64,000 nucleotides of DNA from assembly GCA_049852185.1 (NCBI GenBank), contig CP187540.1, one strand, 5' to 3'. Below are positions 1 to 64,000 of this stretch, one piece after another. The stretch's first letter is position 1; the number at the start of each line of letters is the position of its first letter. This stretch comes from Methanocaldococcus sp. 28A. Its GTDB lineage: Archaea; AGJL01; Methanococci; Methanococcales; Methanocaldococcaceae. A program made the translations under genes and the position numbers. The notes under the pieces are model-generated. The model saw only the letters and a list, made by a program, of their open reading frames with translations, ran no database searches and had not been told where the DNA came from.

Positions 1-1358
1 TCTTTAACTTTCATCAAACTGTATTTGTATAAATGGGAGAGAGCTTTAATACCATTTTCTGGAGTTATATAGGCGGGAATTCCGTTCTTTCTTAAATAAC
101 TCTTAGCCCCTTTAACTGAAACTCCTCCAATAAATGAAGCAATTAACGGTTTATTTTTAAATTCTTTATGGGAATTTTTAACATCTATAATAGATTTTGC
201 TACTTCCAAAGGTTTTGTCATCTCTTGTGGAGTTAATATTACCAAAAGCCCCCTAACATTGCTATCTTCAGCTAAAACTTCTATAGCTTTTTTATATCTT
301 TCAGGAGTTGCATCACCTATAATATCTAGTGGATTTGAGATGTTGGCAGTTGGTGGAAGAATATTTTTAAGTTTTTCTATTGTTGATTCATTAAAGTTAG
401 CCAACTTCATATTATAATCTACACAACTATCAGCTGCTAAAACCCCAAATCCTCCAGCGTTTGTTATAATTCCAATTTCATTTGAGCTTATTGTTGGTTG
501 AGTTGAGAAAATATGAATTAAATCAACTAACTCTTCAAATGTATAAGCTCTAATAATTCCAGCTTCTTTAAATGCTGCCTCATAAATAACATCTTCTCCA
601 GCTAAAGAGCCTGTGTGGGATTTAGCAGCTTTTTTCCCAACTTCAGTTCTTCCAGATTTTAAAGCAATTATTGGCTTCTTTTTAGATAGCTTTTTAGCAA
701 CTTTTAAGAATCTCTTATCCTTTAATCCTTCTATGTATAAAACAACTATCTCAGTATCTTTATCATCTAAAAAATATTCTAATAAATCACTTTCTTGAAT
801 ATCAGCTTTATTTCCAATGCTAACAACCTTAGAAAAGCCAATATTTAGAAGAGGAGCTATATCTAATATGGCGTTTAAAACTGCCCCACTTTGTGAGATT
901 ATTGAAACTTTTCCTTTTGGTGGGAATATCTTTGCAAATGTAGCGTTTAGGTTTATGTGAGTGTTCATAATCCCAAGGCAATTAGGCCCTATAATTCTTA
1001 TGCCATATTTTTTTGCTATTTCTTTAACTTTTTCTTCCAATTCATAATTTCCTACTTCTGAAAAGCCAGCAGTTATAATGACTGCTCCTTTAATTCCTTT
1101 TTCTCCACACTCCTCCAATACCTTAGGGACAACAACATTTGGAACCACTATAACTGCTAAATCTACATCCTCTTTAATATCTAAAACTGATTTATAGCAT
1201 TTTATGCCAAATATCTCATCATATTTTGGATTTACAGGAAAAATTTTTCCATTAAAGTCTTTTAAATTTTTTAAAATTGCATATCCTACTTTTCCTTCAG
1301 TTTTTGAAGCTCCTATAACAGCTATTGATTTTGGATAGAAAATATATTTTAAGCTCAT
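1..1358 (-). CDS. ADP-forming acetate--CoA ligase (acetyl-CoA synthetase), 5' part; runs off the window
   Basis: Manual translation from ATG at 1358: MSLKYIFYPKSIAVIGASKTEGKVG...IIGPNCLG...ISQSGA...SIGNKAD...ASKSHTGSLAG-like phospho-His region (AAKSHTGSLAG). Absent from the ORF track. Confidence 0.92.
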   Translation of the reverse strand, partial: MSLKYIFYPKSIAVIGASKTEGKVGYAILKNLKDFNGKIFPVNPKYDEIFGIKCYKSVLDIKEDVDLAVIVVPNVVVPKVLEECGEKGIKGAVIITAGFSEVGNYELEEKVKEIAKKYGIRIIGPNCLGIMNTHINLNATFAKIFPPKGKVSIISQSGAVLNAILDIAPLLNIGFSKVVSIGNKADIQESDLLEYFLDDKDTEIVVLYIEGLKDKRFLKVAKKLSKKKPIIALKSGRTEVGKKAAKSHTGSLAGEDVIYEAAFKEAGIIRAYTFEELVDLIHIFSTQPTISSNEIGIITNAGGFGVLAADSCVDYNMKLANFNESTIEKLKNILPPTANISNPLDIIGDATPERYKKAIEVLAEDSNVRGLLVILTPQEMTKPLEVAKSIIDVKNSHKEFKNKPLIASFIGGVSVKGAKSYLRKNGIPAYITPENGIKALSHLYKYSLMKVK

Positions 1359-1440
1359 AATCCCTCCCCCACATATTTTTAGAGAAAAATTTTTATATTT
1401 TTAATATCTAATTAGAGAGTATCTCTTTTAACATTTATAT

Positions 1441-1550
1441 ATAGAACTTTCGTATGAATAAATTTATTATATTAAATATAGACACCTAAGGGTGTCAAAG
1501 TTCCAAAATTTAATATATAAACTTTAATATATAAACTGCGAAAGTTCTAT
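1441..1550. repeat. Palindromic MITE-like element, family 1
   Basis: Ends ATAGAACTTTCG / CGAAAGTTCTAT; inner hairpin GACACC-TAAG-GGTGTC; internal 14-bp tandem duplication TTTAATATATAAAC (1509-1536). Confidence 0.88.
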
Positions 1551-1555
1551 ATATA

Positions 1556-1585
1556 CTCACCTCCCATAACGATTATGGAGGTGAG
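1556..1585 (+). promoter_or_regulatory. Hairpin that pairs with the Shine-Dalgarno of the zinc-finger gene
   Basis: CTCACCTCCCATAA-CGA-TTATGGAGGTGAG gives a 13-bp stem with one bulge; the 3' arm is the GGAGGTGA SD, 3 nt before ATG 1589. Confidence 0.55.
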
Positions 1586-1588
1586 CTT

Positions 1589-1732
1589 ATGAGATTAAAA
1601 GCTATAAAAATAACAAGTAGAGATGGAGAAACATTCTTCAGATGTCCAAGATGTGGAAAAATTTTCAGATACTCAAAAGATTACACAAGACATGTAAATA
1701 AAGCTCATGGCTATCTCTTTAAAAAAGAATAA
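1589..1732 (+). CDS. 47-aa C2H2 zinc-finger protein
   Basis: [47 protein letters not shown]; CxxC-x12-HxxxxH; strong SD. Below the ORF-track cutoff. Confidence 0.85.
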
Positions 1733-1734
1733 AG

Positions 1735-2043
1735 TTATTCTTTATAAATAAGATTTCCTTCTTCAGTTTCCACTATTTTTGGATGTAACTTTAAAAAAGA
1801 TTTTATTGCTGGTGGGATGTTCCATTCAACACCATGAACAAGCTTATCCCAATTTTCAACAAACCTTTTTTTCCCTAAAACTTCATCCAATTTTCCTCTA
1901 AGTTTTTCAATAACAATTCTATCCTTGGTAAAGCTTTTTATTCTATAAGCTCCTCTTTTAGTTTTTGAATAAAAAATTTTATCATCATCATAGTAATTTT
2001 TTGCTATCTCTAACAACTCTCTCCAGACCTCTTTGGGTCTCAT
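1735..2043 (-). CDS. hypothetical protein
   Basis: 102-aa ORF with AGGTGA SD and typical codon usage. Confidence 0.8.
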   Translation of the reverse strand: MRPKEVWRELLEIAKNYYDDDKIFYSKTKRGAYRIKSFTKDRIVIEKLRGKLDEVLGKKRFVENWDKLVHGVEWNIPPAIKSFLKLHPKIVETEEGNLIYKE

Positions 2044-2083
2044 ATTTTATCACCTTATATAATTTTTAGATAATGGTGGTTAT

Positions 2084-3394
2084 ATGAATTTTTTGATTTT
2101 GAAAAGGAAAAAAGAAAGTGAAGAAAATTTAAAAGAAAAATTAAAAAGATATAGAAAAAAATTGAGAGACAGTAGAATTAAAGAAAAGCTAAAAGAAATG
2201 CCATTAAACATGAATAAATACTTAACTGATGCTTATACTGGAGGAATTATTAAAAAATATCCAGAGGATTTTATTGTTGAGGAAATTACTCCAGAAGGTA
2301 TTATTTTAGAAGTTGGAAAAAGTATAGAGTTTAAAGATGTTGAAAATTGGAAAGGAAATTACATTCATTTCACTTTAGAGAAGATAAATTGGACGACTTT
2401 AGATGCTATTAGAGAAATAGCTAATAGAGTAGGAAAGCAAAGAAAACATTTTGGATTTGCTGGAAATAAAGATAAATATGCCATAACAACTCAAAGAGTA
2501 GGATGTTTTAATGTAAAATTAGAAGATTTAATGAATGTTAAAATTAAAGGCATTATATTGAGAGACTTCCAAAAAACAAATAGAAAAATAAGGTTAGGGG
2601 ATTTATGGGGGAATAGATTTACTATAAGAGTTAGAAATCCAAAACTTAAAGGAAAAGAGTTAGAGGATATTTTAAATAAGTTATGTAAGTTGGAATATTT
2701 CTTAAATTACTATGGTGTTCAAAGATTTGGGACTACAAGACCGATAACTCATATTGTAGGTAGGTTTATTATAGAGAGGGATTGGGAAGCTGCTTTCCAT
2801 TTATATTGTGGAACTCCTCTCCCTTATGATGATGAAAAATCAAAATTGGCAAGAGAGTTGGTTGATGAAGAAAACTTTAAAGAAGCATATAAAAAATTTC
2901 CAAAGGCATTCTTTTATGAAAGAAGGATGATTAAAGCCTATATAGAAACTGGGAGCTATCAGAAGGCGTTTATGATTCTTCCACCATATTTAAGATGTAT
3001 GTTTATAAATGCCTATCAGTCATATTTATTCAATGAGATAATTAATAGAAGGTTTGAATATGGCTTTGAACCAATGGAAGGAGATATTTTGATTGATAAT
3101 ATTCCAACTGGGGCATTATTTGGTTATAAAACAAAATTTGCTTCAGGAATACAGGGAGAGATTGAAAGAGAAATTTATGAGAAAGAGGGATTAAAACCAG
3201 AATATTTTAAGATTGGTAAGTTTGGTTCATTTATTGGAGATAGAAGAAAGCTTATTGAAAAAATATACAATATGAAATATTGGATTGAAGATGATAGCTA
3301 TGTTTTACAGTTCTGTTTAAAAAAAGGAAATTATGCAACCTCCGTTTTAAGGGAGTTTATAGAAAAGAAAGATAAAAAAGATTTAAAAGAATAA
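2084..3394 (+). CDS. truD: tRNA pseudouridine(13) synthase TruD/Pus7
   Basis: IKKYPEDFIVEE, FAGNKDKYAITTQ, LGDLWGNRF, NYYGVQRFG, GNYATSVLRE motifs. Confidence 0.95.
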   Translation: MNFLILKRKKESEENLKEKLKRYRKKLRDSRIKEKLKEMPLNMNKYLTDAYTGGIIKKYPEDFIVEEITPEGIILEVGKSIEFKDVENWKGNYIHFTLEKINWTTLDAIREIANRVGKQRKHFGFAGNKDKYAITTQRVGCFNVKLEDLMNVKIKGIILRDFQKTNRKIRLGDLWGNRFTIRVRNPKLKGKELEDILNKLCKLEYFLNYYGVQRFGTTRPITHIVGRFIIERDWEAAFHLYCGTPLPYDDEKSKLARELVDEENFKEAYKKFPKAFFYERRMIKAYIETGSYQKAFMILPPYLRCMFINAYQSYLFNEIINRRFEYGFEPMEGDILIDNIPTGALFGYKTKFASGIQGEIEREIYEKEGLKPEYFKIGKFGSFIGDRRKLIEKIYNMKYWIEDDSYVLQFCLKKGNYATSVLREFIEKKDKKDLKE

Positions 3395-3436
3395 ATTTTA
3401 CCTTGTTAATTTTTATCTCCTTCCATATTTACCTTA

Positions 3437-3931
3437 TCATTTTCTAATTTTAATGAAATCTCCTAATGTGAAGCCATCTTCATCTCTACTACCGTAATAT
3501 GAACTCTCTTCCCCAACATTTTCAGTTAAAGTAATTTTTAACTCTTTCTCTAATATTTTAATTTCTCTTTCATTTGGCTCCAACTCATATCTTTCAAATT
3601 TTTGTAATGTAGAGGCTTTCATCTTAAGTTTTTTTGCAAGGTCTTCAATTGTTAAACCCCTTTTCTCTCTTGCTTCTCTAATAACATCTCCATAATCTTC
3701 TCTTAACATGGGTAAAGTATCGAATATATCTCTCTTTCTTTTTTTAACAGGTTTATTAGTAGATGATATTGAACCTTTTCCAATTATTGTAGTTTTTTTA
3801 CCAAATCTTGAATATGTTTTTGGACTTTTTCCAAATTTAGCACATTCTTTACAAACATACATTTCAGAACCTTCAATCATTACCTTATAAAGCTTATCTG
3901 TAAGCTTTCCGCACAACTCACACATTTTCAT
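3437..3931 (-). CDS. mbf1: archaeal multiprotein bridging factor aMBF1 (Zn ribbon + HTH)
   Basis: CELCG...VCKEC zinc ribbon, HTH ([18 protein letters not shown]), C-terminal TLGD. Confidence 0.92.
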
Positions 3932-4011
3932 AATACTATCCCTCAAAAATTTAATAACATTTATATATGATAGAGTTCATTTATAATTTTATTAGATAAT
4001 TTTAGTTATAT

Positions 4012-4102
4012 ATAGGACTTTCGCAAGAATAAATATTTTATTGAACATAGACACAAAATGTGTCTAAATTCTAAATATATGTAAAAAGTGCGAAAGTCCT
4101 AT
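4012..4102. repeat. Palindromic MITE-like element, family 1
   Basis: Perfect ATAGGACTTTCGCA / TGCGAAAGTCCTAT ends; inner hairpin TAGACACA-AAA-TGTGTCTA. Confidence 0.92.
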
Positions 4103-4124
4103 ATATATTGGTTGTGGTGAAATT

Positions 4125-4295
4125 ATGGAAAAGGAAAAGTTAATAAAAAAACTTCTTCATACTTTGCACCATACAGAAGAGCATTTTGAAGCAATAATAA
4201 ACCAATTAAAAGAACTCGGCTTAGAAACTAAGGAATATGAAGAGCTATACAATAAATTAAAAGAGTTAAATGAAAATATTAAGAAAAATCTATAA
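4125..4295 (+). CDS. 56-aa His-rich helical hypothetical protein
   Basis: MEKEKLIKKLLHTLHHTEEHFEAIINQLKELGLETKEYEELYNKLKELNENIKKNL with GGTGA SD. Not in the ORF track. Confidence 0.75.
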   Translation: MEKEKLIKKLLHTLHHTEEHFEAIINQLKELGLETKEYEELYNKLKELNENIKKNL

Positions 4296-4311
4296 AATAA
4301 AAAGTTTATGA

Positions 4312-4660
4312 TTATCCAAGAATTATTCCTGCTATATAACCACAGATTGTTGAAAATATTACTACTAAAGCTAAATACGTTATTGCTTTAGTTTTCCCTA
4401 ATATCTTTGAGATTGTTAAAACTGTAGGAATACTTAAGCTTGGTCCTGCTAATAATAAAGCCATTGCAGGCTCAGCACCCATACCAAGTTCCATTAGAGC
4501 TTTTATAATTGGAACTTCTATTAATGTGGCAAAATACATTAAAGCTCCAATGAATGAAGCTATAAAATTAGCTTGTAAAGAGTTTCCTCCAACGTAATTG
4601 GCTATGTAGCTTGGTGGGATAATAGCTTTAATACCTCCTGCTATAACAATGCCTAAGGTT
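4312..4660 (-). pseudogene. C-terminal remnant of a DUF318/ArsP-type permease
   Basis: LGIVIAGGIKAIIPPSYIANYVGGNS...GALMYFATLIEVPII...ALLLAGPSLSIP. In-frame stop just upstream near 4681 and no SD/start; family members are usually much longer. Confidence 0.72.
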
Positions 4661-4744
4661 TTTAAATGCTTTGATATGCTTTAACTATTTCAGCTATAAA
4701 CTCTATTAGATAAAATTTATTATGGAATTTAAAAAAAGAGTTTA

Positions 4745-5119
4745 TTAAATTAGATTATGATTTTTTAGAATTTCTTTAGCTTTTAATAAAATTTTATGGT
4801 TTTTAATAAGGTTTTGCATGTAATCTTTTTCTGGAAACTCCAAAGCATCTACGGGACATAGTGTTTTGCAAGTAGTACATGCAACAACACAATTGTAAGG
4901 TCTTGCTACAACAGGTTTTTTCTTTTCTTTATCCCAGTCAAACACTACTCTATTAGCACAAGTTATAAAACAAATTCCACAACCTATACATTTATCATAA
5001 TTTATTTTGGGATACCACTCTATTTTTTTTCTATCAATGCCCCACCATGGTTTTTTGCTCCAATCTTTTATTATTCTACCTAATACATCTTTTCCTATTA
5101 CCGGAAGGTCTTCACTCAT
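4745..5119 (-). CDS. 2x[4Fe-4S] ferredoxin-family protein
   Basis: CIGCGICFITC and CVVACTTCKTLCP motifs. Confidence 0.9.
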   Translation of the reverse strand: MSEDLPVIGKDVLGRIIKDWSKKPWWGIDRKKIEWYPKINYDKCIGCGICFITCANRVVFDWDKEKKKPVVARPYNCVVACTTCKTLCPVDALEFPEKDYMQNLIKNHKILLKAKEILKNHNLI

Positions 5120-5242
5120 AAAATCACCAATATTATTATTTAGTTTATGTTTATTATTTAGTTTTAGCTTATTTGTAATACATATATTTATAGTTTTTGA
5201 TTAATTAATGTATTTTAATATTTTTAAAAAGAATTTAGATAT

Positions 5243-5932
5243 TTAAATAAATGTTATTCCCTTCAATATAGCTTCTTTATGTATGTTTAAAGCTTTCATC
5301 TTTTTACAATCCCCTCTAAAAAGTTTTATCTTTCCAGCAACGCATGGATATCTTTGAATTAACATGGCTGCTTTTTTACTGAACTCTTCAATATCACCAA
5401 CTTCCATTCCTTTCATCAACTTAGCCATGAATAGGGTTGAACCACAGATTGATGTTCTTAAAACCTCAACGTCTTCAACTTTGTTATTTTTAACATAAAC
5501 TTTAACCTTTGGACTTCCAAATTCATCTAAAAATTCTTTTAATTTTGGATATTTATTTATTAAATCCCCAACTTCTTTTTCATCTAATAAACACATCTCC
5601 TCAGGGCATATAGCGTCAAATTTACTTAATTCTTTTTTTTCTCCCTCTCCTTTCCATGTAGCAACGATTATGGCTATATTTTTATTCAATTTCCTTGCCT
5701 TATAGCAGAGATGGTATGAATTATCAGGATGTTGAGTATAGAGTAATAAGATATCAGCCTCTTTAATTTTATTTAGCAACTCCTCTGGAAACTCTATATC
5801 ATCAACTATTAAATCACTTGGTTTATCAATTTTAAAAATGTTAATAAATTTATTTTTCTTTCCAAAGGTATTGACAGTTTCTTTAATCCTATAACCATAA
5901 GCTCCATCAGTTACTACTAATATCTTTGCCAT
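5243..5932 (-). CDS. DUF166-family protein
   Basis: [35 protein letters not shown] motifs. Confidence 0.75.
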
Positions 5933-6179
5933 TTTCATCTCCTTTACTCTTAGAATTTCTTTTTGATAACAAATAATAAATTATCGCCCCAATTATCCCT
6001 AAAAACCAAACAACCAATATCCACAATATTTTTTCAAGAATCTCTAAGTCCTCTCTCCTTAAAATATCTATAATAGCAATTATAACTATTATAATTCTAA
6101 TTATAAACCACAAACCCATAAAGAAAAATCCAAAAATTGGAAATCCCATCATTGGCATAAACCACATAAAAATCCCCAA
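5907..6179 (-). CDS. small membrane protein with PLDc_N-like domain
   Basis: IDILRR...[21 protein letters not shown] signature. Confidence 0.75.
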
Positions 6180-6181
6180 AA

Positions 6182-6751
6182 TTATTCAAAGATAACGTTC
6201 TTTTCAATCTCACAATTTAAAGAGTTGCTAATTAAGCATTTTTTAGAACCTTCTAAAACTAATTTCTTTAAATCTTCTTTATCTATACCTTCATTAACTT
6301 TTACATAAATGTTTATGATTATTTTCTTTATTTTTCCTTCTTCAAAGGATTTCTCAACCTTTCCATCTACCTTTATTTTAGCATCTATGTTGTTATCTTT
6401 TAATGTATTACCAACAGCTATACAGATACATCCACACAGCCCTGCTAAAAATAAATCCATTGGAGATATTTTTTCTTTTGTAGCTCCCTTTCCACCCCTT
6501 GAATGAATTTTTAGTCCCTTAATATTTAACATTACTTCAAACATATCACAAAACTCAGAGGAAATTTCCTTTTTTTCATCTTTACTAACAAATATATCAA
6601 TTACTTTTGCTATAAACTCATTTCTTTCATTTTCAGGAATTTTATCTAAAAACTTTTCCAAAGCTAAGGGCATAATTTTTGGCATCATCTTTGGAGCCAT
6701 TTCTTTGGCAATATCTGAGTTCATCATTCCAATTATCATCTCTGGGTTCAT
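6182..6751 (-). CDS. OsmC/Ohr-family protein with Met-rich N-terminus
   Basis: [13 protein letters not shown]...KKCLISNSL (two-Cys OsmC pattern). Confidence 0.85.
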
Positions 6752-6876
6752 GTCCTCACCATACTTTATTTATCCCCTTATGAGTAAAAATACTTTAGGT
6801 AATATTTATATCTTTCTATTAATCGATGTATTCTAATATTTTTAAAATATATTTAAGTATATTAATTAACCCAGGA

Positions 6877-7234
6877 TTAATTCAGTATCTTACGAAATAA
6901 TAAATTAGACATATACAACGGAGTATTACGCATAACCCTGATTGAATAATTGAACTCATCTAACAACTTATATATTTCAACAAGGCATCTAAGCATAAAA
7001 AGTAACAACATAACTTTTAAAGAGGTTGATTTCGTTTTAATAGATACATCTTTAAGCATTCTGAACCTTGTTTCAATATTCAATCGTTTTTTATACATTT
7101 TTATATAAGATTCTTGATTTTCAAAGTCAATATTAGTTAAGTTTGTAGTTATTTCTTCCTCTACAACAACTATAGTTTTTTGGTCAATAAAGTAATCGAA
7201 CTTCCAATTTTCTCCTTTTTCGTATTCATTCTCG
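6877..7234 (-). mobile_element. ISH3-like (IS4 superfamily) DDE transposase, C-terminal relic
   Basis: YKKRLNIETRFRMLK = Y-x2-R-x3-E-x6-K signature; candidate right end CAGTATCTTACGAAA at 6883; 5' part replaced by a family-1 repeat. Confidence 0.7.
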
Positions 7235-7329
7235 ATAGGACTTTCGCACTTTATATAATTAAATAAGGAAAAAATGATGCCAAAGGCCTCAAAGTTCATA
7301 AATATTATTTATGCCTACGAAAGTCCTAT
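7235..7329. repeat. Palindromic MITE-like element, family 1 (GATGCC subtype)
   Basis: ATAGGACTTTCGCAC ... CTACGAAAGTCCTAT; inner GATGCCAAAGGCCTC. Confidence 0.9.
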
Positions 7330-7437
7330 AATTTTCTCTATGTCTAAACTATTTTCGTCAATTAACTTAATCTCCAAAACTTTATATATTACCTTTGCAA
7401 TTGTTAATGATTGATAATGACAATTTAGGGTGAGTGT

Positions 7438-7974
7438 ATGATAGAAATTAGATTTCATGGAAGAGGAGGGCAAGGTGCTGTTACTGCCGCTCAAATATTA
7501 GCTAAGGCTGCTTTTTATGATGGAAAATTCTGCCAGGCATTTCCATTTTTTGGTGTCGAGAGAAGAGGAGCCCCAGTTATGGCATTTACAAGAATAGATA
7601 ACAAAAAAATCAGATTGAGAAGTCAAATTTACAACCCAGATTATGTTGTAGTTCAAGATGCTACACTACTTGAAAGTATTAATGTTGTTGAGGGGTTAAA
7701 GGAAAATGGAGCTGTTATAATTAATACAGTTAAAGATGACCTAAATTTAGGATTTAAAACATATACAATTGATGCTACAGGAATAGCTTTAGATGTTTTA
7801 GGAATTCCTATAGTAAATACTGCAATGGTCGGAGCATTTGCTGGAGCTACAAAATTAGTTACATTAGAATCAGTTAAAAAAGCTATATTAGACACATTCA
7901 AAGGAAAATTGGGAGAGAAAAATGCTAAAGCAGCTGAAGTGGCTTATAATGAGATGTTAAAAAAATATGGATAA
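7438..7974 (+). CDS. porG: pyruvate:ferredoxin oxidoreductase gamma subunit (PorC/PorG)
   Basis: [27 protein letters not shown]. Confidence 0.96.
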
Positions 7975-7992
7975 ACTATTGAGGTGGATTGA

Positions 7993-8253
7993 ATGGTTAC
8001 AATTGCAGCTATTATATATGAGGCTGGAAATTCAATTAAAAACAAAACAGGGGGATGGAGAACTTTTAGACCAATTTTAGACAATGAAAAATGTGTAAAA
8101 TGTGAAAATTGCTACATATTCTGCCCTGAAGGTGCTATTCAAGAAGATGAAAATGGAAACTTTAAAATAGACTATGATTACTGTAAAGGATGTTTAATTT
8201 GTATGAATGAATGTCCTGTAAATGCAATAACAAAGGTTAGAGAAGAGAAATAA
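7993..8253 (+). CDS. porD: pyruvate:ferredoxin oxidoreductase delta subunit
   Basis: KTGGWRTFRP plus two ferredoxin motifs. Confidence 0.96.
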   Translation: MVTIAAIIYEAGNSIKNKTGGWRTFRPILDNEKCVKCENCYIFCPEGAIQEDENGNFKIDYDYCKGCLICMNECPVNAITKVREEK

Positions 8254-8282
8254 ATTAAATTAAATAATTAAAGGTGGAAAAG

Positions 8283-9446
8283 ATGTGTGAAGTTAAAGTT
8301 ATTACAGGGACTTCAGCAGCAGCTGAAGCGGCTAGATTAGCTGATGTCGATGTTATAGCTGCTTATCCAATAACCCCACAAACAACATGTGTTGAGAAGT
8401 TAGCTGAGTTTGTAGCTAATGGAGAGTTGGATGCTGAATATATAAAAGTAGAGAGCGAGCACTCAGCAATGTCTGCCTGTATTGGAGCTGCTGCAACAGG
8501 AGCAAGAACATTTACAGCAACAGCCTCACAAGGTTTAGCTTTGATGCATGAAATGTTATTTATCGCTTCTGGAATGAGATTACCAATAGTTATGATGGTT
8601 GCTAACAGAGCACTATCAGCTCCTATAAATATATGGAACGACCAACAAGATTCAATAGCAGAGAGAGATACTGGATGGATTCAGATATATGTTGAAGATA
8701 ACCAAGAAACACTCGATAGCATTATTCAAGCTTACAAAATAGCTGAGAATGAAGATGTTTTATTGCCAGTTATGGTTTGTTTAGATGGATTTATATTAAC
8801 GCATACAGTAGAGCCAGTAACAATTCCAAAGTCTGAGAGAGTTAGAGAATTTTTAGGAGTTTATGAACCAAAACACGCATATTTAGACCCTGATAGGCCA
8901 ATAACTCAAGGACCTGTGGGTGTTCCGGATTGCTACATGGAAACAAGAAAACAAATAGAGGAAACTATGGAAAGAGCTAAAAAAGTAATTAAAGAAGTTA
9001 ATGAGGAGTTTGCTAAAAGATTTAAGAGAAAATATGGAAATGGCTTAGTTGAGGCATATAACTTAAATAATAATGTAGATACCGTTTTAATAGCAATGGG
9101 TTCTGTTTGTGGGACTATAAAGTATGTTATTGATGAACTTAAAAAAGAAGGAAAAGATGTAGGATTGTTGAGAATAAAAACTTATAGACCATTCCCAAAA
9201 GAAGACGTTAAGGAACTTTTAAAAGATGCAGAAAATATAGCTGTGTTAGATAAAAATATCTCATTTGGATTTAATAAGGGAGCTTTAGGAATTGAAATGG
9301 CATCAATTTTAAAGAATAAGAAGGTTTGCAACTACATTGTTGGATTGGGTGGAAGAGATATTAAGGTAGAGGATATAAAAACAATAATTAACCATGTTGA
9401 AAAGGCAGAAGATGATGAAACTGTTTGGATTGGATTAAAAGAGTAA
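8283..9446 (+). CDS. porA: pyruvate:ferredoxin oxidoreductase alpha subunit
   Basis: AYPITPQT, VESEHSAMS, TATASQGL. Confidence 0.96.
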   Translation: MCEVKVITGTSAAAEAARLADVDVIAAYPITPQTTCVEKLAEFVANGELDAEYIKVESEHSAMSACIGAAATGARTFTATASQGLALMHEMLFIASGMRLPIVMMVANRALSAPINIWNDQQDSIAERDTGWIQIYVEDNQETLDSIIQAYKIAENEDVLLPVMVCLDGFILTHTVEPVTIPKSERVREFLGVYEPKHAYLDPDRPITQGPVGVPDCYMETRKQIEETMERAKKVIKEVNEEFAKRFKRKYGNGLVEAYNLNNNVDTVLIAMGSVCGTIKYVIDELKKEGKDVGLLRIKTYRPFPKEDVKELLKDAENIAVLDKNISFGFNKGALGIEMASILKNKKVCNYIVGLGGRDIKVEDIKTIINHVEKAEDDETVWIGLKE

Positions 9447-9493
9447 ATACTGCTATAATAATTTAATTTAATAATTTTTATAAGGTGATTGTA

Positions 9494-10381
9494 ATGCAAT
9501 TTCCAAGAGAGGAATACTTTGCCCCTGGACATAGAGGATGTGCTGGTTGTGGAGCAGCAATTGTAGCAAGGTTATTGCTAAAAGTGGCTGGAAAAAACAC
9601 AATTATATCAAATGCTACTGGATGTTTAGAGGTTATGACAACACCCTACCCAGAAACATCATGGAGAGTTCCATGGATACATACAGCATTTGAAAACGCT
9701 GCAGCAACAGCAAGTGGTATTGAGGCAGCTGTAAAAGTATTAAAAAGAAAGAGAGGAAAATATGCTGACAAAAAAATAAATGTTATAGCTATTGGAGGAG
9801 ATGGTGGAACAGCAGATATTGGTTTTCAGGCATTAAGTGGAGCTATGGAGAGAGGGCATGATATATTATATATAATGTACGATAACGAAGCATACATGAA
9901 CACTGGAATACAGAGAAGTTCCTCAACTCCATTTATGGCTGCTACAACGACCTCTCCAGCAGGTTCAAAAATTAGAGGAGAGGATAGACCTAAAAAAGAC
10001 ATGACAATGATAATGGCAGCTCATGGCATTCCTTATGTAGCTACTGCATGCATTTCATATCCTGAAGATTTCATGAGAAAGGTTAAAAAAGCTTTAAGCA
10101 TTGAAGGGCCTAAATTCATACAAGTATTACAGCCTTGTACAACAGGTTGGGGATATCCTCCAGAAAAAACAATAGAAATTGGAAGATTGGCTGTTGAAAC
10201 TGGAGTTTTCCCGTTATATGAAATTGAAAATGGGGAATTTAGAATTACATACAAACCAGCTAAGAGAAAGCCAGTTAGAGAGTATTTGAAGATGCAGAAA
10301 AGATATAGACACTTAACTGACGAGGATATTGAAAGAATTCAAAGATATATAGACGAAAAGTGTAAGTTGTTAGGTTTATAA
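9494..10381 (+). CDS. porB: pyruvate:ferredoxin oxidoreductase beta subunit
   Basis: GHRGCAGCG; TPP motif GGDG...[10 protein letters not shown]. Confidence 0.96.
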
Positions 10382-10388
10382 TATTTTA

Positions 10389-10480
10389 ATAGAACTTTCA
10401 CATATTATATACTAATTAGGAATTTAGACACATTTAAGGTGTCATGTTCAATAAAATATTTATTCCTGCAAAAGTCCTAT
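10389..10480. repeat. Palindromic MITE-like element, family 1
   Basis: ATAGAACTTTCACA ... TGCAAAAGTCCTAT; inner GACAC...GTGTC. Confidence 0.85.
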
Positions 10481-10487
10481 TTAATAG

Positions 10488-10592
10488 TTGTGTGCAAAAC
10501 TATCTTAATTAAAATAAGGTATTAGTGAATGCCTTCCTTGTGGAAGGCATTCAAATTATTATTAATAAAAGTTTATCTCATTTTGCATACAA
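10488..10592. repeat. Palindromic element, family 2
   Basis: Ends TTGTGTGCAAAA / TTTTGCATACAA; central hairpin GAATGCCTTCC-TTGT-GGAAGGCATTC; related copies at ~22400 and ~32121. Confidence 0.75.
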
Positions 10593-10700
10593 ATATAATT
10601 TACACCTCCTCGCTATACTCGGAGGTGTTAGCTTTGATGAAACTTTCTTAAAGTTTCTTTCATTTCCTTCTATTATATTTTTAATTTGGAGGTGATAGGG

Positions 10701-11195
10701 ATGAAAAAAATAATAATGGCAAACTACAACTGTGATAACTGTGGAGATTGTGTTAAAGCATGCATGGAAAAAAATAAAGTAGGAAGAATAAGTATAATGG
10801 AGAAAGATGGTAAATACATTCCAATTCTTTGCCAGCACTGTGCTTCAGCTCCATGTAAAGAAGTTTGTCCTGTTTCAGCAATTGAACACAAAGATGGATA
10901 TGTATATTTAAATGAAGAAATTTGCATTGGATGTGGATTATGTGCCTTAGCATGTCCATTTGGAGCTATATTAATGGAAGACAAAGCATACAAGTGTATT
11001 TTATGCAATGGTGATGAACCAGCATGTGTTAAAGCATGTTCAAAGAGATGCTTAGAGCTTATTGATGTAAATGAGCTAATATTTGTTAAGAGAGATAAAG
11101 CCCTGAATTTATTTGGAAAGATTTCAATACCTTCACAAAAAACAGATAACAGCTTAATTTCAAAAATAACCATAGATGCAAAAGTTCAGCCATAA
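10701..11195 (+). CDS. porE: POR-associated polyferredoxin PorE
   Basis: Multiple CxxCxxCxxxC motifs directly downstream of porB. Confidence 0.82.
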   Translation: MKKIIMANYNCDNCGDCVKACMEKNKVGRISIMEKDGKYIPILCQHCASAPCKEVCPVSAIEHKDGYVYLNEEICIGCGLCALACPFGAILMEDKAYKCILCNGDEPACVKACSKRCLELIDVNELIFVKRDKALNLFGKISIPSQKTDNSLISKITIDAKVQP

Positions 11196-11207
11196 TTTGG
11201 TGAAATT

Positions 11208-11618
11208 ATGGTAGTAGTTAATATTGGCTTTTGTATTGGTTGCAGAAGATGCGAAAGAAGTTGTCCAATAAATGGAATAAATTTTGAAAAATTTCCTATA
11301 AAATGTATGCATTGCGCTAAAAATCCCTGCTTATATGCATGTCCAGAAAATGCTATAGAGAGGATTGACGATAAAGTAGTAGTTATAAAAGATAAATGCA
11401 TTGGATGTGGATTATGTGCCTTAGCATGTCCATTTGGAGCTATAAGAATTGATGGAATAGCAATAAAATGTGATGGATGTTATAAGAGAGATGTAGAGAT
11501 TTGTAAAGAAGTATGTCCAACAGGGGCTATTGACACTCTTGAAGAAATATTAACTAATAAGTTATGCAACACTCTTGAAAAATTCAGTAAGTTATATGCT
11601 CTATATGGTAAAAATTAA
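11208..11618 (+). CDS. porF: POR-associated polyferredoxin PorF
   Basis: Four Cys clusters; follows porE. Confidence 0.82.
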
Positions 11619-11843
11619 AAAATCATTAGTTTATTATGAATTTTTCTATTTTTATTCCATTTTTATTTTCTTTTTTTTAAAAATATCATAAGTAGTTACA
11701 TTTGAAAATCTTCAAAAAGGTAAAAAGGTATATATTCGTTTATACACAAATAATACTGTGTTTTACTGTGTTTAAAATATTTTGGTTTAATTTTAATATT
11801 TATAAATATTTATCTATAACTCTAAATTATAAAAGTGATGTAA

Positions 11844-12803
11844 ATGGACTGTAATGATATGATAAAAACTCTTGAAGTTTTAAAAAATATTATTAAAGCG
11901 ATTGAGTCTTCTGATAAAGGGGATTTTGAAAAAGCAATAAAATATTTGGATGAAGCATCATCATTGGACCAAAAAAATTCTTTAGTTCTATATATAAAAG
12001 CGATAATTTTAAAAGTTATGGGTGATATGGAAACATCCATAAAATATTTTGAAAAAATAGCTAATGAGAAAGAAAAATCTCCTTTATCTTTGGCAAATTT
12101 GATATGTTTAAATTTTGTTAAAGGAGATTATGAAAAAACATTAAAGTATAGTGATAAACTCTCAAAAGTATCATCAAAATGCTATCTATCTCCATTCCAT
12201 AAAGCGTTAATATTTATTGAATTGGGGAGATATGAAGAAGCATTAAAAAATTTTGATGAGCTTTTGTCTTTAAACGATAAGCTATCATCAGTTTGGAGAC
12301 AAAAAGCAATATTGCTCAACGATATTGGAAAAGTTGAAGAGGCAATTAAATGCTTGGATAAAGTGATAGAGATTAATAAAAATGACGGTTATGCTTGGTA
12401 TCTAAAAGGAAGAATGTTAAAAAAATTGGGAAAATACAAAGAGGCTCTTAAATGTTTATATATTGCAGTTGAATTAAATGAAGATTGGATACATGCATAT
12501 AAAGATATTGGATATATTGAATTAATTGCTGGAAATTATGAAGATTCCCTAAAAAGTCTCAATAAATATTTAGAGAAGTTTCCCAAAGATCTTGAAACAA
12601 AATTTTATAAAGCTGTTGTATATGAACATTTAGAAAAACTTGATGAAGCATTAAAAATTTATGATGAGCTTATTTCGGAATTAAAGTACAATAATTTTAT
12701 GCTAACTAATTCACTGTTAAAAAAAGCACGAATACTTGAAAAATTAGGTAGAATTGAAGAGGCTATTGATATATACAATAAAATATTAAATAATAAAATC
12801 TAA
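11844..12803 (+). CDS. TPR-repeat protein
   Basis: Repeated TPR motifs, e.g. AWYLKGRMLKKLGKYKEALKC. Confidence 0.9.
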   Translation: MDCNDMIKTLEVLKNIIKAIESSDKGDFEKAIKYLDEASSLDQKNSLVLYIKAIILKVMGDMETSIKYFEKIANEKEKSPLSLANLICLNFVKGDYEKTLKYSDKLSKVSSKCYLSPFHKALIFIELGRYEEALKNFDELLSLNDKLSSVWRQKAILLNDIGKVEEAIKCLDKVIEINKNDGYAWYLKGRMLKKLGKYKEALKCLYIAVELNEDWIHAYKDIGYIELIAGNYEDSLKSLNKYLEKFPKDLETKFYKAVVYEHLEKLDEALKIYDELISELKYNNFMLTNSLLKKARILEKLGRIEEAIDIYNKILNNKI

Positions 12804-12809
12804 AAATCA

Positions 12810-15800
12810 TTATCTTCCCCAAAATATATTATTTGTCAGTTTTTGCATTAATTCCATGTATTTTAACAATGCCTCCTTCTCATCATTTCTCAATCTATCC
12901 ATGTATTTGTGATATAGCTCTCTAACATGGCTTTCTGGAACTGCCACATACATATAATCTCCTTCATCAACATGCCTTTTTAATGTAATTCTTCCTTCTA
13001 TAGATATTGAAACAGCTTTTCCAGCTTTTGCCTCTTTGACATTTTCTCCTCTATCTTTTATCTCTCTAACATAACCTAACTGCATTCCATCCTCTCTCAT
13101 TAAAGGATAACCAACTTTTAAAGTTCCATAGATAACATCAACTCCACAAATTGCAGGGTCTTTTTGTCTAAATATACAATCTGGTAGAATTCTAACAATA
13201 GCTGGTTTAATGAGCTTTTCAAATTCACCATATTTAATTCTCTCTTCCTCTTTTTTAACCCATTCTGTGAAGTCCTCAACTAAATTGTATATAATATTAC
13301 CTAAAAACACTTTTATGTCATATTTTTCAATTTCTTTCTGAGCTTCAGGTAAGATTTTTACATTAAATCCAACTATTGCTCCATGCAATGGGTTACTCTG
13401 CTTGTATGATGCAACCTCAATAACATCTTTTTTAGTTATATCTCCAACCTCTGCCTTCTTAATTTTAATTCCTAACTTTCTTAATTCATTAGCTAAAGCT
13501 TCTAATGAACCAAGAGTATCTGCTTTAATTAAAATTCCTTCATTATCGACCTCAATCTTTGCTTCTTCAACCTCTCTCATGACCTCTTCTTTTGCTTTCT
13601 CTATCATATCCTTTGGAACAATTCTTATTGGACATCCTGCAATAACTTTATCCAACTCTGGAGCAGCTATCTTAACCCCCGCAGCAGCAACTACTTCATT
13701 TACAGGCTTAAATTTATCTCTTGGGTCTCTCATTTCATCCAATGGTTTTGGTTTTAATAGGGCTTTAACTCTTGTTACTAAAACACCATCTGGTAATCCT
13801 ACAACTAGATAATCTCCTCTCTTAGCTATTCCATCGTAAATTATTGCATCTATTGTAGTACCTAACCCTTTTTCCTCTTTAACCTCTAATATTGTTCCTT
13901 TTGCATAACCTTCAACATTGAGCTTTAATCTATCTTCTAAAAATCTCTGAGCTAATCCAGCAACCATCATCAACAAATCAGGAATTCCTTCACCAGTCAC
14001 TGCCGAGACAGGGATTATACATACAGTTCTAGTAACATCTTGAACTCTTGAATATAAATCAGCATCAAAACCAAGCTCATTTAATGGTTTTATTATATTC
14101 TCATACAATCTTATTTCAAATTCAGTTAAAGCATTTGGATGTTGAGTCTTTTCATTAAAGTTTAATATAAATGGAACTTCCTTAGAGTTCCATCCTGGGA
14201 TTAAGTCAATTTTATTTGCAGCTACAACAAATGGGGTTTTGTATTGCCTTAATATATTCACAGCCTCTATAGTTTGAGGTTTAAAGCCCTCGTTTATATC
14301 AACAACTAATATGGCTATATCAGCCAAGGCTCCTCCTCTTTTTCTTAATGAAGTAAATGCCTCGTGTCCTGGGGTGTCAATAACTAACAATCCAGGAATT
14401 TTCAAATCTGCTTTTAACATCTTTAATAAATCTCCACACACTCTTTTTATAACATCAATTGGAATCTCACTCGCTCCAATATGTTGAGTAATTCCACCAG
14501 CTTCTCTTTTAGCAACTCTTGTTTTTCTAATTTTATCCAGTAATGTTGTGTTATGTACAACAATACCATTTGCTATAAAATTGTGTGTTTCTGTTGTTAA
14601 ATCATACACATAGCCCTCATAATCAATAACTTCAACATCTTCAACTTCAACAAATGCAATATTTTCAATTAAATTTTTCATGTATTTAATATCATCTTCA
14701 CCAAATTCATGATTTTTCCAAATATTTAATGCCTCTTTTCCTAATTCAGTTAAGTTATTATCTTTTATTAACCCATCACTTTCAAAGGATTTTAAATAAT
14801 TGAAATCTTTTTCTATCCCTTCTAATACTTTTATCTTCTTATCTAAGTTCTTTGGCTTTAATAAGTTTAAGAATTTTTCAACAATTTCATAAGAAGGAAT
14901 TTCTTCTCCATTCTCATATTTTGCGTAATATGGGATATTTACTTCATTCTTAGTTAATCCAAATAGAATTCTTAATCTTTTCATGTCTTTATTTATTGGA
15001 TATTTCTCACTCTTTCTGCTCTTTTCTATAATTTTGTCTAAAATATCTATTTCAAATCCAATATTTTTGAAGTTTATTATATTTCTTTTACCTACAATAT
15101 TTAATTGGTAATATTTTGTGCCATTGTTATTTTTAATATAGATTTTAGAAATTACTCCAAACATCAACAAAACTATAGAAAATCCTCTAATAAACTCCTC
15201 TGAAATGCTAAAAATCTCAATTCTATTCTGTTCTACATTAATTTTTCCAGCCATTTCAAAGTATCCTTTAATAAACTCTGCAACTATCTCTTTTGGAGCA
15301 ATATATAATATCTTTGGAAAAGATATGATATTTTTAGATATATTTAAGTCAAATAGAATTTTAATTAATTTTTCCAATTCATTTAGTTTATTATTTTTAA
15401 ATTCTTTATAGCCTCCAAATATCTTTCCAGCAAAATAAAATATGGTTTTCCACTCATCTAATGATTTAGGCAATGAAATATTTTCATTATCGAATTTATC
15501 TTTACAAAATTCTACAAATTTTTTAAAGCTTATATTATTATATAGTTTTTTTGGTATAGCTATAAAGTCTCCTTTTTTAATATTTTCAGCCTTAATCCAT
15601 CCATTATTTGTTAAAAATGGATGTTCAGGTGTTGTTGTTATAGAATGCCAATTTTTTAACTTTACCATTATCATTTTTCCGTTATGCTTTAATCTCCATA
15701 CATAAGGAGCTTTTATTATCTTAATTTTTCCATTTTCATCTAATGTATAAACATCTATATCCAATTTTTTTATCACTTTATAATTATCTTTTTCAATAAT

Positions 15801-15968
15801 CTCTTTTCCTTGTTTAAATAAATCTTCTATTTTTATTTCTCCAAAAGGAGTTAATACTTTCTCGTTAGGCATTAAACACTTTCCATGGTCAACATGCCCC
15901 AAAACACAAACTATTGGACATCTTAGATTACTTTTATTTTCATTATTTTTTTTAGATTTTTTAGCCAT
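12810..15968 (-). CDS. infB: translation initiation factor aIF5B (IF-2), intein-containing
   Basis: GHVDHGK|intein|TTLLD P-loop, AGGITQHIGA, DTPGHEAF, NKID; ATG at 15968. Confidence 0.97.
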   Translation of the reverse strand: MAKKSKKNNENKSNLRCPIVCVLGHVDHGKCLMPNEKVLTPFGEIKIEDLFKQGKEIIEKDNYKVIKKLDIDVYTLDENGKIKIIKAPYVWRLKHNGKMIMVKLKNWHSITTTPEHPFLTNNGWIKAENIKKGDFIAIPKKLYNNISFKKFVEFCKDKFDNENISLPKSLDEWKTIFYFAGKIFGGYKEFKNNKLNELEKLIKILFDLNISKNIISFPKILYIAPKEIVAEFIKGYFEMAGKINVEQNRIEIFSISEEFIRGFSIVLLMFGVISKIYIKNNNGTKYYQLNIVGKRNIINFKNIGFEIDILDKIIEKSRKSEKYPINKDMKRLRILFGLTKNEVNIPYYAKYENGEEIPSYEIVEKFLNLLKPKNLDKKIKVLEGIEKDFNYLKSFESDGLIKDNNLTELGKEALNIWKNHEFGEDDIKYMKNLIENIAFVEVEDVEVIDYEGYVYDLTTETHNFIANGIVVHNTTLLDKIRKTRVAKREAGGITQHIGASEIPIDVIKRVCGDLLKMLKADLKIPGLLVIDTPGHEAFTSLRKRGGALADIAILVVDINEGFKPQTIEAVNILRQYKTPFVVAANKIDLIPGWNSKEVPFILNFNEKTQHPNALTEFEIRLYENIIKPLNELGFDADLYSRVQDVTRTVCIIPVSAVTGEGIPDLLMMVAGLAQRFLEDRLKLNVEGYAKGTILEVKEEKGLGTTIDAIIYDGIAKRGDYLVVGLPDGVLVTRVKALLKPKPLDEMRDPRDKFKPVNEVVAAAGVKIAAPELDKVIAGCPIRIVPKDMIEKAKEEVMREVEEAKIEVDNEGILIKADTLGSLEALANELRKLGIKIKKAEVGDITKKDVIEVASYKQSNPLHGAIVGFNVKILPEAQKEIEKYDIKVFLGNIIYNLVEDFTEWVKKEEERIKYGEFEKLIKPAIVRILPDCIFRQKDPAICGVDVIYGTLKVGYPLMREDGMQLGYVREIKDRGENVKEAKAGKAVSISIEGRITLKRHVDEGDYMYVAVPESHVRELYHKYMDRLRNDEKEALLKYMELMQKLTNNIFWGR
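14550..15878 (-). mobile_element. 443-aa intein in aIF5B with a degenerate LAGLIDADG homing-endonuclease region
   Basis: N-terminal CLMPNE, block B TPEHPF, C-terminal VYDLTTETHNFIANGIVVHN followed by T(+1). Confidence 0.95.
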
Positions 15969-16222
15969 AATAATCCCCCATAGTATTTTTCTATATATTG
16001 TTAAAGTACTTAAATTAGATTTTTGCAAATTATTATAATCCTATGAAAAAATGATATTATGGGAGTTAAAATGCTGTTTATCATTTATTCCAGGGTTCTA
16101 TTTAATAAACTTAATAATCAAATAACAAACAATTAAATATTTTTGTTAGTGGTATAGATAATAACATATAGCTTATATATAAGTTACGAATACATTAATT
16201 CAAAAATAAATAAGGGATTGTA

Positions 16223-16876
16223 ATGGAATTTGAAAATAAAAAATGTGAGATTTGTGGTGAAAAAGCAGAAATTTTTTTATTTGGGAGATTTTTATGCAAA
16301 AATGAAAAATGTATAGAGGAAGCTAAAAATCTGAGCATGGCAAGGCATAAGTTAAAAGTTGTAGCTGTTGGTTCAACAAATCCTGTTAAAATAGAGGCGG
16401 TTAAAGAAGGTTTTGAAAAGGTTTTAGGGACTGTTGAAGTTATTGGGGTTGATGTGGATAGTAATGTCTCAGCTCATCCTATTGGACTGGAAGAAACGTA
16501 TTTAGGAGCATTAAACAGAGCTAAAAATGCATTTGAAAAAGTTCAATGTACTTATGCAGTAGGAATAGAAGCAGGTTTAATAAAAGTGGGAGAACACTAC
16601 ATAGACATCCATGTATGTGTAGTTTTTGATGGAATTAAAGAGACTGTTGGCTTATCTCAGGGCTTTGAATATCCAAAGATTATAGCTGAGAATGTGTTAA
16701 ATGGAATTGAAGGTGGAAAAATAGCTGAAAAAATTTCGGGAGTTAAAGATATTGGAAAAAATATTGGTTTAATTGGTTATTTAACTGATAATAATATAAC
16801 AAGAAAAGATTTATGCAGAGAAAGTGTTATAATGGCTTTAATTCCAAGGATGATAAAAAATGCTCATTTATATTAG
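16223..16876 (+). CDS. yjjX: inosine/xanthosine triphosphatase (YjjX family) with N-terminal Cys-rich extension
   Basis: VGSTNPVKIEAV, GALNRA, VGIEAG, GLIGYLT. Confidence 0.9.
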   Translation: MEFENKKCEICGEKAEIFLFGRFLCKNEKCIEEAKNLSMARHKLKVVAVGSTNPVKIEAVKEGFEKVLGTVEVIGVDVDSNVSAHPIGLEETYLGALNRAKNAFEKVQCTYAVGIEAGLIKVGEHYIDIHVCVVFDGIKETVGLSQGFEYPKIIAENVLNGIEGGKIAEKISGVKDIGKNIGLIGYLTDNNITRKDLCRESVIMALIPRMIKNAHLY

Positions 16877-16888
16877 AGAGGTGAAAAC

Positions 16889-17551
16889 ATTAACTTAAAA
16901 ATCAGTAAAAAAGATGTTGTTGAATGGATAATATTCTTAGTAGTTTTGTTTTTAATTTGGAGTCATGTAAATGTTGTAGTTTCAGATAGTATGTATCCAA
17001 TAATGAAGAGAGGAGATTTGGTTATAGTAGAAAATGCTGGGTTTGAATTTAATCCAAATGATGTTAAAGTTGGAGATATTGTTGTTTATAAAGCTCACTG
17101 GCCTTATTATCAATATTTGTTATATGAAATATATTATAAACTTCATCTAAATCCAATTAAAACTCTATGTATATTTAAAGAAAATTATGATAATAAAGAA
17201 ATCTCAATAAACGTCTTAGGTGATTTAAAAACAGATAATGGTACTTACAAAATATTAGAGATTGACATCCCAAAAAGTCCAATAACACCAGTAATCCATA
17301 GAGTCATTGATAAGGTTAAATTTAATAATAACACTTACTTTATAATAAAAGGAGACAATAACAATATACACGACCCAGAGCTCGTTTCAGTTAATCAAAT
17401 AAAGCAGAGAGTTGTAGTTATAAATGGTCATCCCTTAGTAATTCCATATTTAGGTTATTTATCAATCTGGGTTAAAGAATATTGGTATTTAGTAATTTTG
17501 TTTATCCTGCTTTATTATGGATATGATTACATAAAAGGAGGGAAAAAATGA
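16889..17551 (+). CDS. signal peptidase I (Sec11 type); probable ATT start at 16889
   Basis: VVSDSMYP catalytic Ser, IHRV, KGDNN...D. Frame is open back to ATT, which sits 4 nt after GAGGTGA. Confidence 0.9.
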   Translation: MNLKISKKDVVEWIIFLVVLFLIWSHVNVVVSDSMYPIMKRGDLVIVENAGFEFNPNDVKVGDIVVYKAHWPYYQYLLYEIYYKLHLNPIKTLCIFKENYDNKEISINVLGDLKTDNGTYKILEIDIPKSPITPVIHRVIDKVKFNNNTYFIIKGDNNNIHDPELVSVNQIKQRVVVINGHPLVIPYLGYLSIWVKEYWYLVILFILLYYGYDYIKGGKK

Positions 17552-18150
17552 AAAAACTGCTGTTAATTCTTGGAATAATTGTATTAATAACTTCAATGTC
17601 TATGTGTATTACGTCTAAAAATATTAATGATTTAAAAAAAGATATTGTAATTGAGTATAATGGAACTCCAATAAAAGTTCCTTTGAGGGCAACAATTGGA
17701 GAAGCAAAAGAAGTAAAGTTGATAAATACAACTGATAAAGAAATTTATGATTATTATCACTCTAAAATACTGATTTACATTTATGGAAATTTAAGTTTAA
17801 AGCCCGAAGAAGGAGAAGTTTCAATAATTGATTTAATAACAAAATTAGTATGGTTCAATCAGTTCTACCCCCACAATATAGTTATTGAGTTAAACAGAAC
17901 TAATACAACTGTAACTGTAAAAAGTATCTTTGCAAATGGAAAATCATCAATAAATAAACTTAAAATAAATGATAGTGAATATTTAATTCACAACAATAAA
18001 ACAATGGTTATAAAGTTTATAAGAACACAAAATAATGCAACTATAATAAGAATAAACAATACTTTTATAATTGAAGGAAACTCATTAAAGGAGATGGATA
18101 AAGCAGAGACGAGATTTGTCATAGCAATGCTTAAAGGAACTATTAATTAA
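17548..18150 (+). CDS. secreted or lipoprotein-like hypothetical protein
   Basis: MKK + hydrophobic stretch + SMC; many N-x-T/S sequons. Confidence 0.8.
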   Translation: MKKLLLILGIIVLITSMSMCITSKNINDLKKDIVIEYNGTPIKVPLRATIGEAKEVKLINTTDKEIYDYYHSKILIYIYGNLSLKPEEGEVSIIDLITKLVWFNQFYPHNIVIELNRTNTTVTVKSIFANGKSSINKLKINDSEYLIHNNKTMVIKFIRTQNNATIIRINNTFIIEGNSLKEMDKAETRFVIAMLKGTIN

Positions 18151-18180
18151 AATTTTAAAATCTTTTTTTTGGTGTTTTTT

Positions 18181-19383
18181 ATGTTGATTGTTGATGTAAA
18201 TCATGGAGCATTGGATTTAGCTGAAGAATATTTAAATTTGGGCTATGATGTTGATGTATGGGATATTTATCAAAAAATAAAAAAATCTGATGATTTTAAG
18301 GAAAGATATTTAAAATTAAAAGAAAGATTTAAAAATAAATTCAATCTATTTTTTGAACCTCCAAACTTTGAAAAGTATGATAGAATTATAGCTCCAATAC
18401 ACTGCCCAATAGATATTAACTTTATTCCATTTACTGATGCAGTATCTGAAATATTAAAGGAAAAATTTGGAAATATCCATAAAAAAATAATAAATATCAC
18501 TGGAGTTAAGGGAAAGACTACAACAACATCTTTAATAAATCATATCTTAAAAGAAGAATATACAACTTACTTACACAACTCAAATTATGGCTCAATTGCT
18601 CCACCAACTATTTTAAGAGTGTTAAATAATTTAGATATAGATAGATATGACTTTTTTATATTTGAAACTTCATTGGGATTAATTAAATGTAAATATGGAG
18701 CTATAATAAATGTATTAGAAAATTATAAAATAGCAAATGGATTAAGAGATGCATTAACTGCAAAATTTGGCTCTTTAAAAAATGCTGAAATATCGTTTAT
18801 AAATAAGAGAGATATTAACAGATATAACTTAAAAATAAACCATAAATGTCTAAATATTGTTGATGCAGATAAGGCAAAGATTTTAAACAAATACCCTCTA
18901 AAATTTGAATACTTTGATGAAATCTTTGAATTCAATAAAAACGTTTTTGGATTGCATTTTGTAGAAAATTCATTATTTGCAATAGAGATTTGTAAAAATT
19001 TGGTTAATGTGGATGAAATAAAAGAAAGATTAAAAACCTTTACTATAAAAAATAGAATGGAAATTAAAAAAGTTAATGGAAATATTTTAATAAAAAATAT
19101 TAATCCTGGTTTAGATGTAAAAGCTATCTATTATGCTATAAAAGATTTTTTAGAAGTGTTTAATGGGGATATATATATTGGCGGAGATTTTGGAATAGTT
19201 TGTGAAGAAATTGATATAAAAAAGCTATCTAAAGTTCTAAAAAACTTTAACTGTCAATACATATTTGTTGGAGAGATTGGAAGAGAACTTTTAAATTATT
19301 TAGATGGAGAGTATATTGAAAGATTTAATGAAAATAAAGTAAATAAAAACTCTTTAGTTATTCTTAGAGAAAAAATAAAATAA
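18181..19383 (+). CDS. cfbE: coenzyme F430 synthase (Mur-ligase-like)
   Basis: DVNHGA, APIHCP, ITGVKGKTTT, FETSLG, NINPGL, CEEID. Confidence 0.85.
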   Translation: MLIVDVNHGALDLAEEYLNLGYDVDVWDIYQKIKKSDDFKERYLKLKERFKNKFNLFFEPPNFEKYDRIIAPIHCPIDINFIPFTDAVSEILKEKFGNIHKKIINITGVKGKTTTTSLINHILKEEYTTYLHNSNYGSIAPPTILRVLNNLDIDRYDFFIFETSLGLIKCKYGAIINVLENYKIANGLRDALTAKFGSLKNAEISFINKRDINRYNLKINHKCLNIVDADKAKILNKYPLKFEYFDEIFEFNKNVFGLHFVENSLFAIEICKNLVNVDEIKERLKTFTIKNRMEIKKVNGNILIKNINPGLDVKAIYYAIKDFLEVFNGDIYIGGDFGIVCEEIDIKKLSKVLKNFNCQYIFVGEIGRELLNYLDGEYIERFNENKVNKNSLVILREKIK

Positions 19384-20325
19384 TTAATTAAAAATCTTTG
19401 GATTTATCTTTCTATTTTCATTTTGTAATAACGCCACTCTACTATCTTCACTATCATCAATTAATTTATATGAGCTGTTTTCTTCTAACATCTTAGCTAA
19501 TTTTAGAATTTCATCATGTTGTAGCATATCTTCTTTTTTTAATCTTTTTTGTGAATAACCTACATGCATATATGACTTTAACTCAATGAAATGGACATCA
19601 GCTCTTTCATATAATTCTACAAACTTTAAAATGTCATCATTATAGCCCCTAATTAAAGTAGTTCTTATACAACTTCTTTTTTTCTCTTTTAAAATGTCTA
19701 AGGTATTTAAGATATTTTCCCAATACTCTTCCTTTCCTCCACATATTCTTCTATAGCTATCCAAATCATAGGCATCTAACGAGATATATAGCTGAGTAGG
19801 CTTTATTTTCTCAATAACCTCAGTTAAGATTCCATTTGAGACTACAAATGTTGTAAATCCATTCTTATGGAATATTTTTATTAATTCATCTAAGTATGGA
19901 TAAAGAGTAGGCTCTCCTGATAAAGATATAGCTACATGCTTTGGTTCTAAAGCCTCTTTAAATTTTTTCTCTCCAACTCTATCTAATACTCCTTTATATC
20001 CTAAAATTATTCTTCTATGCATCTCTAAGATTTTCTCATAAACAACTTCTGGCTCATCCCATTTTGGTTCTTTAATTTCTTTTATATTTATATCAATATC
20101 CATTGGCAAAACTCTCCAACAGAATATACAATTTTGCTGACACCAAATAACTGACGGTGTGCATTGAATACATCTATGTGTCTCAATACCATAAAATTTT
20201 GATTTATAGCAATTTTTATCTTCCAACATCTTTTTTCTAACCCATCCACATAGCTTAACTGCTGTGTGGTTGTCTATTTGATATCTCTGTTTCCTCAAAA
20301 TTTTGTAAATTTCTTCTGGAATCAT
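19384..20325 (-). CDS. taw1: 4-demethylwyosine synthase Taw1/TYW1 (radical SAM)
   Basis: CYKSKFYGI, CQQNCIFCWR, AISLSGEPT. Confidence 0.95.
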   Translation of the reverse strand: MIPEEIYKILRKQRYQIDNHTAVKLCGWVRKKMLEDKNCYKSKFYGIETHRCIQCTPSVIWCQQNCIFCWRVLPMDIDINIKEIKEPKWDEPEVVYEKILEMHRRIILGYKGVLDRVGEKKFKEALEPKHVAISLSGEPTLYPYLDELIKIFHKNGFTTFVVSNGILTEVIEKIKPTQLYISLDAYDLDSYRRICGGKEEYWENILNTLDILKEKKRSCIRTTLIRGYNDDILKFVELYERADVHFIELKSYMHVGYSQKRLKKEDMLQHDEILKLAKMLEENSSYKLIDDSEDSRVALLQNENRKINPKIFN

Positions 20326-20329
20326 ATTC

Positions 20330-20899
20330 TCACTTTAAATTTTTTAAAGATTGCATAAATCTATACTTCAAAACAACAGGTGGAATCTCTATGTTAGGAC
20401 ATTTTTCATTGTATGGAATTGCTTTGGCAATAATAACTTTGCATTTATTTTCATTTAAAGCTCTTTTAAACTCTTTTTCGAATTCTTCTAAGCTATATGT
20501 TGTTATTGCATCTAAACCACAGCCCTTAGCTATCTCCTCTAAGTTCGTGTTTTTACTTGTGTGAGTTTTTTGATTACCTGTAGAACCATAAGTAGAATTA
20601 TCTATTATAACTAATATATAATTTTTTGGATTCATGTATCCTACTGTAGATAAAGAGCCGAGATTCATCAATATAGAGCCATCACCATCTATAACTATAA
20701 CTTTATCTTTACAATTTAAAGCCAATCCTAAGCCAATAGAAGAGGCTAATCCCATTGAACCAAGCATATAAAAGTTTCTTTCTCTATCTTTTATATAATA
20801 CAACTCTTTAGAAGGTATTCCAATATTGCTAACTATTATTTCTTTCTCTCCAACATTTTCAATAATCTTTTTAATTATGTCTATTCTCTTAGGATACAT
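20330..20899 (-). CDS. comE: sulfopyruvate decarboxylase beta subunit
   Basis: NFYMLGSMG; TPP motif DGDGS...DN. Confidence 0.95.
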   Translation of the reverse strand: MYPKRIDIIKKIIENVGEKEIIVSNIGIPSKELYYIKDRERNFYMLGSMGLASSIGLGLALNCKDKVIVIDGDGSILMNLGSLSTVGYMNPKNYILVIIDNSTYGSTGNQKTHTSKNTNLEEIAKGCGLDAITTYSLEEFEKEFKRALNENKCKVIIAKAIPYNEKCPNIEIPPVVLKYRFMQSLKNLK

Positions 20900-20917
20900 G
20901 GTATCATCTCTTATTTT

Positions 20918-21427
20918 TTACTTTTCTAAATCATATTCCCAATATAACGCATCAAATAACAAAGCTACAGGATAAGATATTTTGTCCATATAGGAAGAAG
21001 CATATTTTATTAATTTATAAGCTTCTTCTGGAGTTTTTGGTTTATAGAATGGGATTTCACAAACATCTAACAGTTTTTCAATCCATCTTCCCATAGGTAT
21101 TTGAGCAGGTATTTGCTCTTTCAAATCTCCTCTATGGCTGATTATTAATAATGTAGGGATTTGGAAGGTTTTGTATAATGAAGCAATTGCATTTATTGAA
21201 TTTCCAATCCCTGAATTTTGTAGTAGTATTGCTGTTTTCTTTCCAGCCAAATAAGCTCCAGCACATATTCCAAAAGCTTCTTCTTCTCTTGTAGCTGGCA
21301 TATGGATGAGATTTTTATCTTCATCAATTAATTTTAACAAATTTTTTAGATTTGCACATGGAACAGAGCATATAAAATCTATCTTCGCCTCTTTTAAGGC
21401 ATTGTAGATTGCTAAGCTACCTCTCAT
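20918..21427 (-). CDS. comD: sulfopyruvate decarboxylase alpha subunit
   Basis: SVPC, TREEE, QNSGIGNSIN, SHRG. Confidence 0.95.
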   Translation of the reverse strand: MRGSLAIYNALKEAKIDFICSVPCANLKNLLKLIDEDKNLIHMPATREEEAFGICAGAYLAGKKTAILLQNSGIGNSINAIASLYKTFQIPTLLIISHRGDLKEQIPAQIPMGRWIEKLLDVCEIPFYKPKTPEEAYKLIKYASSYMDKISYPVALLFDALYWEYDLEK

Positions 21428-21584
21428 GTTATCCCTCTACTTTTTCTATTTGGAAATAAATCATAAAGAATATATACTTAATCTTGCTATTTACTATCAA
21501 ACTTTTTATAATTTTACAACATATTTATACTATAAGAAAAATCACATATAAAAAAATTTCTTAAAAGAAACTAAGGTGAAGTTT

Positions 21585-22340
21585 ATGAAAGCTTTTGAAT
21601 TCCTATATGAAGATTTTGACAGAGGATTGACAGTTGTGTTAGACAAAGGTTTGCCACCAAAATTTGTTGAGGATTATTTAAAAGTTTGTGGTGATTATAT
21701 AGATTTTGTAAAGTTTGGGTGGGGTACTTCTGCGGTTATTAATAGAGAGGTTGTTAAAGAAAAAATTAACTACTATAAAGATTTGGGCATTAAAGTTTAT
21801 CCTGGAGGAACATTATTTGAATATGCATACCTTAAAAACAAATTTGATGAATTTTTAAATGAATGTGAAAAACTTGGCTTTGAGGCTATTGAAATCTCTG
21901 ATGGTTCTTCAGATATAAGCTTAGAAGAAAGAAAAAAAGCTATAGAGAAAGCTAAAGATAACGGATTTATAGTTTTAACAGAAGTTGGTAAAAAATTGCC
22001 AGAGAAAGATAGACAATTAACTATAGAGGATAGAATTAAATTAATAAACTTTGATTTAGATGCTGGAGCAAATTACGTTATTATTGAAGGTAGAGAGAGC
22101 GGTAAATGTATAGGACTGTTTGATAAAGAGGGAAAGATAAAGGAAAAGGAATTAGACGTTTTAGCTAAAAATGTAGATATTAAGAAAGTTATCTTTGAAG
22201 CTCCACAAAAGAATCAGCAGGCAGCTTTTATATTAAAGTTTGGTAGTTCAGTTAATTTAGCAAATATTGCCTTTGATGAGGTTATAAGTTTAGAGACTTT
22301 GAGAAGAGGATTGAGAGGAGATACTTTCGGTAAATTATAA
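21585..22340 (+). CDS. comA: phosphosulfolactate synthase
   Basis: KFGWGTS, PGGTLFE, EISDG, EGRESG, LETLRRGLRGDT. Confidence 0.96.
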   Translation: MKAFEFLYEDFDRGLTVVLDKGLPPKFVEDYLKVCGDYIDFVKFGWGTSAVINREVVKEKINYYKDLGIKVYPGGTLFEYAYLKNKFDEFLNECEKLGFEAIEISDGSSDISLEERKKAIEKAKDNGFIVLTEVGKKLPEKDRQLTIEDRIKLINFDLDAGANYVIIEGRESGKCIGLFDKEGKIKEKELDVLAKNVDIKKVIFEAPQKNQQAAFILKFGSSVNLANIAFDEVISLETLRRGLRGDTFGKL

Positions 22341-22399
22341 ATTTAGATTACTATCTAAATTTTTTATTCTATATATAACTTATTTTATATGAATCTTTT

Positions 22400-22480
22400 T
22401 CAAATGTATATTTATAGCTTAATGCCCTTCCAAAAAGAAGAAGTTCATTAATTTTAATAATTAAGATATTTTTGAACTTA
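22400..22480. repeat. Degenerate family-2 palindromic element, reverse orientation
   Basis: Reverse complement has CAAAAATATCTTAATTA...ATGAACTTCTTCTTTTTGGAAGGGCATT, matching 10495-10553. Confidence 0.55.
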
Positions 22481-22516
22481 TAATCTCTCGAAGCTAAAGC
22501 TATAAATGTGATAACT

Positions 22517-23953
22517 ATGAAAACATACATTGGAAAGATTCACTTAAAATGGTGTAAAAATTGTAATATTCCATTATTGGGAAGAGTTTGTGAAGTTTGT
22601 GGCTCAAAAGCTGAAGAAGTAAAATTAACACCCCCTGGAGATCCAAGATTAGGATTTCAATATGATATTGACTTTATAAATAAAGTTATAGAGGAAGAAT
22701 TTGGAGCAAAAAATGTATTAAATGGAAAAATTATTTTGCTAAATAAACTTCCTGGAAATGAGGAAGCTTATGAAGTTATAGTTGATGGTGAAGTCAAATA
22801 TTTAATTTACTTTGATGAAAATAAAGAAAGATGGAAAATTAAGTTAAAATTAAATGGTGCAAAGGATTTGATAAAAAAAGGAGCTTACAAAAAAATAATT
22901 AAAATAAAGAATGATGTTGTGGAGGTTTTGAAAAATAAAAAAGGTTCTGTTTTAAGACCAGGAATAATTGAATTTACAGATGACATTGAAGAGAGAGATG
23001 ATGTAATAATAGTTGATGAATATGATAGGGCTGTTGGTGTTGGATTGGCTGTTGTTTCTTCTGAAGATATAAAAAATATGGAAAAAGGTAAAGTTGTTAA
23101 GGTTAGATTTTTTATTAAAGATGATGAAGAAAATTATGAAACTGGAAAGAGTTATGATAGCTTAGAAAAGGCATTTAATTTAATGGTTAGAGCAAATAAA
23201 GGAGTTATAGATACATTTGAAAGAAATGCTCTTGGATTTATAAAAAACACTTATGAAAGAATAAAAAAGCCAGTTATGGTGGCATTTTCTGGTGGAAAAG
23301 ATAGCTTAACCACATTAATTTTAACATTAAAAGCTTTAGGAAAGAACATTGATGTTATATTTGTTGATACTGGATTAGAATTTGAAGAGACATTAAAAAA
23401 TATTGAAGATGTTGAAAAGCATTATGGCATTAAAATAATAAAATTAAAAGGAGAGGATTTCTGGGAGAAAGTTAAAGAATATGGCATTCCTGCAAGAGAT
23501 TATAGGTGGTGCTCTGATGTTTGTAAATTAGAGCCATTAAAAAAATTTATTGAGGAGAATTATGAGAATGATGTTTTAGCATTTGTTGGAGTTAGGAAAT
23601 ACGAGAGCTTTAATAGAGCCACTAAAAAAAGAGTTCATAGAAATACATACATTAAAAAACAAATAAACGCTCTCCCAATATTCCATTGGACTACTTTACA
23701 TGTCTGGATATATTTATTAAGAGAAAAAGCACCATATAATAAATTGTATGAGAAAGGTTTTGATAGAATTGGTTGTTTCATGTGTCCAGCAATGGAAATG
23801 GGAGAAATGAATAAAATAAAGAAAGAATTCCCAGAGTTGTGGAAAAAATGGGAAAAAATTTTGAGAGAATATGCTGAGAAACATAACTTAGGAGAAGATT
23901 GGATAAATAAGGGACTATGGAGATGGAGGCATAAAAAAGGTGACAAAGAATGA
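22517..23953 (+). CDS. PAPS/APS-reductase-family protein with Zn-ribbon and PUA domains
   Basis: WCKNC...CEVCG, PUA region, AFSGGKDS, RWCSDVCK, RIGCFMCP. Confidence 0.88.
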   Translation: MKTYIGKIHLKWCKNCNIPLLGRVCEVCGSKAEEVKLTPPGDPRLGFQYDIDFINKVIEEEFGAKNVLNGKIILLNKLPGNEEAYEVIVDGEVKYLIYFDENKERWKIKLKLNGAKDLIKKGAYKKIIKIKNDVVEVLKNKKGSVLRPGIIEFTDDIEERDDVIIVDEYDRAVGVGLAVVSSEDIKNMEKGKVVKVRFFIKDDEENYETGKSYDSLEKAFNLMVRANKGVIDTFERNALGFIKNTYERIKKPVMVAFSGGKDSLTTLILTLKALGKNIDVIFVDTGLEFEETLKNIEDVEKHYGIKIIKLKGEDFWEKVKEYGIPARDYRWCSDVCKLEPLKKFIEENYENDVLAFVGVRKYESFNRATKKRVHRNTYIKKQINALPIFHWTTLHVWIYLLREKAPYNKLYEKGFDRIGCFMCPAMEMGEMNKIKKEFPELWKKWEKILREYAEKHNLGEDWINKGLWRWRHKKGDKE

Positions 23954-25041
23954 ATATTGGTGTTGTAGTTCATGGTCCTGAGATTGTGGATAGCGGATAT
24001 GCATTAAAGATTATAAATTTATTAAAAAAATTTGGAAATGTTAAAGCTAAATTAGGAGGCACTATGGGGAAAGTGGCAGTTATAGACAACAACTTACAAG
24101 ATATTATTGACATCTCAGAAAAATTGATGCCATCCCAATCATTAAAAAAATTGGCAGATAATGATATATTAATTTTAATGAACTATGGAAAATCAAAGAT
24201 TACTGGACATACTTTTGGAAAGATTGTTGTTGAAAAATCAAATATAAAAAAACCAATAATTCAGATTGAGAGACCTGGAGAAAAGGATGGAACTATAATT
24301 ATTTGGAATTATGATGGTTCAAAAGTTGTTGAAGATATTGCTAACTATTTATCAAAAGAATTAAATTTAAAGATTGAGAGATGTATAAGTAATGGCTTGG
24401 AGGTTTGGGAAGAAAATGGAAAAATATTTAGGAAAGTTCATGGTGTTGATGTAGGTGAGGCAATATTGGTTAATGGTATTGTTGTTGGAAAAGCTAAAAG
24501 TAGTGAGGTTATTTTAGTTGCTGAGAATGGCAGGATAGTTGATATTATTGGAGGAGAATTAAAAAAAGGAGGAGTTGAAAAATTAACGAATATTGATTTA
24601 AAAAAAGCTGTAATAAAAACAGGAATTTTGAGAAGGCATCCAACAAAACCAAAAATTAAGAATAAAGAGACTGATAAAGGATATGTATTAATTGTTAATC
24701 ACGCTGGAGAGGATGTTATTGAACTGGTTAAAAATAAGGATGTTTTAGCAGTAATAACAATTGGAGATGACACTACAACAATTTGTGGAGATATTTTAGC
24801 AAGATTTGGTATAAAAATTTTGGGCATAACTGATGGGGATAAAGACAATATATTAAAGAATCCTGTTATATTAAAAGGTTCTGTGATATTCTTAATTAAA
24901 AACATGAGAGATGACGACGCTGGGGAAATCTTAAAGAAAAATCTAAATTTAGATAAAAAATATTCTTATGATGGGCTTTTAAATGAGATTAAAAAAATAT
25001 TTAACAATAATAACATCTTTTACAAAGAATTTATCTATTAA
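23950..25041 (+). CDS. DUF2117-family methanogen protein
   Basis: VVHGPEIVDSG, GGTMG, TIGDDTT, GITDGD. Confidence 0.8.
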   Translation: MNIGVVVHGPEIVDSGYALKIINLLKKFGNVKAKLGGTMGKVAVIDNNLQDIIDISEKLMPSQSLKKLADNDILILMNYGKSKITGHTFGKIVVEKSNIKKPIIQIERPGEKDGTIIIWNYDGSKVVEDIANYLSKELNLKIERCISNGLEVWEENGKIFRKVHGVDVGEAILVNGIVVGKAKSSEVILVAENGRIVDIIGGELKKGGVEKLTNIDLKKAVIKTGILRRHPTKPKIKNKETDKGYVLIVNHAGEDVIELVKNKDVLAVITIGDDTTTICGDILARFGIKILGITDGDKDNILKNPVILKGSVIFLIKNMRDDDAGEILKKNLNLDKKYSYDGLLNEIKKIFNNNNIFYKEFIY

Positions 25042-25674
25042 TTAATCCCTAAATACCTCAATAATCTCTGAAATTGGGATTGCTCCTTCCCTAATTGGAG
25101 TTATTTTATTGTTTTCTATTTTGATAATTGTAGAAGGTTTTGAATATTTGCATTTACCTATATCTACTATATAATCTACTTTTTTTAATATTTCTCCATC
25201 TATATCATCTAAAGATGTAGGGCTTTCCTTTCCAGATATATTTGCAGATGTTGTTGTTAATGGCACTATAGATAGCTCTCTAATAACAGGCTCATCTGGA
25301 ATTCTTATACCAATGTAATCTTTAGCTACAATGTCTGGAATTAATGGTTTTTTCTTTAAAATTATCGTTAAAGGACCTGGTAGATATTTATCTATAATTT
25401 TTTTAGCCAACTCATTTATATAAGCATATTTTTCAATCTCTTTTTTATCTTTAACACATATTGATAACGGCTTATTGAAATCTCTTTTCTTTATTTCATA
25501 AACTTTTTTTACTGCATATTCATCTAAGGCGTTTGCTGAAATACCATATAATGTGTCAGTCCCACAGATAATAATCTTTCCATTTAATATCTCCTTTTTT
25601 AAAAAATTTAATATATTTTCCCTTTCCTTCTCATCAAGTTCATAAATTTTTATTATTTTATTTTTCAATTTCAT
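25042..25674 (-). CDS. sua5: threonylcarbamoyl-AMP synthase (TsaC/Sua5)
   Basis: TDTLYG, KKRDFNKPL, PGPLT, TSANISG, REGAI. Confidence 0.94.
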   Translation of the reverse strand: MKLKNKIIKIYELDEKERENILNFLKKEILNGKIIICGTDTLYGISANALDEYAVKKVYEIKKRDFNKPLSICVKDKKEIEKYAYINELAKKIIDKYLPGPLTIILKKKPLIPDIVAKDYIGIRIPDEPVIRELSIVPLTTTSANISGKESPTSLDDIDGEILKKVDYIVDIGKCKYSKPSTIIKIENNKITPIREGAIPISEIIEVFRD

Positions 25675-25868
25675 TGTATCTCCCTTTTAAAATTATAGAG
25701 CTTTTGCAGAAATTAGTGAATTAGTTTTAGTTTATATTATTATATTGATATCTAAAATTCCAGATATTAAATCATAATAATTAAAGTAATCTCAATTGAT
25801 GATGAGTGAAACTATTTATAAAAAGTTTAGTAATTAATTACATAAAATATGAATTTAAGGGAGATATT

Positions 25869-26714
25869 ATGTTGAGAGGTAAAGAAGCAACTTTAGCTGG
25901 GATAATAAGAGTTATCATTGAAGAAGAGCCAGAAACACAGGATGAAATAGCTGAGAAACTTGGAATTAGTAGAAGATACGTTGCTAAGCTTTTAAAGCCA
26001 TTGATTGATGAGAAGATAGTTAAACATCCATATGTTGTAGATATGAGTAAATTGCATAAAATAAATTTAGAATTTGATGAATATATCTTAATGAAAGAGA
26101 TAAAAACAACCTTAGAAAAGATGGAAAAAACTCTTTTAAATAACTTGGATTTAGTTTATACTGCTTTAAAAAATAACGATAAAAAATTAGCTGAAGATAT
26201 AATCATTAAAGATTATGCCCTAAACAAAATGGAGGAAGAGATTAGAATGCTCTTAGGAATGAATGCTTTAAAATATTTGCCAGGAGCTTATGCTAATGCC
26301 TTTGCTACTATAGCCTCAAATCTTGAAAGATTGGGAGATTATATAGCAAACATTGCTGAAGAGGTAGTTCATGGGCTTAGAGTATATGAGGATATTGAGA
26401 ATGAAGTTGAAGAAATCTTTAATATCCTTAGAGAGATGCTAACTGAGGCAATAGATGTTGTTAAAAGTAAGAGGAAAGAAACAAAAATACATGAGCTTGA
26501 AGAGCAGTTGCATAAAAATCTTGAGCTATTGCTAAACAAAGTCTTAAAAAACAAAAGAGAGGATTTAAACTTCTATGTTCAATTTGGTATGTTTTTAAAA
26601 GATATTGAGAGATTTGGAGATAGATGTGTGAATATTGTAGATATTGCTTTAGAATTATATCATAATATACCAAGAAGTCCTATACCTGAGAGGTTGAAAA
26701 GGGGAATGTTATGA
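25869..26714 (+). CDS. HTH + PhoU-domain protein
   Basis: [19 protein letters not shown]; two PhoU repeats ([24 protein letters not shown]). Confidence 0.85.
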
Positions 26715-27328
26715 GGGAGTTTATATTTAAAGCAAATAAAACAGTAACATCATCAGATATAAATTTAAAAGATTTACCAGGAAGTTGTGGAAGGTTAGAC
26801 TTATTATGTAGATGTGTTAGCGATGCATTCTTTTTATCACATGATATAAGGAGGGATGTAATTTTTTATGCGGTTTTATATGGAAAGCCTAATCCACCAG
26901 TTTGTATAAAGTTTGTTGGTAGTGAATTAAAAAAGGTTTCACCAGATGAGAGAAATATAGCTATATTTATAAAAAAAGCCCTTAAAAAATTTGAAGAACT
27001 TGATGAAGATGAAAGAAAGAGCTGGAATCTATCAACACCAGGAATTTATGTAAAGAGATTAGGATTTAGAGATTTAATTTTAGAAAAAATCAATAAAGGA
27101 AAAAATATCTATTATTTACATAAAAATGGAGAAGATGTTGAAAATGTTGAGATAGAAAATCCAGTTTTTATACTTGGAGACCACATAGGAATTGGAGAAG
27201 AGGATGAGAAATTTTTAGATAAGATTAAAGCTAAAAAAATATCCTTATCACCATTAGAGTTGCATGCAAATCATTGTATAACTATAATACATAATGTTTT
27301 GGATAAAAAGAATACTATATCCTTTTAA
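26711..27328 (+). CDS. trmY: tRNA (pseudouridine54-N1)-methyltransferase
   Basis: [28 protein letters not shown] (SPOUT). Confidence 0.94.
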
Positions 27329-27771
27329 CGATAATGACGAATATTATTAAAACATAACATAGACATTTCCTTATCCTCTCCACATATCGGGACTACCATA
27401 TCTATACATTTTGAGGAAAGTATATCATTGCTTATAAATTCATTAAATGATTTTATTTATAACAATTATATATCCTTCAAGACTTTATTCCTTCCCATTT
27501 TTTTCCTATTTTTTTTAGTAACTTTATTCTTTTCTATATAATAATATGACGTTTTTTAAAATAAGTAAAATATATGGTTATAATACTTAACCAAGATATT
27601 TTGTTCTAATAATAATAAAAAAAACCCATTTGTAACATATTTAAAAAATTAAATGCCTATATTTATATTTTTAAAGAGATATTAGCTTATATGGGCTTAT
27701 ATAAAACAAAATAATGATAGTTGAGTTAGTAAATATATCATTAGAGTGGTATTACTTTGGAGGTGAATTTT

Positions 27772-29001
27772 GTGACTAATAGAATAGAAATATCGCCTAC
27801 AACAAGACATGAGGGACATGCTAAATTGATTTTAGAGGTCAATGAAGAAGGGATTGTAAATAAAGCATACTACTTAAATACAACCCCAGTTAGAGGATTT
27901 GAAACAATGTTAAAGGGCAAGCCAGCAGAGTTTGCTCCAATTGCTGTCATGAGAATCTGTGGAATTTGTCAAACTACCCACGGAATTGCTTCTTGTGAAG
28001 CTATAGAAAATGCAATTGAGTGTGAAATTCCAGATGATGGACTATTGTTGAGGGAATTGGTAGGTATTGGAAATAGATTACATTCTCATACATTACATCA
28101 TTTATTAACAATTGATGATTTCTTAAAACCAGAGGAAGCAGAGAAAAAGATTGAATTAATAAAATTAATTCAGAGAATGAGAAAAGTAGGACAATTAGTT
28201 GTAGATATTGTAGGAGGAGAAGGAATACATCCACCAAACATTGTAATTGGTGGAATGAGAACAAACATAACAGAGAGAGCTAAATCAAAGCTATATTATG
28301 CTTTAAGGCAGTTTGAAAAAGACGCCTATGAATTATATGAAAAATACACTGAATTAATTGAAAGATACTTAGAGGAAGTAGGAATACCTGACTTAGGGGC
28401 TCATGAATATCCATATATAGCTACACATACCACTTATGGAGATAGATATGCTATAAACTGGGATGATGTAACTGAAATACCTGCTCAAAGATACTATGAG
28501 GATGAAGAGGCAAGACAGACCACAACAGTTCAAATTCCTTTATATGCAGGAGTTCCTGCTGAAGGAGGTCCAAGAGCAAGAATGGTTAAATTTGGTAACT
28601 TTAGAGCAGGAGGTAGTGCTTTAGACATCAATATTGCAAGAGCTCAAGAAAACTTTGGAGCAGTTTATAGAGCTTTAGAGATTTTAGATGAATTGAATAT
28701 AAACGGAAAGACAAGAGCTGAGGTTGTATATAAGGATGGATTTGGGATAGGTGTTCATGAAGCTCCAAGAGCTACAAACACACACATGGCTGAAGTAGGA
28801 AAGGATGGAAAAATTAAGAGCTATAGGATTATAGCGGCATCAACTTGGAACTTCCCAATTGTTGAGAAGGCAATTGAGGGCTATCCGCATCAGTATGCTG
28901 AAGTTATAATGAGAGCTTATGACATATGAGCTTCATGTGCTACCCATATAATTGTTAAAGATGAAGAGACAAGAGATATCATTGAAGTAAGAAAGTTATA
29001 A
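27772..29001 (+). CDS. fruA: F420-reducing [NiFeSe] hydrogenase alpha subunit; in-frame UGA (28927-28929) = selenocysteine
   Basis: RICGIC; readthrough gives RAYDI-U-ASCATH-IIVKDEETRDIIEVRKL to TAA at 29001; SECIS immediately downstream. Confidence 0.96.
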
Positions 29002-29035
29002 GCCTCAAGGGGAACCCGAAAGGGACCCGAGAGGC
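29002..29035 (+). promoter_or_regulatory. archaeal SECIS element
   Basis: GCCTC-AA-GGG-GAA-CCC-GAAA-GGG-A-CCC-GA-GAGGC: GAA/A internal loop followed by three S-S pairs, in the fruA 3' UTR. Confidence 0.93.
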
Positions 29036-29079
29036 ATATTCTTTGGGGATTTAAAATTAAAATCTTAAAAAAAATAAAA

Positions 29080-29643
29080 ATGAATGAAACTATGAAAGAT
29101 AAAATAAAAGATTATAATAAAGATTATAATGATGAATTGTTTGATTTAACACCGTCCTATCTAAAAAAAGAAATTATGGTATTAGCCTGTGGAAATATAT
29201 TATTTGCTGATGATGGCTTTAGCGTTCATGTCATTGAAAAATTGAATAAAGTCTTAACTGAAAAAGAAAAAGAGAAAATAGCTTTAGTCGATGCTGGAGC
29301 TGGAGCTCCTCAGCAGGTTTTAACATTGATAGATGAAAGCTCAAAAACAAAAAAGATAATTGTCATTGATGTAATTGATTGGGGACTAAAACCTGGAGAA
29401 ATAAAAATAATTGAAAAAGATGAGCTCCCAAATCCAAAATACAATAGATTAGATTCCCATGCATGGCCTTTAGCCCCTCTATTGAGAGAAGTTGCCGAAA
29501 AATACAATATAGAAGTTAAAGTTGTTGGCTGTCAGGCTAAATACATCTCTGAACCTGATGTATATATTGGATTGAGTGAAGAAGTTGAAAAAGCAGTTGA
29601 TAAGGCAGTGGATATAGTTCTTAGAGAGTTAAGAGGTGATTAA
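29080..29643 (+). CDS. fruD: hydrogenase maturation protease FruD/FrhD
   Basis: [23 protein letters not shown]. Confidence 0.93.
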
Positions 29644-29644
29644 A

Positions 29645-30328
29645 GTGGTTAAAGTTGCTCACATCCAATTGTGCAGTTGTTGTGGTTGTTTAATTTCTTT
29701 GGCAGATACCTATGAAAAGCTTTTGGATGTTTTGAATTCAATTGAGTTAGTTTATTGCCAAACTTTAGCAGATGCAAGAGAGATTCCCGAATGTGACATT
29801 GCTTTAGTTGAAGGTTCAGTATGTTTAGATGACCACCATTCATTGGAAGTTGCTAAGGAAGTTAGAGAAAAAGCAAAGATTGTTGTAGCTTTAGGAGCTT
29901 GTGCCGCAACTGGTGGAGTTACAAGATACTGTAGAGGAAACCAATTATCAAAGCCAGTTCATAGTTCATTCTCTCCATTAACTGAAGTTATTAAAGTAGA
30001 TTTAGCAATTCCAGGTTGCCCACCATCACCAGAGGCAATTGTTTCAGTAATAACAGCTGCGTTAAATGGAGATATGGAATATTTACAACCATTTGCTGAA
30101 TTAGCAGAAAAAGGAAGTGAAGCATGTGGATGTGATGTAATATATAAAGTAGTTAATAAATCCCTATGTATGGGATGTGGAACATGTGCTTCAGCATGTC
30201 CAACAAGAGCTATAGAGATGTTGGATGGAAGACCAAACGTCTTAAAAGAGCTCTGTATTAAATGTGGAGCTTGCTCAGTTCAGTGTCCAAGAATTAGATT
30301 CCCAGAGTTAATTGAGAAGATTGAATAA
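29645..30328 (+). CDS. fruG: F420-reducing hydrogenase gamma subunit
   Basis: [22 protein letters not shown], two ferredoxin motifs. Confidence 0.94.
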
Positions 30329-30359
30329 AATAATTATAATTTTTTTGAGGTGGAATGGG

Positions 30360-31208
30360 ATGAATCCTTTTGGAACTTATAAAAAAGTAGTTTCAGCAAG
30401 AAGTACATTAAAAGAAGTTTTAAAGAAAGCACAGGATGGAGGAATTGTTTCAACAGCTTTTATTTATGGTTTAGAGAATAATTTGTTGGATGGAGTTATA
30501 GTTGCAGACAATGCTGGAGAATTTAAAGCCATTCCAAAAGTAGCTACAACACCAGAAGAAGTTTTAGAAGCAGCAGGAACAAAATATACTGTCTGCCCTA
30601 ATATATCAGTATTAAAGAGTGCTGTTAGAGAATATGGATGTGAGAAAATTGGAGTTGTAGGAACACCATGCCAAGTTAGAGCTGTAAGGAAGTTAATGAA
30701 ATATCCTATTGGTTTTAGGCACGTTCCAGATAAAATTGCTTTAATCATTGGAATCTTCTGTATGGAGAACTTCCCATACAATGGATTAAAGTTAATTGTT
30801 GAAGAACACTGTGGAGTTAAGATGGAAGATGTCGTTAAAATGGATATTGGAAAGGGTAAGTTTTGGGTCTATACAAAATGGGGTGAAACAAAAGCAATTA
30901 AATTAAAAGAAACTCATCCTTATGAACAAATCGCTTGCCACGTTTGTACAGATTATACTGCAGAATTGGCAGATATTTCAACAGGTTCAGTTGGAAGCCC
31001 AGATGGATGGAGTACTGTATTTATAAGAACTGCTAAGGGAGAAGAAATATTTAACAAAATGGTAGAAGATGGTTATTTAGAAGTTAAGCCAATAGATGAA
31101 GTTAAACCAGGTTTAGGTTTGGTTAAAAAATTGTCTTTAACTAAGAAAGAGAAAAATATGAAGGAAATCGAGCATAGGCGAGAGTTAGGATTACCAGTAC
31201 CTTACTAA
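30360..31208 (+). CDS. fruB: F420-reducing hydrogenase beta subunit
   Basis: QDGGIVS, AAGTKY, GTPCQ, FCMENF, CHVCTD. Confidence 0.95.
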
Positions 31209-31300
31209 AGCATTAAATGCTTTTTTAGATTCTTATTAATCTATTTTAATAAATAAAAAATTAGAAACCATTTTTATTTAATAAAATATAAGGTATTAAC

Positions 31301-32086
31301 TTAGATAACCCTAGTAAAAAACTTTTTAATTTTATCAATAATACTTTTTTCTTTTTTTAGTTTAATTCCTTCTTCAACATAAATAGGAACTCCTGCTATT
31401 ATCGAAGCCAATTTCATATACGCATGAGAAGCTGGAGAGTTCGGTTTATATTCAATAACACTCATCTTTTTTAATGCTCCTGCTCTAACACTTTCATCTT
31501 CTGGAATTTCTACTAAAACTTTACTTTTTATTAGCATTTCTATTTCATCTTTTCTCATTTCCCCAAAATCTCTACCAACTCTATTTAATACGACTCCCAT
31601 TAAAGGCGTTCCAGCCATTTCAGCACTTTCTTTTAATCTAACAGCATCAATAATTGAGAACATCTCTGGAGTAACAACAAGTAAAAGCTTATCAGCAACA
31701 GCAAGATGTGTAGCCATTTCTCTATTTAACCCTGCTGGTGCATCTATAATTACATAATCAAAATCGTCAGCTATCTCATTAATAACATCTGGAAGCAAAT
31801 CAATATCAGATTTTTTATAACCCTCTAAGGATAAACTTGTTGGCAATACATAAACCCCTGTTTTGTGTTTATAAATTGCATCTTTAATCTCAGCTTCTCC
31901 ACTTAAAACCTCATGTAAGGAGGGTTTTTTCTTTTCCATATTAAATAGAATTCCTAAATTAGCCATTGAAATGTCTCCATCAACAGCTAAAACTTTTTTT
32001 CCTAATTTAGAGAGAGCTACAGCCAAAGCTGCTGAAGTAGTGGTTTTTCCTACCCCACCTTTACCGGAAGCAATTGTAATAATCAT
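31301..32086 (-). CDS. minD: MinD-family ATPase
   Basis: ASGKGGVGKTT, DGDISMANL, IDAPAGL. Confidence 0.93.
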   Translation of the reverse strand: MIITIASGKGGVGKTTTSAALAVALSKLGKKVLAVDGDISMANLGILFNMEKKKPSLHEVLSGEAEIKDAIYKHKTGVYVLPTSLSLEGYKKSDIDLLPDVINEIADDFDYVIIDAPAGLNREMATHLAVADKLLLVVTPEMFSIIDAVRLKESAEMAGTPLMGVVLNRVGRDFGEMRKDEIEMLIKSKVLVEIPEDESVRAGALKKMSVIEYKPNSPASHAYMKLASIIAGVPIYVEEGIKLKKEKSIIDKIKKFFTRVI

Positions 32087-32120
32087 AGATATCACATTTA
32101 ATTCTTGCTGATTTTATAGA

Positions 32121-32283
32121 TTTATGCAAAATTATTTATTGAATAAGGCATTAATGAATGTCTTTCTTTTGGAAGACAATCAAATTTTCCTTATAGAGCT
32201 TAGCAGAAATAAATATTAAAAGACATATTGATTCCTAAAGGCATTTAAGTTTCTAACTAAATATATAAAGTACGTAAGTCCTA
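32121..32283. repeat. Truncated family-2 element fused to a degenerate family-1 element
   Basis: TTTATGCAAAA...GAATGTCTTTCTTTTGGAAGACAATC, then TAGAGCTTAGCAG...TACGTAAGTCCTA. Confidence 0.65.
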
Positions 32284-32430
32284 AACTGTTTAGAAACACG
32301 TATAAAGTAAAATTTAAATTTTGTAATATTCATTGTGGGTAGTGTTTTTTATAATTTAATGTTCTACTTCTTAATGTTCATAGTTTATATATGTGAAAAT
32401 TTTTCGAAGACCTTCATAAAAAATGGAAAT

Positions 32431-32450
32431 AACCGAAAAGTTTAAATAAC
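32431..32450 (+). promoter_or_regulatory. BRE/TATA promoter of the histone gene
   Basis: ACCGAAAAG-TTTAAATA about 50 nt upstream of the ATG. Confidence 0.65.
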
Positions 32451-32497
32451 GGGTTTTATAACAACATTTTATTGAAAATCCATTATGAGGTGGTATT

Positions 32498-32701
32498 ATG
32501 GCTGAGCTTCCAGTTGCACCATTTGAAAGAATCTTGAAAAAAGCAGGAGCAGAGAGAGTTAGTAGAGCAGCTGCAGAATACTTAGCAGAAGCTGTTGAAG
32601 AAATCGCATTAGAAATTGCTAAGGAAGCTGTTGAGTTAGCTAAACATGCTAAAAGAAAAACTGTAAAAGTTGAAGACATAAAGTTAGCTTTAAAGAAATA
32701 A
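32498..32701 (+). CDS. archaeal histone (HMf family)
   Basis: [22 protein letters not shown]...[15 protein letters not shown]. Confidence 0.97.
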
Positions 32702-32814
32702 ACTTTTAATTTTCTATTATTTAAAATTTTTTATTTTGGAAAGGGAGTTTTTTTACTGCTTTAAGTTATATTTGTTTATTTCTATATTTGCATTATATGG
32801 GAAACGGTGAGGTT

Positions 32815-33306
32815 ATGCACAAAAGAATAAAAGATATAAGATATGCTGTAGTTACAGTGAGCGATAGCAGATATAATGATTTAATTAAAGGAAAAGATGT
32901 TGATGATAAATCTGGTAATTTATTAAAAGATGAATTAAATGCTGAAGTATATACAATAATTCCTGACAATAAAAATATGATTAAGGGAATAGTTGAGCAT
33001 ATAGTTGAATCTTTTGATGTAGATTGTATTGTTTTTACAGGAGGGACAGGAATAGCTGAGAGGGATGTTACCGTTGAAGCTTTAAAGGAAATTATTGAAA
33101 AAGAATTGGATGGATTTAAGATTATTTTTCAAAAGTTAAGTTATGAGGAGGTGGGATTTTCAGCTATGTTATCAAGAGCTATGGCTGGAATTTATAAAGG
33201 AAAAGTTATATATGCTCTTCCAGGTTCAGTAAATGCATGTAAAACAGCATTAAAAATAATTAAAGAAGAGACGGGACATATATTGGGACATTTAAAAGAG
33301 GGGTAA
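32815..33306 (+). CDS. moaB: molybdopterin adenylyltransferase MoaB
   Basis: TVSDSR, DKSG, TGGTG...RDVT, LPGS. Confidence 0.93.
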   Translation: MHKRIKDIRYAVVTVSDSRYNDLIKGKDVDDKSGNLLKDELNAEVYTIIPDNKNMIKGIVEHIVESFDVDCIVFTGGTGIAERDVTVEALKEIIEKELDGFKIIFQKLSYEEVGFSAMLSRAMAGIYKGKVIYALPGSVNACKTALKIIKEETGHILGHLKEG

Positions 33307-33307
33307 G

Positions 33308-34075
33308 ATGAAATTTTTGTTAATAGCATCAAATAAAGATTTGGCAAGTAAAAACATTGCTAATCATTTAAGAGAATATTTTGATATTTTTGAGACTGAT
33401 AAGGAGCTTTTGTCTATCACACAAGAGGATTTGGAGAAAGCTGATTATTATATATTTTTATCAAAACATAGAAGTACAGCTAATAAACCATCTCTAACAG
33501 TTCATACGCCAGGAAATTTAACAGAAAATAATGATTTTGGAGGAAATCCTAAAGAAATCTGCCCGTGTGATGCAATATTAAATACTCTTTTATTGAAAAA
33601 TATTTACAAAAATTACAAAACCTATTATGAAAATGGCAAAATTAAAGAATTTGATGTCTCTTTTGAAGTAGTTCATCATTCACCAACTGATTTAAATGCT
33701 CCAACGGTATTTGTTGAAATTGGTAGTAGTGAAAAAGAATGGATTTTAAAAGAAGCTGGAGAAATTATAGCTAAATCTGTTTTAGAAACTATTGAAGCAA
33801 TAAAATCTAAAAATTATGATAAAAAATTTAGAGCTATTGGCTTTGGTGGAGGACATTATGCTCCAAAATTTACAAAACTTGCTTTAGAGGATAAATATTA
33901 TTTTGGCTACTTAGTTCCAAAATATGCTTCAGTTTCTGAAGAAGTTTTAAATCAACTAATCAACAAAATGGAAGTAGATAAAGTTCTTATTGATTGGAAA
34001 GGGTGTAGGGGAGAGGATAGAAGAAGATATATTGAATTTCTTGAAAATAATGGAATTGAATGGGAAAGAGTTTAA
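33308..34075 (+). CDS. dtdA: D-aminoacyl-tRNA deacylase (DTD2)
   Basis: LSKHRS, LTVHTPGN, HHSPT, FVEIGS, GFGGGHYAP. Confidence 0.93.
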   Translation: MKFLLIASNKDLASKNIANHLREYFDIFETDKELLSITQEDLEKADYYIFLSKHRSTANKPSLTVHTPGNLTENNDFGGNPKEICPCDAILNTLLLKNIYKNYKTYYENGKIKEFDVSFEVVHHSPTDLNAPTVFVEIGSSEKEWILKEAGEIIAKSVLETIEAIKSKNYDKKFRAIGFGGGHYAPKFTKLALEDKYYFGYLVPKYASVSEEVLNQLINKMEVDKVLIDWKGCRGEDRRRYIEFLENNGIEWERV

Positions 34076-34076
34076 G

Positions 34077-34167
34077 ATAGGATTTTCGCAGTTTATAATA
34101 TTAGTTTTGGAACTTTGACACCTTTAGGTATCTATATTCATAAAATTTATTCCTGAGAAAGTCCTAT
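34077..34167. repeat. Palindromic MITE-like element, family 1
   Basis: ATAGGATTTTCGCAG ... CTGAGAAAGTCCTAT; inner GACACCTTTAGGTATC. Confidence 0.88.
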
Positions 34168-34204
34168 AATAATGCTTTTTTCTAAAAGATTGGAGGGGAA
34201 TTGG

Positions 34205-34984
34205 ATGGGAAAGAGTCTAAAAGATTTACTTTTGGCATTTAAAAATGGAGAAATTAGCTTAGATGAAATTGAGAAACTAATTAAACTTAACTATTTTGAG
34301 GAGATTGAAAATAAATTGAAATTGGATGTTAATAGGCAGTTCAGAACAGGAGTTCCAGAAGTTGTTTATGGCAAAGGAAAAGATATGGAGGAAATAATTA
34401 GAGCTACATTAAAACTTGCAGAAAAAAATGGCATAGCTTTGGCGACTAAAATAGAGGATATAGAAAAACTTAGTGACGAAATTAGGAAGTATGATTTAAA
34501 TAACTATTTTATAAAAATTAATAAAAAAGCTAAAACATTAATAATAAAAAATAAAAACTATAAAATTAAAAAAATAGGTAAAGTAGGAATACTAACGGCA
34601 GGAACTTCTGATATTCCAATAGCAGAGGAGGCAAAAGACACATTGGAAGTTATGGGGGTTAAAGCTATAACATCCTATGATGTAGGAATTGCAGGTATTC
34701 ATAGGTTGTTTCCAGCCCTAAAAAGAATGATTGAAGAAGACGTTTGTTGTGTTATTGTTGTAGCAGGAATGGAAGGAGCCCTACCTTCAGTAGTAGCATC
34801 TATGGTTGATATTCCAGTTATTGGAGTGCCAACATCAACATCTTATGGAATAAAAATTACTCCTTTGTTGACAATGTTACATACATGCTCTCCAGGCATT
34901 GCAGTTGTTAATATAGATAATGGATTTGGAGCAGGAGTTTTTGCAGGATTAATAACTAAAAAGATATATAAAAATAATAAATAA
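34205..34984 (+). CDS. larB: LarB-family (PurE-like) nickel-pincer cofactor biosynthesis protein
   Basis: RTGVPEVVYG, AGTSDIPIAEEA, DVGIAGIHRL, AGMEGALPS, VNIDNGFGA. Confidence 0.9.
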   Translation: MGKSLKDLLLAFKNGEISLDEIEKLIKLNYFEEIENKLKLDVNRQFRTGVPEVVYGKGKDMEEIIRATLKLAEKNGIALATKIEDIEKLSDEIRKYDLNNYFIKINKKAKTLIIKNKNYKIKKIGKVGILTAGTSDIPIAEEAKDTLEVMGVKAITSYDVGIAGIHRLFPALKRMIEEDVCCVIVVAGMEGALPSVVASMVDIPVIGVPTSTSYGIKITPLLTMLHTCSPGIAVVNIDNGFGAGVFAGLITKKIYKNNK

Positions 34985-35006
34985 AAATAATAAATGAGGG
35001 AAAACT

Positions 35007-36197
35007 ATGATAAAAGTTGTTGAAGGAGAATTAATAAAGACATTAACTGATGGAAAACTTGAGGATATTACAAAAGAATTAGGGACAGGATATATCCTCA
35101 TTTTAGTTAAACACGATAATAAACTACATGAAGGTTATATATTTGTTGAAAATGGAGAAATTATTGGATATTTTTATACTGATAATAACTTAGAGGAAAT
35201 TTGTGGAAATGCTGAAAAAGTTCTTGAATTATTAGATTATGAAAATAAGGTTATAGAACTTTATAGATACGATAAAGATAAGTTAGATCTAATGAAATGG
35301 TTATATCCAGAAATATTTATAAAAAAGAAAACTAAAACAAGAGAAGATGTTAAAGAGGAAAATAAAGTAGATAATATTGAAGAGGAAAAATATCTAAATA
35401 TAAAATTGAATATTCCATTAGATATCCCTATAGAGATGAACGTGAAGAATTTTGAGGATTATCTAAAGGATAACAAATATATTATCATAAATGCATATAG
35501 AAAAATATCAGGAATGTTCGAAAACGGTTATATTATATATAAAGGAAAAACTCCTATCGCAGCGGCTTATGAGTGTAATTATGGGGCTTTACTTGGGAAA
35601 GAGGCATATAAAAAAATAGAACAGATGTTAAATAGTGAAGATACGGTTATTGATGTATATGAATATGATGAAAAGAAGTTAAATGTTTTATTAGATATTT
35701 ACCCTGAGATGAAGCTTAAAGATGAAACGAAAGAAAGCAAAAAAGAAACTGATAAAAAGATAGAACAGAGTAGTGTTTCTATATCCGAAACTTATAGTAT
35801 TTTAGGTAATGCTGAGGAAGTAACAGAATTATCAAGAGAAGAATTATTAAAAAGATTAGGATTAAAAGAGCCTGATGAGAATTGGATAGAGGCAATATTA
35901 GAAGAGTTCGTTAAGCCCAGTGATGAGGAACTACAAGAGTTAAAGAAAAAAATAGAAAATGAAATAATTGAAAAACTAAAAAATATTGACGGTGTTGATG
36001 ATGTTACGCTAGATATAAATGTTAAATGGGAGAATAGTAGATACTTTATATTTGGAGATGTTAATATAAAAAGGGAAAAAATTTTGGGAATTATTAAAAA
36101 AGATGTAGACCCATCACTTGTTAAATTTGAAGTCGATAGTGTTATAAAAAAGTATCTTTCCAAATATACATCAAGGATATCAATCCATATTGAGTGA
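35007..36197 (+). CDS. DUF2226-domain protein (tandem domains)
   Basis: Two GYI...G repeats and [19 protein letters not shown]. Confidence 0.75.
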
Positions 36198-36254
36198 CAA
36201 AAAATATAATATATATTAAAATAAGAATATGATAAAATAAAAAGAGGTCGTACT

Positions 36255-36821
36255 ATGGACGTGACAATTTTATTTTTAATTTTATTTATGTTGGGGGTGG
36301 TTATTGGAGTGGGGGTTTATTTCTATAAAGAGAGAGAAAAAAAGAAAACGTATAAGCTTATTGAGATGGAAATCGTTGAAAGCCTCAAAGAATTAAAACC
36401 ATATGTAGCTCCAGACGAAAGTAAAGAATATACAAAAGAATTTGATTTAGTTGAAGTGGCTCTTTCTTATGATATAGAAGATATTATTGTTGTCAACGAC
36501 GAAGGACTAATTATAGCATCTACATTAAAGGATGCAGATAATATTGGAGCTATCGGGCTTGGGATATTTGAATATATTAAAAAGTTTCATGACAATGTTA
36601 AAAAGATTATAATACAAAAAGATGATTCATATATCCACATCTATCCGTTAAATCTCCATAGTGAAAATTTATATCTCATTATAGAGTCAAAGATAATGCT
36701 TGATGTTTTAGAAGAGAAAGAAATCATTAGGAAAGTATATAATGTTCTTAAAAAATATTTCGCGAATATTGAAACAATAGATAATGTTATTCCTGAAGGA
36801 GGATTATTATTGAGTAGTTAA
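36255..36821 (+). CDS. membrane-anchored protein with roadblock/LC7-like domain
   Basis: N-terminal TM helix; IIVVNDEGLIIAST motif. Confidence 0.65.
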   Translation: MDVTILFLILFMLGVVIGVGVYFYKEREKKKTYKLIEMEIVESLKELKPYVAPDESKEYTKEFDLVEVALSYDIEDIIVVNDEGLIIASTLKDADNIGAIGLGIFEYIKKFHDNVKKIIIQKDDSYIHIYPLNLHSENLYLIIESKIMLDVLEEKEIIRKVYNVLKKYFANIETIDNVIPEGGLLLSS

Positions 36822-36870
36822 CAGTATAATTATGATTTATTTTTTAATTTATTTTTTTAATAATTACTCA

Positions 36871-36890
36871 ATAAACTGCGAAAGTCCTAT
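36871..36890. repeat. Solo right end of a family-1 element
   Basis: ATAAACTGCGAAAGTCCTAT. Confidence 0.75.
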
Positions 36891-36896
36891 TATATT

Positions 36897-38162
36897 TTAT
36901 ATTGGTAATATGGTCCCCTTAACTGGAACATAAGTAGGAATTCTTAAAGTTTTCCAGATAGTCATTGCAAATGATAGTGATTGATACCTCTCCCCATGCA
37001 TAACTATGGCTTTTTCTGGTTTAGGTATCTTTTTTATATATCTTACTAAGGAGTTGTAATCTCCATGAGCTGAAAACTCTATTTTAACAACCTTTCCCCT
37101 AACAGGGATTTTATTTTTAAATGGTTGTATTTCTTTAACTCCTTCCTCTAATTCCCTTCCTAATGTTCCCTCCGCCTGATAACCAGTTAATATAAGTTTA
37201 TTTTTTGGGTCTTTTAATAATTTTAGATATTTTAATACAGGACCTCCTTGAACCATTCCCGAAGTTGAGACAATAATACAGGGCTCCTCGTTAAACACTA
37301 AATTTTCATCCGCCTTTTTTACATCTCCAAATGGGTTAATTCTATTCTCAACCATATTTTTTATTTTTGGATTTAGCCAATTTACATAACTTAGATAAAC
37401 GGCAGTTGCATGAATTAAAGAGCCATCTGTGTAAATAGGCACTTCTTTTAACTTCCCACTTCTCATATAGTTGTTTAATATTAGCAAAATTTCCTGAGCC
37501 CTACCAATAGCAAAAACAGGGATTATTACTTTTCCTCCGTTTTCTATTGTTTCAGATATTTCATCAATTAACTGTTTTTCTAATGTTTTCCTTGCTGGCT
37601 TTATATCTAATGGAGAGCCGTAGGTAGATTCTATAATTAAAACATCAATCTCATCAATGTCTGTATCTGCTGGAAGTAGAGTTCTTGAAACTCCTTCGTT
37701 TATATCTCCTGTATATAGAATTTTTTTTCCTTCTACCTCTAAGTATATGGAAGCACTTCCCAATATATGTCCTGCATTATAGAATTTGAATTTTATATTA
37801 TCATTAATTATCTTCTCTTCATAATAATTTAAACATTCAAGACTTTCCATTGCCTGCTGAATATCTTCCTCATTATAAGCTTTTGTTAAATTTAAAGTAT
37901 CTCTCCAAGTTATAAACATTAAATCAGCTGTTGGATGTGTGCAATAAATCTTTTTAAATTTATAGAATGGAATTGCTCCACAATGGTCAAGATGGGCATG
38001 AGAGATGATAACAGCATCTATTGCTTTATCATCTAACTTAGGAATTTCTCCACTATCTGGGGACATACCACAATCTAACAATACTCTCCCTTTTTGTGTT
38101 TCTACTTCCACACAACTCATCCCAATTTGCTGACAACCTCCATGAAATTTTAATAAAACCAT
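36897..38162 (-). CDS. beta-CASP metallo-beta-lactamase ribonuclease (aCPSF-like, no KH domains)
   Basis: SHAHLDHCG, AGHILGS, YTGD, ESTYG, GRAQE, FSAHGD, HGE. Confidence 0.92.
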   Translation of the reverse strand: MVLLKFHGGCQQIGMSCVEVETQKGRVLLDCGMSPDSGEIPKLDDKAIDAVIISHAHLDHCGAIPFYKFKKIYCTHPTADLMFITWRDTLNLTKAYNEEDIQQAMESLECLNYYEEKIINDNIKFKFYNAGHILGSASIYLEVEGKKILYTGDINEGVSRTLLPADTDIDEIDVLIIESTYGSPLDIKPARKTLEKQLIDEISETIENGGKVIIPVFAIGRAQEILLILNNYMRSGKLKEVPIYTDGSLIHATAVYLSYVNWLNPKIKNMVENRINPFGDVKKADENLVFNEEPCIIVSTSGMVQGGPVLKYLKLLKDPKNKLILTGYQAEGTLGRELEEGVKEIQPFKNKIPVRGKVVKIEFSAHGDYNSLVRYIKKIPKPEKAIVMHGERYQSLSFAMTIWKTLRIPTYVPVKGTILPI

Positions 38163-38395
38163 GTTTACCATCCCAAAAATTATATATATTTTTTTTAATA
38201 AATCCTATTTACTCCAAGGCAAAAGAATATGAAACAGGGAGTTATATTTAAATTAATTAATAAAACTAAAAATAAGCATGAGGATGTGGGTATGTTCGTA
38301 ACATATTCTAAATAGGGACAAAATACCTAATAGACTTATAAAGCATCTATTTTATTATTTTTAAATCTTACTATAAAATATATTGGTGAAGATTA

Positions 38396-38902
38396 ATGGA
38401 ACATAGGCATGTTATTTCCGCATTAGTTTTAAACAAACCGGGAGTCTTACAGAGAATTTCAGGATTATTTACCAGGAGAGGGTTTAATATTTCAAGTATT
38501 ACAGTTGGAATAACTGAGAATCCACAAATTTCAAGAGTTACGATAGTTGTTAATGGTGATGATAATATATTAGAACAGGTCATTAAACAGCTTAATAAAT
38601 TAATTGATGTTATAAAAGTTAGTGAGTTAGAGGAAAAGAAATCTGTTCAGAGAGAGCTCTGCCTAATAAAAATATATGCACCAACAGAGAGTGCTAAATC
38701 CCAAGTTATTCAATATACAAGTATATTTAGAGGAAATGTTGTAGATTTAAGTCCTGAATCTTTAATTGTTGAGATAACTGGTAGTGAAGATAAGATAAAT
38801 GCATTTATTGAGTTGGTTAAACCATTAGGAATTAAAGAGATGGCAAGAACTGGGATTACTGCATTAGCAAGAGGTCCAAAGGTTTTAAAGCCAAAGAGCT
38901 AA
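38396..38902 (+). CDS. ilvH: acetolactate synthase small subunit
   Basis: [25 protein letters not shown] domain; RTGITAL. Confidence 0.96.
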
Positions 38903-38925
38903 CCTTTTGAGATTATAAGATAAAG

Positions 38926-39000
38926 ATAGGATTTTCACATTTACAATTTTTATTTTATAAGGGTATTTATGATGCTAGAATGTTCAAAGTTCATTAATTA
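38926..39000. repeat. Degenerate partial family-1 element
   Basis: ATAGGATTTTCACA...CAAAGTTCATT; right end lost. Confidence 0.5.
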
Positions 39001-39046
39001 TTATTAATGTTGAATAAGATAAAACATTATTTTTTGGGTGAAGGAA

Positions 39047-40456
39047 ATGGACGATGTTAAAATGAAGTGTGGATTGGAGATACATGTTCAAATTGATACA
39101 AAATCAAAATTGTTCTGTAATTGTTCAACAAACTACTTAGATGCTGAACCCAATACAAATGTTTGTCCAGTTTGTTTGGGATTACCAGGAGCAAAGCCAT
39201 TAGCTCCAAACAAAAAAGCAGTAGATGTAGCTATAATGGTAGCAAAGATGCTTGGATGTAAAATAGTCGTTGATAAAGATATATACTTCCAAAGAAAACA
39301 TTATGATTACCCTGATTTACCGAGCGGTTATCAGAGAACTTCAACACCTATCGGTGTAGATGGAGAATTTATGGGTATTGGGATTGCTGAAGTTCACTTA
39401 GAAGAGGACCCTGGGCAATACAACCCAAGTTTTGGAATTGTTGATTATAACAGAAGCGGAACCCCACTAATTGAGATTGTTACAAAACCAGATATAAAAA
39501 GCCCAGAAGAGGCGAGAGAATTTTTAAAGCAATTAATGACTTTATTTAGATACCTTGGTTGTTTGAGAGGAGAAGGAACAATGAGGGCTGATGTAAATAT
39601 TTCTATTGAATACATGGGCGTTCAAGGAAATAGAGTTGAGGTTAAAAACGTCAACTCAATTAAAGGTGTTTATAAAGTTCTAAAGTATGAAGTAATTAGA
39701 CAGAAAAACATTATTAAAAGAGGGGGAGAAATTAAAAGAGAGACAAGGGCTTTCTTAGAGAGTCAGATGATAACCAAAGCAATGAGAAGTAAAGAGACTG
39801 CTGAAGATTATAGATACATTCCAGACCCTGACATTCAGCCAATCGTTATTTCTGAGGAGTGGGTTAGAGAGATTGAAGAAATGATGCCAGAAACTCCATT
39901 AGCTAAGAAAAAGAGGTTTATTGAAGAATATGATATAGATGAGGAAGATGCTAAGGTATTAGTTTCTGACTTAGATATGGCTGAGATGTTTGAGGAAGTT
40001 GTTAAATCTTTGGGAGTTAGTAAGGAGAATGTTGATTTAGCCGTAACTTGGATTAGAAATGAGTTAAAAAGAAGTTTGCAGTATCACAAAGTAGATTTGT
40101 ATGAAAGTGGAGTTAAGGCAGAGCATATAGTTGAATTAATAAAATTAATTAAGGAGGGTGTTATATCTCAAAAAATAGCTAAAGAGATTGTTGATTTGTT
40201 GGTTATAAATAGAGGAAGCAAGATGCCAAAACAGATAGTTGAAGAGCTTGGATTGACGGTAATTAAAGATGAAGACGCTTTAGTTAAAGCGGTTGAGGAA
40301 GCTATTAAAAATAATCCAAAAGCTGTTGAAGATTATTTAAGCGGTAAAAAAGAGGCTTTAAATTTCTTAATGGGGCAGGTAATGAGATTAACAAGAGGAA
40401 GGGCAGAACCTAAGAGAGTTATTGAGTTATTAAAAGAAAGATTGGATAAATTTTAA
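39047..40456 (+). CDS. gatB: Asp/Glu-tRNA amidotransferase subunit B
   Basis: GLEIHVQ, RKHYDYPDLP, HLEED, DYNRSGTPLIEIVT, DYRY. Confidence 0.96.
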   Translation: MDDVKMKCGLEIHVQIDTKSKLFCNCSTNYLDAEPNTNVCPVCLGLPGAKPLAPNKKAVDVAIMVAKMLGCKIVVDKDIYFQRKHYDYPDLPSGYQRTSTPIGVDGEFMGIGIAEVHLEEDPGQYNPSFGIVDYNRSGTPLIEIVTKPDIKSPEEAREFLKQLMTLFRYLGCLRGEGTMRADVNISIEYMGVQGNRVEVKNVNSIKGVYKVLKYEVIRQKNIIKRGGEIKRETRAFLESQMITKAMRSKETAEDYRYIPDPDIQPIVISEEWVREIEEMMPETPLAKKKRFIEEYDIDEEDAKVLVSDLDMAEMFEEVVKSLGVSKENVDLAVTWIRNELKRSLQYHKVDLYESGVKAEHIVELIKLIKEGVISQKIAKEIVDLLVINRGSKMPKQIVEELGLTVIKDEDALVKAVEEAIKNNPKAVEDYLSGKKEALNFLMGQVMRLTRGRAEPKRVIELLKERLDKF

Positions 40457-40501
40457 TATTTTATTAAATTAAATTTTTATTTTTAGTTATTGGTGAGAAA
40501 A

Positions 40502-42121
40502 ATGGCAGACCTTGATAGAAAATTAATTGAGATTTTAGATATTTTATCCAAATCAAAAGAACCAGTAGGGGCTAAGATTATAGCTAAAGAACTTAATAAG
40601 AGAGGTTATAAAATTGGAGAGAGGGCAGTTAGATACCATTTAAAGTTATTGGATGGTATGAAATTAACAAAAAAAGTTGGTTATGCTGGAAGGGTTATAA
40701 CTGAGAGAGGTTTGGAAGAGTTAGAAAAGGCAAATATATCCTATAGATTAGGAAGTATCTATTCAAATATACTTGAGAAGACGATATCTTCCAATTACAG
40801 GTTTGGATATGTGGTTATAAATAGATGTCAGGTTTATGTGGATTTTAACGATGCACTAAAAATAATAAAGAGCGTCTATGAGTCAGGTTTGGCCGTTGGA
40901 GATAGAGTAGGAGTTATGGATAGAGAAAAATTTGTAGAAATAAATACACTCTGCTCACTAAACTTTGATAATATACTCTTGCAAAATGGAATTTTTCCTC
41001 TCCATATCTGTGCTGGAGTTGTAAAATATGAAGATGGAATGCCTGTAGAATTTAAAGAAATCATAAAATATAAATCCACATCAATAGACCCATTAAAAGC
41101 ATTTATTGAAAAGAAAGAAACGGATGTTATTGGAATTATAGAGAATGGAGAAGGTTATTTACCAGCAAACTTTAGATGCTTTGGTGTTGAATTTTTGGAA
41201 AGGTTCAAAAGTATATTAGAGAAGGATGAATTAAAATGTATCATTAGTTATGGGACAGAGAATGTTTTAGGTTTAGATGTTGGGGATGATAAAGTAGGTG
41301 TAGCTTTAATTGGAGGTTTAACACCAATAGCTCCATTTGTTGAAAACAACTATTGTGTAGAGATATTTCCAATGTCTTCAATTGTTAGATTAGAGTCTCT
41401 ACACAAAGTTAAAAAGAATTCACGAGATATTATAACAAAAAAAGCAAATATAAGAATAAAAACTGCTCTATCAAAAATGTTCAATGCAATGGCAAAGGTA
41501 ACCTATGATATAGATGAAGGAGACGGAGATGTTGTTGTAAATATTGCATATATTGATAAAAAATATCTTGATGAGGCATTAGAGTTATTAAAAGAAGCTT
41601 ACAAAAAGGGATTAGGAATATCTGAAAGATTTGGAATAGTAGAAGAGAATAATAAAATAAAAATTCAAACAGTCTGTGCAGTAACCTTGGATGGAATATT
41701 TTTAAGAAACTCAGTTCCAACAATTCCAAGATATGGTGGAGTTTTGGAAATAACTGAAGATAAAGAGAGATTTATAGATATAATTGGTTATGACGGTTCA
41801 TCATTAGATCCACATGAAGTTTTCTTCAACTTTGTTGATTGTGAAAAGACATTCTTAGCAGGCTTTAGAGAAGTGCATAGAGTTGCAAGAGAGAAATTAG
41901 AGGACGTTTTAAAGAGATTAAATTGGAATGGTATTAAAACTATAGGAGAGCCAAACAATGAGCTTTATGGTATTAATGTAAATAAAGACATGTGTGGAGT
42001 TGTAACAATAGGTGGAATAAATCCATTAGTGTTATTAAAAGAAAATGAAATTCCAATTGAATTAAGAGCTATGCATGAAATCGTTAAATATTCTCAACTC
42101 ATAAGTTATAAGGATATATAA
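40502..42121 (+). CDS. nrpR: nitrogen regulatory repressor NrpR
   Basis: wHTH (GERAVRYHL) plus two NRD domains. Confidence 0.92.
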   Translation: MADLDRKLIEILDILSKSKEPVGAKIIAKELNKRGYKIGERAVRYHLKLLDGMKLTKKVGYAGRVITERGLEELEKANISYRLGSIYSNILEKTISSNYRFGYVVINRCQVYVDFNDALKIIKSVYESGLAVGDRVGVMDREKFVEINTLCSLNFDNILLQNGIFPLHICAGVVKYEDGMPVEFKEIIKYKSTSIDPLKAFIEKKETDVIGIIENGEGYLPANFRCFGVEFLERFKSILEKDELKCIISYGTENVLGLDVGDDKVGVALIGGLTPIAPFVENNYCVEIFPMSSIVRLESLHKVKKNSRDIITKKANIRIKTALSKMFNAMAKVTYDIDEGDGDVVVNIAYIDKKYLDEALELLKEAYKKGLGISERFGIVEENNKIKIQTVCAVTLDGIFLRNSVPTIPRYGGVLEITEDKERFIDIIGYDGSSLDPHEVFFNFVDCEKTFLAGFREVHRVAREKLEDVLKRLNWNGIKTIGEPNNELYGINVNKDMCGVVTIGGINPLVLLKENEIPIELRAMHEIVKYSQLISYKDI

Positions 42122-42153
42122 TGAGATTTTAGTATTCTTAACTTAATATTTTG

Positions 42154-42645
42154 TTATTTTACATTTACACTTACAGATATATTTATGGATTTTTGATTAT
42201 TATTTTTTTGATAATTATTTTTTTGATAAGCATCAGCTACAGACCTAATCTTAGATTGAACATATTTAGGGTTGCTGACTCCTTCGAACACAATTTCATA
42301 AGGGGTACTCCCAGCTGTGTTAATTCTTAAATCTCCATAATTAAGTAATCTTCCTAAGATCCCCTGAGAAATGGAAGTATTGGTTATCTTATCTAGTGTA
42401 GATTCTACAGTTTTTCTTGATAAAATTCCATATCTGCAATAAACTCTCTTGTTAGTAATTGCATATTCCGTATAATATCTTTTTAATAAAGCTATACCAA
42501 TAAATATAAGTGCCAAACCATATATTAGTATTGTAAGTGCTCCCAATATTAACCAACCTATTAAACTTTTCCAACATATTCTACTATACCATAATACATT
42601 CTCTCCTGGAAGTAGTTCAAGTCCAGAAGGAACTTTATACGACAT
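42154..42645 (-). CDS. membrane protein with bacterial PH (bPH_2) domain
   Basis: Two TM helices, then YAITNKRV...GILSR...QGILGRLLNYGDLRINTAG. Confidence 0.85.
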   Translation of the reverse strand: MSYKVPSGLELLPGENVLWYSRICWKSLIGWLILGALTILIYGLALIFIGIALLKRYYTEYAITNKRVYCRYGILSRKTVESTLDKITNTSISQGILGRLLNYGDLRINTAGSTPYEIVFEGVSNPKYVQSKIRSVADAYQKNNYQKNNNQKSINISVSVNVK

Positions 42646-42746
42646 TAATTCTCACCTTTTAAATTTTAAATAACATTTTAAATAACATTATATTGCCATA
42701 CAGTTATATTATCCTAAGGTTTTTTAATACTTCCATAGTTAATTTT

Positions 42747-43871
42747 TTAACACTTAAAGCAGGATTTTATTGAATCTACGATGGCATTTATAATATAATC
42801 ATCATTAATCCTTTCAGCATCTTTTGATGTTAAATCAATCCTTAAGCTTTTACTTGCCCCTGGCATACCAGCTACAGTTATGGTTATAATCTTATATTTT
42901 TCTAACAAATTAAATCCAATCTCAACAAGTTTTTTGATATTTGTCTCTGCATTTTTATGGACTTTTTTTATTACAAATCCTGTTGGGGTTTTTTCATATA
43001 TTATCTCTATATTTTTATCGACTTCTTTAAGCTCTTTATTTAATTGTTCAATCTTAGACAAATCAAAATTTTTAGCCCTTTCAAATGCTCTTTTAATTTT
43101 ATCTAAGTTAAAGTTCTTTAAAGCTCTATATATACCAGCTAATAATGGAGGTTGAGCTTCTAAACCAAACTTAGTTCCTTCAATATATATTTTATTAACA
43201 AGTTCTTTCTTTCCGGCTAATAAACCTCCTCTCGGACCATCTATAAGTTTATCTGTGCTTGTAACTACTAAATCAGCTCCTAACTTTAATGCAGGGGGTT
43301 GATTAAATAGCAATCTAACTCTTGCTCCAGAAGCATCATCAACAAAGACAATAGCTCCTTTATTTTTAGCTGTGTTAATAACTTTTTTAAAGTTTTCAAG
43401 TTCAACAACTTTTAAATCCATTGTTGAGCCAGTGATAATAACTAAAGTATCTTTATCTATTTTATTTAAGATTTCATTTATATTGTCTGACTCGAAATAC
43501 TCAGCATTGATGATTTTACAACTTCTTTCTATTGATGGGTGCCCTGGTAGTTCTGGTAGATAGTGTATAACTTTTTTTGGTTTTAATGCTAATATAGTAG
43601 CTAAAATTGCAGATGAGGTTCTATTAAAAGCAACACATTTGTCATATTCGTTTCCTCCTAAATGTTTTAAACCATATTCATTAACTTTTTCTGTAAAATA
43701 AGATGCTCCAATATATGTATTTAATAAATCTTTATCTTTGTCTTCTATCAAAAATCCTCCAGATAACCCACTTAGGTCGTATAATGCATTTCTACCATTT
43801 TTGTTCAATATTTCTAAAATAATTTTTCTTGCTTTTTCTAATCTCAAAAACTCTTCGTGGTCAGAAAGCAT
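42747..43871 (-). CDS. SelA-like PLP-dependent protein (UPF0425)
   Basis: [28 protein letters not shown]. Confidence 0.85.
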
Positions 43872-43931
43872 TACACCACCAATATTAAGTTTATAATACG
43901 GAAAAAATTTTATAAAAAATATAATAATGAA

Positions 43932-44213
43932 TTATCCAGCTCCACAAGCATCTCCAAAGTCCATATCTGTTAATTTTCCTTCGTCTAATTCTTCTTTTTC
44001 TAATTTTCTAACAACTTCATCAATATCTTCTTTTCTTTCTGCCATCTCTGATTTGTTGATAACTCTTAGTAAGTGAGGTCTATACATTAAATTATTATCT
44101 AATAAAACCCAAATATTCCCATTTTCATCCTTTCTTATATCAACTACTCTTCCTTTTGTTCCAGTATTTATATAAATTACATAATCTCCAACTTTAATGT
44201 TAATTTCATCCAC
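43932..44213 (-). CDS. DUF2098-family protein
   Basis: YINTGTKGRV; C-terminal CGAG. Confidence 0.8.
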   Translation of the reverse strand: MDEINIKVGDYVIYINTGTKGRVVDIRKDENGNIWVLLDNNLMYRPHLLRVINKSEMAERKEDIDEVVRKLEKEELDEGKLTDMDFGDACGAG

Positions 44214-44384
44214 TATCTCACGCTCTACACGCTCTAAATATTTTACAATATACTTTATACTTTTTCCTGAGAGTATTAATAGTTTATTAATCTTATTATT
44301 CTAATCCTAAAAACATTACATATAACAACTTCTCACTATAGGATGCACTCGAAGGATGCGTCCCCAATCCGAAGGGGTTGGGGC

Positions 44385-44428
44385 TGAGGCAAGCCCACGA
44401 CTGGTGGTGAAACCCCGCAGCAACCAGC
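44385..44428 (+). other. 5' arm of the pre-16S processing stem (bulge-helix-bulge)
   Basis: TGAGGCAAGCCCACGACTGGT...CCCCGCAGCAACCAGC pairs with 45964-46007. Confidence 0.8.
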
Positions 44429-44471
44429 CGCAAGAAAGGTTTATCCTTTCTTGCGACCGTGCTCCTACTTA

Positions 44472-45953
<1,482 letters not shown>

Positions 45954-46017
45954 GAGAAAAAAGTGCTGGTTGCTGCGGGGCACCAAACCAGTCGTGGGCT
46001 TGCCTCATAGGGAAAGT

Positions 46018-46090
46018 GGGCCCGTAGCTCAGCTGGGAGAGCGCCGGCCTTGCAAGCCGGAGGCCGTGGGTTCAAATCCCACCGGGTCCA
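46018..46090 (+). tRNA. tRNA-Ala(UGC)
   Basis: GGGCCCG/CGGGTCC acceptor stem, anticodon loop CTTGCAA, GGTTCAAATCC T-arm; CCA not encoded. Confidence 0.97.
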
Positions 46091-46189
46091 CTATATATGC
46101 AGCCTGCGACTCTAAAGAGTTGCAGGTGAAGGGCCTGAAAAACATGAGGGCCATGCATAGGCTTCCACATCCCGGTGAAATCTGGATAC

Positions 46190-49190
<3,001 letters not shown>

Positions 49191-49358
49191 AGGGTATCCA
49201 GACACTAAGCGGATGTGGAAGCCTATGCATGGCCTAAAAAATCTCGGGAATATTTAATCGAAGTTTATGGAGTTTATATTTTATTTTACTCCATTACATT
49301 TATTAATTTAAATATATAAATAAAATAAAAGTTAAAAATAAAAAATTAGTGTAAGAGA

Positions 49359-50762
49359 TTAATTTTTCTTTTTCTTCTTATATGGTTCTTCTTTTGTAAT
49401 AATAATTTTTTCAGCTTTAATTACAGCATTGTATAAGACTATTTTTATTCCTGGTGGTAATCCAGCAAATGTTCCTGGTAGAGTCATTGTTGGTACATCA
49501 ATTCCTTCAACTTCCTCCATTTCTTCTACTTCTTCCTCTTCAGTAGCTTCTTCCTCAATTCCAACACCTATTCTTTCAGCACATGGATGCCCCTTCTCTT
49601 TCAAGAATTTAATTAACTCATCGGTAGTCTTAACATCTTCTTCAGTAGCTATTTTATCATACAACTCTTTAGGTATTGCTTCTTTAACTCTTTCTTTCAA
49701 CTCTTTTGGAAGCCAAACTACTCTCTCCCAACCTCCATCCCCTTGTAAAAACTTAGGCGATTTCATATAAGCGATAGATATTCCAACAAATCCTGGAACT
49801 TGTTTCCCTCCACTACACTGCCCCGCTAATGTCGAAAATGGAATACCCATTGGGGTTTCTCCTTTAAATCCTCTATGTGCTATCCCAAATCCATCAACTT
49901 CAGGGATGTAGAAAGCAACTGCTTCGAAACAACCACATGAAGTGCAAGGTTTTTCTAATCCACTATGCAAAGTTACTTCTTCAACAGCACCTTGGGATTT
50001 TTCTCTAACAACTTCATTTACTCCAGAATAAATACCCAATTTTTCATCTAAGCATTCTCCTTTATGTATTTCAAATATAGGTCCATTAGGGTCTATCTTA
50101 GCAGCTGCTCTCGCATCTAAATAATTAATCCCTCCACACAATGCCGGTCTATCAGGAGTTATAACACATACGTGTGTTGGGGCGAAGCTTTGACACATTA
50201 TACATCCATAAAAAACATCAACATCTTCTTCATGTAATGCCTTTGTTTTCTCATCCCTATTGTTATATATTTCTCTCGCTTTTTCTAATTCTTCTTTAAC
50301 TTTATCAGGGTCTGTTATTATAATTACATCACATTTTTCTATGAATGGAAACTCTGCCTTAAACAATCTTTGAACAACTTTCCCAACATGCTCTAATCTT
50401 AAACCTTTACCAAATGAATCCTTGTTTATTCTAATCCAGATCTGGTCTCTTTGGTTAAGATGCATAACACCTTCAATGTAATTAAAGAACTCGTGAATTC
50501 TTCTCTCTAAAACTCCTTCTAAGTCCTCTTCTAAATTGCTTCCACTTACCTTAACTATTATAGCGAATGGGTTTCTACTCCCTTCCTCCATCTCATCGAT
50601 ATCTTTTCCAATAATTTCAACCTTATCTTCTGCTTTATCAACTACTTTAACCAACTCAAAACCATAACTCTTAGGCCCTGCTAATTCTACATACATATCA
50701 GGTCCTCTAACTCTTTCCCCTTCGTTCATCGGCCCTACGGAAACTGGTATATCATCAAACAT
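49359..50762 (-). CDS. cdhC: acetyl-CoA decarbonylase/synthase beta subunit
   Basis: YGCIMCQSFAPTHVC, ALCG, CTSCGCFE. Confidence 0.95.
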   Translation of the reverse strand: MFDDIPVSVGPMNEGERVRGPDMYVELAGPKSYGFELVKVVDKAEDKVEIIGKDIDEMEEGSRNPFAIIVKVSGSNLEEDLEGVLERRIHEFFNYIEGVMHLNQRDQIWIRINKDSFGKGLRLEHVGKVVQRLFKAEFPFIEKCDVIIITDPDKVKEELEKAREIYNNRDEKTKALHEEDVDVFYGCIMCQSFAPTHVCVITPDRPALCGGINYLDARAAAKIDPNGPIFEIHKGECLDEKLGIYSGVNEVVREKSQGAVEEVTLHSGLEKPCTSCGCFEAVAFYIPEVDGFGIAHRGFKGETPMGIPFSTLAGQCSGGKQVPGFVGISIAYMKSPKFLQGDGGWERVVWLPKELKERVKEAIPKELYDKIATEEDVKTTDELIKFLKEKGHPCAERIGVGIEEEATEEEEVEEMEEVEGIDVPTMTLPGTFAGLPPGIKIVLYNAVIKAEKIIITKEEPYKKKKKN

Positions 50763-50801
50763 ATTTTCTCACCTTTTAGTGTTTTGCTTTTTTCTGATTT
50801 T

Positions 50802-51257
50802 TTATAGATTCTCTCTAACCTCATCTCTTAAAATCTTTAATATTTTCCTTCTCTTCTCTTCTTTCATCATATCAAGGGTTTCTCCAGATACCAACAATAA
50901 AGCGTTATCTTTACAAGTTTCTATACATGCAGGTGTTATTCTATCAGTATCTAAGCAGAGAGTGCATTTGTGAGCAACTTTATTTTTTATAAATATGGCT
51001 CCTATAGGGCACGCAATTGCACACATTCCACAGGCAATACATCTTTCTTTTTCTACAATAGGAATTCCATCTTTTAGGTAAATTGCATCAACAGGACAGA
51101 TTTCTTTACAAGGGGCTTTTTCACATTGCATACAAAATATTGGAATACCATCAATCTTTCTTACTCTACTTTCTCCATGAATCTCTTTGCAGATGTTTAT
51201 GCAATCATAACATTTGGTGCATTTTTCAGGATTTAAGACAATGATTTTTGGATTCAT
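50802..51257 (-). CDS. CooF-like 4Fe-4S protein in the cdh operon
   Basis: Four Cys clusters. Confidence 0.88.
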   Translation of the reverse strand: MNPKIIVLNPEKCTKCYDCINICKEIHGESRVRKIDGIPIFCMQCEKAPCKEICPVDAIYLKDGIPIVEKERCIACGMCAIACPIGAIFIKNKVAHKCTLCLDTDRITPACIETCKDNALLLVSGETLDMMKEEKRRKILKILRDEVRENL

Positions 51258-51258
51258 A

Positions 51259-51699
51259 TTATCCCTCCAACAATTTCTTCAAATAATCCAAATACTCATC
51301 CTTACTGAGATTTGGGAATGAATAGAGAGTATTTGGTTGATAATACTTGTCTATAGAAACGGTAGTTACATTTGAGAACTGTTTTAGATGTGTTGCTGCC
51401 TGAGCTAAGTAATAATAAGTTATTCCAGTGAATAGAGTTAAATCATAATCACTGTTTGATAAATATTTCATTATTGCCATTAGATTCATGTCTTCTGGTG
51501 TTTTTATTACTTTTAAATTGTATTTTTCAATTAATTTGTTGATTAACTCTTTTTCCTCATCTTCCAAGTTCTCTCCTAATATTAAAATAGGTTTTTTAGC
51601 TCTTCTAATCATCATTTTAACCAATGTTGGATTTGTTATTTCAGCATGAGCCACATTACTTCCAGCAGTTGGAATATAGGCAGTAAATCTCTCATCCAT
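51259..51699 (-). CDS. cdhB: ACDS epsilon subunit
   Basis: RAKKPILILG, GITYY, IDKYYQPN...SFPN. Confidence 0.92.
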   Translation of the reverse strand: MDERFTAYIPTAGSNVAHAEITNPTLVKMMIRRAKKPILILGENLEDEEKELINKLIEKYNLKVIKTPEDMNLMAIMKYLSNSDYDLTLFTGITYYYLAQAATHLKQFSNVTTVSIDKYYQPNTLYSFPNLSKDEYLDYLKKLLEG

Positions 51700-51745
51700 A
51701 AGTATCACCAAATTCAAAAAATTTGAATGAAATTAATAATGAAAT

Positions 51746-54073
51746 TTAATAAAGAATTGTTGGGTCTTGTGGATATTTCTCCAAAGGTTTCCAACCTTTT
51801 TCTTTTAGATAATTCATTATCTTATCTTTCATCATAAATGGAATGTCTTTTTCAGTTCTAACGAATTTTTCTAAGTCAGGTGGCATTTTTCCAAAGTATT
51901 TTTCGTATAAATCAACATAGTGATAGATTTTGTTAGCTCTACCCTTTGGATTATCATTTGGTCTCATACATAGCTTTGGAATCATACAGATACATTCTTT
52001 AACATTTTCGGCAGTTACAATTAAATGTTCAGGGACAGGGTCTATCTCCATAATTTCTCCTGTTTTTTTATCTTTAACTTTGAATTTCTCTCCATTGCTT
52101 AAATACAACCTTCTATACTTAGCTCCATGTGGTCCAACAATAACCGGGATTCCCCATCTATTGACTCCAGTAGCAATTGCAGCAGCTTTTTGGCTCATAG
52201 CACCCCATGCAACTCCAACAGCTCCAACTTTGTTTAATATATAGTCAGCTACTTCAGCATAATTGCCTCTTAATGGAACCTTAGCAAAGATGTTGGCTAT
52301 TTTTATAGCAGCCCCAGTAATGTGGCAATTTGATAAACATGAACCGCAATTTACTAGCCCTCCAGCCCTAAATTCTCCAGGATATTTTTCATATAGTGTT
52401 TTACCATCTTTATCCTTCCACATTCCAATTGCCATTGCCGCACATCCAGTGGCTACAACTATATACTTCCTCTCTAAGAATTCCTTAGCCATTAAAGCTA
52501 CTTCCTCCTCTCCATTTGGATGGTTTGAACATCCAACGAATGCAACAACTCCTGGAATATCTCCAAACACAATTGGAGCTCCAACACTTCTAATCTCAAC
52601 ATCTTTAATAGGTCCTCTACCAGCTCTCATCTTGAATTTTAAATCTTTGAAATAAGCTTCTCCAACTTTTGTAGTCATGCTAACTATTGGCAAGTTTCTT
52701 GGGCAGATTGTTTCACATCTTCCACAGCCATAACATTTTTTGTATAAATCAACAAATCCATCAAAATTACCTTGTTTTGCTAAAATCATAGCTTCTTTAA
52801 CCTTAAATGCATTAGGACAATTTCTATTACACCATCCACACTCGGTACATTGCTTTGCCAATTCCACAACTTTATTTAAATCTGGTAAAGCTTTTCTATC
52901 ATTTCTTTCTTTAGCAACTATCTTAGCTACTTCAACAGCGACTTTTCCAACCTTTTCCTCATCTAAAATTAAAGCAGCTCTGTTTCTTAATAAGTAGCCA
53001 ATAATTTCATCTTCACTTAAATGAGATACATCTTCTAAACCTAAGCACATCTTTTCATTTGTAGCTATAAGAACAGCCCCTGTTTTTAAAACCTCCTCTA
53101 ATATATCAGTTCTAATACACTGTTCATCTACTATAACAACATCTGCTACTCCACTTCTAATGAACATCAACTGTCTTGATAAAGGACCAACAATTTTTGC
53201 CTTATCAGAAACTCTTGTTATATCTATTGCCGTACAGCAGATACCACAAACCTCTACTTCATCTTCCATGTTATTCTTTTCCAAATATTCTAATATATAA
53301 CTACCTGGAACTACGTTATGACCTATACACAAAATAATTGGCTTATTCTTATCTATACAACCAAATCCTAACTCTATTAATGGAGCGTCATCATCTCCTT
53401 TAGGCATATTATATGCTACTATTTGAGCTATATCTCCCACTTCCCTTGCTAAATCATCAATCATTCCAGCATGCAGTGCTTTACTTTCAAAGTCTAAGTA
53501 ATCTCCCTCCTGCCCAGTATGTGCCGCTGATAAGAGATGAGTTATTTGCTCTTCACAATAATCTAAAATTTTCTCTAAATCTCCTAATGTCTTTGGTTTA
53601 ATTCCAGTAACTGTTCTTGTTATTGGAGCTTCAACTTCTATCTCATTACCTAAGTTAATTGGATAATCTTTTCCTAACTTTTCAATTAGATGATGAACTA
53701 AGTGCCTACTATGTCCTGTATGACATGCTGCTCCAATACAGCAGGCTATTAAAACAATCCTTCCTTGTTGTGCTTTAATATTTAAACCACATGCTCCTTT
53801 CTTCCCTCTGCTTAAATCACACTTTCCAAAGGTACAGAGACAACACAAATCACAGATTGGCATGTAAAATGGGGGATACCTCTTTAATAGCTTAAAATCC
53901 CAATGTCTCAATGTAGGAACCTTTGGCATTGGTGTAGGACCCATTGGTTCCCAATCTTCAGCCTCTTTCTCTTCACCAAACTTTATATTCATTGATATGT
54001 GAGCATTTTTCATCTTAACTAAAGGTGTGAGAAGTCTTTTAATATCTATTTCTATGTTATCTCCCATAACCAT
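51746..54073 (-). CDS. cdhA: ACDS alpha subunit (CO dehydrogenase)
   Basis: [30 protein letters not shown]. Confidence 0.96.
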
Positions 54074-54295
54074 CACTTTTTAATTGTCATGATTAATCAT
54101 TATAATTCCAAGGTTAGTTTTTAAAACTTTAATATATAAAGTTTGTTATGACTAAAGCTAAATTTGGTATGAATATGAGGAGAAAATATTTTCATTTAAT
54201 AAAAAATTATGCATTTCGTAAGTTATTTTTAGAAATATTATAAAAATATATATTGATTAATTTAAAAAAATAAATATAAAATGAAAAATAAAAAT

Positions 54296-54571
54296 TAAAG
54301 CAAAATCAAGTCCTTCTTTTTCTTCTTTTTTATCAATTACAGTTTCATGTTCTTTTTTTCTTCAACAGCGTCTTCTGATTTCTTAATTATTGGATGTCCC
54401 TTCTCTTTTAAGAATTTAATTAACTCATCGGTAGTTTTAACATCTTCCTATTCTCACTGCCTGAAATATAGATAAATGGTATTAGATTTCCCAATGTTCT
54501 CTCTGGGGGATTATTATTTATTAAATCTTTAATATCTTTCCTGATTTTTTATGCAAAAGCTCTTTGTCCAT
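54296..54571 (-). pseudogene. relic of a second acetyl-CoA synthase beta gene (cdhC paralog/AcsB-like)
   Basis: 54392-54447 is nearly identical to cdhC 49585-49640 and encodes EDVKTTDELIKFLKEKGHP, then a different acidic tail; preceded by an in-frame stop; orphan SD+ATG at 54571. Confidence 0.7.
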
Positions 54572-54667
54572 GCTATCCCTCATATAGTCAAAAGTTTATA
54601 TTTTGTTGAAAATAAGTTATGGTGGTTAAGTATGGAATATAGTGAATAATATTAATAAAATAATATT

Positions 54668-54847
54668 ATGTATCTTAGAGATATTGCATTTGAATTCTTT
54701 ATAATGATTGCCTTAGGTATTTTTATTGGTCATATCATAGCAGAATATACAGATAATAATTTGTGGATAGTTGTCTTTTTATTGTTTGGCATTTTTTGTG
54801 CATTTGTTAGATTTTTTAAAGCTATTAAAGATTATGAAAAAAGGTGA
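54668..54847 (+). CDS. 59-aa two-TM membrane protein (AtpZ/AtpI-like)
   Basis: MYLRDIAFEFFIMIALGIFIGHIIAEYTDNNLWIVVFLLFGIFCAFVRFFKAIKDYEKR; stop overlaps the cbf5 SD. Not in the ORF track. Confidence 0.7.
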   Translation: MYLRDIAFEFFIMIALGIFIGHIIAEYTDNNLWIVVFLLFGIFCAFVRFFKAIKDYEKR

Positions 54848-54852
54848 TTTTA

Positions 54853-55854
54853 TTGGAAAAAACTCAAGAAAAAAAGATAAATAATAAAGAAGAGTTTATA
54901 GTTAGAGAAGATGCTGAAACTAACTGGGATTATGGTTGTAACCCTTATGAAAGAAAGATAGAAGATTTAATAAAATATGGTGTTGTTGTAATTGATAAAC
55001 CAAGAGGTCCTACATCTCATGAGGTTTCAACATGGGTTAAAAAAATTTTAAACTTAGATAAAGCTGGACATGGTGGGACATTAGACCCAAAGGTTACTGG
55101 TGTTTTGCCAGTAGCTTTAGAGAGAGCTACAAAAACAATTCCTATGTGGCATATTCCCCCTAAAGAATATATTTGCCTAATGCATCTACATAGAGATGCC
55201 TCTGAAGAAGATATATTGAGAGTTTTTAAAGAGTTTACTGGAAGGATTTATCAAAGACCTCCATTAAAAGCAGCTGTTAAAAGAAGATTGAGAATAAGGA
55301 AGATTTATGAGTTAGAGCTTTTAGATAAAGAGGGAAAAGATGTTTTGTTTAGGGTTAAGTGTCAATCTGGGACTTATATAAGAAAGCTATGTGAAGATTT
55401 AGGTGAAGCTTTAGGAACCTCAGCTCATATGCAAGAGCTTAGAAGAGTTAAAAGTGGATGTTTTGAAGAGAAAGATGCAGTATATTTGCAAGATTTACTT
55501 GATGCTTATCATTTTTGGAAAGAAGATAATGATGAAGAAGAGCTAAGAAGAATAATAAAGCCAATGGAATATGGATTGAAGCATTTAAAAAAAGTTGTTG
55601 TTAAAGATTCAGCAGTTGATGCTATTTGTCATGGAGCAGATGTTTATGTTAAAGGAATAGCTAAATTGAGTAAAGGTATTGGAAAAGGAGAGACGGTTTT
55701 AGTTGAGACTTTGAAGGGAGAGGCTATTGGTGTAGGAAAAGCTTTAATGAACACAAAAGAGATTTTAAATGCAGATAAAGGTGTAGCTGTTGATGTTGAG
55801 AGGGTTTATATGGATAGAGGAACTTATCCAAGGATGTGGAAGAGGAAGAAATAA
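54853..55854 (+). CDS. cbf5: H/ACA RNA-guided pseudouridine synthase Cbf5 (TruB family)
   Basis: DKPRGPTSHEV, GHGGTLDPKVTG, GTYIRKL, PUA domain. Confidence 0.96.
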   Translation: MEKTQEKKINNKEEFIVREDAETNWDYGCNPYERKIEDLIKYGVVVIDKPRGPTSHEVSTWVKKILNLDKAGHGGTLDPKVTGVLPVALERATKTIPMWHIPPKEYICLMHLHRDASEEDILRVFKEFTGRIYQRPPLKAAVKRRLRIRKIYELELLDKEGKDVLFRVKCQSGTYIRKLCEDLGEALGTSAHMQELRRVKSGCFEEKDAVYLQDLLDAYHFWKEDNDEEELRRIIKPMEYGLKHLKKVVVKDSAVDAICHGADVYVKGIAKLSKGIGKGETVLVETLKGEAIGVGKALMNTKEILNADKGVAVDVERVYMDRGTYPRMWKRKK

Positions 55855-56023
55855 CTTAAAAATTTTTATAAATTTTTATTTTAATTAGTCTATTTTTTTA
55901 TCATATTTTATATTATATTTTTTAATTTTAGTAGGTGTGCATTTATGAAAGTTGGAATTACTGCTATAAGTACCACCAGAAATTATTTATTCATGTATCG
56001 TATCTATAAATAACTATTTCTAT

Positions 56024-56299
56024 TTACGAATATTTTTGTATTTTAAATAACAACTTTTCATATCTATTTATCCGTTCAACAAGTTTATTATATCTTATTT
56101 TTGGAAATAAACCAAAACCTCCGATTAATATCTCATAAGCTCTCTTATACACACCTGAAAAATACATCATTGCCAAAACCATAAAGATTATTGAATTTTT
56201 GTATTTCCGATTTCTTCACGTTATCATACCATATATTTTTTTGTTATATATCTTCTATTACTATGTTTGTATATTTATATGTTTGATAGAACATAGGGT
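56024..56299 (-). mobile_element. IS982-family relic (transposase N-terminal fragment)
   Basis: 56182-56024 encodes LAMMYFSGVYKRAYEILIGGFGLFPKIRYNKLVERINRYEKLL, recalled as matching Thermococcales IS982-type transposases; candidate left end 5'-ACCCTATG at 56299. Confidence 0.65.
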
Positions 56300-56410
56300 T
56301 AAATTTATAAACAAAATTTAAATAGTTGATGATTTAAAACTAAATAAATAGCTTTATTCTATTGAAAGTCCTATTCAAAATCATAATAAAACCATTAGGA
56401 GGTTTTTGGT

Positions 56411-57085
56411 TTGAAGCCAAAATATGCATTAAGGAAGGATATGATTGGAGAATTTACACTAAACAAATCTTTTAATACTTATAGAGGTAAGGTTTTAAAA
56501 GCTGATTTTAACGGACCTATAGAAGGTATAGTAATGAAAAACAAAAAAGAGCAAATATATTTTTATCCTCTTTTAGCTTTGCATATGGTTAAGCCTATGA
56601 ACTGTATTCCTATAAATGTTATTCCAAAAACATCTCTACCCACAAATCCAAAAAATGTGCATATTAAAGAGGCATTATCAAGAATTGTTGGTAGAACTTT
56701 GAAAGTCTATTATGAAAACCCAAAAACATCTTATTTAGGAAGATTGTTAGGTTTTACAAGAGGAATTTTCTCATGGACTTTAGTTTTAGAGATACATGGA
56801 GAGGTAGTTTTATTGTTCAATCCAGATTATATTGTCTATTATGGGACAACATGGAAGTTTTTAAAAAATAATCCTCCATACAAACCACCAAGATTGATGA
56901 ATGTTACAAAAACAGCTAACTATTTAAAGAGATGTCTATTAGAAGATGTAATTATAGAGCCAGAATATCCAAGAATAAAAATTGAAAATAAGGTTTTTGT
57001 TTATCCTTATGGGGTAGTATCTAAGGATGATTATTTAGGAAAAACAGTTGAGAACATATTAAAAGAAAAAGAGTTCTTAATTTAA
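56411..57085 (+). CDS. conserved hypothetical protein
   Basis: 224-aa ORF, GGAGGT SD, TTG start. Confidence 0.8.
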   Translation: MKPKYALRKDMIGEFTLNKSFNTYRGKVLKADFNGPIEGIVMKNKKEQIYFYPLLALHMVKPMNCIPINVIPKTSLPTNPKNVHIKEALSRIVGRTLKVYYENPKTSYLGRLLGFTRGIFSWTLVLEIHGEVVLLFNPDYIVYYGTTWKFLKNNPPYKPPRLMNVTKTANYLKRCLLEDVIIEPEYPRIKIENKVFVYPYGVVSKDDYLGKTVENILKEKEFLI

Positions 57086-57357
57086 AGATAATTAAAAGAT
57101 AATTGATAAAATCTATTTTTAGTAGTTAAAGATTTTAAAAATTTTAAAATTTTCTTTTTTGTTAGTATCTTTCTAATTTAATCAAAAATGGTTTATAATA
57201 CACTATTTTTTTATATAAAAGCTCAGAAAATTTTAATTTATTTCAGCACCGAAGAGTTTATATATGAGTAATCATTATTTACACTAAAAAATTCTATCAC
57301 TGTTATATATACTCATTCATAAATTGAGAAAAACGTGCGTTTTTGGAGGTGTGTCTT

Positions 57358-57855
57358 ATGAACGATAAAATAAACCCTCTTCATGCTTATTTTAAACTGC
57401 CAAATACTGTTTCTTTAGTAGCAGGTAGTAGTGAAGGAGAAACTCCACTAAATGCTTTTGATGGTGCTTTGTTAAATGCTGGTATAGGGAATGTTAATTT
57501 AATTAGAATAAGTAGTATAATGCCTCCAGGAGCTGAGATTACACCACTTCCCAAATTACCAATGGGAGCTTTAGTTCCAACAGCTTATGGTTATATTATC
57601 AGTGATGTCCCAGGAGAAACAATAGCAGCAGCAATAAGTATTGCTATTCCAAAAGATAATAGCTTATGTGGTTTAATTATGGAATATGAAGGAAAATGTT
57701 CAAAAAAAGAGGCTGAAAAAACAGTTAGGGAGATGGCAAAAATAGGATTTGAGATGAGAGGCTGGGAGTTAGATAGGATTGAATCAATTGCTACTGAACA
57801 TACAGTAGAAAAACTTGGATGTGCGTTTGCTGCAGCTGCATTGTGGTATAAATAA
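57358..57855 (+). CDS. pdaD: pyruvoyl-dependent arginine decarboxylase
   Basis: [22 protein letters not shown]|SIMP self-cleavage site. Confidence 0.95.
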
Positions 57856-58015
57856 GTAAATTAAAATAATTTAAATAGAATCCAAAAATTTAAAACAATA
57901 CTAAAACACTAAAACAATTAAATATAATTAAAATTAATAATTATTTGAAGTGTAAATAATTTAAAGATAATTTAGTTCTCTAATTATTGTTTAATATCCT
58001 TGGGAGGTGAAAAAC

Positions 58016-58387
58016 ATGTTAGAATATTTAGGAAAGCACTTAATATTAGAGTTATGGGGGTGTGACCCAAAAGCATTAGATGACGTTGAAGGAATAGAGA
58101 AAATGTTAGTAGATAGTGTAAAGGCATGTGGAGCAACTTTAATCTGTGTAAAAACTCACAAGTTTTCTCCTCAAGGAGCTACTGGAGTGGCAGTTTTAGC
58201 AGAAAGTCATATATCAATCCATACCTGGCCCGAACTTGGATATGCGGCTATGGATATATTTACATGTGGAGCTCATGTTGAACCTGCAAAAGCAATACCT
58301 ATTATTAAAGAATTTTTAAAACCAAAGCATATTGAAATTTTAGATTTAAAGAGAGGAATAAGATTAAATGAAGGTGATGTTGAGTGA
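58016..58387 (+). CDS. speH: S-adenosylmethionine decarboxylase proenzyme
   Basis: LAE|[16 protein letters not shown]. Confidence 0.95.
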
Positions 58388-59265
58388 ATCACAACAACAA
58401 TTTTAAATGTCATATATGGTTTACGGAGTATCATAGCAACAATATAGCTTTGTCCGTTAGAGTTAAAGATATATTATATATGGATAAATCTGAATTCCAA
58501 GAAATAGAGATTATCGATACCTATGACTTTGGAAAGGTTTTAATCTTAGATAATACTTTTCAAACAACAGAGAGAGATGAATTTATATATCATGAGTTAA
58601 TTGCTCATATACCTCTTTTTACACATCCAAATCCAAAGAATGTTTTAGTTATTGGAGGGGGAGATGGAGGGACTGTTAGAGAGGTAGTTAAGCACAAATC
58701 AGTTGAAACTGTAGATTTTGTTGAGTTAGATAGAAAAGTTATTGAAGCTTGTAAAAAACATATGCCAAAACTAAGCTGTGAAATTGATAATGAAAAGGTT
58801 AATTTGATAATAACAGATGGAATTAGGTATGTTGCTGAAACTGACAAAAAATATGATGTAATTATTGTCGATTGCCCAGACCCTGTTGGACCTGCTAAGG
58901 GGTTATTTGAGAAAGAGTTTTATAAAAATGTATTTAAATGTCTAAAAGATGATGGAATTATGGTCCAGCAGTCAGAAAGCCCATTATACAATTTAGATTT
59001 GATACAAAATATTTGCAGATATTTAAAAGTTGCAGGATTTAAGATAATTATGCCTTATACTTATCCAATGCCAACATATCCAAGTGGATTCTGGAGCTTT
59101 ACATTAGCATCTAAAAAATACAATCCATTAGAAGTTGATGAAGTAAGAATAAAAGAAGCTTTAAAAGATATGGAAACTAAATACTATGATGAAGAAGTTC
59201 ATAAGGGAATATTTTTAGCCTCTCCAAAATTTTTAAAAGATGCGGTAAAAAAAGCTATTGAATAA
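58384..59265 (+). CDS. speE: polyamine aminopropyltransferase (spermidine synthase)
   Basis: [31 protein letters not shown]. Confidence 0.96.
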
Positions 59266-59290
59266 CATTATCTCTTTTAACTTTAATATT

Positions 59291-59383
59291 ATAGGACTTT
59301 TTCAGCTTAATATAAAATATGGATAAATTTGATACCTTTAGGTGTCTATATTCAATAAAAATTTTATTCTGCGAAAGTCCTAT
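59291..59383. repeat. Palindromic MITE-like element, family 1
   Basis: ATAGGACTTTTTCAG ... CTGCGAAAGTCCTAT; inner GATACCTTTAGGTGTC. Confidence 0.88.
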
Positions 59384-59402
59384 ATTAATACTGGGTGATT
59401 GA

Positions 59403-60257
59403 ATGAGAGATTATTTTGTTGATTCATCTAAATTTATAATGGCAAATAGCTCATTTGAAGAAGCTGAAGGAGTTATATTTTCAATACCTTATGATGAAAC
59501 TACTTCCTTTAAGCCAGGAACAAGGGAAGGAGGAAATGCTATAAGAATGGCATCGTGGGGTTTGGAAACATATAGTCCTATCTTAAATAGAGATTTGTCA
59601 GAGTTAAGATATTGCGATTTAAAAGATTTAGATTTGTATGGGAACCAAATGGAAATATTTAACACAATACATCACGTCTCAAGAGAAATATTAAAAAAAG
59701 ATAAAAAAATAATTGTTTTTGGTGGAGAGCATTCTATAACTTATCCAATAATTAAAGCTGTAAAAGATATCTATGATGATTTTATTGTCATCCAATTCGA
59801 TGCCCACTGTGATTTAAGAGATGAGTATTTAGGAAATAAATTATCTCATGCATGCGTTATGAGGAGAGTTTATGAATTAACTAAAGATATATTTCAATTT
59901 GGTATTAGAAGTGGAGATAAAGAAGAGTGGGATTTTGCAAAGAAAAACAATCTCTATTTAAAAATGGATTTAATTAATGAGGATGATTTAGAATATATAA
60001 AAAGTTTAGATAAACCAATATACGTAACTATAGATATTGATGTATTAGACCCTTCCTATGCCCCAGGAACTGGTACTCCAGAACCTTGTGGTTTTTCAAC
60101 AAGAGAGCTCTTTAACTCCATATATTTATTAAAAAATGTTAAGGATAGAATTATTGGATTTGATATTGTTGAAGTTTCACCAATTTATGATATTGCTAAT
60201 ATTACAGCAATAACAGCGGCAAAAATAGCGAGAGAGCTTATGTTAATGGTTTTATAG
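59403..60257 (+). CDS. speB: agmatinase
   Basis: [28 protein letters not shown]. Confidence 0.95.
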
Positions 60258-60475
60258 GGGTCTTCTTAATGTCATTCCTCCATTAAATCGAGGTTGTCAA
60301 AAAATATTAAATAACTAATAATAGACAATACAAAATATGAATCGGGAAGGAAATAAGAAAACAAGAGAGAAAAAGGAAAGTTCCAAGAAGCGGAAGGGTT
60401 ATTGAAAAGCTTATAAGCTTAGATATAATAAATACGACATAATGGAGGATTATGCATTTATTTTACGTATTATAG

Positions 60476-60632
60476 ATAGGACTTCCGTAGTAATAAATAT
60501 TAATAAGGTATAACGGTTTGATTGCACTTTTTATATATATTAATGAAAAAATATTATTTATGAATTCAAACCGTTATTTGATGCCTTTGGCATCATATTT
60601 TCCTTAATTATTATATAAAGTGCGAAAGTCCT
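60476..60632. repeat. Family-1 element (GATGCC subtype) carrying a nested 68-bp inverted-repeat element
   Basis: ATAGGACTTCCGTAG ... GTGCGAAAGTCCT; nested ATAACGGTTTGA (60510-60521) / TCAAACCGTTAT (60566-60577). Confidence 0.85.
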
Positions 60633-61021
60633 CTCCAACAATAATAAGCAAATTCGGTCGATTTAGAGTAAATTTTATCTATAACAAAGTCATCTATAAC
60701 GACAATATTATAATCAGGAGTGATTAAATCTTTAACGAAATTAAAAAGCTTTTCTTGTGGGAAGATTCCTTCTTCCCAAAGTATTCTATTTATCGTGTCA
60801 TGAGATATGTCGATTCCGAAAATACGCAACGTTTTCGATAACTCTACACACGAATTAATCTCTGAAAGTAATATAAAAAGCATATAAACGATAGTCCTCG
60901 ACATTTTTAGCATATTTTCCCCAAAATAAACTTTTGTTTCGAAAAATTATAATATCTGATAAAAATAGATTATCATAAAATATTATAATAAAATATTTAA
61001 ATATGCTTGCAAAAGTCCTAT
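60633..61021 (-). mobile_element. IS701-like element, left part: terminal repeat plus 5'-truncated remainder (N-terminal transposase fragment)
   Basis: ORF from 60913 has ISHDTINR and VVIDDFVIDKIYSK (first D of DDE); upstream end on the minus strand reads ATAGGACTTTTGCA (61021-61008); ORF breaks at the repeat at 60632. Confidence 0.72.
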
Positions 61022-61170
61022 CATGAAATGTTATAATAAAATATTTAATATAGCTGTTCAAATATTAAAAATATTAACTCTAATATTAATATCTCATGGA
61101 CTTCTTAATTAAATTTTTCGAAAACCTCGGTCTATAGTGTCAAAAAATAAATTAAAAAATAATTTTAGAG

Positions 61171-63351
61171 TTATTCTAATTTAAGTCCTTTTCTCTCTCT
61201 AATCTGCTTAATTAATTGCTCTTGCAACTCTCTTGGAACTCTCTCATATCCTGCAAACTCAATACTCCAGAGACATCTACCCTGTGTAGCTCCTCTAATA
61301 GCCCCTGCAAATCCAAACATCTCTGCAACAGGACACTTAGCTTTAATAATTGCCATATCTCCCTCTTGCTCCATATCTAAGATTTGCCCTCTCCTGTTGC
61401 TAATTTCTCTCATTGCAGCTCCCATGAAGTCCTGAGGTGTGTTAATATAAACAAATTGCATAGGCTCTAACAATACTGGATTTGCTTGCATCATTGCATC
61501 TCTAATACCAAATCTTGCTGCTGGAATCATTTGTGCTGGTCCTCTATGGATTGCATCTTCGTGTAAGACAGCATCCATTAATTTGACTTTAACTCCCTGA
61601 CACTTCTCTGCTGCCAATGGACCATTTCTCATAGCTTCTTTGAATCCTTGGATAATCAATTCTTTGACTTCATCTAAGTGAACAATACCTCTTGTCATAT
61701 TAACAAGAACGTTTCCTTCATAGATACACATGACCCTTTTAGCTTCTTCTGGGTCCATTCCAGCTTTAATTAATTCTTGAACAATCTTATCATCTAATTT
61801 TCTCTTTGTATCAACATCTGGGATTTTTCCTTCTTTATATGCTTGTAAAACCCCCTCTTCTAATGGTTCAACCATGAAGTAGAGCTTGTTGTGCTTGTTT
61901 GGAGATTTACTTTCAATCATTGGTGATTGTCTTGTTACTGTTTCTCTATAGACAACGATTGGTTGCCCTACTTCAACTGGAATTCCTGCATCCCTCTCTA
62001 TTTTTAATTTTGTTATAATTTCAATATGTAACTCTCCCATACCACTTAATAAATGCTCTCCTGTTTCTTCATTAATCTCTACTCTAACTGTTGGGTCTTC
62101 TCTTGCAACTTGTCTTAAAACTTCAATTAACTTTGGTAAATCTTTTGTATTCTTAGCTTCAATAGCAACTGTAATGACTGGCTCACTAATGTGTGTTATT
62201 GCTTCGAATGGCTCAATTATATTATCTGGGGAACAAATTGTTTCTCCTGCTGATGCTTCTTTCAAACCAACCAATGCACAGATATTTCCTGCTGAAATAC
62301 TATCTACTGGAATTCTTTCTGGACCCATGAAGACAGATACTTGCTGAATCTTTGCCTTCTGCTGGTTATTTACCATATAAACTTCGTCTCCTTGCTTAAT
62401 TCTACCACCGAACAATCTGCAGACAGAAACAGCTCCAGCGTGTTTATCTACAATAATTTTGGTAATGACTCCTGCTAATGGTCCGTTAGGATCACAGTTA
62501 AGCATAGCTTTTCCAGCTTCTGATTCCAAATCTCCTTTCCACAAGTGTGGTATTCTGTATTTCTGAGCTTCTGGAGGGCTTGGTAAGTGCTTAATGACCA
62601 TATCCAAAACAACTTCGTGTAATGGAGCTTTCTCAGCTAATTCATCTTGTTTATCCTCTTCACAATACTTTATAATATCTTTAAATGTAATTCCACTCTT
62701 CTTCATGAATGGTACTGAAATTGCCCAGTTGTTGTAAGCTGAACCAAACGCAACACTTCCATCCTCAACTTTAACTAACCACTTGTCTTTAAATTCTTCT
62801 GGAGCCATCTTTCTAATTAAGTTGTTAATATCATTAATAATCTTGATAAATCTGCTTTGTAACTCTTCAGGTGTTAATTTTAACTCATTGATTAATCTAT
62901 CTACCTTGTTGATGAAAAGAACAGGCTTAACTCTCTCTTTTAATGCCTGTCTTAGGACAGTTTCTGTTTGAGGCATAACTCCTTCAACTGCACATACTAC
63001 AACTATAGCTCCATCAATAGCTCTCATAGCTCTTGTAACGTCCCCTCCAAAGTCAACGTGTCCAGGAGTGTCTATTAGGTTAATTAAATACTCTTTTCCT
63101 TCATAGGTGTGGACCATTGAAACATTTGCAGCGAAGATTGTAATTCCTCTTTGAGCTTCCTCTTCATCAAAGTCCAAAGCTAACTGCTCTCCAGCTAATT
63201 CTTTTGAAATCATTCCTGCTCCAGCCAATAAGTTATCTGATAATGTTGTTTTTCCATGGTCAATGTGAGCACAGATTCCAATATTTCTTATTCTATCATA
63301 CTTTTCCATTAACTCTTTAATTTTAGCAATCATTTTTGCTCTTTTTCCCAT
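61171..63351 (-). CDS. fusA: elongation factor EF-2
   Basis: [26 protein letters not shown]; diphthamide loop HEDAIHRG. Confidence 0.98.
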
Positions 63352-63460
63352 ATTACTCACCTTCTACATAATGTTGTTCATATTATGTGCATATTTTATC
63401 AATAAATATTTTAAATATTAATGTCATGTATAAAAATAGAGATATGTGAGTATAAAAAGT

Positions 63461-63555
63461 TTAGGACTTTCGCAGGATTGAATTTTTTATTGAACAATGG
63501 ATACCTATAAGGTGTCCAAATTCCAAATTAATATATAAAGTTGCGAAAGTCCTAA
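63461..63555. repeat. Palindromic MITE-like element, family 1, between rpsG and fusA
   Basis: TTAGGACTTTCGCA / TGCGAAAGTCCTAA; inner TGGATACCT-ATA-AGGTGTCCA. Confidence 0.92.
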
Positions 63556-63558
63556 AGG

Positions 63559-64000
63559 TTATCTTGCTGACTGAGCTACTCTTTCTGTCTCTTCTTTCTT
63601 TCTGACAGCATAGCTTCTCTGCATATCTCCTCTTGCAGCTGCAATAATCTCTTCAGCTAATGCCTCTTCAATTGGCTTTTTACTCTTGTGAGCAGCCATG
63701 TATGCTCCAATAGCAATGTTTCTTAAAGCAACATCAATTCTTCTCAATGATGAACAATCAACTGATTGTAAATAGACAATACCTCCATAGGATATTCTTG
63801 TTGTATCTTCTCTTGGTCCAGCGTTTTCAATTGCATCCACTAAAACCTGAATTGGATTTTGTTTAGTTCTTTTTTCAATAATTTCAAAAGCGTTTTCAAC
63901 TATTTTTAATGCCTTTAATTTTTTACCTGTGTTTTCTTCTCTTCTCATAACTTTGTTTACTAATCTCTCAACAATGTTCATTTTTGCTTTTTCAAATTGT
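63559..64000 (-). CDS. rpsG: 30S ribosomal protein S7 (5' end outside the window)
   Basis: [43 protein letters not shown]. Confidence 0.97.

Follow-up and report, generated by a model that had tools for sequence, protein, structure and literature searches.

The locus at 60633-61020 of the window, the whole 64,000-nucleotide stretch analysed here from the genome of Methanocaldococcus sp. 28A (G000), is a dead copy of an IS, truncated at its 3' end, whose terminal repeats recur in about a hundred small palindromic repeats of the same genome. These repeats are MITEs, since target duplications and pairs of filled and empty sites were found for the IS and the repeats alike. The explanation that we hold to be very likely as a whole is the following. 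The element is an IS of 1,133-1,135 bp with a 332-aa DDE transposase of the IS701 family and imperfect inverted repeats of about 30 bp, the outer 13 nt of which read TAGGACTTTYGCA. It inserts into AT-rich targets, mostly of the form T...A, and duplicates 5-8 bp of them; intact copies elsewhere in the genome would supply the transposase, which, by recognising the 13-nt ends, would also move the gene-less palindromic repeats of about 90 bp in trans. The window copy lost everything beyond nt 389 at a MITE junction, probably through an adjacent deletion or inversion mediated by the MITE or by the IS. The features of the window are collected in Table 1.

Table 1. Mobile-element features of the window (strand given where assigned; TSD, target duplication; G014, nearest relative).
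Feature	Position	Strand	Remarks
Family-1 MITE, 108 bp	1442..1549		TSD TATATA; empty site in G014
Family-1 MITE, 89 bp	4013..4101		TSD TATATA; empty site in G014
Family-1 MITE, 93 bp	7236..7328		Exactly at a synteny breakpoint against G014
Family-1 MITE, 89 bp	34078..34166		Common to G014
Family-1 MITE, 91 bp	59292..59382		5-bp duplication TATTA; common to G014
Unrelated repeat of another family, ~200 bp	60276..60476		Fills the space up to the agmatinase-like gene
Long family-1 MITE, ~157 bp	60477..60632	minus	Abuts the IS break in the same orientation; no target duplication
Truncated IS copy, nt 1-389 of the 1,135-bp IS701-family IS	60633..61020	minus	blastn of a full copy against the genome
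Residual ORF, 100 aa	60611..60913	minus	Residues 1-93 are the transposase N-terminus; last 7 codons and stop read into the adjoining MITE
Left terminal inverted repeat TAGGACTTTTGCA	61008..61020	minus	Exact match
Decayed remnant, resembling nt 10-49 of an older IS copy	61021..61060	minus	Direct repeat 60971-61000 / 61019-61048 at 93%
Family-1 MITE, 93 bp	63462..63554		Absent at the orthologous G014 site

The truncated IS copy of the window

From 61020 down to 60633, the window copy aligns collinearly with nt 1-389 of all full-length copies that the genome contains, and blastn gave an identity of 97.4% to the reference copy over this length. What it has retained is the left terminal repeat of 13 nt, followed by a leader of 94 nt and by codons 1-93 of the transposase gene. 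The initial annotation had described a family-1 end at 61008-61021, about 95 nt upstream of a transposase N-terminus and the only such end attached to an ORF. The end was confirmed as 61008-61020, base 61021 being flank; the ORF begins 94 nt inside the repeat, and no second family-1 end of the window is attached to a transposase. All of the 12 copies compared start at this left repeat, their flanks diverging directly outside it. Allowing up to two mismatches, the family-1 motif occurs 16 times in the window against 2.76 expected, a number reached by none of 100 shuffles.

The part of the transposase left in the 100-aa residual ORF comprises a putative DNA-binding region and the first catalytic Asp pair (D74/D75), while D158 and E256, the second Asp and the Glu of the conserved triad, are gone. 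Both ISHDTINR and VVIDDFVIDKIYSK are present in it. NF049921, the NCBIfam IS701 model, matched the ORF with an E-value of 7e-14 and 52 bits over model positions 5-90 of 318, by which it is the N-terminal quarter of an IS701-type transposase; its score falls below the cut-off of 250 because only 93 residues are left. Pfam provided no usable match for this 100-aa fragment (HTH_Tnp_Tc3_2, E-value 0.16). In annotations, this ORF should carry the label transposase pseudogene fragment. The locus had been proposed as a broken master copy, of which "broken" is correct and "master" is not, as eight copies with intact ORFs lie elsewhere in the genome.

Full-length copies and homologues in other genomes

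With one copy as the blastn query, nine full-length copies (1,133-1,135 bp, 98.9-100% identity) were detected in the same genome together with nine IS fragments, the window copy included; tblastn against the window's own genome gave 11 further copies, with the 332-aa ORF in 8 of the 12. Among the full-length copies, this ORF is intact in eight of nine, and the inverted 13-mer TAGGACTTTYGCA stands at both ends of all nine. In all copies, the IS begins with TAGGACTTTTGCA or TAGGACTTTTACA, some 107 nt ahead of the ATG, and the flanks outside this end are unrelated; all eight copies with an intact ORF end in TGCGAAAGTCCTA or TGCGAAAGTTCTA, about 15 nt past the stop codon. The left and right ends form imperfect inverted repeats over about 30 nt.

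NF049921 matched the 332-aa protein over residues 10-320 with 289.6 bits, above the cut-off that the fragment failed to reach, and the earlier description of the element as IS701-like was thus upheld. Pfam assigned DDE_Tnp_2 (ISC1217), DDE_Tnp_1 and DDE_5, and a search of PDB sequences with the full transposase returned no match at E ≤ 1. In an alignment of 13 homologues, D74/D75, D158, E256 and K263 are invariant and the YREK positions show no conserved Tyr or Arg, i.e., there is a DDE triad with an incomplete YREK.

Some of the incomplete copies show a history of their own. An old, decayed copy at C1:1179442-1180288 of the window's genome (89-95% identity) has a degenerate left end and has lost internal sequence by a deletion, so that nt 120 is followed directly by nt 394. 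Its part at C1 1179442-1180182 (IS nt 394-1135) was considered as the missing half of the window copy and rejected, being joined to IS nt 20-120 within this decayed copy. At C1:531110-531269, a fragment comprising IS nt 1-161 lies inside one MITE and is cut off by another, which shows nesting. The copies at 561956 and 770160, both without duplications, were compared as possible reciprocal products of a single inversion; the flanks of the two did not match up, and the idea was dropped.

A protein query of 40 Methanococcales genomes found the transposase in four, namely the window's own genome, a draft from the same genus (G012), and the two genomes of a genus belonging to the other family (G038 and G039). 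Six elements examined in the latter three genomes are 1,126-1,137 bp long, with up to 84% amino acid identity, and all six carry TAGGACTTTCGCA or TAGAACTTTCGCA as inverted sequences at their two ends; the target duplications measure 6, 6, 5, 5, 5, and 0 bp. Whether intact homologues share both ends, a check set out in advance, was thereby answered in the affirmative for nine of nine copies here and six of six in the other genomes. In a large protein collection, few close relatives were present (78-82% identity), the next matches having at most 39%, and a search of genome contigs for related loci yielded two only, one in a Methanocaldococcus MAG (83%) and one in a bacterial MAG (32%).

Family-1 repeats

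Within the 1.56-Mb genome, 283 family-1 ends were counted, compared with 4-43 for 20 scrambled motifs; 190 of the 283 show one mismatch or none. Among the 283, 87 inverted pairs were recognised, their lengths peaking at 89-94 bp; nine of the pairs are IS copies and 47 measure 85-100 bp. The alignment of these 47 MITEs gave a consensus of 91 nt, in which AT-rich arms connect the 13-nt ends with a central palindrome that occurs in two variants. The repeats are small and non-coding, occur in many copies and have terminal inverted repeats, as is characteristic of MITEs.

The MITE ends agree with the right end of the IS in 13 of 13 nt and with its left end in 12 of 13. Beyond the 13-mer, the left arm of the MITEs contains a subterminal stretch of 13 nt equal to the left end of the IS, a score reached by 8 of 2,000 shuffles; the remaining three comparisons between MITE and IS arms were not significant. 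As their likeness to the IS is confined to the termini and this short subterminal stretch, the MITEs did not arise from it by recent deletion. Their interiors diverge much more than the IS copies do, with a median identity of 65% over all pairs and 83% to the nearest neighbour; diverged interiors between conserved ends are the pattern expected if a recognising enzyme keeps the ends.

Target duplications and filled versus empty sites

For the duplication count, element boundaries were taken as TAGGAC...GTCCTA. Perfect direct repeats of at least 5 bp flank 26 of the 87 pairs (61 being without one of this length), as compared with 3.4% of 7,482 mismatched flank pairs (binomial P 1e-17). They were found in 16 of the 47 MITEs of 85-100 bp (8 of 5 bp, 5 of 6 bp and 3 of 7 bp) and in six of the nine IS copies (5, 6, 6, 6, 7 and 8 bp). 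The duplicated targets are AT-rich and mostly begin with T and finish with A. The TA-centred targets previously suggested were not found: the TA is part of the element, and it is the 5-8 bp outside the TA that are duplicated. A TA duplication of the Tc1/IS630 kind was likewise rejected, the empty site in the RuBisCO gene having no TA in its target and the 5-8-bp repeats lying outside the TA. Counting the TA as the duplication, with boundaries set accordingly, gives a poorer fit and is at odds with the empty sites.

One intact copy of the IS, at C1 76530-77664 (L013 1501-2635), splits a RuBisCO large-chain gene between PF00016 profile positions 234 and 235. None of the four relatives compared has the IS at this site, and in all four the flanks are contiguous with an overlap of 6 bp; G014 has a single TCCAAG there, compared with TCCAAA on both sides of the IS in the window's genome. 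As the IS splits a gene whose site is empty in all four relatives, the window's organism is probably without a working form of the RuBisCO large-chain enzyme. G014 lacks three MITEs of the window (1442-1549, 4013-4101 and 63462-63554) and has a single copy of each target, namely TATATA for the first two and AAGTT for the third, the filled site of the latter being flanked by AAGTT and AAGGT. G014 is the nearest relative, with aligned blocks that are 88-99%, mostly 92-97%, identical. Both the IS and the MITEs have therefore inserted since these two lineages split, and the comparison of filled and empty orthologous sites, which had been recommended with a view to target duplications, revealed them for the IS in the RuBisCO gene and for the three MITEs. 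For the IS copies at 130183 and 770160, no empty-site comparison was obtained, as their two flanks map far apart in all four relatives; for the copy at 1319134, whose right flank has no good match in the relatives, no empty site was identified.

Breakage of the window copy and genome rearrangement

The IS sequence stops at nt 389, and the next base opens a family-1 MITE of 157 bp in the same orientation, the boundary between the two being ambiguous by 1 nt. The ends of this long MITE are TAGGACTTCCGTA (plus strand, 60477) and GAGGACTTTCGCA (minus strand, 60621-60633), and its interior resembles that of the MITE at 7236-7328 and of long MITEs of G014. Nested in it, at 60510-60577, is a palindromic piece ATAACGGTTTGA...TCAAACCGTTAT; similar nested pieces were seen in G014 MITEs of 189-190 bp (L022 7355-7543 and 11539-11728). 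On the other side, judging from the sequence of the decayed remnant at 61021-61060, the present window copy seems to have landed in an earlier IS copy.

Seven of the nine IS fragments keep the left end, and three of these seven, one of them the window copy, directly adjoin the end of a MITE that has the same orientation. This pattern fits an adjacent deletion or inversion starting from an inserted MITE, which we infer from the fragments and their junctions. Such an event is probable for the window copy because the locus lies at the synteny breakpoint that separated EF-2 from EF-1alpha, the whole 870-bp stretch sitting at this breakpoint relative to G014. The genes for EF-2 and EF-1alpha are usually linked. 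In G014, EF-1alpha follows EF-2 and the agmatinase-like gene is about 8 kb off in opposite relative orientation; in the window's genome, the two are 260 kb apart, as read from 61129-61171 of the window and from C1 575254, where the EF-1alpha block is found.

Comparison of positions 1-64000 with G014 gave at least ten synteny blocks, mapping all over the G014 genome, and family-1 elements were observed at three of the breakpoints of the window, i.e., the MITE at 7236-7328, a solo end at 25696 and the region 60258-61129. The finding of the IS and its MITEs would account for the strong rearrangement that sets this genome apart from G014. At C1:574600-575250, upstream of the EF-1alpha block that has been displaced, there is what appears to be a broken helix-turn-helix transposase gene of another family, with an in-frame stop and interrupted by a family-1 MITE (574893-574986).

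Which enzyme moves the MITEs

From the shared ends and the duplication lengths, it is most likely that the MITEs are moved in trans by the 332-aa transposase. The initial annotation had regarded the ~90-bp repeats as non-autonomous MITEs of this IS; that they are MITEs with the ends of the IS has held, while their mobilisation by its transposase is something that we infer, and close relatives have many of the MITEs and no transposase. At one mismatch or less, there are 229 ends in G014, 70 in G001, 49 in G005 and 46 in G007, next to the 190 of the window's genome. The protein query found no transposase match in any of these four relatives, and the NF049921 profile none in G014, G005 and G007 and only one of 35 bits in G001. 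Moreover, 69 kb of G014 contain four MITEs missing from the window's genome, two of them with clean duplications of 7 and 6 bp; therefore, either something moved MITEs in a lineage that is now free of the IS, or the window's genome has lost them. With regard to these observations, and to the old and diverse MITE interiors next to IS copies that, being 98.9-100% alike, look like a recent burst, another enzyme might be supposed to move the MITEs, its transposase now lost or borne by a plasmid or virus, with the IS sharing ancestral or convergent ends only. We consider this unlikely, given that the 13-nt ends are identical, that IS and MITEs have the same unusual duplication range of 5-8 bp, and that IS and MITE ends occur together in a second genus (G038 and G039). 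Loss of the autonomous partner with persistence of the MITEs is common for MITE families, and we favour the loss of the IS from the transposase-free lineages after it had moved their MITEs over the alternative of another enzyme acting on the same ends.

Though the central palindrome of the repeats can form a hairpin and they are mostly intergenic, as fixed host elements such as terminators or structured RNAs would be, the dispersed positions of the repeats and their presence/absence polymorphism with target duplication between the window's genome and G014 contradict a fixed host function, and an Rfam search of 59000-64000 gave no relevant family at E ≤ 1, so that we regard this explanation as very improbable; a secondary use of MITEs by the host may exist alongside mobility. 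Practically nothing is left of the idea, named beforehand as one to be tested, that 61008-61020 is the end of an independent MITE relic beside an unrelated ORF. Solo family-1 ends are indeed common, 113 being unpaired genome-wide, yet here the collinearity with the nine full-length copies extends over 389 nt, taking in the end, the leader and the first part of the ORF, and the flanks diverge exactly outside the 13-mer. The idea is refuted: because of this collinearity, the end is the true left end of the IS and belongs to the element of the ORF, not to a neighbouring MITE relic.

Comparison with known systems

By the similarity of its transposase, the element is classified into the IS701 family: the protein scores above the NF049921 cut-off and has a DDE triad without a complete YREK, as in the family definition given by De Palmenaer, Siguier and Mahillon (2008, PMC2266710). 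In that paper, IS701 elements are described as 1,400-1,550 bp long, with a duplication of "exactly four" bp in almost all of 27 elements, and their ends by the consensus ---YACT-Y--YR, which does not represent the whole family. Of the seven specified positions of this consensus, which is not family-wide, six agree with TAGGACTTTYGCA, position 4 being G and not Y (PMC2266710). Unlike the elements so described, those found here and in the other genomes are only 1,126-1,137 bp long and live, in the present case, in an archaeal hyperthermophile, and their duplications measure 5-8 bp in six of nine copies here and 5-6 bp in five of six elsewhere, instead of 4 bp; the 4-bp duplication is a typical trait of the 27 elements of 2008 and not a criterion that defines the family (PMC2266710). 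The 6-bp overlap at the empty RuBisCO site confirms a duplication longer than 4 bp. The best Pfam match links the transposase to the archaeal ISC1217 type (PF04693, DDE_Tnp_2; E 2.8e-9, residues 53-287), a weak match.

Palindromic repeats of Methanocaldococcus jannaschii, termed MJRE (MJRE1-3), were reportedly described by Suyama, Lathe and Bork in FEBS Lett in 2005, in a paper whose abstract is said to name no mobilising enzyme. By this description, the family-1 repeats would resemble them in being short, AT-rich, palindromic, dispersed and of the same genus. Findings in which a MITE is matched to an IS by common ends are well known. For Sulfolobus, MITEs were assigned to ISC transposases via similar terminal repeats (Redder et al. 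2001, as cited in PMC2229807), and the present case is alike in that archaeal MITEs are linked to a transposase through IS-like termini; it differs in the IS families and hosts, and here filled and empty sites are added for both partners. A literature search, with most subscription journals outside its reach, retrieved no paper linking Methanocaldococcus repeats to an IS701 transposase.

The chances appear to us evenly balanced that, for the orphan palindromic repeats of Methanocaldococcus (MJRE type), this IS represents the autonomous partner that has long been missing, still active here, with one copy knocking out a RuBisCO gene and family-1 elements at three of about ten synteny breakpoints within 64 kb, including the EF-2/EF-1alpha split, and that it stands for a short IS701-like subgroup with variable duplications of 5-8 bp and not of 4 bp. 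If true, this would provide a testable system for MITE mobilisation in a hyperthermophilic methanogen. The small palindromic repeats, a large family in genomes of Methanocaldococcus, would gain a probable mobilising enzyme, most of these genomes having the repeats and no transposase, and the 332-aa transposase and the 13-nt ends would be a simple experimental pair for transposition at high temperature.

Other repeats of the window

The unrelated repeat of about 200 bp at 60276-60476 has five further copies in the genome, 84-88% identical and all ending at the same position, besides two shorter partial matches, and it bears inverted ends of its own, TCCTCCATTA...TAATGGAGGA. At 10480-10600 there is a member of a further repeat family, about 115-120 bp in length, which matches three places of G014 at E ≤ 1e-30; repeats comparable to it adjoin two of the IS copies and match at least a dozen places in G014.
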